Virus record (IMG/VR): IMGVR_UViG_3300006921_000009 | Location: 23,305 to 87,304 of that record | DNA length: 64,000 bases | DNA from: a virus | Direction: 5' to 3' (one strand) | Part shown: positions 1 through 64,000 of the stretch, piece by piece | Position numbering within the stretch: the stretch's first letter is position 1 | How the letters are laid out: each line of letters starts with the position of its first letter | Program-made: the position numbers and the translations under genes | The notes under the pieces: generated by a model | Seen by the model: only the letters and a program-made list of their open reading frames with translations | What the model was told of the DNA's origin: nothing | The model's database searches: none

Positions 1-711
1 ACTAGTATAAGTTGCCTTAGCTGCTTTTTCTTTCTTTTTTGCTGTAATACTATCAATTCTTTCTTGTAGTCCTTCAGGAGCTTTTGTATCTGATGCTAAA
101 CTAAGTTTACAATCCATTAGATATAACATTTCCTCTGTTTGCGTTAAATCTTGTTTGTCTACTTGTGTGATAGGTCCTTTTGCACCTACCCAAGTCTTAG
201 TTGTTTCTTTTTTACCTACAGTAGTCTCTGTACCGCATACTGCAACTTTAGCACACCAATCTTCAACGTTCTTATAGTTTACAATTAAACTTAAATAGTA
301 GTTGTGTTGAGGTGCATTATCATGTAATTCTGCTGTATCTGTACCAGAAAAGTAACAAGCCATATTATGATGTGTATGCAAGTGACCTATCTTACCTCCA
401 GCTTCTAGATGATCCATCCATTGCTCTGTAGCGTAATCGTCCCCAGCTTCCATATCATATTCTGTATATGCACTTGTTCCTATATCCATAAGAATACAAT
501 CATCTACTGATATAACCCATTTATTAGGGTCAGTATCAATAGATCCTTCTTTAGTAGAGTACAATAAAATTGCACTCCACTCTGTGTTTTGTTTAACCTG
601 CTTATGTAAAAAGTTAACTTTATTTACAAAGTTATCTGATAACACTACGCTAGGTGTGTATTTTGTCTTTACTTCCGTTCTTTTTGCTTTTACTTTGCTT
701 AATTTTTCCAT
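1..711 (-). CDS. JAB/MPN+ (JAMM) metalloprotease, deubiquitinase-like; 3' end truncated by the window edge
   Basis: Not in the ORF track because no stop lies in the window. Manual translation from ATG at 711: MEKLSKVKAK...NTEWSAILLY...GKIGHLHTHHNMACYFSGTDTAEL. This gives E44 and H112-x-H114-x7-S122-x2-D125, the canonical JAMM motif. Confidence 0.88.
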   Translation of the reverse strand, partial: MEKLSKVKAKRTEVKTKYTPSVVLSDNFVNKVNFLHKQVKQNTEWSAILLYSTKEGSIDTDPNKWVISVDDCILMDIGTSAYTEYDMEAGDDYATEQWMDHLEAGGKIGHLHTHHNMACYFSGTDTAELHDNAPQHNYYLSLIVNYKNVEDWCAKVAVCGTETTVGKKETTKTWVGAKGPITQVDKQDLTQTEEMLYLMDCKLSLASDTKAPEGLQERIDSITAKKKEKAAKATYTS

Positions 712-720
712 AATCTTTGT

Positions 721-1926
721 TTATAAAGTTTGGTGTCTGTAATTTCTATTAAATTCATACACAGTATCTAAATAGAGATTAGTTACTGCTAAAATACTTG
801 TATTATCTATATCTATAGTTTCCCAATTGATATTTGGAGCTACTTCTTCACTATCTAGATTAGCTATAACATTATCTAAAGTAATTTCAAAATGGACAGG
901 TTGTCCTCCCCATGTTAAAACCCTATCAGCTTGTTCTGAACCATTAAATGCTTCTGCTTGTGTTATTTTGGCTAAATACCTAGATATAGGGTGGCTAAAT
1001 CCTTCTGAATTATTACTTAAAGGGATAAAATTATAATTAACTTTGTTACCTAGTATAGATGTTAAAAGTCTTCTTTCTACTATTGCATCATCTAATTCCC
1101 ATTGTTCTTTTAGTACTAACCTAAGTGCCGGTACTATAGAATTATTAACATTAGATATTGCTACTGGGTCTCTTCTTGTTGCTCTATTTAAATCAATTCT
1201 ACTATTTATATCTCCTACTATCTCAGGTTGTAGTTCAGGATTTTCTGATAATACCTTTAGTAAACTATTTTTAATACGTTTTTTTACTCTATATTCTTCA
1301 AGTAGCTCCGAACAGCTACCATTATCGTTGTCTTTTTCATGTACTACATTTCTTATATGGTAATAAGGTCCACCACCTATTGATTCCCATACTGCATAAG
1401 TACGTAGCAACAATAAAGTTTCTGTTAAAAGTGATTCTGTAATACCTTCTACTGCCATATGTGTTGTAGCAAAAGCTAATTCGGTACCACCACCTAAACA
1501 CATAGTACGCCATGTAAAATACTCAGTTATATCTCCTCTAGTGCCGCTTCTATTATTGTGTGGATGTGCAAAGCCTAGCATTGCTTCTAATGTAGTAGCA
1601 CTTGTTCTTAGTGCTTTTAATTCTGGAGTAACTAACTTTGAAAAATCATCACTAATAGGTAAAGCTATATGATAATTTGTTATAGTATGGCTATCTCCTC
1701 TTCTGTTTGTAATTGTTCCTTCTGGAATCCTAACAACTAAACGCCAGGTAGGACGTACGTCACTATTATACCTCCAGGCTTCTGTTAAGTTATCTTCACA
1801 TAGCGACAAGTCCCAATCTCCTGGGAATATTGCTTCCGCTACACTTGTTATTAAGTCAATTTTTAGTTGACGTGGATCCTTTTCTTCGCTTACTACTTCT
1901 ATTTCTTCGTTTACTTGTTCTGTCAT
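721..1926 (-). CDS. Prokaryotic E2 (UBC-fold)-like conjugating protein with C-terminal extension
   Basis: HPH (121-123) followed by CLG (C143) resembles the HPN/HPH...C signature of E2 folds; lies between a Ubl-like gene and a JAB gene. Confidence 0.62.
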   Translation of the reverse strand: MTEQVNEEIEVVSEEKDPRQLKIDLITSVAEAIFPGDWDLSLCEDNLTEAWRYNSDVRPTWRLVVRIPEGTITNRRGDSHTITNYHIALPISDDFSKLVTPELKALRTSATTLEAMLGFAHPHNNRSGTRGDITEYFTWRTMCLGGGTELAFATTHMAVEGITESLLTETLLLLRTYAVWESIGGGPYYHIRNVVHEKDNDNGSCSELLEEYRVKKRIKNSLLKVLSENPELQPEIVGDINSRIDLNRATRRDPVAISNVNNSIVPALRLVLKEQWELDDAIVERRLLTSILGNKVNYNFIPLSNNSEGFSHPISRYLAKITQAEAFNGSEQADRVLTWGGQPVHFEITLDNVIANLDSEEVAPNINWETIDIDNTSILAVTNLYLDTVYEFNRNYRHQTL

Positions 1927-1937
1927 AATTAACTTAT

Positions 1938-1968
1938 TAAAAAGAGGAGAGCATTATACCCTCCTCTT
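1938..1968 (-). terminator. Intrinsic terminator-like hairpin between the Ubl/small ORF and the E2 gene
   Basis: AAGAGGAG (1942-1949) pairs with CTCCTCTT (1961-1968); short U-tract on the minus strand. Confidence 0.55.
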
Positions 1969-1990
1969 ATATTATTGGTTTAAATCTTCG

Positions 1991-2113
1991 TTAAGGAGTA
2001 TCCTCAGTTTCTGAAATAATTGCAGGTATTACTACCTTTTTATGCCACTTTAAAATGACATTTTTTAATCTTTTTACCTCAGAGTCAATTTTCTTTTGAT
2101 CTTCAGCTGTCAT
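1991..2113 (-). CDS. Small hypothetical protein (40 aa)
   Basis: Manual translation MTAEDQKKIDSEVKRLKNVILKWHKKVVIPAIISETEDTP; starts 1 nt after the Ubl stop. Confidence 0.5.
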   Translation of the reverse strand: MTAEDQKKIDSEVKRLKNVILKWHKKVVIPAIISETEDTP

Positions 2114-2114
2114 C

Positions 2115-2354
2115 TTACTTACCAGATTTAATTTTACTTGGTGTTAAGAATACAGAAAACGCTCCTACAGGAAGTACACTGCTGTCAGATGTTAATCCTT
2201 CACGTACACCTCTAATCATTGCTGATGAGTCATTTGCATTAAAAGAACCTTCTGCATTAATTTCTGCTTTAAGCTCTCCCCATACTGTTGCTGCAGATGT
2301 TAATTCTACTCTTACGTCTCCTTGTGGGCTGATAATTGTGATAATTCTGTTCAT
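2115..2354 (-). CDS. Ubiquitin-like (beta-grasp) protein
   Basis: 79 aa with a strand-strand-helix (TVWGELKAEI)-strand pattern and a C-terminal tail PSKIKSG-K with a penultimate Gly; upstream of E2-like and JAB genes. Confidence 0.62.
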   Translation of the reverse strand: MNRIITIISPQGDVRVELTSAATVWGELKAEINAEGSFNANDSSAMIRGVREGLTSDSSVLPVGAFSVFLTPSKIKSGK

Positions 2355-2368
2355 AGTCTTTGTTTTTT

Positions 2369-2947
2369 TTAAGATAAAAGAGCAAATTCATATTTGCGTC
2401 TCATTAATAATTTGTTTGAAGTATGCACTTTTGCAATACCGTTTTCGTCATATGTTTTATAATGACAATATAATAATATTTTTTTAGGGTTTTTTAGTAA
2501 ACCTTTGCTCATAGCTGTAGCTAATCTACCTAATCCGCAATTGTAACTAAATAATCCTAAAGCTAAGAGAGTATCTCCTTTAACGTCATACTTAGCCTGT
2601 GTAGCATCAAGATAACTTTGAAAGTCTTTCTTTAATATTACATCGGCTACACTATCAGTTATGTTCTGATACGTCTCTCCTTTGAGCAAATGATGCCCAT
2701 ATCCTATTGTTGGCGAACCGTCATTATCTAAATAGATATTGCTCCTAAAACCTTCAAAAGATTTTATGTGTTCTATTGCATCTAGAAATGCACTATCTAC
2801 AACAGTATTCTCTGTTGGCATAAGTGTATCTTCTATTAGTGATGGCGTGTGTATAGGTACACACTTAGTTTTATTCTCATAAGATACTCCTATAAGAAGA
2901 AAACTTAAAAAGGTTATTGTAATAACCCTTAGTTTAAATTTAACCAT
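2369..2947 (-). CDS. Phage lysozyme (GH24) with N-terminal hydrophobic anchor; possible SAR-type endolysin
   Basis: FEGFRSNIYLDNDGSPTIGYGH matches the E-x8-D-x5-T triad; also SYNCG and RRKYE motifs; N-terminal segment VITITFLSFLLIGV. Confidence 0.88.
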   Translation of the reverse strand: MVKFKLRVITITFLSFLLIGVSYENKTKCVPIHTPSLIEDTLMPTENTVVDSAFLDAIEHIKSFEGFRSNIYLDNDGSPTIGYGHHLLKGETYQNITDSVADVILKKDFQSYLDATQAKYDVKGDTLLALGLFSYNCGLGRLATAMSKGLLKNPKKILLYCHYKTYDENGIAKVHTSNKLLMRRKYEFALLS

Positions 2948-3527
2948 TTATTAGGTCTATAGTAAATACTAATTTCCGCTGTTCTGCTGTCTCAACGAAA
3001 TGGTATCTTTTCCTCCCTGACTCTATTACGAAGTCTGGGCTGTCATCTGGAATTATACCACATTCCTGGAGCGCATCCTCAAAGAACTTTTCTAATAACC
3101 ACATATTACTTGCGTCAGGCATGTTACCACGCTTAATTTCATATATATCACAACTGATACTAAAGAATTTTCCTTCAGGTAGTGTGATTGGTGTTAATTG
3201 TTCTTTAATAAACGTACTAAAATACTCATGGTAATACTTTGCAATTGTCTTGCGTAAACGCCAATTTAAAGTTGCATTGTATAAATCTTGACCATTGAGT
3301 ATCCATCTATTCTCTGTGCCTACTTTTTTTGTGTTCTTAACGAACCTGTTCCCCTCTACATCAGCACAATAAGCCTTAGCTCCTCTAGTGAGAGGCTTAG
3401 GGCTTAACTGTGTTGCATATTTTTTAGGGAGTTTTTCCCGGTCCTTCCAAAGCCAGTATTTAGCTCTAGTGTTCTCAGATTTCAAATAACTAGCTTCCCA
3501 ATTGGGAATTGTAACTGTATTTTTCAT
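2940..3527 (-). CDS. rusA: RusA-like Holliday junction resolvase
   Basis: PDASN...KFFEDALQECGIIPDD matches the RusA D-x-x-N...K...D-A-L...DD pattern. Confidence 0.72.
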   Translation of the reverse strand: MKNTVTIPNWEASYLKSENTRAKYWLWKDREKLPKKYATQLSPKPLTRGAKAYCADVEGNRFVKNTKKVGTENRWILNGQDLYNATLNWRLRKTIAKYYHEYFSTFIKEQLTPITLPEGKFFSISCDIYEIKRGNMPDASNMWLLEKFFEDALQECGIIPDDSPDFVIESGRKRYHFVETAEQRKLVFTIDLING

Positions 3528-4503
3528 AAATCTCCGTTAAATAATCATTTAATTCTTCTAAACCATACAATTCTGCATAATCTGATGCATCTTTAGTACC
3601 TTCTGGCATAAAGAATACAGGTAAACTATGTTGTCCTGCTAACTTAGCAGCTGCAACTTTACCTGGTTCATCGTTATCATACAGTAACATCACGCTCTCA
3701 AACCGCTCTCTAAGATTGGTTACTAAGTTTGGTGATATTGTGTTTGATTCTGCTTGTGGTGCTACAGCAGGGATTTCTAATTGCGATAATACCGCAACAT
3801 CCTTTAATGACTTAGTAATAATTACTAAATCTCCATTTGCTTGTAGTTGTGACCAACCCTGTATAATATTTTCAGGGCAATTACTTCTCCATTTCAACTT
3901 TTTGTCTGCGTATGGTTGATAAATCTTCCATGCTTCTCTTTTGTCAGGTAATAATCCATTAAAATAGCCATACACATTACTACCACAGGCAGTATATACG
4001 CTATTAATGAAAAAACCAGACAGAGGATAAATATTAAATTTCTCTAAAGTTGCTGAATGTAAACCATATTTGTCATACCAGTATTCCTTATCGTTTTGGT
4101 TAAACTTACGTGTACAAACACGTATATCTACTACTTGTTCTGGAATATCTGTAATATTAAAATTTGATTTACTAACGGCTACCCTATCATTTGATAAGGT
4201 AACCGTAGACAATAAATTTAGATTAAAATCTCTGTTTACCATTTCTAAAGCCTGTATAAACGTAACTCCGTACTTTGTCTGAATATAATCAAAACAATCT
4301 CTTGTTTCTTGTTCAGAAAAATCTTTGTAAATTAGTTTATCCCCTGCTTTACATATACTGCAAGTAGGGTTTTTATCATTCCTTATTTCACTTCTAAAAG
4401 TTGCATAAAGTTTATTAAATGGACTACAGTAACTGTTAAATATGTCAAACTGATTGACTTTTTCCAATACATTAGCTTTGGTTAAGGGTTTCCTTACATC
4501 CAT
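3490..4503 (-). CDS. dnaG: DNA primase (TOPRIM), crAss type
   Basis: N-terminal zinc-binding-like region, IITKSLKDV and LLYDNDEPG TOPRIM motifs, KDASD. Confidence 0.85.
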   Translation of the reverse strand: MDVRKPLTKANVLEKVNQFDIFNSYCSPFNKLYATFRSEIRNDKNPTCSICKAGDKLIYKDFSEQETRDCFDYIQTKYGVTFIQALEMVNRDFNLNLLSTVTLSNDRVAVSKSNFNITDIPEQVVDIRVCTRKFNQNDKEYWYDKYGLHSATLEKFNIYPLSGFFINSVYTACGSNVYGYFNGLLPDKREAWKIYQPYADKKLKWRSNCPENIIQGWSQLQANGDLVIITKSLKDVAVLSQLEIPAVAPQAESNTISPNLVTNLRERFESVMLLYDNDEPGKVAAAKLAGQHSLPVFFMPEGTKDASDYAELYGLEELNDYLTEIYEKYSYNSQLGS

Positions 4504-4528
4504 TGCTGTGCTTGTTTAACTAGTTATA

Positions 4529-5122
4529 TTAAAATACTATCTCTGCAGGTGTTGAACCATCAAAAGTTGTTGGTGTTGACTCCATAGTAGTTGGTGTAGG
4601 CATAACATACACATCGTACTTAGGGTTTGTAGAAAAAGTTGAAGGTGTTGTACCATCTAATTCAATAAAGTTTGGAAACTTAGGGAAGTTAGGGTACCAT
4701 TTACCGTTTGACTTGTTCTCTTTGTAGATAATTTTCATTGTGAAAGTTTTATCTGCTGCTTTAGGCAAAATGTGAGTTGCAACTGCAGAAATAAATCCTA
4801 CAAATGTTCCATCTCCATGTGCTTCTAAAATAGAGTAATACTCATCTTCAGAAACAATTTTAGTACAAATGTGAAGCATCTCACGGTTTACTTGTACAAT
4901 AGCCCATTCTTCTGTTGAATCCCAGAAAGAGTGAGTGAATTTTGCACCATTGCGTTGTCCTATAGTTAAGGTTGCTCTGTTTCCAACTGGGTTACCATTT
5001 TGATCTTTAGCCATTTCTAAAGAAACTAATTTGTTACCTACTACTTGTTCTCCTACTAAGATAGGACTTGATCCGTTAGCACTAATTGCTACGCCTTCAT
5101 TGTTTGTTCTTGATCCGTACAT
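4529..5122 (-). CDS. Putative single-stranded DNA-binding protein
   Basis: Position between the Sak4-like ATPase and primase; beta-rich with a flexible tail ending in Phe. Inferred from context. Confidence 0.45.
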   Translation of the reverse strand: MYGSRTNNEGVAISANGSSPILVGEQVVGNKLVSLEMAKDQNGNPVGNRATLTIGQRNGAKFTHSFWDSTEEWAIVQVNREMLHICTKIVSEDEYYSILEAHGDGTFVGFISAVATHILPKAADKTFTMKIIYKENKSNGKWYPNFPKFPNFIELDGTTPSTFSTNPKYDVYVMPTPTTMESTPTTFDGSTPAEIVF

Positions 5123-5219
5123 AAAATACTTGTTTAATTAATTAATAATGTGGAATTGTTTTAGATAGTTTACTATCTACTTCTCGGATCTTCGCTTTCT
5201 TTACTTTTATTACTTTCCA

Positions 5220-5609
5220 TTAAAATATAGGACTTACAGAAGCTGTTGGAGCTGCTGTTGGAAGTTCATCTGCAAATGCGTCATCTAACGCAGTTGGATA
5301 GTCTGTAGGTTCTGTTCCTGATACATCATCTTGTGTTTCCTCTACGTTCTCTGCAGGCATATCTTCCATAATCACTATACGTGTTGGTTTAGGGATTACT
5401 ACTTTAAGTCCTTTAAGTCTTGAATCTTGGAATAAAAGCGTTGTTTCTGCTTTTGTCATTCCGTACATTTCTTGAACTGAACCTAAGTCTGCATTATAGC
5501 TAGGATCTCCTACTCTACGAGTAATACCTTTCTTTAATGCTAGTTTAATTTCTGCAATAGATACGTAAACTTTCTCACTTCTCTCTAAACCTTCATTTTC
5601 TTCGCTCAT
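5220..5609 (-). CDS. Hypothetical protein with acidic C-terminal tail
   Basis: 129-aa ORF in the replication operon. Confidence 0.6.
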   Translation of the reverse strand: MSEENEGLERSEKVYVSIAEIKLALKKGITRRVGDPSYNADLGSVQEMYGMTKAETTLLFQDSRLKGLKVVIPKPTRIVIMEDMPAENVEETQDDVSGTEPTDYPTALDDAFADELPTAAPTASVSPIF

Positions 5610-5627
5610 CTTATTTGTTTTTAATAG

Positions 5628-6449
5628 TTACTTTTTAATTTTGTCTGGAAATACTAAGCTCCAGTCAATATTTGCTAATTCATTTGTTTCTTCGCTGTAA
5701 TCTGCTACTTTGATTACTTGACCACGTAAATGATCACATCTAGAACCACATAGAATTTGGTCAGAGCTTTTAAAGTTAACTAAAACTTCACTGTCTTTAC
5801 CTCTATGTAAGTATCCAATAGCATCAGCATCAGCACAAAGAATCTGCTTTAATTTACCAGTAAGATCTAAATCTTTGGCATCTACTTCTTTACCTGCTTT
5901 TTCAATAACAGAATCTTTTAAGTGACCTATAAGAATTACATTGTCAGCCAATTTCTTGATTTTTTCAATTAATTCCATAAAAGCCAATCTAAGATAAAGA
6001 TAACCACTACCTTTAGGTAGTATTCTTACGTCATCTCCTGTAAAACCTTTCCCCATAGGAGTAGCTCTATACTTTTCTGCTGCTAAAGATAGACACATAT
6101 CTTCCATTCTTGTTACAGTATCTACAGTAATAAAATCATAAGGTCTACCGGCTAGCATAATTGCTTTACCTGCTTCCATTAAGTAATACTGAGGTACTTC
6201 TAATGCCATACGAGCATCAAAGGATTCTTGTGTCTCATTAGCTGGTGCATTAATACCAATAATATGCATACTTAAAGAATCTAGGAACTGAGTCCCTCCC
6301 TCTAAGTCTAATATCATATTGCCTGGTAAAGTACTTACTAATGTAGTCTTACCCATCTTAGGACTAGAATATAGGATAGTTACCCTAGGATCTCGTCTAG
6401 ATGGCTTGCTCTTAACTGGTAGTTTAATTTCTCTACTCATTTGTTGCAA
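5628..6449 (-). CDS. AAA_24/Sak4-like P-loop ATPase (recombination/annealing)
   Basis: Walker A SSPKMGKTT, LDLEGG, Walker B-like ITVDT, ILIGH. Confidence 0.8.
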   Translation of the reverse strand: MQQMSREIKLPVKSKPSRRDPRVTILYSSPKMGKTTLVSTLPGNMILDLEGGTQFLDSLSMHIIGINAPANETQESFDARMALEVPQYYLMEAGKAIMLAGRPYDFITVDTVTRMEDMCLSLAAEKYRATPMGKGFTGDDVRILPKGSGYLYLRLAFMELIEKIKKLADNVILIGHLKDSVIEKAGKEVDAKDLDLTGKLKQILCADADAIGYLHRGKDSEVLVNFKSSDQILCGSRCDHLRGQVIKVADYSEETNELANIDWSLVFPDKIKK

Positions 6450-6475
6450 TTTTTGTGTTAATAATAAAATGTTGA

Positions 6476-7621
6476 TTATAGATCAGGATTCTGTACCCAT
6501 ATGCCATTTATGTCTTGAACATATTTTGCTCTCTTGTTGGTCATGGTTGATGCCATTGTTTCTATATCTTCATTCATGTCTTTTTGTCTAGGTAATTCTC
6601 TGAATGTACCTGCTGGACCTATAAAATTCAAACCTAAATTAATATTAGGCTCTCCATCACGATTTTCTAGTATTTCTAAGTTACGATAAGTGTTACCTAA
6701 CGTATTCATATTGTACCCTTGAAATCTCTCAATGTTGTGTCTATACGGGCTAAATAACGTCATAATAACGTTCGCATCCCTTGTTGTATATTTACTATCA
6801 CCGAAATCTTTTAGTGTTGGTGTAAGCCTATTACTTTTATGTCTTTCATCACTCTCAGAGTCAAATGCCATCTGCTGAATTACAACAGGTGACGCTCCGT
6901 AGTTATTACGTAGTTGTACAAGATACTGACTCATTTTGTCAATATTTTGTTTTGTACTAAATCCACGTTCTTCTAACATTAAAGCGATATGGTCAATAAA
7001 AATTAACCAATACCTTTTAGGATTGTGAGGTTTATAACTGTCAAATCTCATAATAGGAGCTTGATCAGTATTTTTATTAATGTTCTTCATCTTAACTTCG
7101 CCAAATGATTTAGCTTTGTTAAGTAAATACTTATTAATACCAGTAGGATTGTCAGGCATATCATGCACTGTGACTACATCCTCCATTTCATCAAAGTATG
7201 CTTTGTACTTCAATACTAGCTCATATAATTCATCACTACAATGATTCTCTCCACGTGATAGTATAGTATTAGCATCAGCTACGATACCGTAGTCATGCCA
7301 TATCTTTCTACTAATACCTTTAAGAATCTTTGTTTTTTTATCTATCTCATAAGAGAAATAATCTATATCTAACTCAAAGCCATTAAGTTCGCCTGCGTCT
7401 TTAAGATTTTTGTAATAATCATATGCGCCATAATAAAATACATCATCTGCAAATGAAGTTTTACCTACCTTAGTACCAGCACCTATTAAATAATAAGTAC
7501 TTTGTTGTATATTAGGTAAGTATTTCTTCAGTCTTTGAAATGGAATAGGAATACCTTTGTTTTCACCAGCTCTACCACCATCAATGGTATCTCTAGCTTC
7601 ATCAAATCCTGTTTTTATCAT
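6476..7621 (-). CDS. dnaB: DnaB-like replicative helicase
   Basis: GAGTKVGKTS Walker A, IFIDHI Walker B, VVIQQ, PTLKDFGDS...RDANV, ENRDGE. Confidence 0.85.
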   Translation of the reverse strand: MIKTGFDEARDTIDGGRAGENKGIPIPFQRLKKYLPNIQQSTYYLIGAGTKVGKTSFADDVFYYGAYDYYKNLKDAGELNGFELDIDYFSYEIDKKTKILKGISRKIWHDYGIVADANTILSRGENHCSDELYELVLKYKAYFDEMEDVVTVHDMPDNPTGINKYLLNKAKSFGEVKMKNINKNTDQAPIMRFDSYKPHNPKRYWLIFIDHIALMLEERGFSTKQNIDKMSQYLVQLRNNYGASPVVIQQMAFDSESDERHKSNRLTPTLKDFGDSKYTTRDANVIMTLFSPYRHNIERFQGYNMNTLGNTYRNLEILENRDGEPNINLGLNFIGPAGTFRELPRQKDMNEDIETMASTMTNKRAKYVQDINGIWVQNPDL

Positions 7622-7627
7622 AGTATA

Positions 7628-8206
7628 TTATATTTCTTTGTGCCAAGAACTTCCACCACCACTCTCTGTGTTGGCTAATGAACTTCCCCTATCTGCAACA
7701 TCTTCTATCATAGCACCTAACATAGAGCTATTGTTTTTGTTGATAAAATAGTCAGCACATATCATGAATTTATAAGAGTTTAAGCTACACTCATAGACAT
7801 ATTGTCTAGTTGCAGCTATAATTTGCTCTTTAGTAATAGACGGGTTAAGTCTAACAAATGTACGTAACTTTTTAGCTACGCCTTGTTTATCTCCTCTAAC
7901 TGGTCTACCACCTGATTTTACACCTTTAGGAAATAATCCACGCCATTCTTCTATCCAGTCCTCTTGTACCTTTACAGGTTTTTTAGTGACTATGTTAAAG
8001 ATTGCGCTTGTTTTTCCTTTTAATGCCACCTCTCCGTCTCTAAGACGTACGTAACCAAGTTCTTCTAACTTGACATTCATATGTCCTTTTAACTTATTAG
8101 AGGCATTAGGGTAAGGTTGCTCAAAATACAATGATGCTAAATAACAATACAATGATGGCGTTAAATTTAATTTCTCTAAATCATTAAGGTTTAGTAAAAT
8201 TTCCAT
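7628..8206 (-). CDS. Hypothetical replication protein (possible helicase loader or initiator)
   Basis: Directly upstream of DnaB; winged-helix-like N-terminus. Function inferred from context only. Confidence 0.45.
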   Translation of the reverse strand: MEILLNLNDLEKLNLTPSLYCYLASLYFEQPYPNASNKLKGHMNVKLEELGYVRLRDGEVALKGKTSAIFNIVTKKPVKVQEDWIEEWRGLFPKGVKSGGRPVRGDKQGVAKKLRTFVRLNPSITKEQIIAATRQYVYECSLNSYKFMICADYFINKNNSSMLGAMIEDVADRGSSLANTESGGGSSWHKEI

Positions 8207-8217
8207 ACTTGTTTGTT

Positions 8218-9348
8218 TTACGATTGCCCGTCATTCTTAATACGATTTATAGTAGCAACTAGTGCTTCAAAATCATCTACATTAATAACGTTAAATCCTT
8301 CTTGTGATGTTCTTACCCACTTTTCTTCTACAGAATCCCTCACGTATGTCCTAATGGCTATACTGTGCTTTCCATCCATATCCTTACGTAACAATCTACC
8401 TAAAGTTTGTATTTGTTGTCTTTCTTTGGCGTATCTAGCCAATAAAATACCAAATACTAATCTCGGTAACGTTACTCCCTCATCAAATATCTTAGGTACA
8501 GACATAGTCCGTACATTAGTATCTGAGTCAGAGAAAAGTGCCAGGCGTTTTGCCCGTTGTTTTGCTGAGTGACCACTATGTATTGCTACACAGTCATCTC
8601 CTAGTTTAGCTGCAACATCTTCAGAGAATTTCTTGTTTAATGAAAATATGATACCATACTCATTAGGAAATAATCCTACGATGTCTTCTGCTGCTTGTAA
8701 CTTTTGTTCAGCTGAATATATTAGCCTGGAACGTTGTCCTATCTTCTTCCAAGATTGTTTTTGAAACTGTTGCCACGAGTAATCAATTTGTTCTGTTAGT
8801 TCTTTATACTTAGCTCTTTCAGCCGGTGTAAGATAAACAGGATAATTGATGATTGTGAAATCAGCTATAAAACCCTCCTCCTGAACATCTTCCATATTAA
8901 GCTCATCTACTACAGGAATGTAATAACTAAGCATACGTATTTGTTCTGGTGTTAAGGAAGCAGACAAACCAAGGATTCCTTTGGCTGTTACTTTTGTAAA
9001 AAATGGCATTTTGTTGTCAGTAGTTACGTGATGAACCTCATCAAGTACAACTGCGCTGTAGGAATTGCCATCCTGTTTTCTAATAGATGCGTAGCAAATG
9101 AATTTGCATTGCTTTAATAGATGTTCTTTGTTAAATTTAGTAAACTCTTCTTTAAAGTTAACTATAACAGCATCTGTAGGGCATACTATTAACACTTCTT
9201 CTTCAGGATATGCTTTTACAAACTGTTCTATTACTAGAAGTCCTGCAAAAGTTTTACCTGTCCCTGTAACGTACTTAAGGATACCACGGCATTGATTGCC
9301 TACCCATTTACGTAGTCCGTTACGGATCAGTTCTTCTCTCCTATTCAT
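8218..9348 (-). CDS. Superfamily 2 helicase (DExH)
   Basis: TGTGKT, LDEVHH, LSAS, FDEGV, QTLGRLLR motifs. Confidence 0.9.
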   Translation of the reverse strand: MNRREELIRNGLRKWVGNQCRGILKYVTGTGKTFAGLLVIEQFVKAYPEEEVLIVCPTDAVIVNFKEEFTKFNKEHLLKQCKFICYASIRKQDGNSYSAVVLDEVHHVTTDNKMPFFTKVTAKGILGLSASLTPEQIRMLSYYIPVVDELNMEDVQEEGFIADFTIINYPVYLTPAERAKYKELTEQIDYSWQQFQKQSWKKIGQRSRLIYSAEQKLQAAEDIVGLFPNEYGIIFSLNKKFSEDVAAKLGDDCVAIHSGHSAKQRAKRLALFSDSDTNVRTMSVPKIFDEGVTLPRLVFGILLARYAKERQQIQTLGRLLRKDMDGKHSIAIRTYVRDSVEEKWVRTSQEGFNVINVDDFEALVATINRIKNDGQS

Positions 9349-11339
9349 TAGTGTGTCCAGTATTTCTCAATACACGCTTCTGCTTTTAATGGTACTCTTC
9401 TACACCATACATCACCTGCTGATTCCATATTCCTTTGCAACATTTCTGCTGCATAAGTTTGATGTTTCTCTGTACTTTCTAAGATAATCTCATCGTGTAC
9501 AGTAGCTACAATCTTAATTTCATCTAGCAAACCTTTAGCTGTAAGCTCGTCTTGTATTAAAACTAGAGCAAACTTAGTGATACTTCCTGCTTCTCCTTGA
9601 ATAATATAATTCATAGCAGCACGTTCCATAGCACCCTTTAGTTTATTGACAGTCTTTTTATCTCCACGATAATCAGCAGCTCTAAGAGCTTTAATATCTT
9701 TGTAATAAAACTTACGTTTAGAAATTGTATCTATCAATATATAACCTTGGTTTAATGACTTAGCTTTACTACGCTCAAAGAACTCTAAGAGTCCAGGGAA
9801 AGCACTAAAGTAATCATTAAATACAGCTTCGCCTCTCTCTGCAGAAAGACCTAAGTTTTTAGCAATAGTGTGTCCATTACCACCATAAGCTAACGCAAAA
9901 CCAGCACCCTTAGCAATCTGACGTAAATCAGGTCTCTGCTTTTTAATGTTATCTAAATCAATACCCTCTAGTTCTTCAGGGAATAGTTTAGACGCAATAT
10001 AAGAGTGCATATCATTAAAATCTCCATCATAAAATGCTAGTAAATCCTTGTCCATAGACTTGTTTACTAATATAATACTTTCTTGACCAGAATAATCTGC
10101 GTTAATCATACTACAACCATCAGGTGCATCAAATGCATACCTAAATTGGTCTTGTCTAGGGTCTCCATGCTCATAATCCATATCTAAAGTAGACGGAATA
10201 TTTTGCTGATTAGGTGAACTAGAACTCATCCTACCTGTATTAACAAGTTGATTGTAGTTAGAGTGTATCCTTTTTGTCAAAGGATTAATGTGTTTTAAGA
10301 AATTCTCGCCAAATGTTGTGACAGCTTGTCTGTATTCCATTGTATTTAAGTACAATTTGACAAAATCTCTCACTTTATCTGACAAATCAGCAGTAACCAA
10401 TAAGGCTTCTACTTCTTTTGCCTCTACTGTGTAGCTCATCTTTTTGGTAGCTTTAGATTTTGCAACTGGGCAACAACCTAAGTACTTAAAGAACTCTACA
10501 ACTTGTTTAGACGATGACCATTGTATAGCACACGTAAAACCGGGGTTAAACATATCTAATTGTCTATCTACGAATGGTGAATCAGGATAATTTTCCATAA
10601 CGTGGGCATCTAATTGCCTTGTCTGGTCTTTAAACTTTATTAGATTCTTTTGATATGTATTTAACCATTTCTCAGAGTTAAAGTTCATACCATTAAATTC
10701 CATCTCGCCTAATACAGCTGTTACTCTAAATTCTAGTCTACATACATTGGCTAAATCTTTTTTCTCAAGTTCTACCAATTGCATATCTCTAATCTTTAGA
10801 GGTAACTCTATATCTTCTGCACCATATTTAATCTCCTCTGTTGTAAAAGGTCTATCTCCTATGGTAAGAAAACTAAGTCTAATAGCTTTATCTACTTCTA
10901 TGTCTAAATAACGTAGAATTAGAGCTTTTAGCCCGTACTCTAAATGATAACCATTGTGTAATAGCTTTTCTGCTATCATTGTATCATATAGAGCATTAAT
11001 ACGAACACCATACTTAGATAGTATGTGCTTGTACTCAAATTTAATGTTATGACCAACCAGAGTAATGTCTGGGTTAGTAAGAACAGGTAATAATAAGGTA
11101 ATGTCTACGTTTCTTGTATCAATTATGTACTGTACATCAACATCACCTATTTGCAACATAACTATATCAGAAGTGTGTGGGTCTAAGCCCTCTATGTGAA
11201 ACCACTTGTTGTATTTTCTCGTTGTTTCAATATCCAATCCGAGCAGGGTTCTAGTGTTACAATAGGTCACACATTCTTCTATAGTCGCTAATTCATAAGG
11301 CGTATCTATGCTAGTTTGGTTTGTTACCAATTTAATCAT
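9348..11339 (-). CDS. polA: Family A DNA polymerase with 3'-5' exonuclease domain
   Basis: Exonuclease motifs LDIET, GHNIKFE, YGAED; TGRMSSSSPNQQNIP; motif A ADYSGQE, motif B RQIAKGAGFALAYG, motif C VHDE. Confidence 0.95.
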   Translation of the reverse strand: MIKLVTNQTSIDTPYELATIEECVTYCNTRTLLGLDIETTRKYNKWFHIEGLDPHTSDIVMLQIGDVDVQYIIDTRNVDITLLLPVLTNPDITLVGHNIKFEYKHILSKYGVRINALYDTMIAEKLLHNGYHLEYGLKALILRYLDIEVDKAIRLSFLTIGDRPFTTEEIKYGAEDIELPLKIRDMQLVELEKKDLANVCRLEFRVTAVLGEMEFNGMNFNSEKWLNTYQKNLIKFKDQTRQLDAHVMENYPDSPFVDRQLDMFNPGFTCAIQWSSSKQVVEFFKYLGCCPVAKSKATKKMSYTVEAKEVEALLVTADLSDKVRDFVKLYLNTMEYRQAVTTFGENFLKHINPLTKRIHSNYNQLVNTGRMSSSSPNQQNIPSTLDMDYEHGDPRQDQFRYAFDAPDGCSMINADYSGQESIILVNKSMDKDLLAFYDGDFNDMHSYIASKLFPEELEGIDLDNIKKQRPDLRQIAKGAGFALAYGGNGHTIAKNLGLSAERGEAVFNDYFSAFPGLLEFFERSKAKSLNQGYILIDTISKRKFYYKDIKALRAADYRGDKKTVNKLKGAMERAAMNYIIQGEAGSITKFALVLIQDELTAKGLLDEIKIVATVHDEIILESTEKHQTYAAEMLQRNMESAGDVWCRRVPLKAEACIEKYWTH

Positions 11340-11360
11340 AATTATACGCTTTACTTATTA

Positions 11361-11597
11361 TTAAATGCATTCTACATCATACAATGCCAGGATAGGGTTA
11401 GGCATGTCTTCTGTTTCTGCGTTAGTACTGAATACTTCGTTTAAGTTATAAACATAAGTACACTCAGTAATGAATTGTATCATTTCTTTTTCTGTGGTAA
11501 ATTCTATAATACCTGAATCTTTGCATTCTGACATAAAAGCTGTGTGATCATCATTGTCATCACACGCATAATGTACAGTAAATTTTTCTTCGTTCAT
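11361..11597 (-). CDS. Small acidic hypothetical protein
   Basis: 78-aa ORF co-oriented with the arm; A-rich start context. Confidence 0.55.
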   Translation of the reverse strand: MNEEKFTVHYACDDNDDHTAFMSECKDSGIIEFTTEKEMIQFITECTYVYNLNEVFSTNAETEDMPNPILALYDVECI

Positions 11598-11704
11598 TTT
11601 TGTTAGTTTATGATATTAATAAAATAATGCCCAGAGTCATCACTCTCCGGGCATCTTTAACCTTAAGGTTTTTTATTTAATGTAAGTTAACCTAAAACTT
11701 ACTT

Positions 11705-11770
11705 GTGATCCCCTACAAGGTTGCGACCCTTGATAAATCCGCTTGAATAGGGGAAATAGCCGAAGCTATT
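11705..11770 (-). ncRNA. tRNA-like minihelix (acceptor stem plus T-arm geometry) preceded by a cUUCGg hairpin
   Basis: Minus strand: AATAGC-TTCG-GCTATT, then TCCCCTA-15 nt-CAAGG-GTCGCAA-CCTTG-TAGGGGA-TCAC. That is a 7-bp stem plus a 5-bp stem with a 7-nt loop. Confidence 0.35.
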
Positions 11771-11779
11771 ATGGTATTC

Positions 11780-12217
11780 TTATGCTTCCTCTGATATAGT
11801 ATCAAGACGAGCAATACGTTCGTTAATTTGAGCTGTTTCTTCTGCAAGAGACTCCTCATATGCTGTAACAATAGTAGCACGTTTTTCTACAAGAGTTTGA
11901 ACATTAGCCTTTGCTAATTCAATTCCTCTCCAGTAAGAAGGTACTAATAAATCAATGTCAGCGTTAGACGCTACATCTGCTACATTAACGTTTAAGAACG
12001 CGGCATCAACTGCATCCTGTGCATCTGCTTCTGCTTCTGTTAAATCTTCTATAGAACGGTTATAGTTAAATTCTAATAACTCTACTCTTTTGTTAAGAGT
12101 TTCTATCTCACGTGCAAGGTTTTTACGTACTTTCGCAAAGAAAGTTTCTAATTTACCTGCATCTCCAAGCTCATTGTGAGCTACAATTTTGTTAATTAAA
12201 TTAAATTCTGAATTCAT
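11780..12217 (-). CDS. Coiled-coil hypothetical protein
   Basis: 145 aa, helical heptad-like pattern rich in Ala and Glu. Confidence 0.7.
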   Translation of the reverse strand: MNSEFNLINKIVAHNELGDAGKLETFFAKVRKNLAREIETLNKRVELLEFNYNRSIEDLTEAEADAQDAVDAAFLNVNVADVASNADIDLLVPSYWRGIELAKANVQTLVEKRATIVTAYEESLAEETAQINERIARLDTISEEA

Positions 12218-12236
12218 GTTGTTTGTTTTTGTTTTA

Positions 12237-12968
12237 TTAATAAATCGTTAACTTCTCTATTTTTAAGCTATCTAAATCTGTACTGTTATATAGCATTTCT
12301 TTTGGTGATAAGTTTTTATTGACAACTACGTTATCCCCGTGTCTAGCATCTATTGTAATTACACTATTACGTCGTACAGCGCATTCTCTCTTTAATAGAT
12401 TAATTAGAGCATCAGTACTTTCTCCGTACTCATCATTTTCTAAATAATAACCTTGATAATCTTCTGTTATATGCATAACTACTGCTTCAGGTGTATTACT
12501 TTCTACAAAAGAATCTATATCTACAGGTGCTATACCTAAAAGATCATAAATATAATCCCAACACTCTAATGTTGCAGATTCAGGTATTATCATCCCATCA
12601 GTAACCTTGTAGTTAATAGAAGCCTCATCTGTTACAAAACTTACGTAGCTACCTACTTTGTAGATTCTATCGTACTCTTCTTCCTCTTCTTCTTCAGGAT
12701 ATGCTATACTCATATACTCATTAGCAGCTTCCTGCGCCTCCTCAAGTGTAGTAAACAAAGCTATACTATCGTCATCTTCTTTATAACCTATCTCAAAAAA
12801 CAGCTCATAGTCTTCATCTAAATACAAGACGTTAGTCTCAGTGTTATAGTCATATACATAATAGATCTCTCCTACTAAAAAATGTTGATTGTTTCCTCTT
12901 GTAAACACAAGATAGTTATTTAATGCTAAATCTATATCATGTTCTAAACTGGTAAATTCTACTCTCAT
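12237..12968 (-). CDS. Highly acidic hypothetical protein
   Basis: 243 aa, rich in Asp, Glu and Tyr, with a poly-Glu run. Confidence 0.7.
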   Translation of the reverse strand: MRVEFTSLEHDIDLALNNYLVFTRGNNQHFLVGEIYYVYDYNTETNVLYLDEDYELFFEIGYKEDDDSIALFTTLEEAQEAANEYMSIAYPEEEEEEEYDRIYKVGSYVSFVTDEASINYKVTDGMIIPESATLECWDYIYDLLGIAPVDIDSFVESNTPEAVVMHITEDYQGYYLENDEYGESTDALINLLKRECAVRRNSVITIDARHGDNVVVNKNLSPKEMLYNSTDLDSLKIEKLTIY

Positions 12969-13078
12969 TTTCTTGTTTAATTTGGTTTAATTAATGCAAA
13001 TAAAATTACAAAGCGCAGTAGTCTACTGATTCCCTAAAGGAACAAACTATTTAATTTATCGCTGGTAATTTTAATGTT

Positions 13079-13354
13079 TTAGAATTGAGATACTAAGTAC
13101 AATGTACCTAATAGAGCAAGAACAGCACCTACACTAGCCATAACGTTACGTTTTGCTGGTGTTTTACGTTCTGCACAACAATCTTTTGCTTCCTCACGAT
13201 TTAACTCTTGTCTGGCAATAAAGTCAGCCATTTCATCACAAGCGTAATGTACAGCTGTTGTGTTGTTACTCTTACGTCCCATTGCAGTTAATCTATCTTT
13301 GATAATCTCCAAAGACTCCTGTGACGGTGTGTAAATTCTTCTTTTGTTTTGCAT
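13079..13354 (-). CDS. Hypothetical protein with C-terminal transmembrane anchor
   Basis: Hydrophobic tail VMASVGAVLALLGTLYLVSQF. Confidence 0.6.
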   Translation of the reverse strand: MQNKRRIYTPSQESLEIIKDRLTAMGRKSNNTTAVHYACDEMADFIARQELNREEAKDCCAERKTPAKRNVMASVGAVLALLGTLYLVSQF

Positions 13355-13372
13355 TCTATATTTATTTGTGGA

Positions 13373-13846
13373 TTACTGTTTAATTAGGTACATTAAATTA
13401 CCTGTAAGTTGTGTGAACGTATCTGCTGTAAAATTTGTTACTGTTATACAGGCAGGTCCACCGTACCAGAATATGAACTCTATTTCACAATCTGTGTCTA
13501 AACTATAAGTATTAAATTGGTACCCTACTACTTCTCCTATTTTATTAACTACAGGCTTACTGTAGCTTACTAAATAAAAAAGATGGTTTACACATTTATA
13601 GTCTTTATTAAAGTCCATTTGCATAATGTAGGATATACCTTTATCTTCTACTATAGAAAAAGTAGTTGGTCCCTCTACGAGGACATCTAATAGCAAATTC
13701 TCTGCTATTCTATGATCTAAATTTTCTGATTCTGTAATTTGATACTGTGTAAATTGTACTTGTCCATACAAATTGTTGTTTGCACAAAGCATTAGTATAA
13801 AACTTCCCGCAAGGAAAAGTAATAATTTAAATGTTGATTCTTTCAT
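13373..13846 (-). CDS. Secreted hypothetical protein
   Basis: Signal-like N-terminus ending LYG-Q, typical of Bacteroidota Sec substrates with Gln at +1; beta-rich body. Confidence 0.6.
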   Translation of the reverse strand: MKESTFKLLLFLAGSFILMLCANNNLYGQVQFTQYQITESENLDHRIAENLLLDVLVEGPTTFSIVEDKGISYIMQMDFNKDYKCVNHLFYLVSYSKPVVNKIGEVVGYQFNTYSLDTDCEIEFIFWYGGPACITVTNFTADTFTQLTGNLMYLIKQ

Positions 13847-13891
13847 AATCTTTCTTTTAATGATTAATAATTAATTGATGATATAATAGCC

Positions 13892-14068
13892 TTGAGAGTT
13901 ACTGATTAGCTAGAAATTTCAATGTTATAGCGAGTATGGGTCTGATCCTATCCTACAAACACTAAAGCTGGGCAAGCCCATCTGCAGTTCTACTTTAGCA
14001 TAAGAGTTTAGCGATACTCCGATCACTGACTTCTCCATTCTACCGTTACTAGTAATAGTAACTCTCAA
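13892..14068 (-). ncRNA. Candidate structured RNA with long closing stem and pseudoknot
   Basis: Perfect 12-bp inverted repeat TTGAGAGTTACT/AGTAACTCTCAA, crossing stems GAGTAT/ATACTC and TGATC/GATCA, G(CUUG)C tetraloop on the minus strand. Confidence 0.45.
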
Positions 14069-14255
14069 TATTTTAATTCTAAGGTTTAATAAAAATAGAG
14101 TATATAATAGTAATCTGCCCTTTCTAGGATAGATTAAAAATTACTGTGTCCTGTTCAACTCCACTGTAGAAATTGAATCAGTTATCCTCTATACGAACTC
14201 TTGGGTTAGTGCACTAACTCTTGGGTCCTCACATGCAGTGTTTTAGCCGGTGATA

Positions 14256-14477
14256 CTAAAGGAGATCTTTGTTATCCTTTATTCCTTTGGCTGAGGTCAT
14301 ATGTTTAACCTGGTCTTTTAATTCTTTACCAATTACATTTCTCCAGTATCCTTCTCCAAATAGAGATTGCTTACCTGATTCTGTAACGGCTTTAATTTGG
14401 TCTTCTAATACTTCTACGTGGGCATCAATTGCATCTATTAAAAATGCAAGTTCAAACCCGTTAAATTTACTCCTCAT
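14256..14477 (-). CDS. Hypothetical protein
   Basis: 73-aa ORF overlapping the upstream ORF, as in an operon. Confidence 0.6.
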   Translation of the reverse strand: MRSKFNGFELAFLIDAIDAHVEVLEDQIKAVTESGKQSLFGEGYWRNVIGKELKDQVKHMTSAKGIKDNKDLL

Positions 14478-14766
14478 TTCCTAAAGTTTTAAATAATTCA
14501 TTCATAAGGTCGTCTGCGTGTATTGCATAACTTTCTCCTATAAAATCTACTTCGTGTTCTAAATACTCATATTTACTATGCTCGTTAGATTGTTTTTCTA
14601 CTAATTTAATTAGTACCTCTATTAGTACGTCTTTATTAGTATACATAACCATATCCATACTCGCATTTTCTATTACAAATACTTGTCCACCTTTTGGTTT
14701 CCAATATGGTGTATCTGTATCTGAGTAGTTTTCATAATACTGTGCTGTTATTCTAATATCTGCCAT
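14467..14766 (-). CDS. Hypothetical protein
   Basis: 99-aa ORF containing QYYENY...YWKPKGG. Confidence 0.7.
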   Translation of the reverse strand: MADIRITAQYYENYSDTDTPYWKPKGGQVFVIENASMDMVMYTNKDVLIEVLIKLVEKQSNEHSKYEYLEHEVDFIGESYAIHADDLMNELFKTLGNEE

Positions 14767-14843
14767 ATGTTTTAAATTAAACCCCCAGGATAAAACATCC
14801 CAGGGCTAATATGAATAATATGACTTGGATAGTATCTAATACT

Positions 14844-15005
14844 CTACTCCACGTCATCTAGTAAACTTTGTATTGTTTCTATGTTAGCCATAGAACATCT
14901 GATACTATCAGTGTCTGGCTCCCATATCTGTTTCTCTAATAGGTTAAAGTCTTCGTGTAATTGACTCAACCTAAAAAGAATCTCGTCTTTTACTGCTTCT
15001 TCCAT
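14844..15005 (-). CDS. Small acidic hypothetical protein (53 aa)
   Basis: Manual translation MEEAVKDEILFRLSQLHEDFNLLEKQIWEPDTDSIRCS...; A-rich start context. Confidence 0.5.
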   Translation of the reverse strand: MEEAVKDEILFRLSQLHEDFNLLEKQIWEPDTDSIRCSMANIETIQSLLDDVE

Positions 15006-15324
15006 TTTGTTGTTAAATTTTAGTTAATTATTTGTTTATTAGCACCATTGAGTTGCCAATGGTCACGATATAATCCAATATCTTGCTGTAAACTCCTAAG
15101 TGTATTCCTCCAACATATTACAATACAGTTGGTACACTTGATAGATTTAATTTATTTATATTCTATCTTTATTGTGCAAATACAAGCTAACTAACAACTA
15201 AGTTGCGTTAGGATGTAAAATACAAGGACAGAGGTTTATCCTATATTACGAAGGCTTTGTTTATTAATGCACTTAAGCACTCTGGAATAATTTAAACGGG
15301 TTTCCAGATTTAATTCCGTACCTA

Positions 15325-15549
15325 TTACGTTATTTTTATAGTTACACAGAATATTAGAAATTTCAAATGAAACATCTTATAAGTATTAGCATTTAACTTT
15401 ACACTATGCCATACTATACTAGGAGTTAAATGTATTAATTTAACTTTAGTTTTAGGTTTATATGTTACGTTAAATTTTATAGTCATAATTTCCTTTCTAT
15501 AGTTTATAATTCTGCGGTAAATGAACAGTATCCTGTTTCTCGAAGACAA
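15325..15549 (-). CDS. Hypothetical protein (true start probably the internal ATG, MTIKF)
   Basis: Co-oriented ORF whose annotated start overlaps the upstream gene. Confidence 0.4.
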   Translation of the reverse strand: MSSRNRILFIYRRIINYRKEIMTIKFNVTYKPKTKVKLIHLTPSIVWHSVKLNANTYKMFHLKFLIFCVTIKIT

Positions 15550-15860
15550 TCTAAGATTTTCTTACCTAAGTTATAATCAGCGTAATCACTCATATCCTTC
15601 GCAGTTATACCTGCTTCTTCTGCGTCTTCATTTTTATAAGTAGCTTTTCCTAAAGAATTAAAAAATGAGTCTACTTTATCATAAGATTCTTTGATAGTAG
15701 CAAGTTCTGATTCTATACCTTCAGCGTGCTCTTCCTCATCAAAATAATATTCAACAAGTTCTGGTACGTGACCTTCAGCTCCAAATCTATCTGCTGCTGT
15801 GCTACTTTGTACTGCGAACATAAACTTTCCTTCTATGTCTCCATTATAATATCTTCCCAT
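15504..15860 (-). CDS. Hypothetical phage protein
   Basis: MGRYYNGDIEGKFMFAVQSS N-terminus; 118 aa. Confidence 0.7.
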   Translation of the reverse strand: MGRYYNGDIEGKFMFAVQSSTAADRFGAEGHVPELVEYYFDEEEHAEGIESELATIKESYDKVDSFFNSLGKATYKNEDAEEAGITAKDMSDYADYNLGKKILDCLRETGYCSFTAEL

Positions 15861-15878
15861 CTTTTTCTTTGTTTTAAG

Positions 15879-16169
15879 TTAATAATTACTTTCTTGTTGT
15901 ATTAGAATGTACTCTTTAATATATTCTACTACTGCTTTATGTGTATCTCTTATAGACCTTGTAAACAAAGCTTTTTCAATACTTTCTACAGGTTCAAATT
16001 GTATGTGGTCAATATCTTCTATTACGGGCATCAACCAATCCCACGATTGGTGGAATTTTAGTTCATCAAAAGTATTGTCATTTAGACCTAACACTCCTTT
16101 ATTGTCGTACCAACCAATATCAGTTAGTTGCATATCCATAAACTCCGCTATTAATTTGTTTTCTTCCAT
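15879..16169 (-). CDS. Hypothetical protein, tandem paralog B
   Basis: NKLIAEFM...SWDWLMPV...AVVEYIKEY, homologous to 16120-16470. Confidence 0.7.
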   Translation of the reverse strand: MEENKLIAEFMDMQLTDIGWYDNKGVLGLNDNTFDELKFHQSWDWLMPVIEDIDHIQFEPVESIEKALFTRSIRDTHKAVVEYIKEYILIQQESNY

Positions 16170-16470
16170 CTGTTCTATTGTTGTATTCTTTTATAAATTC
16201 TACTATTGCTTGGTATATTACATCTATAGGCACGACGTTTTGTATGCTATAAAAATCCTTAATCATCTCACTATCATTAGAAATGTCAAGGCATTTTTGT
16301 ACTACGGGCATCAACCAAGCCCAAGAATATTTATATTGCATATCACTAGGAGTAGTTGGAGTAGCTACTTTTGGATGTTTATACCCTTCAGTAAAATATC
16401 CATATGCTGCAATACTGCAAGGTACTTTTGGTAACTCCATAAAGTCTGCTATTAATTTGTTACTTTCCAT
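16120..16470 (-). CDS. Hypothetical protein, tandem paralog A
   Basis: NKLIADFM...SWAWLMPV...AIVEFIKEY. Confidence 0.7.
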   Translation of the reverse strand: MESNKLIADFMELPKVPCSIAAYGYFTEGYKHPKVATPTTPSDMQYKYSWAWLMPVVQKCLDISNDSEMIKDFYSIQNVVPIDVIYQAIVEFIKEYNNRTDGRKQINSGVYGYATN

Positions 16471-16499
16471 CTGCGTATACAGTTTGTTTGGTTTAATTT

Positions 16500-16534
16500 A
16501 AAAAGGGTAGTGAGAGGTTTTCTGTCACTACCCT
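16500..16534 (-). terminator. Intrinsic terminator after the T9SS-cargo-like gene
   Basis: 10-bp stem AGGGTAGTGA/TCACTACCCT with a U-tract on the minus strand. Confidence 0.65.
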
Positions 16535-16542
16535 AATATTAA

Positions 16543-24226: not shown

Positions 24227-25725
24227 GAGATTTTGTAACCATCTTAAAAGGAGAGGAGGTTCGTGCCAAATTATTAGAAGGTAGTACGGAGGCAGCTGAT
24301 GCTGTCTCTACTACTTTTGGACCTTATGGTAAAAACGTGGCAATCACTATGAAGTACAATGTACCTGTAGTGACAAAGGATGGTGCAACAGTAGCAGGGT
24401 ATATTAAGTTAAGAGACCAGGCTAAGAATGTAGCAGCACAATTAATTAACCAAGCAGCAAATGAGACTGCTAAGATTGCAGGTGACGGTACTACTAGTAC
24501 TACAGTATTAACTAAAGGTCTTGTTGAGAGAGCTTTTAAATTAATTTCTACTGGTGTTCAGCCTATGCAACTAAAAAGAGATCTACTAGCTGTACAACCT
24601 ATAGTGTTAAGTGAGTTAGCTAAGATGAGTTCTCCAGTAGGACCAACCAGTATTAAATCAATTGCTCTTGTAGCCTGTAATGGTGATGACGCAATGGCTG
24701 AATTAGTTACTGAAGCTTTTTCTGTAGTAGGAGAAGGAGGTCACGTTACTGTAGCAGACTCACGTAGCTATGAAACTACACTAGATGCAACAGACGGTAT
24801 TAAATTAGATCGTTCACATATCTTGCCTTCATTAGCAGGTGGTAGAACAAACATAAGACATAAAGACTGTAAGATTGCAGTACTAGATATGGATATTACA
24901 ACTGCAGAAGATGCATTGACTATCTTAGGTGTCCAGGAAGAACTTGGTAATCCTTTATTAGTTATTTGTAATGACCTAACGGGTGCAGCAGCAGAAGTTA
25001 TAGCATTTAATAAAGAGAAGCATAAAATTGCCCTTGAGGTGATACGTGCTCCTTTCATTGCGGAAGCAAGAAAAGAGGCGTGCATTGATCTGGCATGCGT
25101 TGCTGGCGCAACGCTTTTGAGTAAGCAAGCAGGTTGGGAAGTATCTGACTTTCAAGCTACACACTGTGGTAGTTCTGAAAGCGTTGAGATGACTTTAAAG
25201 GAAACGAACATTATTGGAAGACTCGGTAATGAGGAAGAGATCGCAAAGAGAGTATCGTTTTACGAAGATAAGATAGCAGAGGACAAAGAAGGACTAGGAG
25301 ATAACTATAAGAAAAGGTTAGCTTTCTTTACTTCAGGTGCAGCTGTTATTTATGTAGGAGGATCAAATGAAACAGAAGTTGGAGAAAAGAAGACTAGAAT
25401 TGATGATACAATCCGTGCAGTACGTAGTGCTATGGAAGAAGGATTCGTTACCGGTGGTGGATTGACTTATGGTCGCCTGGCAATCGGAGACCTAGCGAAG
25501 AAGTCTACGGAAGGAGCAGCAATACTATCAGAAGCTTTAGCTGACATTGTAAATGTTATTCTAAGTAACTCTGGTATTGTTACACCGGCTCAGCATAAAG
25601 AAAGTGTAGAGACGTTAAACATTATAGATCCAACGTTAGTAATTAAATCAACAATCACGAATGCAATTGGCGCAGCCACTATGATATTCACAACAGATTG
25701 TATAGTAATTAGAGAGGAAGATTAA
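24220..25725 (+). CDS. groEL: GroEL-like chaperonin (group I), lacking the GGM tail
   Basis: TFGPYG, TKDGATVA, AGDGTTS, IYVGG...EKKTRIDD, GGG, IIDP motifs. Confidence 0.95.
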   Translation: MVGDFVTILKGEEVRAKLLEGSTEAADAVSTTFGPYGKNVAITMKYNVPVVTKDGATVAGYIKLRDQAKNVAAQLINQAANETAKIAGDGTTSTTVLTKGLVERAFKLISTGVQPMQLKRDLLAVQPIVLSELAKMSSPVGPTSIKSIALVACNGDDAMAELVTEAFSVVGEGGHVTVADSRSYETTLDATDGIKLDRSHILPSLAGGRTNIRHKDCKIAVLDMDITTAEDALTILGVQEELGNPLLVICNDLTGAAAEVIAFNKEKHKIALEVIRAPFIAEARKEACIDLACVAGATLLSKQAGWEVSDFQATHCGSSESVEMTLKETNIIGRLGNEEEIAKRVSFYEDKIAEDKEGLGDNYKKRLAFFTSGAAVIYVGGSNETEVGEKKTRIDDTIRAVRSAMEEGFVTGGGLTYGRLAIGDLAKKSTEGAAILSEALADIVNVILSNSGIVTPAQHKESVETLNIIDPTLVIKSTITNAIGAATMIFTTDCIVIREED

Positions 25726-25726
25726 T

Positions 25727-26014
25727 ATGGAAAAAAAGGAAGAGTTCATAACTGAGCTAGAGAATTTCTTAACTGTAGTAAAAGACAATGGTATTTCTGC
25801 CATTGCCTTTTGCTCAGATGAGGAAGAGAGGATGAGGTTGTTAGGATTTATGCAAAGCATAACGAGACAAGAGATTAAATTAAAACAATTATTCAAAGCT
25901 TATGACGATGAGATGAATCTAGAGATTATAGCAGATGGGGATGAATTAGACCTAGAAACTATTGCAAAAGGTGATTCTATGTTACAAGCTGTAAAAATAG
26001 ACGGAAATGGTTAG
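25727..26014 (+). CDS. Hypothetical protein
   Basis: 95-aa ORF in the operon. Confidence 0.6.
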   Translation: MEKKEEFITELENFLTVVKDNGISAIAFCSDEEERMRLLGFMQSITRQEIKLKQLFKAYDDEMNLEIIADGDELDLETIAKGDSMLQAVKIDGNG

Positions 26015-26582
26015 TATGGTTAAAACCTGGCTTATCAATGAAAATTACTGGACTCTTCACCCTATGGTGCAAGAGTTTAGTGCGTTTAAGAAGTTACATA
26101 GTAAAGATAAATCTAAAGGCAAAAAAGAATCCTCTAAGTTAATGTGGGGAATAGCAATGCTTATAGATCCACATGAAGATAACAAGCTACGTACTCAACC
26201 ACATGAGACACGTATCAAAATTATTAATGAGGATTGGTTTGATCCTAAATTTAATTGGAATCATCCAGAGATAGTAGAGCTTATAGAGACCTATAAAGAT
26301 TTTTGTTTGACTGTGTCAGAGAAAGAGTTAGTTAGGTATGAGAAGAAGTTAGCTCAAAGAGGTGACTTTATTGATAGAACTAATTACTCGCTAGACGCTT
26401 ATGATGAAGACTCAGGTAAAGTAATTAAAGGAACAGCAGCACAACTAGATAAAATGATGGTAGACTCAGGCAAGATATTTGATGAGTTAGAGAAAATCAA
26501 AGAGAAGATCGGTAAAGAGGATATAGACGGACAACTGAAAGGTGGAGCTATAGAATCAGCTGCTGATAAAGGAGAAATATAA
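26007..26582 (+). CDS. Helical protein, candidate terminase small subunit
   Basis: Overlaps the terL start by 1 nt; positional inference only. Confidence 0.45.
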   Translation: MVSMVKTWLINENYWTLHPMVQEFSAFKKLHSKDKSKGKKESSKLMWGIAMLIDPHEDNKLRTQPHETRIKIINEDWFDPKFNWNHPEIVELIETYKDFCLTVSEKELVRYEKKLAQRGDFIDRTNYSLDAYDEDSGKVIKGTAAQLDKMMVDSGKIFDELEKIKEKIGKEDIDGQLKGGAIESAADKGEI

Positions 26583-28885
26583 TGGGAGATATAGTAGATC
26601 ACTTTATAAAGATTAAGAACCGTAATAATTTCTTAATTTCAGAAGTGCCTAAGTTGCATCCGCAGTCATTAGGTTACTTAAAATATTGGAAGAGACACAA
26701 GAAACGTATCATTGAAGGTTTCTGGTCACAAGATAATGCAAACATATCAGTTAACGTAGATGAAGATCTAAGTAAAGATGTATTAAATAGTAAAGGAGCC
26801 TGGCGATTTATGCCAGGTAACCTTTATTTTTATGTTAACTTTGGTATTATATTGCATAGACCAGAAGACGCACCAAAGTCAGCACCTAAAAGTAAGATAC
26901 GTCCTTTGCTCAGAGATATAGACTGGGAGCTATTCTATAATCTCTTAGAGGCTAGAGGGTTTTCAGGGTTTGCGGATGATGAACAATACTCTTCTAACAA
27001 AGAGTTAATTAAAAAAGATTTTAAGGGTAAACATGATAAAACATGCTTTAACTCTAAAGGAGAACTAAAAGAATACATAGATCCTAGGGAGTATTTGCGT
27101 AAGCTACATACTAAACCACTAGGGATGCCATTGTATGAGAATATGGCACAAGATTTTTTCTGGTTTGCCTGTCGTGGTATTGGAAAGTCTTTTAGTATCG
27201 GTGTAGGAACTATTCTACATGAGCTAATAACAGACGGAGCTAAAGCCTATACAGAACAGTCAAGAAAGAATCCATCTAAAGTAGAGTTGTTCGTAGGAGC
27301 AGCATTATCTTCTAAGTCATCAGACTTATTAGCTAAAACAAAACAAGGAATGGAAAATCTTCCTGGAGATTGGGAAGAAGGAGAGTTCTACACACCATCA
27401 CCATTAGCTAAGACTATGGGCGGTGGACTAGGACCAAATAATATGAAGAAACCATGGGCTAACCTTTATGAAAAGAAAGTTGGTGGTACATGGAAGTCAT
27501 ACGGATCAGGTTCTAATATCAAACACGGTATTTATACTTCTGAGAATCCAGAGGCAGCAGCCGGTGGTCGTTATGCATTAGCAGTAGTAGAGGAGTGGGG
27601 TCTTTTAGGGAACTCATTAACTGTACACGGTTCTAATACAGCCACAATGATGGATTACCCTTGGAAATTTGGTACAGGTGTGTGGATAGGAACCGGTGGT
27701 AACGTTGAGAAGATACAAGAAGGTGAGATTATGTTTAGAAACCCTAAAGGTTTTGAGGCACTATCTTTTCCAGACTTATGGGAGTCATCCGGAGATATTG
27801 GTTGGTTTGTACCGGCTTACTACGGGATGAATGACTTTAAAGACAAGAACGGTAATACTGATGTTGCTGCAGCAATGGAATTTATTGAGGATAGACGTGC
27901 AGAGAAGCGTAGATCAAAAGATTCATCTGCATTATCATTAGAAATGATGAATTACCCTATTGTACCATCTGAAATGTTTTTGAATGCTAAAGGAGCTATG
28001 TTCCCACAAGCAGAATTAAAAGTTCAGTTAGCCAATGTTACATCTAGACCACAAGAGTTTGAGAATGCTCACTACCATGGTGACCTAGTATGGGACGATA
28101 AAGGAAAATTAAAATGGCAAAGGACCTCAGCACAAAAGCTAGAGAGACAATACCCAATTGATAACAATAAAGATCGCCCTGGTGTAATAGAGATTATAGA
28201 GATGCCTAAGAAAGATAACAATGGTAATGTAATTACTAATCGTTATATTCAAGGGACGGATACATATGATGATGATGAATCTAAAACAACATCATTAGGA
28301 TCTACATTTATAATGGACACCTGGACAGAAAGAATTGTAGCTGAGTATACGGGACGTAGAGGAACTAAAGATTTCTATGAGATATGTAGGAAACTTAACA
28401 TCTTCTATAAGTCTATACACAACTATGAGCAGAATAAGAAAGGTTTATACACATACTACGACCAAAAGAACAGTACACATTTATTATGTGATACTCCAGA
28501 GTCTTTAAGAGATGTCGCAGATATTACTATATCTAAGATAGGTAACAAAAGAAAAGGTACGTATGCTTCTAAACCAATTAACGCTTACGGATTAAGGCTA
28601 ATACTTGACTGGCTTACATCTCCTGCATACGGAGAAGATGAAGATAGTGAGATCTTAAATTTACACAAGTTACGTAATGAAGGTCTAATCAGAGAGTTAA
28701 TGAACTTTAACACAGAGGGCAACTTTGATAGGGTGTCAGCTATGATTATGGTAATGATAATAAAAGAAGAGAGGATTAAGTTTGTAGAAAGAAAACAGCG
28801 TCAAAAAGTAGCTACATTGCTAGATGATGAGTTTTTTACTAGGAATTTTGAGCAGAGAATCCAGAAAGGGTTTGGAAATGGTTAA
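26582..28885 (+). CDS. terL: Terminase large subunit (crAss type)
   Basis: CRGIGKS Walker A, VVEEWG Walker B, GTGG coupling motif, nuclease GTDTYD and NFDRVSA. Confidence 0.92.
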   Translation: MGDIVDHFIKIKNRNNFLISEVPKLHPQSLGYLKYWKRHKKRIIEGFWSQDNANISVNVDEDLSKDVLNSKGAWRFMPGNLYFYVNFGIILHRPEDAPKSAPKSKIRPLLRDIDWELFYNLLEARGFSGFADDEQYSSNKELIKKDFKGKHDKTCFNSKGELKEYIDPREYLRKLHTKPLGMPLYENMAQDFFWFACRGIGKSFSIGVGTILHELITDGAKAYTEQSRKNPSKVELFVGAALSSKSSDLLAKTKQGMENLPGDWEEGEFYTPSPLAKTMGGGLGPNNMKKPWANLYEKKVGGTWKSYGSGSNIKHGIYTSENPEAAAGGRYALAVVEEWGLLGNSLTVHGSNTATMMDYPWKFGTGVWIGTGGNVEKIQEGEIMFRNPKGFEALSFPDLWESSGDIGWFVPAYYGMNDFKDKNGNTDVAAAMEFIEDRRAEKRRSKDSSALSLEMMNYPIVPSEMFLNAKGAMFPQAELKVQLANVTSRPQEFENAHYHGDLVWDDKGKLKWQRTSAQKLERQYPIDNNKDRPGVIEIIEMPKKDNNGNVITNRYIQGTDTYDDDESKTTSLGSTFIMDTWTERIVAEYTGRRGTKDFYEICRKLNIFYKSIHNYEQNKKGLYTYYDQKNSTHLLCDTPESLRDVADITISKIGNKRKGTYASKPINAYGLRLILDWLTSPAYGEDEDSEILNLHKLRNEGLIRELMNFNTEGNFDRVSAMIMVMIIKEERIKFVERKQRQKVATLLDDEFFTRNFEQRIQKGFGNG

Positions 28886-28902
28886 ATAAATAAGTATCTT
28901 TG
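28871..28902 (+). promoter_or_regulatory. Bacteroidota-type promoter upstream of portal
   Basis: TTTG, 20 nt, TATCTTTG: full consensus. Confidence 0.75.
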
Positions 28903-28931
28903 TAAAACAATCTTAAACAACTAATTAAGAA

Positions 28932-31352
28932 ATGAGTATATATACAGACGCAGAGTTTCCTTCTCAGAAGAGAAGTAAAGCTCAAAAGAATAAGGCTTGG
29001 CGTAAAAGTTGTGTAAATGGAGCTGAACAATTAGCTCTATTTGCTGACGAAGGTGTCAGGTCTTCTTACAGAAACAAGAGAATTAATTATGATCTCTATT
29101 CTGACATTCTAGATCCAGCAGATGTGGAGAAAATTTGTAATCCTATGATGACGCCAGGTTTGGCTGCACCAGCAAAGATGCAAAACTATCCTATTTGTAA
29201 TCCTAAGATTGACCTATTAGTAGGTGAGTCTATTAGTAGGAAGTTTGATTGGAAAGTAAGAGTATTGAATGATGATGCTATCTCTGAGAAAGAATCAGAA
29301 TTACTTGAGAAGTTCACAGGCTTAATGACAGCTCACATATCTAACAAAGATATTACTGAGGAGCAAATGAAAGCAGAACTTAACAAGTTCCAGCAATGGG
29401 CTGATTACGAGTACCAAGATTTACGTGAACGTACAGCAACGCAAATATTAGAGTACCTTTATAAAGACCTTAGATTACACCATGTGTTTTCACAAGGATT
29501 TAAAGATGCTTTAATCTCAGCAGAAGAATGCTACCAAGCAGATATTATTGCTGGTGAGCCTGTACTAAGAAAAAGAAACCCTAAGAATGTACACACGGTA
29601 CGTTCAGGAGAATCTAACAAGATTGAGGATTCTGATATTATAGCTTTAGTAGGTTATAATTCTCCAGGACAAATTGTTGATGAGTTTCATGAATACCTAA
29701 CTGATATAGAGGTAGCTAGAATAGAAGGTGGTTTAACATCTGCAGAGTCTAGTCCAGGTAAAGGTGGAATTGACATTGGTAAGAAAGGTGATTTACCTTT
29801 AGCTTCTAATGACGGTATCCTGATGAGTTCATTGGCTAATGACGTAGGATACGGATCACAATTTGATGATAGTGGAAACATTAGAGTAACACAAGTATAC
29901 TGGAAGTCTTTACGTAAGGTAAAGAAAGTAAAGTATTATGATGAAGAAGGTGAAGAACAACACGACATCTTTGATGAGTCATATAAAATAAATAAAGAAG
30001 CAGGTGAAGAAGAAACTATTCTTTGGATATCTGAATGGTGGGAAGGAACTAAAATTGGTGGTAACATCGGTGAAGGTAGTGACTCAGCAATATACGTTAA
30101 GATGCAACCTAGACCTATACAGTTTAGATCAATGGAGAACCCAAGTAAATGTCATCCTGGTATTGTAGGAACAGTTTACAACACTAATGATAACAAAGGT
30201 GTTTCTCTTATGGACCGTATGAAGCCTTACCAATATCTATACAATGTATTAGCTTATAATACAGAAGTATCTATTGCTAAGAACTACGGTAAGATTATGC
30301 GTATTGATATGGCTAGTATCCCTGAGAATTGGAAGGTTGATAAATGGTTAAGTTTTGCACAAGGTATGAACGTAGCTTTTTATGATTCTTTTAAAGAGGG
30401 TAACAAAGGTGCATCACAAGGTAAGATAGCAGGAACAATGAATCAAAATGCTCCTGTAATTGACTTAGAGATGGGTAACACTATACAGCTCTATATGAAC
30501 ATGATGGCATTTATCAAGCAAGAGCTTGGTGAGATTGCTGGAGTATCATCTGCTAGACAAGGACAAATACACAGTAGACAATCTGTAGGTAACACACAGA
30601 CAGAGATGACACAATCATCACACATTACTGAGTACTGGTTTCTTGAGCATGAAGAGACTAAATTAAGAGCAATGAACATTTTGTTAGAGACAGCAAAACA
30701 CGCTTGGAGAGATAAGTCTAACAAAAAAGTACAACACGTACTAGATGATGGTTCTACTACAATGTTTGATGTAGATACAGAACAATTTAGAGAATCAGAA
30801 TTTGGTTTACAAATAACTAACGGTAATAACTCACACGAGATACTACAAACAATGAAAGGATTAGCTCACGCAGGTATACAAACTGGAGCAGTTAACTTTA
30901 CACAGTTGTTAGATATTTACTCTACAGCATCTACAGGTTCTATACGTAGAAAACTTGAAAGAGCAGAACGTGAGAAACTGGAGCGTGAAGATAAGAATGC
31001 AGAACGTCAACAAGAAATGCAACGTGAACAAGCTGCTGCGATGGCTAAAGAAGCCGAGAAAGCAAGAGATTTCCAACGTGAAGAGTGGGACAGAAAGTCA
31101 ATGATCAATGATGATAACAATGACACTAAGCTTGAGATAGAACGTATGCGTAAGGATAATGAAGATTCAAGATATTATGAAGAATCTAAATTAAACAAAA
31201 ACGATGACGGAGGACATATGCATGCAATGCATGAGTTAAAGGTTGAGGCAGATAAGATTAAACGTGATTATGAGCTTAAAAATAAAGAACTTGCTGAGAA
31301 GATAAGATCTAATAAAGCTAACGAAAAAATCAAAGCTAAGGCTAAGAAATAA
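28932..31352 (+). CDS. Portal protein
   Basis: 806 aa after terL; FPSQK start, NYPICNPKIDLLVGE, SLMDRMKPYQYLYN, coiled-coil C-terminus; crAss gene order. Confidence 0.88.
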   Translation: MSIYTDAEFPSQKRSKAQKNKAWRKSCVNGAEQLALFADEGVRSSYRNKRINYDLYSDILDPADVEKICNPMMTPGLAAPAKMQNYPICNPKIDLLVGESISRKFDWKVRVLNDDAISEKESELLEKFTGLMTAHISNKDITEEQMKAELNKFQQWADYEYQDLRERTATQILEYLYKDLRLHHVFSQGFKDALISAEECYQADIIAGEPVLRKRNPKNVHTVRSGESNKIEDSDIIALVGYNSPGQIVDEFHEYLTDIEVARIEGGLTSAESSPGKGGIDIGKKGDLPLASNDGILMSSLANDVGYGSQFDDSGNIRVTQVYWKSLRKVKKVKYYDEEGEEQHDIFDESYKINKEAGEEETILWISEWWEGTKIGGNIGEGSDSAIYVKMQPRPIQFRSMENPSKCHPGIVGTVYNTNDNKGVSLMDRMKPYQYLYNVLAYNTEVSIAKNYGKIMRIDMASIPENWKVDKWLSFAQGMNVAFYDSFKEGNKGASQGKIAGTMNQNAPVIDLEMGNTIQLYMNMMAFIKQELGEIAGVSSARQGQIHSRQSVGNTQTEMTQSSHITEYWFLEHEETKLRAMNILLETAKHAWRDKSNKKVQHVLDDGSTTMFDVDTEQFRESEFGLQITNGNNSHEILQTMKGLAHAGIQTGAVNFTQLLDIYSTASTGSIRRKLERAEREKLEREDKNAERQQEMQREQAAAMAKEAEKARDFQREEWDRKSMINDDNNDTKLEIERMRKDNEDSRYYEESKLNKNDDGGHMHAMHELKVEADKIKRDYELKNKELAEKIRSNKANEKIKAKAKK

Positions 31353-31365
31353 AAGAAGTTACAGG

Positions 31366-31394
31366 AGTGATAGTTAATTTTAGCTATCACTTTT
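31366..31394 (+). terminator. Intrinsic terminator after portal
   Basis: AGTGATAG/CTATCACT stem plus T-run. Confidence 0.55.
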
Positions 31395-31449
31395 GTAATT
31401 TTTATTATTATGGAACGTAATTTATAGTAGATAATTAAAATAATATATC

Positions 31450-31457
31450 TATATTTG
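31450..31457 (+). promoter_or_regulatory. -7 promoter element for scaffold/capsid genes
   Basis: TATATTTG, 25 nt before the ATG at 31483. Confidence 0.6.
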
Positions 31458-31482
31458 TAATAAGTAAACAAAAACAGAGAGA

Positions 31483-32646
31483 ATGGAATTTGATGGCATA
31501 GACTTGGAAGACCTAGCTAATTCAGAATCAGCAGTAGTAGAAGGACTTTCTACAGAGAGCGATGAATCAGTAGGCAATGAAGAAACAACTAATAGCGACT
31601 CAGAAGAGTCTGAATCAGCACTAGAAGGCTTAGAGCCAATAGATGGTATTGATTTAGATGACTTAGCTGAGATCAGCGAAGAATTACCGGGAAGTGAAGA
31701 TACCGTAGAGAACGTAGGAGAAAAAGATATTAAGGATTCAGCTAACGACACAGCTACTTCCTCTTCTCAGAATACGTTTACTTCCCTAGCCTCAGCTTTG
31801 AAGGAGGCTGGATCCTTTATTGATTTGACTGATGAAGACTTAGCGTCTGTTACAGATGCTGATTCTTTGTTAGTAATGATGGAGAAGCAAATGAAGAACA
31901 ATGAGTTTGCTAACCTAAATGATAATCAAAAACAGTATTTAGAAGCGTTAGAACTAGGTATACCGCATGAACAATATGCAACTGCAAAGACTAACAGCGA
32001 CCAGTATGAGAAAGTTTCAGATGAAGATATATTTGAAAGACCAGAACTGGCACAAGAATTAATTAAACGTAGTTTCCTTATTAAAGGATTTGATAATGAT
32101 AAAGCATCTAAGTATGCTGCATTAGCTACAAAAGGAGATTCCTTTCAAGAGGATGCTGTGGACGCAAGAGACGCCCTAGTTGCATACGAAAACAACAGAC
32201 TTGAGAAAGAAATAAATACCAGAAAGCAATCACTCCTTGACGATGAGACTAAAGCTCAAGAAGCTTTATCTAAATTAAAGTCAACAGTGAATGAAACTTC
32301 TGAGGTTATACCAGGCATGAAAGTAAACTCAAGACAACGAGAGCAGATTTTTGCATCTATGACTACGCCAACAAAAGTCAAAGGTGATACTCCTCTTAAT
32401 GCTGTCATGGAGAAATACGAAAATGACCAAGAGTATAAGATGAGATTACACGCACTTGATGTTATGACCAAAGGCTTCACTGATTTTTCAAAGTTTAAGA
32501 AAACTGCGACAACTAGTGCTGCAAAGAAACTTGAGAAGCAATTAGCTCAACAAGGAATTATGTCTGGAAATAGCATGAAAGATGGCGGAGTAGTTAGTAC
32601 ATCGCAACTTGATATGAAAAACGCTTTAGATAACCTAAAGCTATAA
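31483..32646 (+). CDS. Putative capsid scaffolding protein
   Basis: Very acidic N-terminus and helical body; between portal and major capsid genes. Confidence 0.6.
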   Translation: MEFDGIDLEDLANSESAVVEGLSTESDESVGNEETTNSDSEESESALEGLEPIDGIDLDDLAEISEELPGSEDTVENVGEKDIKDSANDTATSSSQNTFTSLASALKEAGSFIDLTDEDLASVTDADSLLVMMEKQMKNNEFANLNDNQKQYLEALELGIPHEQYATAKTNSDQYEKVSDEDIFERPELAQELIKRSFLIKGFDNDKASKYAALATKGDSFQEDAVDARDALVAYENNRLEKEINTRKQSLLDDETKAQEALSKLKSTVNETSEVIPGMKVNSRQREQIFASMTTPTKVKGDTPLNAVMEKYENDQEYKMRLHALDVMTKGFTDFSKFKKTATTSAAKKLEKQLAQQGIMSGNSMKDGGVVSTSQLDMKNALDNLKL

Positions 32647-32673
32647 ACAAACAATTTTTAAAAAAAACAAATA

Positions 32674-34152
32674 ATGGCACAAAAATTATCTCCATTACAA
32701 ATGACAGATGCGACGTCATGGAAAGGTTTGACTACTGAGAATCACTTAGGTGCAATCTGGTCTACGTCTCCACAAAAAGTATCTGACATGATTATGACAG
32801 TACAACAAAATTATTTTGGAAACAACATTGATAGTGTTCTTTCTTCTTTCCCAACTTTAGAGTTTGATTCTGATGATGACTTTACATGGGAGCTTCAATC
32901 TCAAGGACTTGACAACTGTGAATTAGTTGAATGTCGTATTGATGGTACTCCTATTACAGCTGCTGATGAGCCAGGAAAGAACGGAACTTACTTTGAATTA
33001 GTATTTCCAAAGAACTGGTTTTCTGATACAGAGCGTATCGTAGGTGAGCTTAACGAAGTTTACCCAGTATTAATTACTGAAGAGCCAGTACGTGAAGGAA
33101 TGAACTGGGTTTATACTTGTCGTATGGATTCAGGTGATCCAACTATGTCTCTTCCTTATGAAGAAGCTGTAGCTGGTAAGAAGTTCTCAGGTGAATTTAG
33201 CCCAGTAGAGCGAACAATGTCTAGAAAAGGACGTGAGATCAAATTTAAGTCTCATATTTCTATGCGTAACTCTTTCTCTCAAATCCGTATCCAAAAGAAG
33301 ACTCCAGGTAACTTAAGTAACCGTAAAATGGGATCTTACTTCAAAGGTGAAGATGGGAAAGTTGTTAAATTCTGGCAACACTATGAGTCTTTCATGTTTG
33401 ACAATGCGTTCCGTGAAGATATCAACAAATTGCACATGTTTGGTACATCTAACAAGACTGCAGAAGGAAATTACTCTATTTCTGGTAAGTCTGGTTACAA
33501 GATTACTGAAGGTGCTGGTATCCGTCAACAAATGGAAGCAGCTAACAGTTCTTTTTACAATGTATTCTCTATTGAAGCATTAGCATCTAGATTGTTAGAT
33601 CTTTCTGAAGGAAAACTTAAGACTGACCAACGTGGTTTTGTTCTTAGAACAGGTGAGCGTGGTGCTTATGAGTTCCACAAATCATTAGAGAAATTCTCTC
33701 AATTGTTTACACCTCTATTGAATACTGATAGAATGTACAAAGCTAAATCTGGTATTTCTAAAATGGAATTAGGATATGGTGGACAATTCGTTGAATTCCG
33801 TGGACCAAATAACACTCAAGTTAATTTGTCAGTGGATTCTATGTACGATGATAGAAACCGTAACAAAATGTTACATCCAAATGGTGGTGTTGTTGAATCT
33901 TACAGATATGATATCCTTGACATAGGAACATCTGAAGGAGCTCCAAACATCCAAAAAGTTGGTGTTAAAGGACAACCAATCATCCACAAATACATCGCAG
34001 GTTTGAGAAACCCTTTCTCTCCAGATGGTGCAGTTTCTGCTATAGGAACAGCTGAGGATGCGTGGGAAGAGCACAAGTACTACTGTGGAGCAGCGATTGT
34101 TCGTGATCCATCTAGAACTGCAAGCTTTATCCATAACATGCAAGCAGTATAA
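32674..34152 (+). CDS. Major capsid protein
   Basis: 492 aa; WKGLTTENHLG start as in crAss-like capsid proteins; strongly biased codons; terminator downstream. Confidence 0.88.
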   Translation: MAQKLSPLQMTDATSWKGLTTENHLGAIWSTSPQKVSDMIMTVQQNYFGNNIDSVLSSFPTLEFDSDDDFTWELQSQGLDNCELVECRIDGTPITAADEPGKNGTYFELVFPKNWFSDTERIVGELNEVYPVLITEEPVREGMNWVYTCRMDSGDPTMSLPYEEAVAGKKFSGEFSPVERTMSRKGREIKFKSHISMRNSFSQIRIQKKTPGNLSNRKMGSYFKGEDGKVVKFWQHYESFMFDNAFREDINKLHMFGTSNKTAEGNYSISGKSGYKITEGAGIRQQMEAANSSFYNVFSIEALASRLLDLSEGKLKTDQRGFVLRTGERGAYEFHKSLEKFSQLFTPLLNTDRMYKAKSGISKMELGYGGQFVEFRGPNNTQVNLSVDSMYDDRNRNKMLHPNGGVVESYRYDILDIGTSEGAPNIQKVGVKGQPIIHKYIAGLRNPFSPDGAVSAIGTAEDAWEEHKYYCGAAIVRDPSRTASFIHNMQAV

Positions 34153-34189
34153 TTAAGATAATTAAATTATTTTAATAAAATATGAAAAG

Positions 34190-34224
34190 AATAGAGCCAT
34201 CATTAGGTTGGTGGCTCTATTTTT
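34190..34224 (+). terminator. Intrinsic terminator after the capsid gene
   Basis: AATAGAGCCA/TGGCTCTATT stem plus T-run. Confidence 0.75.
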
Positions 34225-34226
34225 CG

Positions 34227-34234
34227 TATATTTG
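34227..34234 (+). promoter_or_regulatory. -7 promoter element
   Basis: TATATTTG directly after the capsid terminator. Confidence 0.55.
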
Positions 34235-34251
34235 TAGAACATAAATAAATA

Positions 34252-35112
34252 ATGAGAATGAAGGAAGGAAACAAATGGGTAACACCATCAGGGAAAGTTC
34301 GCATTAAATTAATTGCTAAAGGTGTAAATTCATTAATTACGGATCCATCACATGAGGCATATAATTTATTTGGAACATCTACTAGAGATTATTTAATCCC
34401 AGTAGACAGACAGGGTAATCTACATAACCCTTTTGAATGTAGAGAAGAAAGAGATTGGTTAGAGTCTGAATTAGACTTAGATTTGAATCACCATAAAGAT
34501 GAGAAAAACTACTGGCATACAGCAAGTGTATCTTTAGGTAAGACAGATAAGAGATTAGATTTAGCTAACCCAAAGCATTACCTAGAGTATATTATTATAC
34601 GAGCAAACAAACAGTTCGTAGCCTCTAGTCTTGCAACGGCTAAGAAAAAAGCAACATACAAGTATGTAATAGTAGGAGAAAATGCTGAGATTAAAGCAAC
34701 TGCTTCTAAAGCTAACTTACGTATTGAAGCTTATAAGTTCTTAGGTAAGATAGAAGATGACAAACAAGCAATGTTAGACTTCTTAAAAGTATACGGAAAG
34801 AAAGTATCTTCTGTATCTAAAATTGAATTTTTAGTTGGTGAAATGGAAAAGATCATTACTGATGACTTAGACGGTTTCATTACAACATCAAAAGATAAAG
34901 GTAGTTACGAAATTAAATTATTAATAGCATCTGCAGTTGAATGTGGAGCCATTACTAAAGAAAAGCGTAAATACTACTTACCAGGTGGAGATGCATTATG
35001 TGGTGAAGGAGATATTCCTACAATAGATAACGCTATTATCTACTTAAGTAACAAAGCTAACCAAGACGTTTTAACTACTCTTAAAGCTAGAGTAAAGAAC
35101 GCTAAGGATTAA
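34252..35112 (+). CDS. Conserved crAss-like protein following the major capsid gene
   Basis: 286 aa; position matches the conserved crAss capsid module. Confidence 0.65.
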   Translation: MRMKEGNKWVTPSGKVRIKLIAKGVNSLITDPSHEAYNLFGTSTRDYLIPVDRQGNLHNPFECREERDWLESELDLDLNHHKDEKNYWHTASVSLGKTDKRLDLANPKHYLEYIIIRANKQFVASSLATAKKKATYKYVIVGENAEIKATASKANLRIEAYKFLGKIEDDKQAMLDFLKVYGKKVSSVSKIEFLVGEMEKIITDDLDGFITTSKDKGSYEIKLLIASAVECGAITKEKRKYYLPGGDALCGEGDIPTIDNAIIYLSNKANQDVLTTLKARVKNAKD

Positions 35113-35127
35113 TAAAAACAAAACAAA

Positions 35128-35838
35128 ATGACAGGAACGGAAATGGAACAAGAGTTCCTAATACTTTATGATAAAGTTACAAGCTTTGACGCTCCTGGGT
35201 ATACACCACTAGAAATAAGTGTCTTTTTAACTAAAGCACAAGAAAGAGTAGTTTTACGTAACATTCGCAGCCTAGGCAATAAGTACCAAGAGGGGTTTGA
35301 AGAATCTGAAATAAGACGAAAAGAACTAAATGAATTAGTAAGAGGGGTAACAATAGTTACTCCTTCTACTACTCAAACTGGTGTAGTACCTAACGGTGAA
35401 TTCTTTGATTTGCCAGCAGATTTTATGATAGCGATATCAGAAGAGATTACAACGGCTAGTGATAGCTCTTGTAGTAATGGAAAAAGGCTTATGGTTAAGC
35501 CAGTCACACATGATGAGATTGCACTAAACCGTAATAATCCATTTAAAAAGCCTAGCATACTTCGGTATGTGTGGAGATTAGATAACTCAGGAGATAAGCA
35601 TGAGCTTGTTACTGACGGTTCTTTCTCTGTAGCAGAGTATCATTTGAGATACTTGAAGACTTTGACACCAATTGTTATTGGAACGGATGTAGTTGATGGC
35701 GCAACAGGTCCTTTAGATTGTGAACTTAATAGTATTATGCATAAGCAGATTATTGATGAAGCAGTTAAAATAGCAACAGGGGTCACTGATCCTGAAAAGT
35801 ATCAGATTAAAACAATAGAGCAACAAGCGGGCAATTAA
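35128..35838 (+). CDS. Tail ring / head-tail connector protein
   Basis: EFLILYDK...PGY...EISVFLTKAQE, CELNSIMHKQIIDEAVK; crAss gene order. Confidence 0.65.
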   Translation: MTGTEMEQEFLILYDKVTSFDAPGYTPLEISVFLTKAQERVVLRNIRSLGNKYQEGFEESEIRRKELNELVRGVTIVTPSTTQTGVVPNGEFFDLPADFMIAISEEITTASDSSCSNGKRLMVKPVTHDEIALNRNNPFKKPSILRYVWRLDNSGDKHELVTDGSFSVAEYHLRYLKTLTPIVIGTDVVDGATGPLDCELNSIMHKQIIDEAVKIATGVTDPEKYQIKTIEQQAGN

Positions 35839-35871
35839 TTATTTTATTAAAACAAAACAAAAACAAAAACA

Positions 35872-37098
35872 ATGAGTACATTTTCACAAAAAGATCTACA
35901 GTTGTTATTCGTAGGTGGAGCAGCAACTGCAACAACAGGTGCTATTGACGCAATGAATGACGGTGAGATTGGTATTTTTACTCCAGCAGGAACACGTATT
36001 ACTGAAGCTACTGCAGCAACTGCAACTAAATTCATTATCGTTAAGAAAACTGCTAACGGAGGAGTTCCTTTAGTATCTCCAGTTTTAAACAAAGCTGATT
36101 TAACTTTAGCTAAAAGAACTATATTTGCAGCAGCTACTGAACAAGTAACTACTGTTGGTTATGATGGAACTACTGGTTCTATTGAAGCTATCAATGATAA
36201 TGAGTACCACCTACGTATTTCTTTACGTCAAGGTTATACTTCTAATCATGGTGGTCTTTACCTTAAGCACGCTTTCTACAAGTCAGATGTTAACGCAACT
36301 GAATTAGAGATTGCTTCTGCTATCGTTAAAGATGCTACAGCTAACTTATCTAAAGATGCTGAAGCTATCGCTATCGTTTCTTTACTATGTAACAATGCTG
36401 GTACATCAACTACTGGTACTGTTGACGTTGTTAAAGGATCTTACAAAGCTGTTGCTTCTGTACCTGGTGACTTTGAAGTAGGTGGTGTTCTTAGATTAGG
36501 AACTGCTACTACATCTCCAGTTTACAAGATAGTTTCTATCGCTGGTGATGTTCTTACTTTAGATACTAAAGTAAACGAAGCATCTGCACAATACGCTATC
36601 GCTGCTGCTGAAGCTGTATCTGCTGCTGATTCTATCGCTGCATCTTACGGTGTTAAACTTACAGGAGTTGCTTCTAAGCACGTTGTAGGAAAACTTCACG
36701 GTGATTTAATGCCTAACGCATTTGACGTTACTTTAGAGAACTTTGGTTCAACTGCTGCTGTAGTTGCTACTGCTGCTTCTGCTGGTAACGGTACTGAGAA
36801 GCAAGTTGCTGAATTAGAGTGGTTCTGTCAAGGTAACGAAGGTGATTTCCATAGAATGGGTGAGCCTAACGTAATCGCACGTAGAACTGAAGTTTCTGGT
36901 AACTACGATCTTATTGATCTACGTTCAGTTGAACTTTACACAGATTCTATTACTGTTGGACCGGTATCTAAAGAAATTACTTTAGCTATACCTGCAACAG
37001 CTCCTAACTATGCAATTGCTGGTACTAGTGATGATATCACTGACGTATTAGAGGTTCTTGCATTTGGATCTGCAACAGGAGCATTGGCTGTATCATAA
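35872..37098 (+). CDS. Abundant structural protein, likely auxiliary capsid protein
   Basis: Ala/Thr/Val-rich with capsid-like codon bias, followed by a terminator; crAss gene order. Confidence 0.55.
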   Translation: MSTFSQKDLQLLFVGGAATATTGAIDAMNDGEIGIFTPAGTRITEATAATATKFIIVKKTANGGVPLVSPVLNKADLTLAKRTIFAAATEQVTTVGYDGTTGSIEAINDNEYHLRISLRQGYTSNHGGLYLKHAFYKSDVNATELEIASAIVKDATANLSKDAEAIAIVSLLCNNAGTSTTGTVDVVKGSYKAVASVPGDFEVGGVLRLGTATTSPVYKIVSIAGDVLTLDTKVNEASAQYAIAAAEAVSAADSIAASYGVKLTGVASKHVVGKLHGDLMPNAFDVTLENFGSTAAVVATAASAGNGTEKQVAELEWFCQGNEGDFHRMGEPNVIARRTEVSGNYDLIDLRSVELYTDSITVGPVSKEITLAIPATAPNYAIAGTSDDITDVLEVLAFGSATGALAVS

Positions 37099-37120
37099 GT
37101 CAAGCTTTTTAAATAACCCT

Positions 37121-37156
37121 AAAGGGAGGATTGAATTTTCTTTCCTCCCTTTTTTT
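37121..37156 (+). terminator. Intrinsic terminator
   Basis: AAAGGGAGGA/TCCTCCCTTT stem plus T-run. Confidence 0.75.
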
Positions 37157-37178
37157 ATACCCAAGAAATCAAGAAATT

Positions 37179-37760
37179 ATGGCAATAGCAACATTAACCT
37201 CTAACATTAGGGCTTGCTTTGATACTGGCTGTACGACATTAAATATTTATGACACTACAGGCGTAGAATCAACAGCAAACTCAGGTGGATGGGGAGCAAC
37301 AAACATTAATACTGCAGATGTTACAGGCGCAATTATAACTTACACTACTCCAGGAGGGTCTCCAGTAGAGGTAGATGTAACAAGCGCAATTACTTCACAA
37401 ACAACTGTAGGATGTGAATTCCTTTTAGCTAGTATTGAATTACCGGCTTTAGATGGAGACTACGACTTTTCTTACGCAGTTACTGCGGCAAGTGGGACAA
37501 AAACTAAAACAATCAGCATACTATCATTATGTGTAGTAAGATGCTGTATAGATAAATTATGGGCAAAAGCTGCTCTAGGCTTAATGGAAGAAGACTGTAA
37601 CTGTGTAGATGATAAAACATCTTATACAAACCGTGCTCTAGTAGCAGAGGCAACTTACAGAGCTATTCTAAGTGGAACATCTTGTAACAATACAAATGCA
37701 AGAGCTGCTCTACTAGCTAAGCTACAAAGAATATGTAAATTAGAAAATTGTAATTGTTAA
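37179..37760 (+). CDS. Structural protein, candidate tail hub
   Basis: Start moved to ATG 37179 because the track start lies inside the terminator; beta-rich N-part and Cys-rich C-terminus ending CNC. Confidence 0.55.
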   Translation: MAIATLTSNIRACFDTGCTTLNIYDTTGVESTANSGGWGATNINTADVTGAIITYTTPGGSPVEVDVTSAITSQTTVGCEFLLASIELPALDGDYDFSYAVTAASGTKTKTISILSLCVVRCCIDKLWAKAALGLMEEDCNCVDDKTSYTNRALVAEATYRAILSGTSCNNTNARAALLAKLQRICKLENCNC

Positions 37761-37763
37761 GAT

Positions 37764-38453
37764 ATGGCATGTAATGATAACGGATGTTTAGATACATCAA
37801 CGATAGTAATACCTACAGGTGCTGACGGAGCTCAGGGACCACAAGGTATTCAAGGAGCTACTGGACCTACAGGACCTACCGGTCCAACTGGACCTACAGG
37901 AGCACAAGGACCAGCAGGAACTAATGGTACTGATGGTACTAACTCTACAGTTGCAACAGTAATACAAGATGGTTTAATACAAAACTCTGTAACTGGAGCT
38001 GCTGATGTTGGATCTATGAGTAGTTTTGCAGGTTATTCTGAAACTATACCTACAATAGCTGTAGGTGACAAATTAACTATAGAAGCTTATTACTCAAGAC
38101 TAGTAGCACCTGCTTCTGGTGGATCAAATTTTTACTTTAAGTTTGGTACTGCAGGATATGTTCCTGCAAATGGTAACGTAGGGAGTGAATCTTACGGAAG
38201 TGATTTACCTTACTCTAATAAAGATATCCTACAGACTCAAATTAAAATGACTATAACAAGACTAAATAGTACTACAGTATTTTATGAGTACAATCAATTT
38301 CTATTAGAAGGATTTGGTGTAGGTCAAAATGTAGGTAGTTTCTTTGGGACAGCTGCAATAAACTTAGATAGTGTTACTGCAATTACTCCAGAGGCATTTG
38401 TATCTCCAGGAGGACAAACACAATTATCTTATTTTAGAGTAATTAAAAACTAA
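37764..38453 (+). CDS. Collagen-like (Gly-X-Y) fibre protein
   Basis: GADGAQGPQGIQGATGPTGPTGPTGPTGAQGPAGTNGTDGTN repeat. Confidence 0.8.
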   Translation: MACNDNGCLDTSTIVIPTGADGAQGPQGIQGATGPTGPTGPTGPTGAQGPAGTNGTDGTNSTVATVIQDGLIQNSVTGAADVGSMSSFAGYSETIPTIAVGDKLTIEAYYSRLVAPASGGSNFYFKFGTAGYVPANGNVGSESYGSDLPYSNKDILQTQIKMTITRLNSTTVFYEYNQFLLEGFGVGQNVGSFFGTAAINLDSVTAITPEAFVSPGGQTQLSYFRVIKN

Positions 38454-38459
38454 TCAACT

Positions 38460-38714
38460 ATGACAAACGCAGATAAACAACTAATAATCCAAGACCTTCA
38501 ATGTAAGCACGGAGATTGGTTAATTAAATATGATAAAAACTTATCATATGGAATCTGTACACAAGCATGGATGGAACGCAATTTAATGATAAGCAACTTA
38601 ATAGAAGTACTTTACAGGTATAATCCTAGGAGTACTTCTAATTGCTTAGAGCTAACAGATATTAATAACATTGTATGTTCATTAAGAGAATTGTTAGTAG
38701 ACTGTAATTGCTAG
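38460..38714 (+). CDS. Small structural protein ending CNC
   Basis: 84-aa ORF in the tail module. Confidence 0.55.
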   Translation: MTNADKQLIIQDLQCKHGDWLIKYDKNLSYGICTQAWMERNLMISNLIEVLYRYNPRSTSNCLELTDINNIVCSLRELLVDCNC

Positions 38715-38734
38715 TGTACACAAAATAATATAGT

Positions 38735-39316
38735 ATGGAAATAAAATTAAACAAAACATTAATAATTATTTGTATCATACTTCTTTTTATTGTATCTTTA
38801 ACGACATGCAATAACAGGCGTGGCAGCGGAGATGTTACAACTGTAGAGACAACTTATGACACTACACACGTAACTCTCACTGACACAATACCTTTCTATA
38901 ATATTATAGACTCAATACGGGTAATAAACTTACCGATTGTTTCAGAAACCTCAAACTCAGATAGCTCTGAGTTTTCTTATTTAACAGAAGTTAGTGACTC
39001 TTTACTAGATGGTAGGATTTCTACTGTAGTAAAAAGTGACGGTACTCTAGTTAATCAAAATTTTACTTATTTACCAAAGTTTCCTAAATACATTAATAGA
39101 GTAGATTCTATTTTTGTTACCAAAGAGATTAAGACAACAACCGTTAGAAATACATGGAGTATTTATGGTGGAGTAACATTAGTCCCTGTTCAAACACCGG
39201 CTATAATAGGTTCACTAGGTTTTAAAAGTAGAAAAGGTCATATGTATGAACTGGGATACAATCCCTTTAACCGTGACATCTTTGTAGGTGTTAAATTTCA
39301 ACTTTTTAAAAAATAA
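38735..39316 (+). CDS. Membrane or lipoprotein with C-terminal amphipathic beta strands; spanin candidate
   Basis: Hydrophobic N-terminus ending LTTC; C-terminal WSIYGGVT...FVGVKFQLF. Confidence 0.5.
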   Translation: MEIKLNKTLIIICIILLFIVSLTTCNNRRGSGDVTTVETTYDTTHVTLTDTIPFYNIIDSIRVINLPIVSETSNSDSSEFSYLTEVSDSLLDGRISTVVKSDGTLVNQNFTYLPKFPKYINRVDSIFVTKEIKTTTVRNTWSIYGGVTLVPVQTPAIIGSLGFKSRKGHMYELGYNPFNRDIFVGVKFQLFKK

Positions 39317-39320
39317 TTAA

Positions 39321-40016
39321 ATGGCAAGAAAACAACCAACCAACTTTCCTATATTAACTCGTCCAGAGGATTTAGAGTTTTTAACAGGGCAGTACAAGGG
39401 GAAGGACTTCAAGGTGGAAGCAGGGAAGTTTTTAGAAGGGGCAGCAGAATACATTGAAGCTCCAACAGCAGATGCAATGGCAGCCTTTACGCAAGGTTAT
39501 TTTGCAGTAGAGACTGGTTACCATCACGGTGGCGTAGCCACAGATACAGTTATAAGTCTTTCCGCAGTAGATACTTGGGTAGACATAAATTTTACTACAG
39601 ATGCTTCAGGTTTATTTGATGAGCGACCAACAACTATGGTTACAGCTAATGCAATAGCATTTGATGATTCTACAGGATTATTTAAACTAGAAGGATTATC
39701 TACAGAAGCATTTGCTACATTTAGATCATCTTTTTCTTTTGATCCAGATGAAGATAATGGAGAGTTATCAGTAAGATTACTATTTAATCATCACTCAGGT
39801 GTTACACCTACTACATCTACTATTGAAACAATAGCCGGTAGTTTTGCGCAAGGAGCTGATGAAGATTATGTACTAGAGCCACTACTTACATTTAAAGTCG
39901 GTGCAGATATAGATACTAATAGTACAGGTGATGCTGGTACATGTAAGTTACAAATCAATTCAACAGTACCAGGTACACTTTCAATGAGAGGTCTTACTTG
40001 GTTTTTATACAAATAA
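39321..40016 (+). CDS. Tail-associated structural protein
   Basis: Beta-rich 231 aa directly upstream of the large fibre/spike gene. Confidence 0.55.
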   Translation: MARKQPTNFPILTRPEDLEFLTGQYKGKDFKVEAGKFLEGAAEYIEAPTADAMAAFTQGYFAVETGYHHGGVATDTVISLSAVDTWVDINFTTDASGLFDERPTTMVTANAIAFDDSTGLFKLEGLSTEAFATFRSSFSFDPDEDNGELSVRLLFNHHSGVTPTTSTIETIAGSFAQGADEDYVLEPLLTFKVGADIDTNSTGDAGTCKLQINSTVPGTLSMRGLTWFLYK

Positions 40017-40019
40017 GAT

Positions 40020-43000
40020 ATGGCAAAGATAAAAATTTATTCAGACCTAGCGTCAAATACTATTTTCTTTGAAGGAGCTAAACTAACTAACAAAGCAGTT
40101 GGTGAGGTAGAAGCATTAGCCCACCCAACAGAGGAGGATAGAGTTATAGTTAAAAGTACCCGATTATTCAAGAAAGGTTCTACTACAGAATATAGAGTAT
40201 TTTTAAAGAGGTTAAATATTAGTAGAATACGAAATAAAGATGGACAAGACTTAACAGCTGCTCCTTTTAATTTAGATAGAGATGGTATTATAACTTATCT
40301 TAACGAGCAGTTTAAAAAACCAACTATTACTGAGTACTTTGAGTATGACGCTACTAAAGATAGACTTGTAGCAAAGAAGGATGTAGAAGTTGCAAAGAAT
40401 GGTTTTTTCTTAGGTGAAAAACACAAGATGGCTTCAGGTAACTCTAATATTTATTTTGAAGATTTAGGTAACAAAACAAACTCTTACCCAATCTTTGGAG
40501 AAATACTAGATCAATCAATACCGGCTAACCAAGCTGCAGGTGCAGGGTTTAATAAACCTAAGAGTAGAATCTTTACTGATTTTCAGTCTACTCCTTTAGG
40601 CGGTACTCCTGTTAATGATACTGCTATACCTTACGATGGTGATAACTTTTTCCCATTCAATATTAGTGGTGTTGGTATTACAACAAGAGCAGCGGAAGTA
40701 GTTTCGCCAACTCAACAATTAAAATATGAAATTACAGTTAATGGTATTTCTGTTTATGTTCAATATTTAGAGCATAATGGATTTGCAGTCAACGAGGATA
40801 TTACTTGGTACTTTGATCAACCTTTAGATATTGAGACAGGGACAACTCTTAGGGCTACTATCTATAAAATATCTACAGTAAATAACCAAGAGCAGAGTGA
40901 TGGTATATTACAAGTATGTGAAGGTGATGCTACACCAACAAGATACCAAACAAATGTATTGAACAGATTTTTTACAGATGAGCCTATAGCTCTTAAAAGT
41001 GATGTTGATCAATTGTTATCTGGTTCTACTTATAAAGGAGCTTATAATGGTTCTACAAGTACACCAACACTTCCAACAGGAACAGATGCATTAGGAGACT
41101 TCTATAGAGTTTCAGCTGCAGGTGGTGGATATGCTACAGGAGATATTTTAGTATACAACGGTTCTTCTTATGATCATATTGCAGAGGGTAGTATAACACA
41201 GACTGACTTAGTAACTTCTTCTATGAGGGTATATGATGTTTATGTTAAAGCAAATTACACAGGTAGTATTTCTGATGGTTCTATCTTATATCCTTATGGA
41301 GACATTGTTTCTGCCATTACAGCGGCTAATGATGGAGATACAATCTACTTAGACGGTATATTTAATATTACTACTGAAATTGTTTTACCAGCTGGTAAGT
41401 CACTAACTTTCTTGGGAGCAGATAACACTACTATACAATATACAACATATAGTACTAGTAACGGCTCTATTATGTCTTATACTGGAAGTAACACTAAAAA
41501 CCTTGTCTTTAAAAACATTATTTTTAAAAATGCAGGAGCTTACGGATTATATTTAAAGAAAAATTCTACAGTTGAAATAAGGAAATGTAAGTTTATAAAT
41601 AATGGTTGGAATGGTACAGGACTTCATACGGTGCTTTCTAAGAACGTTTCTGGGGTTTTAGGGTATGATTCTACTAATACTGAATTACAAGCGTTCTACG
41701 CAGGTGCAAATGCATCTAACGGTGGTGCTGTAAGATTAGAAGAGTGTACTAAACCTTTAGTAAGAGAATGTAGAACTGAAAATAACTTTAGAGGTATTAG
41801 ATTACAGGATTGTGGTATAAACGGTGGTGGTTTTGTTATTGAGAACCAATCATTAAATAACATTGAATCTGGTATTTATCTTGCTGCTGGTTCTTTAGGA
41901 GGTTGTCAGAATATTACAGTAACAATTAATTACTCTTCTTACAATGCTAACAATGGTTTACTTTGTATTGGAGGTATAAATAATAAGTTTAGCCAAAACG
42001 AAGTTAACGGAAACTGGAATGCTGGTTTTTGTGGATGGGGTGCTGCTAATGCTACATTAAGAGATTGTGGTCTTTATGACAACAACAGATCTCAGTACAA
42101 TGGTATTGGTAATACAGGAGATGCTAAAGCGTCTATACAAATTAATGAGGCTTATAATTATTTAGGTACTACTATAAGTGCTAATTCTAATTATAGATTT
42201 ATAGCTGAGATACTAGATACGCAAGTACACTACACAGGGCTTGGCTCTAATACAGATAAGATAGGATTCTTAGTAGATTCTTCTGTTGGTTTATTAGCTG
42301 ATAATGATAAGAACATAATCAAAGTTGATGATGTAGGATTTATTGGACAGGATTATGCTGTAGATTTAAGTGAAGTAGATACTACTAATTTACGTCTAAG
42401 TTTAGGTGATAATTCATACCAAAGTATAGGAGAAAAAGCAGTAAGAGAGCCAGTAGATGGTTACTACTACGAGCTTCCATTCTCTAATCACTCTATGGTA
42501 TTAAATAACGTTGATTTAGCTGTTACAAATACAGGTAACATTATTGTTAAAGAAGGTGCTTCTGGAGCTACTATAAACCCTTACTCAGTAAATGAGTTAC
42601 AGGCATTAGCTCACGGTACAGAGATTAAGGTAATATTAAAAGGATCAAGGAAAATCCAATTTATAGTGCCTGTTTCCGGTTGTAGTATTGATGGTACTAT
42701 GGTTAATTCTGTATTATCATCGGCTTTAGTACAGTTAAATGATTTATTTAGTAACACTACAGGTTTTGCAAGTGGTGGAAATCCAGTTACTAACTTTGTT
42801 TTAAGTAATAATAATTTAACTTTAACACTACAAGACGGTACATCATTTACTGTAGACGTTACTACGTTAGGTGTAGATGAAAATAAATTTGTATCTAGTG
42901 GTGCTTTAAATGGTTCTAATTTAGAGCTTACTATGAATGATTCTTCTGTAGTTACTATAAATGCTAGTAATATGATCAACGGTAGTTCTTTACCTGCGAT

Positions 43001-45107
43001 TTCAAATAACTGGTTTATATCTTATGGTAACAGTGCTGGCGATCAAATTACATCAGCTTCAATAGTAACTACTTACGAAAATAAACAACCATTCTATAAT
43101 GGTGATTTCTTAGAAAAGGGTGAAGAGTATACATGGACACACGATAACAACGGTACCTATATTTTAGGGGTATACAGTGGAGCAGAAGAAACAAGTGATT
43201 CATTAGAGATAACTTACAATGCTAAATGGTCTCAAAATTTCAAGTTCTCAAGATCTTTAGGCGTTGTTAGAGAAACTTCTGTAGGTGTAGATGTAGCTTC
43301 TAGGTATACTAGCGGTTATACAATTACAAATAATACTGTATTTGCTTTAACTTATGATACAGATAACTACTTAAAATTATACGACATATCTAATAATGAT
43401 AGAATTCTTATAGGGCAGTCTAATACAGCTTTAGTTGGTAGTAACGTTACTATCTCTATGGGTGGTGAAAATCAACCTAACGCTAAATTCCCTGTAATGA
43501 TTAAGAGATATTCTGAGTGGACAATAGTTCATGATTTTGATGGAACTGAAGGTCCTTTAACTGACGGTCTTAATCAAGATAGTGTTATTAAATCTAACAT
43601 AGCTATAAGTCCAGGTGAGCTGTTTATGGCTAATTTTAACTTCTTTGGGAGATCTCAAAAGTTTGGTATAGGTTATCCAGGTGCTTCTAGTGGTAACTCT
43701 AACGCTCACTATGATATTACTGCTGCTTTTAGCTACGGTTCTTCAGAGCAGATTATTATGGCAAACTCAGGTGAGTGGACGTTTAATTCTAATAATACTT
43801 ACTACCAATCATCAACTGGTGGATGGTGGTGGAGAAACAACAGCACTAACGCAGGTATGCTTTCATTAAGATACCAAGCTGACAATTCATTGGAGTTATG
43901 GTCAGAGGATGATTCAGAATTAATAGCTACTAAGAGTATTGACTTAGATGGTAGTGATATACATTTTTTCTATGGAGTTAATGAGGCTAGTACTGTACAG
44001 TTAATACCAAGTATTTCTAAGCAAACAATAGGAGCAGGCTCACAACCTATAACTTCATTTGCACCGGATATTAGCGATCAATCTTTTAGTATTACGGAAG
44101 GAGACTCTTTAAATGTACAGATAGCATTAGATAGTGGCTCAGATATAGTTAATATTTATGGAGAAGAAAATGCACCATCTTGGGCGATATTAAATCAATC
44201 TACAGGTGTATTTACGGGAACAGCTCCAGCTTATACTGGTTCATCTGATACATATGTAATTAGTTGTAAAGCAGCAAATGCTCTAGGAGGTATTACTTCT
44301 TTTAATATTACTTTAAATGTATTAGAGATAACGTACACTAATACTAAATCGTTAAAATTTGAAGATGGAGTTAATTCTTACTTAGGAGGTAACGCATCTC
44401 TAGTAACTTCTTTAGAGCGTTCTGGTAATGGTTCTGGAGCTTCTGAGGCTTGGTCTATAGGTATGTGGATTAAAAGAGGGACTTCTAATTCTGGTCAATC
44501 ATTGTTTTACTATGGTCACAATGATACTACTAATAATGGACATATAGAGATAAGATTAATTAGTAGTGGTCGTATAAGATTAAAGTACGGAAGTAGTAAC
44601 AACCAAATACAAGTACAAACTAGCACAGCGTCAGGTATAGATACTAGCTGGAATCACGTTCTAGTAACTTATGACGGTGGTACTACTGGAGCTTCTTCTG
44701 GTTCTTTGTCTAGTTATTACGGAAGATTTAAGATATTTGTGAATGGGGTTTTAGCTAGTGTTACTAACAGCCATCAAAACTATGGTTGGTCTGGTTCTAT
44801 AGTAGGTCAAAACTTCAGATTTGGTAAATATGTTTCTGGAAACTATCCTAAAGATTTATTATTAAATCAGTTAGTTATATGGGATTCAGATCAATCTAGT
44901 AATATATCAGGTATCTATAACTCAGGAAATACACAAGATATGACTGACAGCTCTACTATGTCTGGCTCAGTAAACACTAGTTACCTATCTCCTGACCATT
45001 ATTATGAAATAGAAACAAGTACAAGTACTATTTCAGATATTATAGGAACTGCTCACTTTGTGGGGTACAATTTCTCTAGTACTGATTTAGTAACTGATGC
45101 GCCTTAA
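40020..45107 (+). CDS. Large tail fibre/spike with right-handed beta-helix, Ig-like and LamG/ConA-like domains
   Basis: Asn/Gly ladders (NNFRGI, NNIESGI, NANNGL, NWNAG), APSWAILNQSTGVFTGTAP Ig-like repeat, WSIGMWIK...WNHVLVTYDG...KIFVNG LamG pattern. Confidence 0.8.
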   Translation: MAKIKIYSDLASNTIFFEGAKLTNKAVGEVEALAHPTEEDRVIVKSTRLFKKGSTTEYRVFLKRLNISRIRNKDGQDLTAAPFNLDRDGIITYLNEQFKKPTITEYFEYDATKDRLVAKKDVEVAKNGFFLGEKHKMASGNSNIYFEDLGNKTNSYPIFGEILDQSIPANQAAGAGFNKPKSRIFTDFQSTPLGGTPVNDTAIPYDGDNFFPFNISGVGITTRAAEVVSPTQQLKYEITVNGISVYVQYLEHNGFAVNEDITWYFDQPLDIETGTTLRATIYKISTVNNQEQSDGILQVCEGDATPTRYQTNVLNRFFTDEPIALKSDVDQLLSGSTYKGAYNGSTSTPTLPTGTDALGDFYRVSAAGGGYATGDILVYNGSSYDHIAEGSITQTDLVTSSMRVYDVYVKANYTGSISDGSILYPYGDIVSAITAANDGDTIYLDGIFNITTEIVLPAGKSLTFLGADNTTIQYTTYSTSNGSIMSYTGSNTKNLVFKNIIFKNAGAYGLYLKKNSTVEIRKCKFINNGWNGTGLHTVLSKNVSGVLGYDSTNTELQAFYAGANASNGGAVRLEECTKPLVRECRTENNFRGIRLQDCGINGGGFVIENQSLNNIESGIYLAAGSLGGCQNITVTINYSSYNANNGLLCIGGINNKFSQNEVNGNWNAGFCGWGAANATLRDCGLYDNNRSQYNGIGNTGDAKASIQINEAYNYLGTTISANSNYRFIAEILDTQVHYTGLGSNTDKIGFLVDSSVGLLADNDKNIIKVDDVGFIGQDYAVDLSEVDTTNLRLSLGDNSYQSIGEKAVREPVDGYYYELPFSNHSMVLNNVDLAVTNTGNIIVKEGASGATINPYSVNELQALAHGTEIKVILKGSRKIQFIVPVSGCSIDGTMVNSVLSSALVQLNDLFSNTTGFASGGNPVTNFVLSNNNLTLTLQDGTSFTVDVTTLGVDENKFVSSGALNGSNLELTMNDSSVVTINASNMINGSSLPAISNNWFISYGNSAGDQITSASIVTTYENKQPFYNGDFLEKGEEYTWTHDNNGTYILGVYSGAEETSDSLEITYNAKWSQNFKFSRSLGVVRETSVGVDVASRYTSGYTITNNTVFALTYDTDNYLKLYDISNNDRILIGQSNTALVGSNVTISMGGENQPNAKFPVMIKRYSEWTIVHDFDGTEGPLTDGLNQDSVIKSNIAISPGELFMANFNFFGRSQKFGIGYPGASSGNSNAHYDITAAFSYGSSEQIIMANSGEWTFNSNNTYYQSSTGGWWWRNNSTNAGMLSLRYQADNSLELWSEDDSELIATKSIDLDGSDIHFFYGVNEASTVQLIPSISKQTIGAGSQPITSFAPDISDQSFSITEGDSLNVQIALDSGSDIVNIYGEENAPSWAILNQSTGVFTGTAPAYTGSSDTYVISCKAANALGGITSFNITLNVLEITYTNTKSLKFEDGVNSYLGGNASLVTSLERSGNGSGASEAWSIGMWIKRGTSNSGQSLFYYGHNDTTNNGHIEIRLISSGRIRLKYGSSNNQIQVQTSTASGIDTSWNHVLVTYDGGTTGASSGSLSSYYGRFKIFVNGVLASVTNSHQNYGWSGSIVGQNFRFGKYVSGNYPKDLLLNQLVIWDSDQSSNISGIYNSGNTQDMTDSSTMSGSVNTSYLSPDHYYEIETSTSTISDIIGTAHFVGYNFSSTDLVTDAP

Positions 45108-45116
45108 TAAACAAAG

Positions 45117-45144
45117 ATCCCCTGCTTCATTGGTGGGGGATTTT
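45117..45144 (+). terminator. Intrinsic terminator
   Basis: ATCCCC/GGGGAT stem plus TTT. Confidence 0.6.
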
Positions 45145-45161
45145 ATAAGTTACTGAAAATG

Positions 45162-45192
45162 TTGCATATGTTAATATTTTTCCGTATCTTTG
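45162..45192 (+). promoter_or_regulatory. Bacteroidota-type promoter
   Basis: TTG, 20 nt, TATCTTTG. Confidence 0.65.
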
Positions 45193-45234
45193 AAGAATAT
45201 AGAATAATAACCCACACTTTAAAAATTAAACAAC

Positions 45235-45516
45235 ATGAGTGAAGAAACAACAAGACTACAAAAAATGACAGCTTCTAGAGGTGTTGTGATTTGTAACGAT
45301 ACTAACGCAGTATCAAGAAAATTTGATGGATTCCTAGTATTGGAAGACACAGTAGTTGCCAGCTTAAAGGTAAGCGGATCTACAGCTAATGTTATTGCTA
45401 ACTATGTAACAACTCCTGCAACAGCTATTAAAGCCGGTGCACTGATTACACCGCAAGCAAATGACATGTTTACAGAAATTACTTTAACAAGTGGTTCTGT
45501 ATCTATAATTCTTTAA
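45235..45516 (+). CDS. Small beta-rich virion protein
   Basis: C-terminal FTEITLTSGSV pattern; precedes a fibre gene. Confidence 0.6.
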   Translation: MSEETTRLQKMTASRGVVICNDTNAVSRKFDGFLVLEDTVVASLKVSGSTANVIANYVTTPATAIKAGALITPQANDMFTEITLTSGSVSIIL

Positions 45517-45526
45517 AACTAAAACT

Positions 45527-46630
45527 ATGTACGGATATTTTCATACACCTTTACGTTATGCACCTGGAATGGGTAGTATCTCTTTAGGTACACTATTGAC
45601 TAATGCATTCCGCACAAGGGTTGAAGCAGATGGAGGAACAGTAGAAGCAACCTCTTATTTAAAAAGTACAATTACATCATTAGGGACTACATTAACTGAT
45701 TCTGATTTTTCAGTATTACCTCACGGTTATAAGGCGTTTAAGCTTTATGCTTTTACAGATGATGCAGCAGATGATTTAACTTTTCAGCGAGCTTCTACTA
45801 GTACAAGAGTAAATTCAGCAGGACTTATTGAGACAGTAAGTAGTAACATACCTAGAATAGATTATAAAGTAATAGATGCTCCTGTAATATTAGTAGAGCC
45901 ACAATCTACAAACTTAGTAACTCATTCTACAGATATAAGTGATTCATCTTATACTATTATAAGAGCTTCTGTAATTGACAATGGAATAACTACACCAATA
46001 GACGGTCAAACAGCACAAAAGGTTGTAGCTACCTCAGCAACTGGTAACCATTTCTTAAGAGAAATTGTATCTAACCCTACAGCGAGTACTTATACAGTAA
46101 GTGCTTTTATTAAAAAGGCAGGATGTAATGTGGCTCTTCGTGTTACTGGTGCATCATTCAGTAATCGTATAGAGTGGCAAATAGATTTGTCTGATGGTTC
46201 TGATATTAACTTTACTCAAGCCGGTACATTTTCAGGTACTACATCAGTAGAGGCTTTAGCTAATGATTGGTTCAGAGTAGAGGCGGTAATAACATTGTCA
46301 AGTTCAGACACTAAATTGGAGAGTAGTTTCTTTGTACTTAACCCAGCAAATAATAACGTTGGTGGTTGGACTGGAGATGACGCTTCTGGATTCTACTTAG
46401 CAGGTTATCAAATAGAGAATCGCTCTGGAGCTACTTCTTATATTCCTACTTCTGGAACAGCTGTAACAAGAGTTGCAGATACTGTCCAAAGATTTAACTT
46501 ACCTATTGGTTCAGATACTGTAGTCGCAACATTTGAAGATGGGACAACAGACGTTACAACAGGTGGCGGAGGATTAGCAACATACACTTTACCAGTAGGT
46601 AGAATAAAAAGTGTAATTCAAATACCATAA
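45527..46630 (+). CDS. Fibre/spike-type virion protein with carbohydrate-binding-like domain
   Basis: RVNSAGLIETV...PRIDY...LVEPQSTNL and ATSYIPTSGTAVTR motifs typical of aquatic phage fibre proteins. Confidence 0.7.
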   Translation: MYGYFHTPLRYAPGMGSISLGTLLTNAFRTRVEADGGTVEATSYLKSTITSLGTTLTDSDFSVLPHGYKAFKLYAFTDDAADDLTFQRASTSTRVNSAGLIETVSSNIPRIDYKVIDAPVILVEPQSTNLVTHSTDISDSSYTIIRASVIDNGITTPIDGQTAQKVVATSATGNHFLREIVSNPTASTYTVSAFIKKAGCNVALRVTGASFSNRIEWQIDLSDGSDINFTQAGTFSGTTSVEALANDWFRVEAVITLSSSDTKLESSFFVLNPANNNVGGWTGDDASGFYLAGYQIENRSGATSYIPTSGTAVTRVADTVQRFNLPIGSDTVVATFEDGTTDVTTGGGGLATYTLPVGRIKSVIQIP

Positions 46631-46631
46631 G

Positions 46632-46937
46632 ATGAATATTTACAAATTAATTTATAAGACAGATGCCTCAGCTTTATCTGATTTAGTGAAGCACGGTATC
46701 TATAAAAAAGAAAATAATAAATACGTTCTATGTAACCCAAATAGTGCTGTAGTTCGTGTAGGGCTTATAGAAAAGACACCAGCAGTAATAAATTCAGACG
46801 GGGACACAACGACACCAGCAACATTTTACTCAGAGATTGCTTACGATGTTATGACAGAAAAAACTATTAAGTTTAAGAAGTCAAATATAGCTAACGTAAC
46901 TAATCCAAAACATAAATTTGCCGGGATCCAAAATTAA
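46632..46937 (+). CDS. Hypothetical fibre-associated protein
   Basis: 101 aa ending PKHKFAG, directly after the fibre gene. Confidence 0.6.
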   Translation: MNIYKLIYKTDASALSDLVKHGIYKKENNKYVLCNPNSAVVRVGLIEKTPAVINSDGDTTTPATFYSEIAYDVMTEKTIKFKKSNIANVTNPKHKFAGIQN

Positions 46938-46957
46938 TATTTAACAAACACACACAC

Positions 46958-47338
46958 ATGATCAACCTTATTTACACATTGGCTAGTGGAGGTACAGACA
47001 TAAGTACGATCTTGATTACTGTTGTAGGGACAGTAGGTGCAGGAGGTACAGTTAAATTAGTTCAAATGATTCTTAACTATCGCAAAGAAATACGTAAAGA
47101 CGAAGCAGCCAAAGAAAGCCGCCCGTGGATTGAGTATAAAGAAAGCGTACAAGAACGTATAGCTACTTTAGAAAGTCTAGTAGTAAAGTTAAGAAAACAT
47201 ATTGAAACATTAATCACAACTCACTCAGAGCGAGTGATAGATTTATCCACGGAGAACGCAACTCTTATTGCTGAATTAAAAGCAGCTTTAGAAGAGATTG
47301 AAGAACTACGTGAAGAGCTAGGAAGGCTTAACCAATAA
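46958..47338 (+). CDS. TM plus coiled-coil protein; holin or i-spanin candidate
   Basis: N-terminal hydrophobic ILITVVGTVGAGG segment followed by a long coiled coil. Confidence 0.5.
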   Translation: MINLIYTLASGGTDISTILITVVGTVGAGGTVKLVQMILNYRKEIRKDEAAKESRPWIEYKESVQERIATLESLVVKLRKHIETLITTHSERVIDLSTENATLIAELKAALEEIEELREELGRLNQ

Positions 47339-47350
47339 TTACTTAAAACG

Positions 47351-47533
47351 ATGAGAGTATTTGATATTTTTAAAAAGAAGACGTCTGTTAACAAGAAAGA
47401 ATTAATTAAGTTAATGAAAGCAGCAGACGAAGCTCCTGCACAGTTGGAGAAACTTGGAAAACAAATGGAAGAATTAGAAGCCAGGTTAATCCAAGAAATT
47501 CACGAAGGTTGCGCTAAGTTATTAGAAAAATAA
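47351..47533 (+). CDS. Small coiled-coil hypothetical protein
   Basis: 60-aa ORF in the operon. Confidence 0.5.
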   Translation: MRVFDIFKKKTSVNKKELIKLMKAADEAPAQLEKLGKQMEELEARLIQEIHEGCAKLLEK

Positions 47534-47553
47534 AAAAAAAGTGCCGTCAGGTA

Positions 47554-47583
47554 TTGTTTTAGTAAATAGTTTTTGTATCTTTG
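47554..47583 (+). promoter_or_regulatory. Bacteroidota-type promoter
   Basis: TTG, 19 nt, TATCTTTG. Confidence 0.65.
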
Positions 47584-47688
47584 TAAAACAAGGAATTAAA
47601 CAACGAGAAATATTTGTACTAAAGTAGTACTAGTATTATAACTTAAACAGATGTGGCGATAGGGGTCACATCTTTATTTAAAACAATT

Positions 47689-48609
47689 ATGACTAAAGAG
47701 GCACTAAAAAAGTTTTTAATATCAAAGCCAGGTTACATTAAATCTGGAGCACCTAAAATTTCAAGAATATTTAATGTATCTATGAACATCGCTACTGCAG
47801 CACGTAAGGCAGCTATGGCAGAGATTGCAGAGGATACTGAACCAGTTCCAACACAAGACGCTTTATACAAAGAGTTCTTAGAATGGAAAGCAAACGCTAA
47901 TCCGTTTAAAAAGATTCCAACAGAAAGACTACCAAAACCGTATACAGGTGGTAATCCTGATAACGTATTAGTTATTGGAGATTTACATGAGCCATTCTGT
48001 TTAAAAGAATATTTAAAGTTTTGTAGAGAAATACAAGAGCGTGATGATTGCGGAACAGTAGTCTTCATTGGCGATGTTATAGATAATCACTACAGCTCAT
48101 ACCATGAGTCAGAAATGCAAACGTTTGGACCAAATGAAGAGTTTGATGTTGCAAAGGCTAAACTACAAAGATGGTACAAAGTATTTCCAGAAGCATACGT
48201 AACAATTGGTAACCATGACCGTATGGTACACCGTAAAGCTAAGTCAGCAGGTATAGCTGATCAATGGGTTATAGATTACTCAACTGCATTAGGAACTCCA
48301 GGATGGAAGTTTGTGCATGAGGTTATGATTCAAGGAGTATGTTACAATCACGGAGAAGGTGGAACAGCAAGAAGTAGAATGAAGAATGATCTTTGTCCAC
48401 AAGTACAGGGTCACTTACACTCACAATTCTATGTTGATTATTCTGTAGGAAAAGAACATAAAATCTTTGGTATGCAAGTAGGTTGTGGAATTGACAGAAC
48501 TGCATTTGCATTTGCCTACGGTAAGAATGGACCTAAGCCAGTCATTGGTTGTGGTACAGTAACTAATAAAGGAAAACTTCCATGTTTATACCCAATGGAA
48601 TTAAAATAA
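47689..48609 (+). CDS. Calcineurin-like metallophosphoesterase with N-terminal extension
   Basis: GDLH, GDVID, GNHD, NHG and GHLH motifs; start taken at ATG 47689. Confidence 0.88.
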   Translation: MTKEALKKFLISKPGYIKSGAPKISRIFNVSMNIATAARKAAMAEIAEDTEPVPTQDALYKEFLEWKANANPFKKIPTERLPKPYTGGNPDNVLVIGDLHEPFCLKEYLKFCREIQERDDCGTVVFIGDVIDNHYSSYHESEMQTFGPNEEFDVAKAKLQRWYKVFPEAYVTIGNHDRMVHRKAKSAGIADQWVIDYSTALGTPGWKFVHEVMIQGVCYNHGEGGTARSRMKNDLCPQVQGHLHSQFYVDYSVGKEHKIFGMQVGCGIDRTAFAFAYGKNGPKPVIGCGTVTNKGKLPCLYPMELK

Positions 48610-48691
48610 TTAAAGAGAATAAACAGGATGTGGGGTTCTGGAGAGGAGGGCTACTATGTGGTCCTCCATTTCTCGTTTTTAAACATACACT

Positions 48692-49384
48692 ATGACTTAC
48701 AATGAAATAGCCTTTGATATCTTAGAGATACTAAAGGGTAACCAAATTAGTGATGACAATGATATCAGTTTAGAGCAGATACTTTATCACGTAAATAATC
48801 AAAGAGCTTTGTTACTTAGAAATGAGTATAACAAGCCTGGTCGTAAAATAGACCAACATCTAGTGTCAGACTTAGGATGTTTAAAACTAATAGAAGTAGA
48901 TGCAGCAGAATGTTGCTCTGTAGATATAGGGTGTATAGCTCTAAGAACAGAAAAGAAGATCCCTGCATTACTAGAACTACATAGTGGGACAGCATTACAA
49001 AGAGTTGGACCAGTAAACAAACTAGCAGCTCCGTATTCAGTTACATCGGGTACAGTATCTCATTACAGAAAATACAACAAGTACACAGGTAACGATATTC
49101 AAGCTGTATTCTTAAATGACTACATCTACTTAATTCTACCTAAGCCACAAGATCAGGCAATAGAATATATCAACGCTAGAGTAGTGGTAGCAAATCCAAT
49201 AGACTTATTAGACTTTAAATGTGACAGTACAGGTACAGCTTGTTTCAGTTACGATGATGAGTATCCTATTAACAACTGGATGATACCTTACATGAAAGAA
49301 CAAATACTACAACAATTTGGAATGAGTTTACAAGTTCCAAAGGATAACGATAATAACGCTAAAGATAATAACAGTCAAAGCTAA
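48692..49384 (+). CDS. Tail ring protein
   Basis: MTYNEIAFDILE...SDD...QRALLL; crAss tail gene order. Confidence 0.6.
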   Translation: MTYNEIAFDILEILKGNQISDDNDISLEQILYHVNNQRALLLRNEYNKPGRKIDQHLVSDLGCLKLIEVDAAECCSVDIGCIALRTEKKIPALLELHSGTALQRVGPVNKLAAPYSVTSGTVSHYRKYNKYTGNDIQAVFLNDYIYLILPKPQDQAIEYINARVVVANPIDLLDFKCDSTGTACFSYDDEYPINNWMIPYMKEQILQQFGMSLQVPKDNDNNAKDNNSQS

Positions 49385-49387
49385 TAC

Positions 49388-49954
49388 ATGAAACAGAGGA
49401 AAGGGAAGCAATCTGAGAAACATAAAGCGCATATAAAGAGTAGAGATTTTTATCATCACTACAGCATAATGCACTTTAAAGGACACGACAAAAAAAGGAA
49501 CAGAGTTTTAATAGATAGAGATAGCGCATTTTATGTAGACTACTCTACTTATTGTCAAGTAATAGATTCTTTTAATAAACAATTAAGAGATGAGATACTT
49601 TACAACTCATTTGACTTTAACATGCCATATAGACTTGGTCTACTAGGTATACGGAAAAAGAAACTTACACCTTGGATAAATAAGGAAGGGGAGTTAGTTA
49701 ATCCGTTACCAATAGACTGGAAAGCTACAATGGATCTATGGGAAGTAGATGAGGAAGCTAAACGCCTAAAGAAACGTGTAAGACATTATAACGAACATAC
49801 AAAAGGCTATATCGCCCAATGGTACTATTCAACTACAAAGGCTACATATCAATGGAAGAGTGCATACTCTTTTATACCCTGTAGAACTGCTAAGTTAGAT
49901 TTGAGTAAAGTACTTAAAGACGAAGACAGCAAAATTGATTACTATTTACTATAA
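49388..49954 (+). CDS. IHF-like protein of the crAss tail module
   Basis: FNMPYRLGLLGIRKKK, IDWKAT, YSFIPCR; position between ring proteins. Confidence 0.6.
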   Translation: MKQRKGKQSEKHKAHIKSRDFYHHYSIMHFKGHDKKRNRVLIDRDSAFYVDYSTYCQVIDSFNKQLRDEILYNSFDFNMPYRLGLLGIRKKKLTPWINKEGELVNPLPIDWKATMDLWEVDEEAKRLKKRVRHYNEHTKGYIAQWYYSTTKATYQWKSAYSFIPCRTAKLDLSKVLKDEDSKIDYYLL

Positions 49955-49963
49955 ACTAAAACA

Positions 49964-50719
49964 ATGCTTGGAAACGGAAAATACGTATCTATAGAACCTA
50001 TACTTGCAAAGGTATACCGTGATATGGGTATGACAGAAGACTTAGACATTACTGACGCAATTGAGTGGGCAGGTGAAGCTATGGAATTCATAGGTGCAAC
50101 TGTATTTCTTAATGAGAAAGTAAAGTCTATAGACGTAGAAAATTACAAAGCTAAGCTACCAGTAGAATTACACTACATTAATACGGTAGCAGGAGTAGAC
50201 ATGGTAGTAGATAAACTAAATTGTCCGGATGAGAACAGTATAGCTTACACAGCTATGCGTTATACAACGGATTCATTTCATCATTGGAGATGTGGATTTT
50301 CTGAAGATAGCTCTTGTGCATCTGATTTAACATACTCTATAAACGATGATTACTTATTTCCTAACTTCTCTGAAGGTAAGGTATTAATTTCTTACATGGC
50401 TATGCCTGTAGATGAAAGAGGTTACCCTACTATTCCAGATGACGTTAAATTTAAAGAGGCTGTAGCTTCTCATATTAAATGGAGAATAGGTTTTATTAGA
50501 TGGATGTCTGGTAAGTTACCAGGAGCTGTTTATCAGAAACTAGAGCAAGATCGCGATTGGTATATTGGAGCAGCACAAACTAGAGATAAGATGCCTTCAG
50601 TAGATATGGCAGAATCTATTAAGAATAACTGGTTAAGACTTATACCAAAGATTAATCAACATGCAGACGGACATAAGTCAGCAGGAAAAGCAGAACAACG
50701 TATAACACATAACTCATAA
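49964..50719 (+). CDS. Tail tubular/ring protein (P22 gp4-like adaptor position)
   Basis: DAIEWAGEA, VENYKAKLP, PVDERGYPTIPD; directly upstream of the muzzle gene. Confidence 0.65.
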   Translation: MLGNGKYVSIEPILAKVYRDMGMTEDLDITDAIEWAGEAMEFIGATVFLNEKVKSIDVENYKAKLPVELHYINTVAGVDMVVDKLNCPDENSIAYTAMRYTTDSFHHWRCGFSEDSSCASDLTYSINDDYLFPNFSEGKVLISYMAMPVDERGYPTIPDDVKFKEAVASHIKWRIGFIRWMSGKLPGAVYQKLEQDRDWYIGAAQTRDKMPSVDMAESIKNNWLRLIPKINQHADGHKSAGKAEQRITHNS

Positions 50720-50722
50720 AAG

Positions 50723-53700
50723 ATGGAAGCAAAACAAGGGTACCTTAAAGGTATGGACCAAGATTCTTCTTTCTCTAAAAGAGATCCTAACTCTTATTTT
50801 TCTGCAAAGAACTTTAAAGTGGTTACAGATGGAGGAAACTCTTCTGGATCTTTAGAAACTGAGGCAGGAACTAAAATAGCTTTTAGCATCCCAAATATAG
50901 CGGAGATGACTTTAGGGGATGTTAGTACATCGGTTATACCAGCACAAAACAATTTAAAAATAATAGGCTCATGTACATTAGTAGATGAGTTAATCTTATT
51001 TACAACTGAAAATACTAGTGCAACTACAGGAGATGCATATGGACAAATTTGGAAGTGTAAGTACGATGAAAATACAGATGAGATTATAGGATTAAATAAT
51101 GGTTTTCTTACAGTAGAAGACCATCTTATGTATAATCAAAAATTAGGTTTTTCTACAGAGTTCCGTATTAACAAGGCAGTTGCTTTGTACGAGACAGAGA
51201 ATAAACAAAGAGTATACTGGACAGATAATAACAATCAAGTTAGGGTTTTTAATTTAGCTGATCCAAATAGATTAAATACTGAGATAAATACTATTGACTT
51301 GTTTCCAGGAACAACATTAGCACAACCTGTAGTACAATCATTAGGAGTAGGAAGTCTAACAACAAGTACTCAGATTCAGTTTACATACAGGCTATTAAAG
51401 TCTAGTGGAAGTGAGACAGGTTATGCGCCTCCATCAGTTATGTATCCTTTAACACAGGCAACTACAGAAAATACTAACTATGAGACTTTTTCTGCTGGAG
51501 GTACTAGTGCTAATAAAAGTGTTACTTATACAATTAAAGGTTTAGATACTACGTACGAAGTAATACAACACATTGCTGTACTATACAATAATAATGGTAC
51601 ACTAGCAAGTATATCTGAGTTTTCTGAACAATCTATCCCGCAAACTGGGGAAGTAACAGTAACTTGTTCTTCTCTTGCAAATGCAACAACAATACCTTTA
51701 GAAGAGTATGCTATAATTAACACAGGTTTTACTAAAGCTAAAGATATAGAGGTACAAGGTAATAGATTGGTAGCAGCAAACCTTACTACTAAAGAAAGCG
51801 AGTTAAACTTTGATGCAAGAGCATATAGATTTAATAGTCCTACTACAAAGTACTCACCAATACAGTCAGAGTATCCATTAGCTGATTTGAATAATCAACC
51901 AATGGCACTTTTGATAGATAAAGATGATCCTACACAGAATATATTACTTACAAACAATTCTACCGCAGGTGGACCTTTGTATGATTCTGTACCTAAAGAA
52001 CATGATTGTATAAACATTTTAAATACAGAAACAGAAGCCAATTGGGCTACTGCAGCACAACAGTATAAATACCAAGCAGACGGTGTTACTTTAGGTGGAC
52101 AAGGTAAGAATATTTCTTATGAGTTTACTACACAAGATGTAAGTGGTGCAACGTTTTTTAATGGTAATCAATCTACTGATGCAGATAAGAAAATACAAGT
52201 ACACGGATTTCCTCCAGGTACAACGCCTATTTATTCAGGTGCTTTAGAAGCGGATGGAACATTAAAGCCGATATACATTGAGAATCAATTAAACAGTATG
52301 GCTGCTCCTTGGGCACATGCAAACTTTTCTGGTTATGCTAGAGGTGAGGTTTATAGATTTGCAATTGCATTACACGATAATAATGGTGCAGTAGGTTTTG
52401 TAGAATGGATTGGAGATATCAGATTCCCTGAAGTAAGGGATGGATTTCCTTTATCTAGTAATACAGGCACACAGGCTGCTTATGGTACATTACAATTAAA
52501 ACAATTAGGTATTAAATTTACAGTTGATGTAAGTAGTATATCTGATAAGATCTCAGGTTATTCTATTGTTAGATTACCTAGAGAAACACAAGATAAAAGT
52601 AAGTTAGGTACAGGTGTCCATATGTTTTTTGGAGCAATTACAGAAGCTCATGGTGGTTCTGTAATTCAAAGTTATTACGATACAGGTATACCTGCAACAT
52701 CTAGTGCGGTTACTAATCCGTTCTACACTAGTTGTAGAGTAACACTTGACGGAGATGATGACAACGTACTTATGCACTTAAATGATATACCTGGGTATTC
52801 TGTTATGAATGGTTCAGGAGCAGGTCTGACTGGTCTTGGGTTAAATAGTAACCCTATAGGAACAAGAAGACTAGGACACTTTATTAGTCCACTTGGGACA
52901 ATAGATACTTCTATAACGCATAAAAGTGGAGATTACATTGAAACATTAGGTTACTATGGTGGTTTTATGAATCACTGGGCTAGTAACCCAGGGAGTACTG
53001 CTGAGACTGATGCACAAGAGAATTTTTACTATAAAGGCTATGATACATTTGAAGAAGACCTAACTACTATAGAAAGATATGAAGTAGCTTATGCTATGAA
53101 ACTAAAGCCAGGACAAATCATAGATAATACTAATGATTTATTACCTAATACAGATAAGACAACAATAACTAATTTTGATGCTAGTGGTTCTAGTATAGTT
53201 GATTCTGATCCAGGATTACATAATAGTTCTTATAGTAGAGGTAAAGCAGGTTTAACTTCAAATTCTAAAGAATTACATCCTTTAGGTATTGGTAATGCTA
53301 AACTAGTATGGAGATTAAACATTGAAGGTACTTCTGGAGGATCTGTTACACCTAGTGTTCCTCACATGTCTACATCTATGAGACACTTGCATTCAAATGG
53401 TACTGTCTCTGATGGACTACAAACAGTTAATTTTAATGGAGGACGTGTAAGTAACGAAAACATTAAAGCAAAGTCAGTTAGTTACAGAAGATACTTAACT
53501 AATCAATACGGTGGAGATACCTATGAAAGTAGAAGTACTAACGAGTACCAATACATAGGACATTACCAGGTTACTAAAAATGTACCTGCAGCGGAAGTAT
53601 TATCTACAAAAGTATTTGGAGGTGATTCATACGTAAATTACTTTGACTCTGAAGCAATAGAGAGATACAATAATAATGAGCAACCAACTCACTCTAGATA

Positions 53701-55198
53701 TAAATCATTTGACATAAATTCACTATCTACAGCTATAATTGTACCGGTTGAATCTAGTGTAAACACAGAGTATAGAACAGGCAATACCTGGAGAGTAGAT
53801 AGAATAGCAACAAATGACTATTCACAAAATGATAATTCTATCTATAGTGGATGGATGGGCGAAGACCTAGTTCAGAATAAGTACTTTGCACGAGACTTTT
53901 TATCTGATTTTGTAAATTCACATCCTAATCAGTTATGGGCATCTGACGTTAAGATTAACGGTGAGTTATTTGACAGCTGGCGTTCATTCCCTATAGCCAA
54001 TAAAAGAGATGTAGATGGGATATATGGTCCTATTAATAAAATACTTTCTTTTAAGGATACATTACTATACTATCAAGATAGAGCATTTGGTATGGCGTCA
54101 TTAGATGAACGTAGTGTAATCAATGATACATCAGGACAATCTCTAGTATTAGGAGAAGGTGGTGTATTCCCAGATTATAGATACATATCAACTAACAGCG
54201 GTACAATACACCAAAACTCTGTAATAGGAACTGAAAGTGCAGTTTATCATTATGATGCAAGGTTGCAGAAACTAATGAGGTATTCTGGAGGATTAGAGCA
54301 GTTATCAGATCTTAAAGGTATGAGTAGTTTCTTTGGTAATAACATTAAAGGAAACATTACAAATACAGATAAAACATTAAGATCAACATCAACTGGTTTA
54401 GCTATAGGAGTGCACGGTGCATACGATGCTAAGTTTAACAGAGTATTGTATACGTTCTTATCAGACTACAAAGTATTTAAAGTATCTGATTTTATAGTAA
54501 CACCGACAGATGGACAAAAGTTACCACCATTGACTATTCCACAGGGAACGTTAATACAAGTAGGTAACGTTGTTTATGAGGCAGTAACTACGGTTGTAGT
54601 ACCTTATTCTCAACCACAAGCTAATCCTGATTTTACAGATGCTACGTTGTTTACTGTTAAGAAGTCACCTTCGTTTACATTAGGCTATAACGAGCTTCTA
54701 GGAGCATTTGAAAGTTTTTATGACTATGAGCCTCAAATGTATTTAGAATACGGTAGGAGACTATTATCTGTTAACCCTAATGCTAAGAATGAATTACATC
54801 AGCACAACGTAGGTGTTAACGGACAGTTTTATGGTATCAACTCTACATCAGAGCTACATACTATATTTGCACAACCAGCGGATATTAACAAAATATGGAA
54901 TAACATTGCATTTGTTAATGAAGTTTATGATGCTGCAGGATTAGATAAGTATGACGTAACGTTTGATAGTATGCAATTCTTTAATAACTATCAAGACACA
55001 GGAGTTATAGATATAACACCGGCTAACATGAAAAGACGTATGAGAACATGGCGAACTGCAATCCCTAGGGACGCAGCTAAAGCATTATCTAGAATGCGTA
55101 ACCAATGGTTAGAATGTGTATTGAAATATGAGAATGACGAAGGGTTTAGAAAAGTAGTACATGATATCATATACTCTTTTACACCTACTAAGTTATAA
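50723..55198 (+). CDS. Tail stabilization / muzzle protein
   Basis: 1491 aa; KGMDQD start, VYWTDNNN, RGEVYRFAI, FGGDSY and C-terminal RMRNQW; crAss gene order. Confidence 0.75.
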   Translation: MEAKQGYLKGMDQDSSFSKRDPNSYFSAKNFKVVTDGGNSSGSLETEAGTKIAFSIPNIAEMTLGDVSTSVIPAQNNLKIIGSCTLVDELILFTTENTSATTGDAYGQIWKCKYDENTDEIIGLNNGFLTVEDHLMYNQKLGFSTEFRINKAVALYETENKQRVYWTDNNNQVRVFNLADPNRLNTEINTIDLFPGTTLAQPVVQSLGVGSLTTSTQIQFTYRLLKSSGSETGYAPPSVMYPLTQATTENTNYETFSAGGTSANKSVTYTIKGLDTTYEVIQHIAVLYNNNGTLASISEFSEQSIPQTGEVTVTCSSLANATTIPLEEYAIINTGFTKAKDIEVQGNRLVAANLTTKESELNFDARAYRFNSPTTKYSPIQSEYPLADLNNQPMALLIDKDDPTQNILLTNNSTAGGPLYDSVPKEHDCINILNTETEANWATAAQQYKYQADGVTLGGQGKNISYEFTTQDVSGATFFNGNQSTDADKKIQVHGFPPGTTPIYSGALEADGTLKPIYIENQLNSMAAPWAHANFSGYARGEVYRFAIALHDNNGAVGFVEWIGDIRFPEVRDGFPLSSNTGTQAAYGTLQLKQLGIKFTVDVSSISDKISGYSIVRLPRETQDKSKLGTGVHMFFGAITEAHGGSVIQSYYDTGIPATSSAVTNPFYTSCRVTLDGDDDNVLMHLNDIPGYSVMNGSGAGLTGLGLNSNPIGTRRLGHFISPLGTIDTSITHKSGDYIETLGYYGGFMNHWASNPGSTAETDAQENFYYKGYDTFEEDLTTIERYEVAYAMKLKPGQIIDNTNDLLPNTDKTTITNFDASGSSIVDSDPGLHNSSYSRGKAGLTSNSKELHPLGIGNAKLVWRLNIEGTSGGSVTPSVPHMSTSMRHLHSNGTVSDGLQTVNFNGGRVSNENIKAKSVSYRRYLTNQYGGDTYESRSTNEYQYIGHYQVTKNVPAAEVLSTKVFGGDSYVNYFDSEAIERYNNNEQPTHSRYKSFDINSLSTAIIVPVESSVNTEYRTGNTWRVDRIATNDYSQNDNSIYSGWMGEDLVQNKYFARDFLSDFVNSHPNQLWASDVKINGELFDSWRSFPIANKRDVDGIYGPINKILSFKDTLLYYQDRAFGMASLDERSVINDTSGQSLVLGEGGVFPDYRYISTNSGTIHQNSVIGTESAVYHYDARLQKLMRYSGGLEQLSDLKGMSSFFGNNIKGNITNTDKTLRSTSTGLAIGVHGAYDAKFNRVLYTFLSDYKVFKVSDFIVTPTDGQKLPPLTIPQGTLIQVGNVVYEAVTTVVVPYSQPQANPDFTDATLFTVKKSPSFTLGYNELLGAFESFYDYEPQMYLEYGRRLLSVNPNAKNELHQHNVGVNGQFYGINSTSELHTIFAQPADINKIWNNIAFVNEVYDAAGLDKYDVTFDSMQFFNNYQDTGVIDITPANMKRRMRTWRTAIPRDAAKALSRMRNQWLECVLKYENDEGFRKVVHDIIYSFTPTKL

Positions 55199-55247
55199 CA
55201 TTACACGTAATAATAAAAACAGTTACACTAAAATAATAAGTGTAAAT

Positions 55248-55282
55248 TAAAGGGAGATTTCTTAGGAAGTCTCCTTTTTTTT
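55248..55282 (+). terminator. Intrinsic terminator
   Basis: GGAGATTTC/GAAGTCTCC stem plus long T-run. Confidence 0.7.
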
Positions 55283-55285
55283 GTT

Positions 55286-55293
55286 TATCTTTG
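55286..55293 (+). promoter_or_regulatory. -7 promoter element for the cargo/RNAP operon
   Basis: TATCTTTG directly after the terminator. Confidence 0.55.
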
Positions 55294-55332
55294 TACTTAT
55301 ACAGTACAAAGTTAGACATAACCAAATATATT

Positions 55333-57501
55333 ATGATGAAAAATAAAAAAAATGTTTCTAAGAAAAAGTCAGTAAAGACTAGGAAACGCAAACAGTTACC
55401 TTATTTTGAAATAAATCCTGATGGAACAATTTTAGAATTTGACGGCAAAAAGAAAAACAAATACGAACTAGGCGGTGATCTTAGTAATGCCCTTGGTGGT
55501 AAATCTGGTAGTGAGGAAGAACCAGATGGTCTTAATCAAGCTATAGGTTCAACAGCTAGCTTTGTAGGTAATACAGCAGGTGAGTTGTTAGGAGCGGATG
55601 ATGACTTGTCTCAAGTAGAAGACGTAAACAAAGGGAACAAAATAGCTGGCTCTGCTTTAAAAGCGGCAGGATCAGGAGCTATGGCAGGTTCAGCTTTTGG
55701 ACCACTAGGTACTGCAGCAGGAGCTTTAATTGGAGGCACAGTTGGGTTATTCAAAGGTAAGAAAGAAGCTGATGCCCAACTTGATCAGCTAGCACTTAAA
55801 AATAAGCAAATAGGTGATAGAGTAGATAAAAGTAGTTTAAATACTTTTGTAGGTGCTTACGGTGGTGAACTTCCTGAATTTGCAATGGGTGGTTCTTTAG
55901 CCGGTACTGAAATGGAAATGGGTGGAGAAGCTACAGAATATAACGGTAATAAACATTCAGAAGGTGGTATTGCTTTAGGTAGTAACGCTGAGGTAGAAGA
56001 TGGAGAAGTAAGAGTAGGCGACTACGTATTCTCTGATCAACTAGAAACACCTAGTGGTAAGACTTTTGCTGCAGAGGCTAAAAAGATTACTCGTAGCTTT
56101 GAAGAATATGAAAATGATGGTCCATCTATGAGGACACAAGATAAAATGCTTAAAGAATTACAGCACGGTAATGACCAAGCTCGTTTACTTAAGCAAAAAG
56201 AAGATGCTCAAATTGACCAGATGATGGCGGAAGGAGCTTTAGCTTACGGAGGTATGATCTCTACAGACAAAAAAGGTAAAGCAGTTGTTGCTAAAGAAAA
56301 CCGTATGGCTATCAGAGAAGCTGCTAAAGATTCAGGAATGAGTTACAATGAGTATGTAAATGGTATTATGGCTTATGGAGGTAAGTTATCAAAAAAGAAA
56401 AACGTATACGCTGAAGGTGGACCTTTATCGGAGGCAGAAGCTAAGGCAGAAGAAGATGCATTACTTGCTCCTTTTGATTTAAGACCTGCTCCTTATAACT
56501 TTGGTGAAGATATACCAGTACTCAATACTAGAAATTCAAGCAGAGAGTTACCAAACTTAATTACTGACCCTAGTTTAGATGCTACTACAAATCCATTAAA
56601 AGGTATGAATGCAGGAAAAGCTAATTCTTACATTGATGCTTTATTAGGTAAACAAAATAACTCTGTTAATAGTTTACCAACTATGGGTAGCCAAGATGGT
56701 ACTATTAATAACTTATCAACTAAAGACTTACAGACCCTTCAAGCTGAGCAGAACTTGCGAAGAGAGCCTGTTAATGTTAATAGTTTATCAACGAAAGATG
56801 CAAGTGCGGTTGACCAAAACATAGGTACACGTGACATTATAGATGATGGTAGAGGTATGTCAATAAATGATTACTTACAAGGTATTACTCCAGAATCAGA
56901 AGAAGAAGAAAAAACGTTTGGTTCTGATGAAGCAGCTTTATTAGCAGCTCAACTTCCAAATGCAGGTAACTTCATTAGTTCATTACGTAGTAACCCAACA
57001 AAGTTTGATAGAGTAGAATTAGATAGAGTATCAATGCAAGAAGAACGTGATGCTATCTCTAAAGCAATTGATAATGCCAAAAGACAGAATAGAAGAAATG
57101 TACGTGGTACAGCTACTTCAGCTGGAGATGCATTAGCAGCTATGTCTGCAGGTAACGCAGGATTAACTGATAGAGAATCAGATGCGTTAACTCAATCTTT
57201 TGCTAGAGAAGAAAATACAAACTCTGGAATTAGTAACCAGGAAAAGATGACTAATGTTAATATTAGTAATCAAGAAATGATAGCTAACCAACAAGATCAA
57301 GCTATGCGTCAAACAGTACGTAGTGCAGCTTCTTCTGCGATGGGTGAGAATACTCAAGGGTATTTATCAGACAAGAAAAAAGAACAAAAGAACTTAGAAG
57401 CAAATAGAAGAATTATGGATTTACTTAATACAGGTGAATACAAAATGACTCAAGGAGCTGATGGAACTTTAAAGATAGAATATATTGATCCTAAAATATA
57501 A
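55333..57501 (+). CDS. Virion cargo (ejection) protein 1
   Basis: Gly/Ala-rich TM-like segment GAMAGSAFGPLGTAAGALIGG, HSEGG...EVEDGE, repeated xxGG motifs; follows the muzzle gene; start moved to ATG 55333. Confidence 0.65.
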   Translation: MMKNKKNVSKKKSVKTRKRKQLPYFEINPDGTILEFDGKKKNKYELGGDLSNALGGKSGSEEEPDGLNQAIGSTASFVGNTAGELLGADDDLSQVEDVNKGNKIAGSALKAAGSGAMAGSAFGPLGTAAGALIGGTVGLFKGKKEADAQLDQLALKNKQIGDRVDKSSLNTFVGAYGGELPEFAMGGSLAGTEMEMGGEATEYNGNKHSEGGIALGSNAEVEDGEVRVGDYVFSDQLETPSGKTFAAEAKKITRSFEEYENDGPSMRTQDKMLKELQHGNDQARLLKQKEDAQIDQMMAEGALAYGGMISTDKKGKAVVAKENRMAIREAAKDSGMSYNEYVNGIMAYGGKLSKKKNVYAEGGPLSEAEAKAEEDALLAPFDLRPAPYNFGEDIPVLNTRNSSRELPNLITDPSLDATTNPLKGMNAGKANSYIDALLGKQNNSVNSLPTMGSQDGTINNLSTKDLQTLQAEQNLRREPVNVNSLSTKDASAVDQNIGTRDIIDDGRGMSINDYLQGITPESEEEEKTFGSDEAALLAAQLPNAGNFISSLRSNPTKFDRVELDRVSMQEERDAISKAIDNAKRQNRRNVRGTATSAGDALAAMSAGNAGLTDRESDALTQSFAREENTNSGISNQEKMTNVNISNQEMIANQQDQAMRQTVRSAASSAMGENTQGYLSDKKKEQKNLEANRRIMDLLNTGEYKMTQGADGTLKIEYIDPKI

Positions 57502-57507
57502 GAAGTA

Positions 57508-59724
57508 ATGAATAGATTTTTTAAACCAACACAAACTAGATATAAAAGTCAGTTTGTACCTACAAATCTCCCAGCAGATTTAATGGCAAAAACTCTATAC
57601 GCTAAACAAGGCAAAGCTGACAAAATGTTGGCTGCGTCTGTTAAGCTAGGAGAATTTGAACAAGCTGCACTAAGTGGTAGAGATACAAAATACGTAGAAG
57701 ATATTAAGAAAGAAGTACAAGCTTTTGCTGGATCAGCAATGTCACAAGACAGAACCTCTCCAGAGTTTCAAAGAAAATACTTAGCTCTTACAAATAAAAT
57801 TAAAAATGATAAAAACTTAACTAAGATTCAAGCTAGTGTAGATAACTATAAAGAGTTTAATGCACGACACAAAGAACTTGTTAAGAAGGGAGATAATGCT
57901 GCAGCTCAAGAATTAGAGGCAGATTACATGTACCGTTTTAATGAATACACTAAAGAAGGTGGTGAAGGTTTTGAAGGTGCTATGGGTCTTGGTGATGCTA
58001 ACATAATTGAAGGTAGAAGTCACTTTGAAGATGCACTTAAATTCTTTACACCATTAAAAGCTAGTGGTGGAGAGAGTATTAAATTCTTAGGTGACGGTAT
58101 ATCGTATAAAAGTGGTTGGACTGGAGTTTCTGACAAAAGAGTTAGAGAGCAATTAGATAGAGTCTATAACGATTGGTCTAACAAAGATGCTTTTAAACAA
58201 GAAAGACTTAGAGAGTTACAAAAAAGAGGATTAGTACAAACTCAATATAATGCTTTAAATAAAGAAGATAAAGCAGCTATAGATAAAGAAATTGATGCTG
58301 TACAAAAAAATAACTTCCTTAATGTAGGACGTACAGTTGTACACGGTAAGTCTACTACTAATAGAGACCAAGCTTTAAATTTTGGAAGAGCAGAAAAGAA
58401 AGAAGAAGAACTTCAAGTAGTAATACCTACACAAGAAAAGGTATACACTACAGAGGCTAGTTATGCGGATAGAGATAAACAAATTACTGCGCTGAACAAT
58501 TCTAAGGATGCTTTACAGAAAAAACTAAACGCAGATGACAAAAGAGTAGCTCAAGGACTTGCTTCTAATTATACTGCAGAACAACGTCAAGGTATGGTTG
58601 AGCAAGTAGCTAGTGACAATAAGAAAGCTAAGATGTTAAGGCAGACTAAGAATTCTGATTATAGAAAAATTTATGACATACAAAGAGCTAAAGCTACTGG
58701 TAAGTTTAATGATCTAAATGCAGAAAGCCAAAAGCTAGTAGCTAATTTAGGTAACCTAGTTGATGGTACAACTTTTACTACTGAAGACTTGGATGAGATT
58801 AAAAATGCAATTACTACTAAATTAAACAATGGTAATTCAATTTTATTTGAAGATTATACAGTAAAAAATATCTTTGATGCGATACCTATTTCTAATGATT
58901 ATGGTAAGTTAAGAGCTACGCTTAGCAAACTAGTAAAAGTAGAGCATAGTAAAAATGTAGTAGGTGATACTGCACGAAATAGGACTAACGCTATATGGGC
59001 AGAAGAATATCAGAACCCAGGTAAGACAACGTCAAATATGCAAATGTCAGGATCTAATGTACGTACTGATTCAAAGTCTACAATGGCTGCTGTTAATAAA
59101 GATTTTCTTTCTAACACAGAGGCTTACAACATGTATGACCAAAATGGTAATGTAGTTGAATATACAAGTTTAGTAGATTTTAAAGGTAATAGTGTTACTT
59201 CTGGAAACTTTAGAGATAAAGGTGATTTTGCTATGAGTGGACGAGTTAAGTTACTAAGACAACAAGTAATTAATGGTGTACCGCAATTAGATAAGAGTGG
59301 TAACCCAGTAATGAAACCAGTAGTTATGGCTGTGAATATTGTACCTAATGGTGCACACGGACAGTTCTTAAAGAACAACTTCTCTAATGAGCAGTTTGAG
59401 ATTGCAAATGATAAAGAGGCATCTGGTGATTATGAACAAGCTAACGTTGCTAGAACAGTTGCATTAAACTTAAATAGTGCAAGTAGGATAGAAGACTTAA
59501 ATGATTTTAAAACATCAACAAGTAAGTACACTACAATACAAACTAGAGCATATAGTCCAGATAGAAGACAATCAGCTAATGCAGAGTTTGTAGTAAAGAA
59601 ACTAGGTGCAGGAGGGTACACAGTTCAATATGGTAATACAGAGGATGAGTTTAGTGATGTAAATGAAGTTAACGCTTACATTCAAACATTAACAAATTCT
59701 ACACCTCAGCAATTTACAAAATAA
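57508..59724 (+). CDS. Virion cargo (ejection) protein 2
   Basis: 738-aa helical protein between cargo 1 and the giant ORF. Confidence 0.6.
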   Translation: MNRFFKPTQTRYKSQFVPTNLPADLMAKTLYAKQGKADKMLAASVKLGEFEQAALSGRDTKYVEDIKKEVQAFAGSAMSQDRTSPEFQRKYLALTNKIKNDKNLTKIQASVDNYKEFNARHKELVKKGDNAAAQELEADYMYRFNEYTKEGGEGFEGAMGLGDANIIEGRSHFEDALKFFTPLKASGGESIKFLGDGISYKSGWTGVSDKRVREQLDRVYNDWSNKDAFKQERLRELQKRGLVQTQYNALNKEDKAAIDKEIDAVQKNNFLNVGRTVVHGKSTTNRDQALNFGRAEKKEEELQVVIPTQEKVYTTEASYADRDKQITALNNSKDALQKKLNADDKRVAQGLASNYTAEQRQGMVEQVASDNKKAKMLRQTKNSDYRKIYDIQRAKATGKFNDLNAESQKLVANLGNLVDGTTFTTEDLDEIKNAITTKLNNGNSILFEDYTVKNIFDAIPISNDYGKLRATLSKLVKVEHSKNVVGDTARNRTNAIWAEEYQNPGKTTSNMQMSGSNVRTDSKSTMAAVNKDFLSNTEAYNMYDQNGNVVEYTSLVDFKGNSVTSGNFRDKGDFAMSGRVKLLRQQVINGVPQLDKSGNPVMKPVVMAVNIVPNGAHGQFLKNNFSNEQFEIANDKEASGDYEQANVARTVALNLNSASRIEDLNDFKTSTSKYTTIQTRAYSPDRRQSANAEFVVKKLGAGGYTVQYGNTEDEFSDVNEVNAYIQTLTNSTPQQFTK

Positions 59725-59729
59725 AAGTT

Positions 59730-62700
59730 ATGGCTAAGAAGAACGGAGGAGATTTTAATCTTAATGAGTTACTAGAAAGTAACAGAGACAGTGCAATGAA
59801 AGTTGCAAAGTCTAGTGTTACTAGCGATCTATCTCAAAATATCAATACAGATCAAAATCTAGAAGAAAAGTTTGATTACATTAAGCAATGGACAGGGGAA
59901 AATACTTCCCTGTCTACTGCTAGTTCTATTGTAAATAAAAACTTAATAAAAGCAGAATATAATAAAGCTAAAGCTGACGCAGCTGATCAAGGTTTTTTTG
60001 GTGAGCTAGGTGCGTTTGCAGCGCAGACTGTAGCCGGTGAAATAATTAATGGTTCTGTAGAGGGACTTGGTTATTTATTGGATGTACAACACTGGGGTTC
60101 TCAACTAATGGGAGGCGATGGTGATTACGGTAACTGGTTATCTGATTGGGCAGCAGACAATAAAGAAGGTATTAGAGAATGGGCTCCTATTTATCAAGAC
60201 CCTGACAACGAAGAACGTAGTACATGGGAAAACATGTTACACGGTGATGGTTGGTGGGCAGAAAATGGAGTATCTATGGCATCTTCATTATCTATATTAC
60301 TTCCAGTAGCAGGTTATGCTAGAGGAATGTCTTTAGCAGGTAAAGGTCTTAACTACGCAGCGCAAGCAGGACGTGTAGGTAAACTTGGACGTGCAGCGGC
60401 TAAAGGAACTAAGGTAATAGATAAAGTTACTGATGCAATGCATGCGACAGGTAAAGCTGCTAAATTAACCGGTGATTCAGGTAAAGCTATTTTAGGTGGT
60501 ATACACAAAGCAACTGTATCTCGTTTAATTGAGTCACAAATGGAAGCTACTGGTGTCTTTAAAGAGAAGCTAGAAGAATACATGAAAGATCCAAATATGT
60601 CTGAAGAAGAGGCTAAGAGAGCAGCAGCTAAAGCAGCATCATTTACATACAAGTGGAACTGGGGAGCAATGCTTACCGATATCCCACAATACATGTTAAT
60701 GGGATCAACAGGTAAAGGACTTAAAGCAGCATTAAGTAAAAAGAAGCCAGGTTTTATTAAAAACTCTAAGTTATTAAATAAGACTAAAGGAGTTAGAAGT
60801 ACAGGTTTCCAAATGTTGTCAGAGGGTGCTGAGGAAGGTTACCAATATATCATTGCAGAAGAGGGTAAACGTTTAGGTGATATCCAAGCTGGATACTTAG
60901 ATCCTGAAAAGAATACTTTATTTGGTAATGAAGGTAACAATAGATTTTGGAAATACATGAAGGATTCTGAAATGCAAACATCTATGCTATTTGGTGGTTT
61001 AGGTGGGGGTGTGTTTTCTGCAGTAGGACCTAAAGCTACTTCTCTTATTAATAAGGCTTTCCGTAAAGGAGAAACTATGATGACTGAAGCAGATGTTAGA
61101 GTTAATGAAGAAAAGGATAGAATGGCTAGACTTTCCCATAACTTAGATTTATTACAGGCTGCAGAAGCATCAGGTAGTGAAGAAGCTATACATCAAGCAA
61201 AAGCTAACATGGCATTTGACATGGCTCTTAAAGCAGAGACAGCTAATAACTATGAGTCAGCTAGACAATCTATGGCTCAGTTAAAACACGCTACTGCTGA
61301 AGAAAAAGAAGCATACGATATAAAAGAAAATTTTGGTGGATTTGTTGAAAACATTGATAACTGGATATCCGATATGGATACTGCAGCAGATATCATTGCA
61401 AGAAATAAAGGTAAGTATACTTACGGTCTTGCAGAGATGGTTTCTAAACGTCAGTTTGAGCAACATATGTTTGAGAAACAAAGTCCAGAATTACAAAATA
61501 AAATAGATCAAGAAAAAAGAAACGTTATACCTAACTACAATAGAGTATCTAAAGACGGTAATAACGCTATAGATAATATGTTACGTACACGAGGTATGGA
61601 ACTTAGTATTAATGTTCTTGAGAAACAACTAGAAGGTAATAACCTAACAGACCAAGAAAGAGCTATCATTGAACAACAAGTAAAAGATGGTAGAGAATTT
61701 ATAAGTAACAGTAAAGAAAACTTTAAAGAGTATATTGATCAATCAGTATTATCTAAAGAAGACAAACTTGCTGTTGAGGCTGTTGAAGGTGGAACTGCAG
61801 ATGAACTTGTTACAGCATCAGCTAAACAACACTTACTAGAGTTTCAAAATGAAAAAAATACAAAAGAATTAAACTACTTAACTTCTGGAGATGGGCGAAG
61901 AGACTTTAAAAGAAAAAGAGCAGCAGCGCATGCAAAAGCAAAAGCTGATAAAGCGGCTGCAAGAGATAAAGAAGAACAAGCGGAGTCAAGAGCAGCAGTG
62001 GTTGATCCAACTACTGGTAAGAAAACAAAAGCTAAACGAGGAATAAAAGACTTAGATGTTAAAGAAGTAGCTAGAGCTATAGAAAAAGGTGCAACTTACG
62101 AAGAGTTTACAGAAGACCCTGAAGAGTTGTTTGAATTAAAATTAGCTGTTAGTGACTATAACCAACGTCAAGCACAAGACCAAGGAATTAAGCATAATGA
62201 AGAAGAATCAGCAGATGATTTAGATTTAGCTTTATCTAAAGATTTACAAGATAGTGATTCTGGTATTACATTTAATGAAGAAACTGAACAAGAAGTTGAG
62301 GTATTAGATAGTACAGAAGAAACTGAACAAGCAGAAGACGTTACAGATGTAGTGGATCCTGTAGAAGATCTTAATAAAGAAATAGAAGCATCAGAGTTTG
62401 AGAACTTAGAAGTGCCTCTTAATAATGATGAAGCAGCAGGTGTTACTATTTCAGCTACAATGACAGATAGTACATTGGCTAATATACCTGGACAGTTAGC
62501 ATGGTTATCTGCTAATCACCCTGATAATACAGACGTTACAGATGAGCAAAAAGCTCTATCTGCATACTTAGAGTCTGAAGGTAATCCTTTAGTAGACTTA
62601 GAAGTAGAGTTTGATTTTAATAGAGAGTGGTTAGGTCAGAATAAATCTAACCCTAGGTACCAACGTATGATGAAAGCATTAAGCGAAGGTAAGATGCCGG

Positions 62701-64000
62701 CAACAGAAGACATAGGATATATGCCAATGTCTGCAACGTTAAAGAAAGATGGTAAGCCGGTAGTAAAAAATGGAGTTACATTGAAGATGAACCTTCACGA
62801 TCCTAGCTTTTACTATAACGCAAATGGTAAAGAAAAGTTTCCAGGTGTATCTGAAGCCCAGGCTAAGATGACTATCTTACATAAGAAAGCAATTATCTCA
62901 CAGATGTTAAACGGTGGTGTAGTATCAACTAGTATCAACGGTAAGTCTAGAGGTAGTATTGTTAATGAGTATAATGAAGACGGTGGATTTGCAGAAAAGT
63001 TTATTGCACAAACACTTAAAGTACCTACAAAGAAATTAGACTTTTTAGTAGGTGATAAACAAGGTAACTTTGTTAACTCTAAAAGACGTGCTAAGATTAA
63101 CTTAGGACAAGGTTCTGAAGCTGGTGCATTTTACGTAGAAGTTTCTACAGCAAATGGTGCTAAGTTTCCTTTACGTGTTCACGCAAGTAACTTAAGTAAA
63201 GAAGAAGCTACAACAATACACGCTATCTATTTAGATGTTATTACAGAACCTTCTTTAATGGGACAACCTATTAGTGAAGATATTGTAAATTATATTAAGA
63301 ATAACGAAAATCCTAGGATTAACTCAATGGCTAAATTTTTGCCTAACTTAGATACTATGACATACCAAGAGGTATTAGATCATTTAGTATACGAAGGATC
63401 AAGAACAATAGCTAAGAAAGATTTTGTACTTACAACGTTTGTAAACACAGAGTCAGCTAAAGGAGTTAAGTTACCTAACGTAGTTCAGTTTGGAAAAACG
63501 AAATTACCAGCAGATCGTTTAGCATCTGAAGAAGGTAAAGCGCAGTTTATTAATTGGTTAACAGAAAACAAACGTAGACAGATTGATGCTAAGATGTTAG
63601 GTAATGAAGATTACAAAACATTCTTAAATGATCAAAAAGTTCTAAGTACAAATGTTGCTGCAACACCAGAAGGTAATATATTTATACAACCTGTAGTTAG
63701 TTACTCTCCACAAATGAAAGTATCTAACCCTACAAGTACTGCAGCAGAGCAAGTTACTGAAACTAAAGAAGAACAAGTATTAGCTCTTAAGAATGAGTTA
63801 GCTTATGAAGCAACAAGTGAGTTTGGTAATCCTAACCGTGTAGAAGATATAGAGGCTGAAATTGCAAAGATTGAAGCTGAGATAGCTGCTAACAATGCAC
63901 CTGTAGTAGAAGCTCCAGTAGCTGATACACAAGCAAGTGATCCTGATTATAATTTTAACCCATCAAATGTATCTGAAAAAGAGAGAGAAAAAGGTAAGAA
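59730..64000 (+). CDS. Giant virion protein of the crAss RNA polymerase locus, N-terminal part (>1420 aa, truncated)
   Basis: Open from ATG 59730 (MAKKNGGDFNLNELL...) to the window end and absent from the track because no stop is reached. Position matches crAss virion RNAP genes; I did not see the catalytic DxDxD motif in this portion. Confidence 0.65.
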   Translation, partial: MAKKNGGDFNLNELLESNRDSAMKVAKSSVTSDLSQNINTDQNLEEKFDYIKQWTGENTSLSTASSIVNKNLIKAEYNKAKADAADQGFFGELGAFAAQTVAGEIINGSVEGLGYLLDVQHWGSQLMGGDGDYGNWLSDWAADNKEGIREWAPIYQDPDNEERSTWENMLHGDGWWAENGVSMASSLSILLPVAGYARGMSLAGKGLNYAAQAGRVGKLGRAAAKGTKVIDKVTDAMHATGKAAKLTGDSGKAILGGIHKATVSRLIESQMEATGVFKEKLEEYMKDPNMSEEEAKRAAAKAASFTYKWNWGAMLTDIPQYMLMGSTGKGLKAALSKKKPGFIKNSKLLNKTKGVRSTGFQMLSEGAEEGYQYIIAEEGKRLGDIQAGYLDPEKNTLFGNEGNNRFWKYMKDSEMQTSMLFGGLGGGVFSAVGPKATSLINKAFRKGETMMTEADVRVNEEKDRMARLSHNLDLLQAAEASGSEEAIHQAKANMAFDMALKAETANNYESARQSMAQLKHATAEEKEAYDIKENFGGFVENIDNWISDMDTAADIIARNKGKYTYGLAEMVSKRQFEQHMFEKQSPELQNKIDQEKRNVIPNYNRVSKDGNNAIDNMLRTRGMELSINVLEKQLEGNNLTDQERAIIEQQVKDGREFISNSKENFKEYIDQSVLSKEDKLAVEAVEGGTADELVTASAKQHLLEFQNEKNTKELNYLTSGDGRRDFKRKRAAAHAKAKADKAAARDKEEQAESRAAVVDPTTGKKTKAKRGIKDLDVKEVARAIEKGATYEEFTEDPEELFELKLAVSDYNQRQAQDQGIKHNEEESADDLDLALSKDLQDSDSGITFNEETEQEVEVLDSTEETEQAEDVTDVVDPVEDLNKEIEASEFENLEVPLNNDEAAGVTISATMTDSTLANIPGQLAWLSANHPDNTDVTDEQKALSAYLESEGNPLVDLEVEFDFNREWLGQNKSNPRYQRMMKALSEGKMPATEDIGYMPMSATLKKDGKPVVKNGVTLKMNLHDPSFYYNANGKEKFPGVSEAQAKMTILHKKAIISQMLNGGVVSTSINGKSRGSIVNEYNEDGGFAEKFIAQTLKVPTKKLDFLVGDKQGNFVNSKRRAKINLGQGSEAGAFYVEVSTANGAKFPLRVHASNLSKEEATTIHAIYLDVITEPSLMGQPISEDIVNYIKNNENPRINSMAKFLPNLDTMTYQEVLDHLVYEGSRTIAKKDFVLTTFVNTESAKGVKLPNVVQFGKTKLPADRLASEEGKAQFINWLTENKRRQIDAKMLGNEDYKTFLNDQKVLSTNVAATPEGNIFIQPVVSYSPQMKVSNPTSTAAEQVTETKEEQVLALKNELAYEATSEFGNPNRVEDIEAEIAKIEAEIAANNAPVVEAPVADTQASDPDYNFNPSNVSEKEREKGK

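Follow-up and report, generated by a model that had tools for sequence, protein, structure and literature searches.

Background

RNase III processing hairpins in early phage mRNAs, such as the R sites of T7 and the N-leader and sib hairpins of lambda, are imperfect intercistronic structures whose sequence drifts while their pairing is kept. They measure ~50-100 nt, whereas the element described here spans ~180 nt, and an invariant tip together with a duplicated gene leader is found only in the latter. The pRNA of phi29, which is phage-encoded and ~174 nt long, combines very low conservation of sequence with high conservation of secondary structure. Our element is similar to it in length and in keeping structure while losing sequence. 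pRNA, a component of the packaging motors of phi29-like phages, nevertheless has a three-way junction and interlocks with other copies through two loops; the rod considered here is unbranched. A largely double-stranded rod of ~180 nt, a link with the Bacteroidetes and a length conserved over sequence are features shared also with 6S RNA and 6S-Flavo (RF00013, RF01685), and by analogy a role as a decoy of RNA polymerase would fit a conserved unpaired module carried on a rod. However, 6S RNAs have a large central bubble that involves both strands, in place of which we find a one-sided bulge of 11-12 nt located 12 nt from the tip. The small promoter/stem-loop regulatory cassettes (PeSL) of T4-type phages are bordered by repeated leaders or promoters and sit where relatives have exchanged neighbouring genes, which is also the arrangement found here; PeSL stem-loops, however, are short and flank protein genes, whereas in our case the cargo is the 180-nt hairpin itself.

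To our knowledge, crAss-like phages are among the most abundant phages and their non-coding RNAs are almost unstudied. In the marine Cellulophaga crAss-like phage phi14:2, source of the one known transcriptome of a marine member, long intergenic regions of unknown function reach higher transcript levels than most genes (Drobysheva et al., bioRxiv 10.1101/2020.03.07.982082). The phage considered here resembles phi14:2 in that both are marine crAss-like phages of Bacteroidetes with long non-coding gaps among co-oriented genes. There is, however, no sequence similarity between the two, and the 1.7-kb gap of phi14:2 contains no comparable rod; moreover, that gap is at the left end of its genome, whereas the present element lies upstream of a DNA polymerase gene.

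Source phage and gene neighbourhood

The stretch of DNA that was analysed (64,000 nt, hereafter the window) corresponds to bases 23305-87304 of an 87.3-kb IMG/VR virus record with an estimated completeness of ~91%. A family-A DNA polymerase (PolA) is encoded at 9348-11339 on the minus strand. Its best matches among phage records are 30-34% identical, the top one belonging to a Leptolyngbya cyanophage and the majority of the rest to gut crAss-like phages, and a protein search retrieved hundreds of marine metagenome relatives, several of them on contigs of 80-105 kb; the closest ones (P0002 and P0004-P0009) are 79-95% identical. The Bacteroidetes -7 motif TAnnTTTG is found before plus-strand late genes. 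Because of the PolA matches, the marine metagenome relatives and this motif, the source is by all sequence indications an uncultured marine crAss-like phage with a Bacteroidetes host.

Two minus-strand ORFs enclose a gap of 409 nt (13847-14255) that holds the element (Table 1). The gap belongs to the replication arm and is 2.5 kb upstream of PolA; the flanks of the element are AT-rich. The larger gaps of this arm mostly hold hairpins followed by A/U-rich leaders, and the rod has three times the length of the remaining intercistronic hairpins in this genome. RNA genes on the sense strand, namely tmRNA, tRNAs and a group I intron, occur in the corresponding arm of relatives that are more distant. 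The neighbouring ORFs gave no RNA-binding match in Pfam or PHROG. The 99-aa upstream protein belongs to a widespread family (68 loci), and the element is absent from all 68 of these loci.

Table 1. Features of the element and its gap, with positions in the window
Feature	Position	Strand	Remarks
Whole element, a long imperfect hairpin ('rod')	13892..14068	(-), favoured; that of the flanking genes	177 nt, ~58-59 pairs
Closing stem, 3' half on the sense strand	13892..13913	(-)	19-bp stem
Closing stem, 5' half on the sense strand	14049..14068	(-)	19-bp stem
Sub-apical 10-bp helix	13959..14001	(-)	sense AUGCUAAAGU/GCUUUAGUGU, including CUAAAG/CUUUAG; closes bulge and mini-hairpin
Conserved apical core	13968..13992	(-)	sole block of the rod that BLAST aligns between window and L006
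Bulge, 11 nt, 5' side of tip	13981..13991	(-)	AGAACUGCAGA; unpaired in MFE folds of window and L006
Apical mini-hairpin	13969..13980	(-)	UGGGCUUGCCCA, 4 pairs, CUUG loop; identical in L006
Leader copy 1	14062..14110	(-)	~50 nt directly upstream of rod, starts CTATTATAT; duplicates the leader of the downstream ORF
Leader copy 2	13840..13889	(-)	directly downstream of rod, runs into the ATG of the 157-aa ORF; from repeat and alignment
Block A, second conserved hairpin of the gap	14193..14226	(.)	two covarying helices round a symmetric internal loop CCAAGA/CCAAGA (sense reading)
73-aa ORF	14256-14477	minus	upstream border of gap
157-aa ORF	13373-13846 (ATG 13846-13844)	minus	signal-peptide-like N-terminus; downstream border of gap

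Anatomy of the element

A previous sequence-only reading of this locus had pointed out a perfect 12-bp inverted repeat, its extension inwards, a nested CTAAAG/CTTTAG stem with a CUUG-loop hairpin on the coding strand and a GC content higher than that of the surroundings, and all of these were found. The repeat is present at 13892-13903/14057-14068 and extends to a closing stem of 19 pairs with two one-base bulges (window strands UUGAGAGUUACU/AGUAACUCUCAA); the nested stem and its hairpin are on the minus strand, which is the coding one; GC content is 0.41-0.44 in the element and 0.23-0.30 in the flanks. Over its whole length the rod has arms that are ~75% Watson-Crick complementary, with 61 matches each in the window and in L006, the related contig described in the following section.

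Perfect inverted repeats of at least 12 bp with a gap of 3-200 nt occur exactly once in the window, and the mean was 1.03 in 30 first-order Markov simulations based on the window's base-to-base transition frequencies; by itself, the perfect 12-bp repeat is no more than what chance gives. The minimum free energy of the rod is -48.2 kcal/mol for the sense strand and -42.9 for the antisense strand, with z-scores of -2.05 and -2.07, respectively. When the 87-kb genome was scanned for single-hairpin local folds of 110-230 nt, the rod ranked 6th, and several of the more stable folds fall within genes. A z-score of only about -2 and the existence of similar rods in coding regions count against reading the element as an RNA cistron. 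The support for the element is comparative, the features described above being weak when taken alone.

Fold energies bear also on the level at which the element could work. As RNA, the rods of the window and of L006 fold at -48 to -50 kcal/mol, while the energies calculated for the same stretches as single-stranded DNA reach no more than -17 to -21.5 kcal/mol, with z-scores of -1.3 and -2.5. A function at the DNA level would mean a cruciform or a single-stranded hairpin acting as a replication origin, as a recombination site or as an N4-style hairpin promoter for a virion RNA polymerase. The position upstream of PolA, in the replication arm and among AT-rich flanks, would suit such a role; the swapping of the downstream gene between phages would indicate a recombination boundary, and in phi14:2, itself crAss-like, the virion RNA polymerase transcribes denatured DNA, its early promoters being unknown. 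A strand-neutral constraint would also lead us to expect equal numbers of G.U-type and A.C-type oppositions, which is what the two rods show when pooled (5 and 5), a balance that picks neither a strand nor RNA. However, cruciform extrusion requires near-perfect repeats, whereas here the complementarity of the arms is only partial, with roughly 20 gap positions per rod, and the fold of the single-stranded DNA is poor. N4-type promoter hairpins have 5-7 bp and a 3-nt loop, with a conserved sequence repeated before the early genes, whereas the tip has 4-5 bp and a loop of 4 nt and its motif occurs once in the 87-kb genome; no local turn of the cumulative GC skew was seen, and the rod is devoid of iterons. 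We consider a DNA-level function very unlikely.

An orthologous rod in a diverged phage

Our comparison rests on two independent full sequences, that of the window and that of L006, the sole independent relative covering the element, which was found by PolA-guided scans of viral and metagenome contigs; the intergenic region of the TARA contig L088 is identical to that of L006. The PolA of L006 is 89% identical to that of the window. The neighbourhood is syntenic but diverged, with identities of 50% and 37% for the small upstream ORFs and of 67% for the ORF that follows the downstream one. Immediately downstream of the element the two phages have non-homologous ORFs (157 aa in the window, 149 aa in L006), each with a signal-peptide-like start.

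At the same position L006 possesses an orthologous rod (4249-4432, 182-184 nt), which is again an unbranched hairpin. Its fold energy is -50.0 kcal/mol for the sense and -48.9 for the antisense strand, with a z-score of -3.57, and none of 200 shuffled sequences folds as well. The core block of 26 nt aligns at 96% (25 of 26 positions, with one 1-nt indel) and is located at the tip of the hairpin in both phages. Here 24-25 nt, consisting of the bulge AGAACUGCAGA(A) and of UGGGCUUGCCCA, are identical save one inserted base, the bulge of L006 being 12 nt long (AGAACUGCAGAA). The closing stem of L006, UUGACGACUUAGC/GCUGAGUCGUCAG, is unlike that of the window in sequence, and each strand is complementary to its own partner; the two stems share an AUUGA start and differ beyond it, and the 3' half has as its L006 counterpart GCUGAGUCGUCAGU, which on the sense strand forms two U.G pairs. 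The sub-apical helix of 10 bp in the window is replaced in L006 by one of 4 bp, UAAU/GUUA. In a structure-guided alignment of the two rods, 52 pairs are shared, of which 24 are identical, 4 are changed on one side and 24 on both sides; as this alignment was fitted to the folds, it is an illustration of the pattern and no test of it. An alignment obtained with MAFFT and RNAalifold was not structure-consistent.

Partial variants were recovered from contigs of four other marine runs. One contig of 6.4 kb from run X4 (~88% identity) covers the whole gap, and 8 of its 9 listed indels are within the rod, where they are of one or two bases; none is listed in the parts of the flanking ORFs, and one further indel falls outside the listing. 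In short contigs of two further runs, closing stem, tip and flanks are all retained, while the inner arms diverge from those of the window. The conserved core is present also in short contigs of run X8.

Searches beyond these sequences gave no further homologue in IMG/VR, among the metagenome loci that were sampled, or in a set of 185,579 genomes of prokaryotes. Among viral contigs, scans with the core pattern and with the block-A pattern each matched only the L006 contig, where the core occurs once. In the prokaryote genomes the core pattern gave 5 single matches in unrelated Proteobacteria and Verrucomicrobia, approximately the number expected by chance. Fuzzy searches of 240 loci found no additional homologue, and blastn against phage GenBank records found no match. 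Rod-like hairpins do occur in the distant relatives L017, L096, L012 and L013, but we did not take them as homologues, since they share no sequence and no tip with the element. Judging from the sequences searched, the element is confined to a narrow lineage, and the pattern that these sequences display is that of a fixed tip, of arms that apparently drift fast while still being paired, and of a near-constant length.

Coding capacity and comparison with known families

It had been claimed that the element lies outside ORFs. This is correct for real genes, given the gap described above, but a spurious 47-aa ORF with a TTG start (13925-14068, minus strand) overlaps it; in L006 we find a 28-aa ORF with a different start. 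The element is non-coding, because the core contains a 1-nt indel, the ORFs of the two phages differ in start and length, and frameshifting indels are repeated in the ~88% identical relative. Concerning a small-protein gene in particular, there is no shared open frame and the indels are of one or two bases, not multiples of three; no conserved peptide is encoded.

The 4227 covariance models of Rfam 15 gave no match at the gathering threshold in the whole window. With the limit relaxed to E<=10, region 13700-14400 had only two chance-level matches, both outside the element, and L006 had only noise with E>3. No known family was thus matched, which agrees with the impression, gained before any search, that the element was not a recognisable one. 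No tRNA or tmRNA was found at the element, and 6S, 6S-Flavo and Bacteroidales-1 gave no match at E<=10 in either phage. The view of an unrecognised structured element is upheld by its absence from Rfam and by its recurrence at an equivalent place in L006, where the tip is conserved and the closing stem has been rewritten but is complementary again; we are dealing with a real and conserved non-coding structure, which probably represents a new RNA family.

The sequence-only reading had also suggested a ribozyme or a riboswitch-like leader with a pseudoknot. The complementary segments GAGTAT/ATACTC and GTCTGATC/GATCA..GAC exist and would cross, and the element does lie upstream of a gene; the pseudoknot itself found no support. 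Both helices draw on one and the same pair of strands, the linkers measuring just 2 nt (13938-39) and 1 nt (14020); the centroid fold places GAGTAT/ATACTC inside the nested rod, and the unbranched L006 rod has no counterpart of the crossing helix. From these models we read the two helices as probable alternative registers of the same strands. As regards ribozymes, none of the self-cleaving types considered (hammerhead, twister, pistol, hatchet, HDV-like) has a catalytic core that matches the element of either phage even at E<=10, and the fold is that of an unbranched rod. As regards a riboswitch, no Rfam family is matched, what is conserved is a single apical module of 24-25 nt in place of a multi-helix core, no expression platform is seen, and the downstream gene is non-homologous between the two phages. 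A pseudoknotted ribozyme or riboswitch-like leader is hardly credible here. A sub-threshold hammerhead was observed in the distant relative L017 and is absent from the present locus.

Intrinsic termination was considered as well: no terminator-like site was listed in 13300-14800, and the rod is followed on the sense strand by GGCUAUUAUAUC. For RNase III hairpins, where at least ~20 bp of mostly double-stranded RNA between cistrons of one transcript is expected, structure and position are those of a candidate site.

Leader duplication and strand

The leader of the downstream ORF is present a second time, immediately before the rod. The two copies, direct repeats spaced 221-222, align without gaps with a score of 42, against a null of 25 +/- 4.3, and none of 300 shuffles reaches this score. 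The duplication exists in L006 too, where 2 of 300 shuffles reach the score. In the 87-kb genome CTATTATAT is found only twice, once in each copy, and GCTATTATAT of leader copy 2 is conserved in L006. The first bases of the rod, (A)UUGAGAG, stand opposite the start context of the downstream ORF, AUGAAAG. Since the leader is duplicated and the rod begins at the would-be start codon, the rod would occupy the slot of a minus-strand cistron in both phages, and we read it as an RNA cistron on the strand of the genes. The leaders also resemble, weakly, the leader TTAACCTTTAAAT...TCATCACAATG that precedes two other ORFs of this arm, those starting at 18617 and 19941 (in these comparisons the score was reached by 1 to 13 of 300 shuffles). 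No Bacteroidetes-type TAnnTTTG motif was found before the rod, and the leader is a putative promoter.

Direct repeats of ~50 nt on both sides, at a boundary of gene swapping, could also be the trace of a selfish or neutral palindrome, MITE-like or carried by a cassette, that arrived together with the duplicated leader and whose complementarity is maintained by intramolecular gene conversion. A stability that is unexceptional for this genome and a distribution in a narrow clade only would be in line with this. MITEs, however, keep their ends and vary in the middle, whereas here the ends differ between the phages and the tip is invariant; the flanking repeats are the ~50-nt leader copies rather than a short target-site duplication, and the element is single-copy in the 87-kb genome, as the core is in the L006 contig. 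The element is also syntenic and of near-constant length (177 versus 182-184 nt) despite neighbouring proteins that are 37-67% identical, and the identity of a core of 24-25 nt amid otherwise saturated DNA points to purifying selection. We give the selfish palindrome little credit.

The question of the strand deserves attention, as fold energies only slightly favour that of the genes. On the plus strand an exact TATAAT and a U-rich run flank the rod in both phages, the former at an equal distance from the base of the rod, and a small RNA gene antisense to the flanking genes could be proposed, with TGATATAAT (13879-13887), 4-5 nt before the rod base, as its promoter and the closing stem followed by UAUUUUAAUU as its terminator. 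Block A is clearly more stable on the plus strand, through G.U pairs (-12.0 antisense versus -8.0 sense in the window; -13.6, z -3.8, versus -5.7 in L006), which counts against a minus-strand RNA, and in run X8, where the sequence is partial, a variant that is apparently C13947 -> T would keep a T.G wobble only on the plus strand. On the other hand, when reverse-complemented, TATAAT and the U-rich run turn out to be part of the duplicated leader (CTATTATAT... with its A-rich tail), so that their conservation is already explained and constitutes weak evidence for an antisense gene. Promoters of Bacteroidetes hosts have TAnnTTTG, as seen before the late genes, and not TATAAT; the genes of the arm and the RNA genes of the relatives are all on the other strand; the loop would read CAAG on the plus strand and not the stable CUUG; and a promoter and terminator scan lists nothing at the element. 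An antisense gene seems to us quite unlikely, and the RNA genes on the sense strand in the arm of the relatives, as well as the intergenic transcription of phi14:2, fit a sense-strand RNA.

A sense-strand RNA does not need to be a cistron of its own. The closest rival of our reading is a processing or stability hairpin that acts purely in cis on a polycistronic mRNA, with no function of its own in trans. Such an intercistronic structure, cut by RNase III or another endonuclease or blocking exonucleases, would control how stable and how abundant the flanking cistrons are, in the manner of the R sites in the early mRNA of T7; its conserved tip would be the site of a nuclease or of a helper protein. 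Everything that the comparison yields in favour of a structured sense RNA fits this explanation equally well. The ORFs on either side of the element are co-oriented, in an arm whose larger gaps mostly hold hairpins and A/U-rich leaders, and a mostly double-stranded stem of ~60 bp is, from established knowledge, a natural substrate of RNase III. However, the rod greatly exceeds the other intercistronic hairpins of this genome in length, it has a duplicated leader of its own and takes the place of coding sequence, which is needless for a simple processing site, and such a site would not require a length conserved near 180 nt. We consider a cis-acting hairpin possible, although unlikely.

A candidate RNA cistron with a conserved tip

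The reading that we prefer, with a probability of roughly 40%, is that of a minus-strand non-coding RNA cistron in which the duplex would be a scaffold or stability element and a partner acting in trans, most likely a protein, would recognise the tip. The cistron would belong to the replication arm, whose genes are, by analogy, probably early or middle ones, and, carrying a second copy of the next ORF's ~50-nt leader, it would have its own transcription start. Its transcript is predicted to fold into a single imperfect hairpin of ~180 nt. The arms would be free to drift through substitutions and indels of 1-2 nt, with selection holding the complementarity at ~75% and the length near 180 nt, and only the tip would be fixed in sequence. 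This tip, an 11-12-nt single-stranded bulge that would be stacked on the mini-hairpin, may be the recognition module for the partner, most likely an RNA-binding protein of the phage or of the host, while the long duplex may possibly be a substrate of RNase III as well.

Going one step farther, we might be in the presence of a new family of ~180-nt rod RNAs of marine crAss-like phages, each expressed from its own gene-type leader and with an invariant tip by which a protein of the host or of the phage (RNA polymerase, a nuclease or a defence sensor, for instance) would be captured during infection; such a decoy or scaffold would have no known relative. We put this forward only tentatively, as an unlikely development. 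The protein-sponging RNA mentioned as an option by the sequence-only reading would be a possible role, close to our best guess.

The element is a small and concrete candidate, made of a variable double-stranded scaffold, an invariant tip of 24-25 nt and its own leader. If it were expressed and bound a protein, it would found a new family of phage RNAs and offer a way into the control of genes in phages of Bacteroidetes; otherwise, what is left would be an intercistronic hairpin of the ordinary sort in an uncultured lineage of narrow extent. With two full sequences, its present value is that of a lead.

Other partners and modes of action were considered for the tip. A target in trans was searched for in the phage genome, and the best non-self duplex (61791-61816) has an energy of -31.2 kcal/mol, against -24.8 to -27.7 for 8 shuffles; it was rejected, as it falls in a late gene on the strand that does not code and has no conserved equivalent in the L006 record. 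Homodimerisation through the palindromic bulge was dropped, as cofolding gives only a domain-swapped duplex, and a CRISPR-repeat mimic was discarded as well, the core pattern having no arrayed matches in the 185,579 prokaryote genomes. As a separate observation on the phage DNA, CTGCAG is over-represented, with 44 occurrences against 8.4 expected, and its interpretation as an avoided restriction site was rejected for this reason.

A second conserved hairpin in the gap holding the rod

The gap that holds the rod, the imperfect hairpin of about 180 nt, also contains a second conserved hairpin directly after the stop codon of the 73-aa ORF, and its counterpart is found in L006, the contig of a relative with an orthologous rod. 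Comparing these two phages, we found that both helices covary, the outer being GGAC/GUUC in the window vs GAAA/UUUC in L006 and the inner GUUAG/CUAAC vs GGAU/AUCC, while the 6x6 internal loop CCAAGA/CCAAGA is invariant. On the plus strand the element folds into a near-continuous helix with G.U pairs, at -12.0 (window) and -13.6 (L006) kcal/mol (z -2.3 and -3.8, respectively), and on the gene strand it is weaker (-8.0 and -5.7 kcal/mol). Read as duplex DNA, it would also present two direct CCAAGAG repeats spaced by 18-20 bp.

The gene immediately downstream of the rod has been swapped between the two phages, the encoded proteins (157 aa in the window vs 149 aa in L006) having undetectable similarity, although the N-terminus of each is like a signal peptide or that of a lipoprotein; orthologous genes lie to either side of this ORF. 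Upstream, a 99-aa protein (MADIRITxQYYENY...) belongs to a family with members on 68 IMG/VR contigs, which vary widely in size, from 4 to 326 kb. Pfam gives no match for it, and its one PHROG match is a weak, above-threshold one to a family of unknown function.

RNA elements in relatives

In L017, a distant relative with 46% identical PolA (the family-A DNA polymerase), an intergenic rod hairpin of 160 nt is very stable (-50.7 kcal/mol, z -5.1) and is followed, about 100 nt downstream, by a hammerhead-like core, CUGAUGAG...CGAAAC...GUC, which reaches 24 bits with the Hammerhead_3 and RAGATH-1-hammerhead models, under the gathering threshold of both. RNA genes are located upstream of PolA in several relatives, every one on the PolA strand: two phages have a tmRNA, a 1.2-kb gap holds a group I intron, and there are several tRNAs. 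No tRNA or tmRNA was found in the window. In two relatives with 82-83% identity the PolA match spans 2.4-2.5 kb rather than 2.0 kb, which suggests that an intron, intein or homing-endonuclease gene has been inserted into the polymerase gene.

Other hairpins and a recurrent leader

Most gaps of the minus-strand arm contain a short GC-rich hairpin with a T-rich run behind it and then a leader rich in A/T. These hairpins look like terminators, but the stem sequence AGGGGA/TCCCCT, common to several of them, hints at a specific recognition. Another intergenic gap, of 110 nt, is 83% identical between the window and L006, far above the surrounding genes; two small hairpins within it, TTCCTTTAGGGAA and CAGTAGACTACTG, are conserved.

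Ahead of two ORFs of the minus-strand arm, TTATTAACCTTTAAAT recurs as a leader, separated from the ATG by 8-9 nt, and diverged copies lie on either side of the rod. This leader may be a promoter yielding near-leaderless mRNAs or, alternatively, a shuffling cassette. Across the whole genome, the local hairpin with the greatest stability (-57 kcal/mol over 138 nt) is within a coding region, shortly past a TAnnTTTG promoter.

Coordinates of the features in the window, the whole 87-kb record (G000) and relatives' loci (L-numbers)
Feature	Position	Strand
Second hairpin	window 14193-14226; L006 3948-3979	
Swapped gene	window 13373-13846; L006 4465-4914	
99-aa protein	window 14467-14766	
Rod hairpin of L017	L017 2064-2223	
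Hammerhead-like core	L017 2329-2410	
RNA genes upstream of PolA	L011 3042-3407; L013 4735-5112; L097 4338-4595; also L012, L017, L019, L026, L027	PolA strand
Longer PolA match	L009 918-3314; L089 748-3259	
Example hairpin gaps	ahead of ORFs with upper (start) coordinates 1926, 11597, 14766, 18617, 20319	minus
Conserved 110-nt gap	window 12969-13078; L006 5224-5299	
Recurrent leader, ahead of ORFs	window 19953-19965 and 18626-18638	minus
Diverged leader copies	window 14062-14110 and 13840-13889	minus
Most stable local hairpin	G000 1184-1321 (outside the window)	plus
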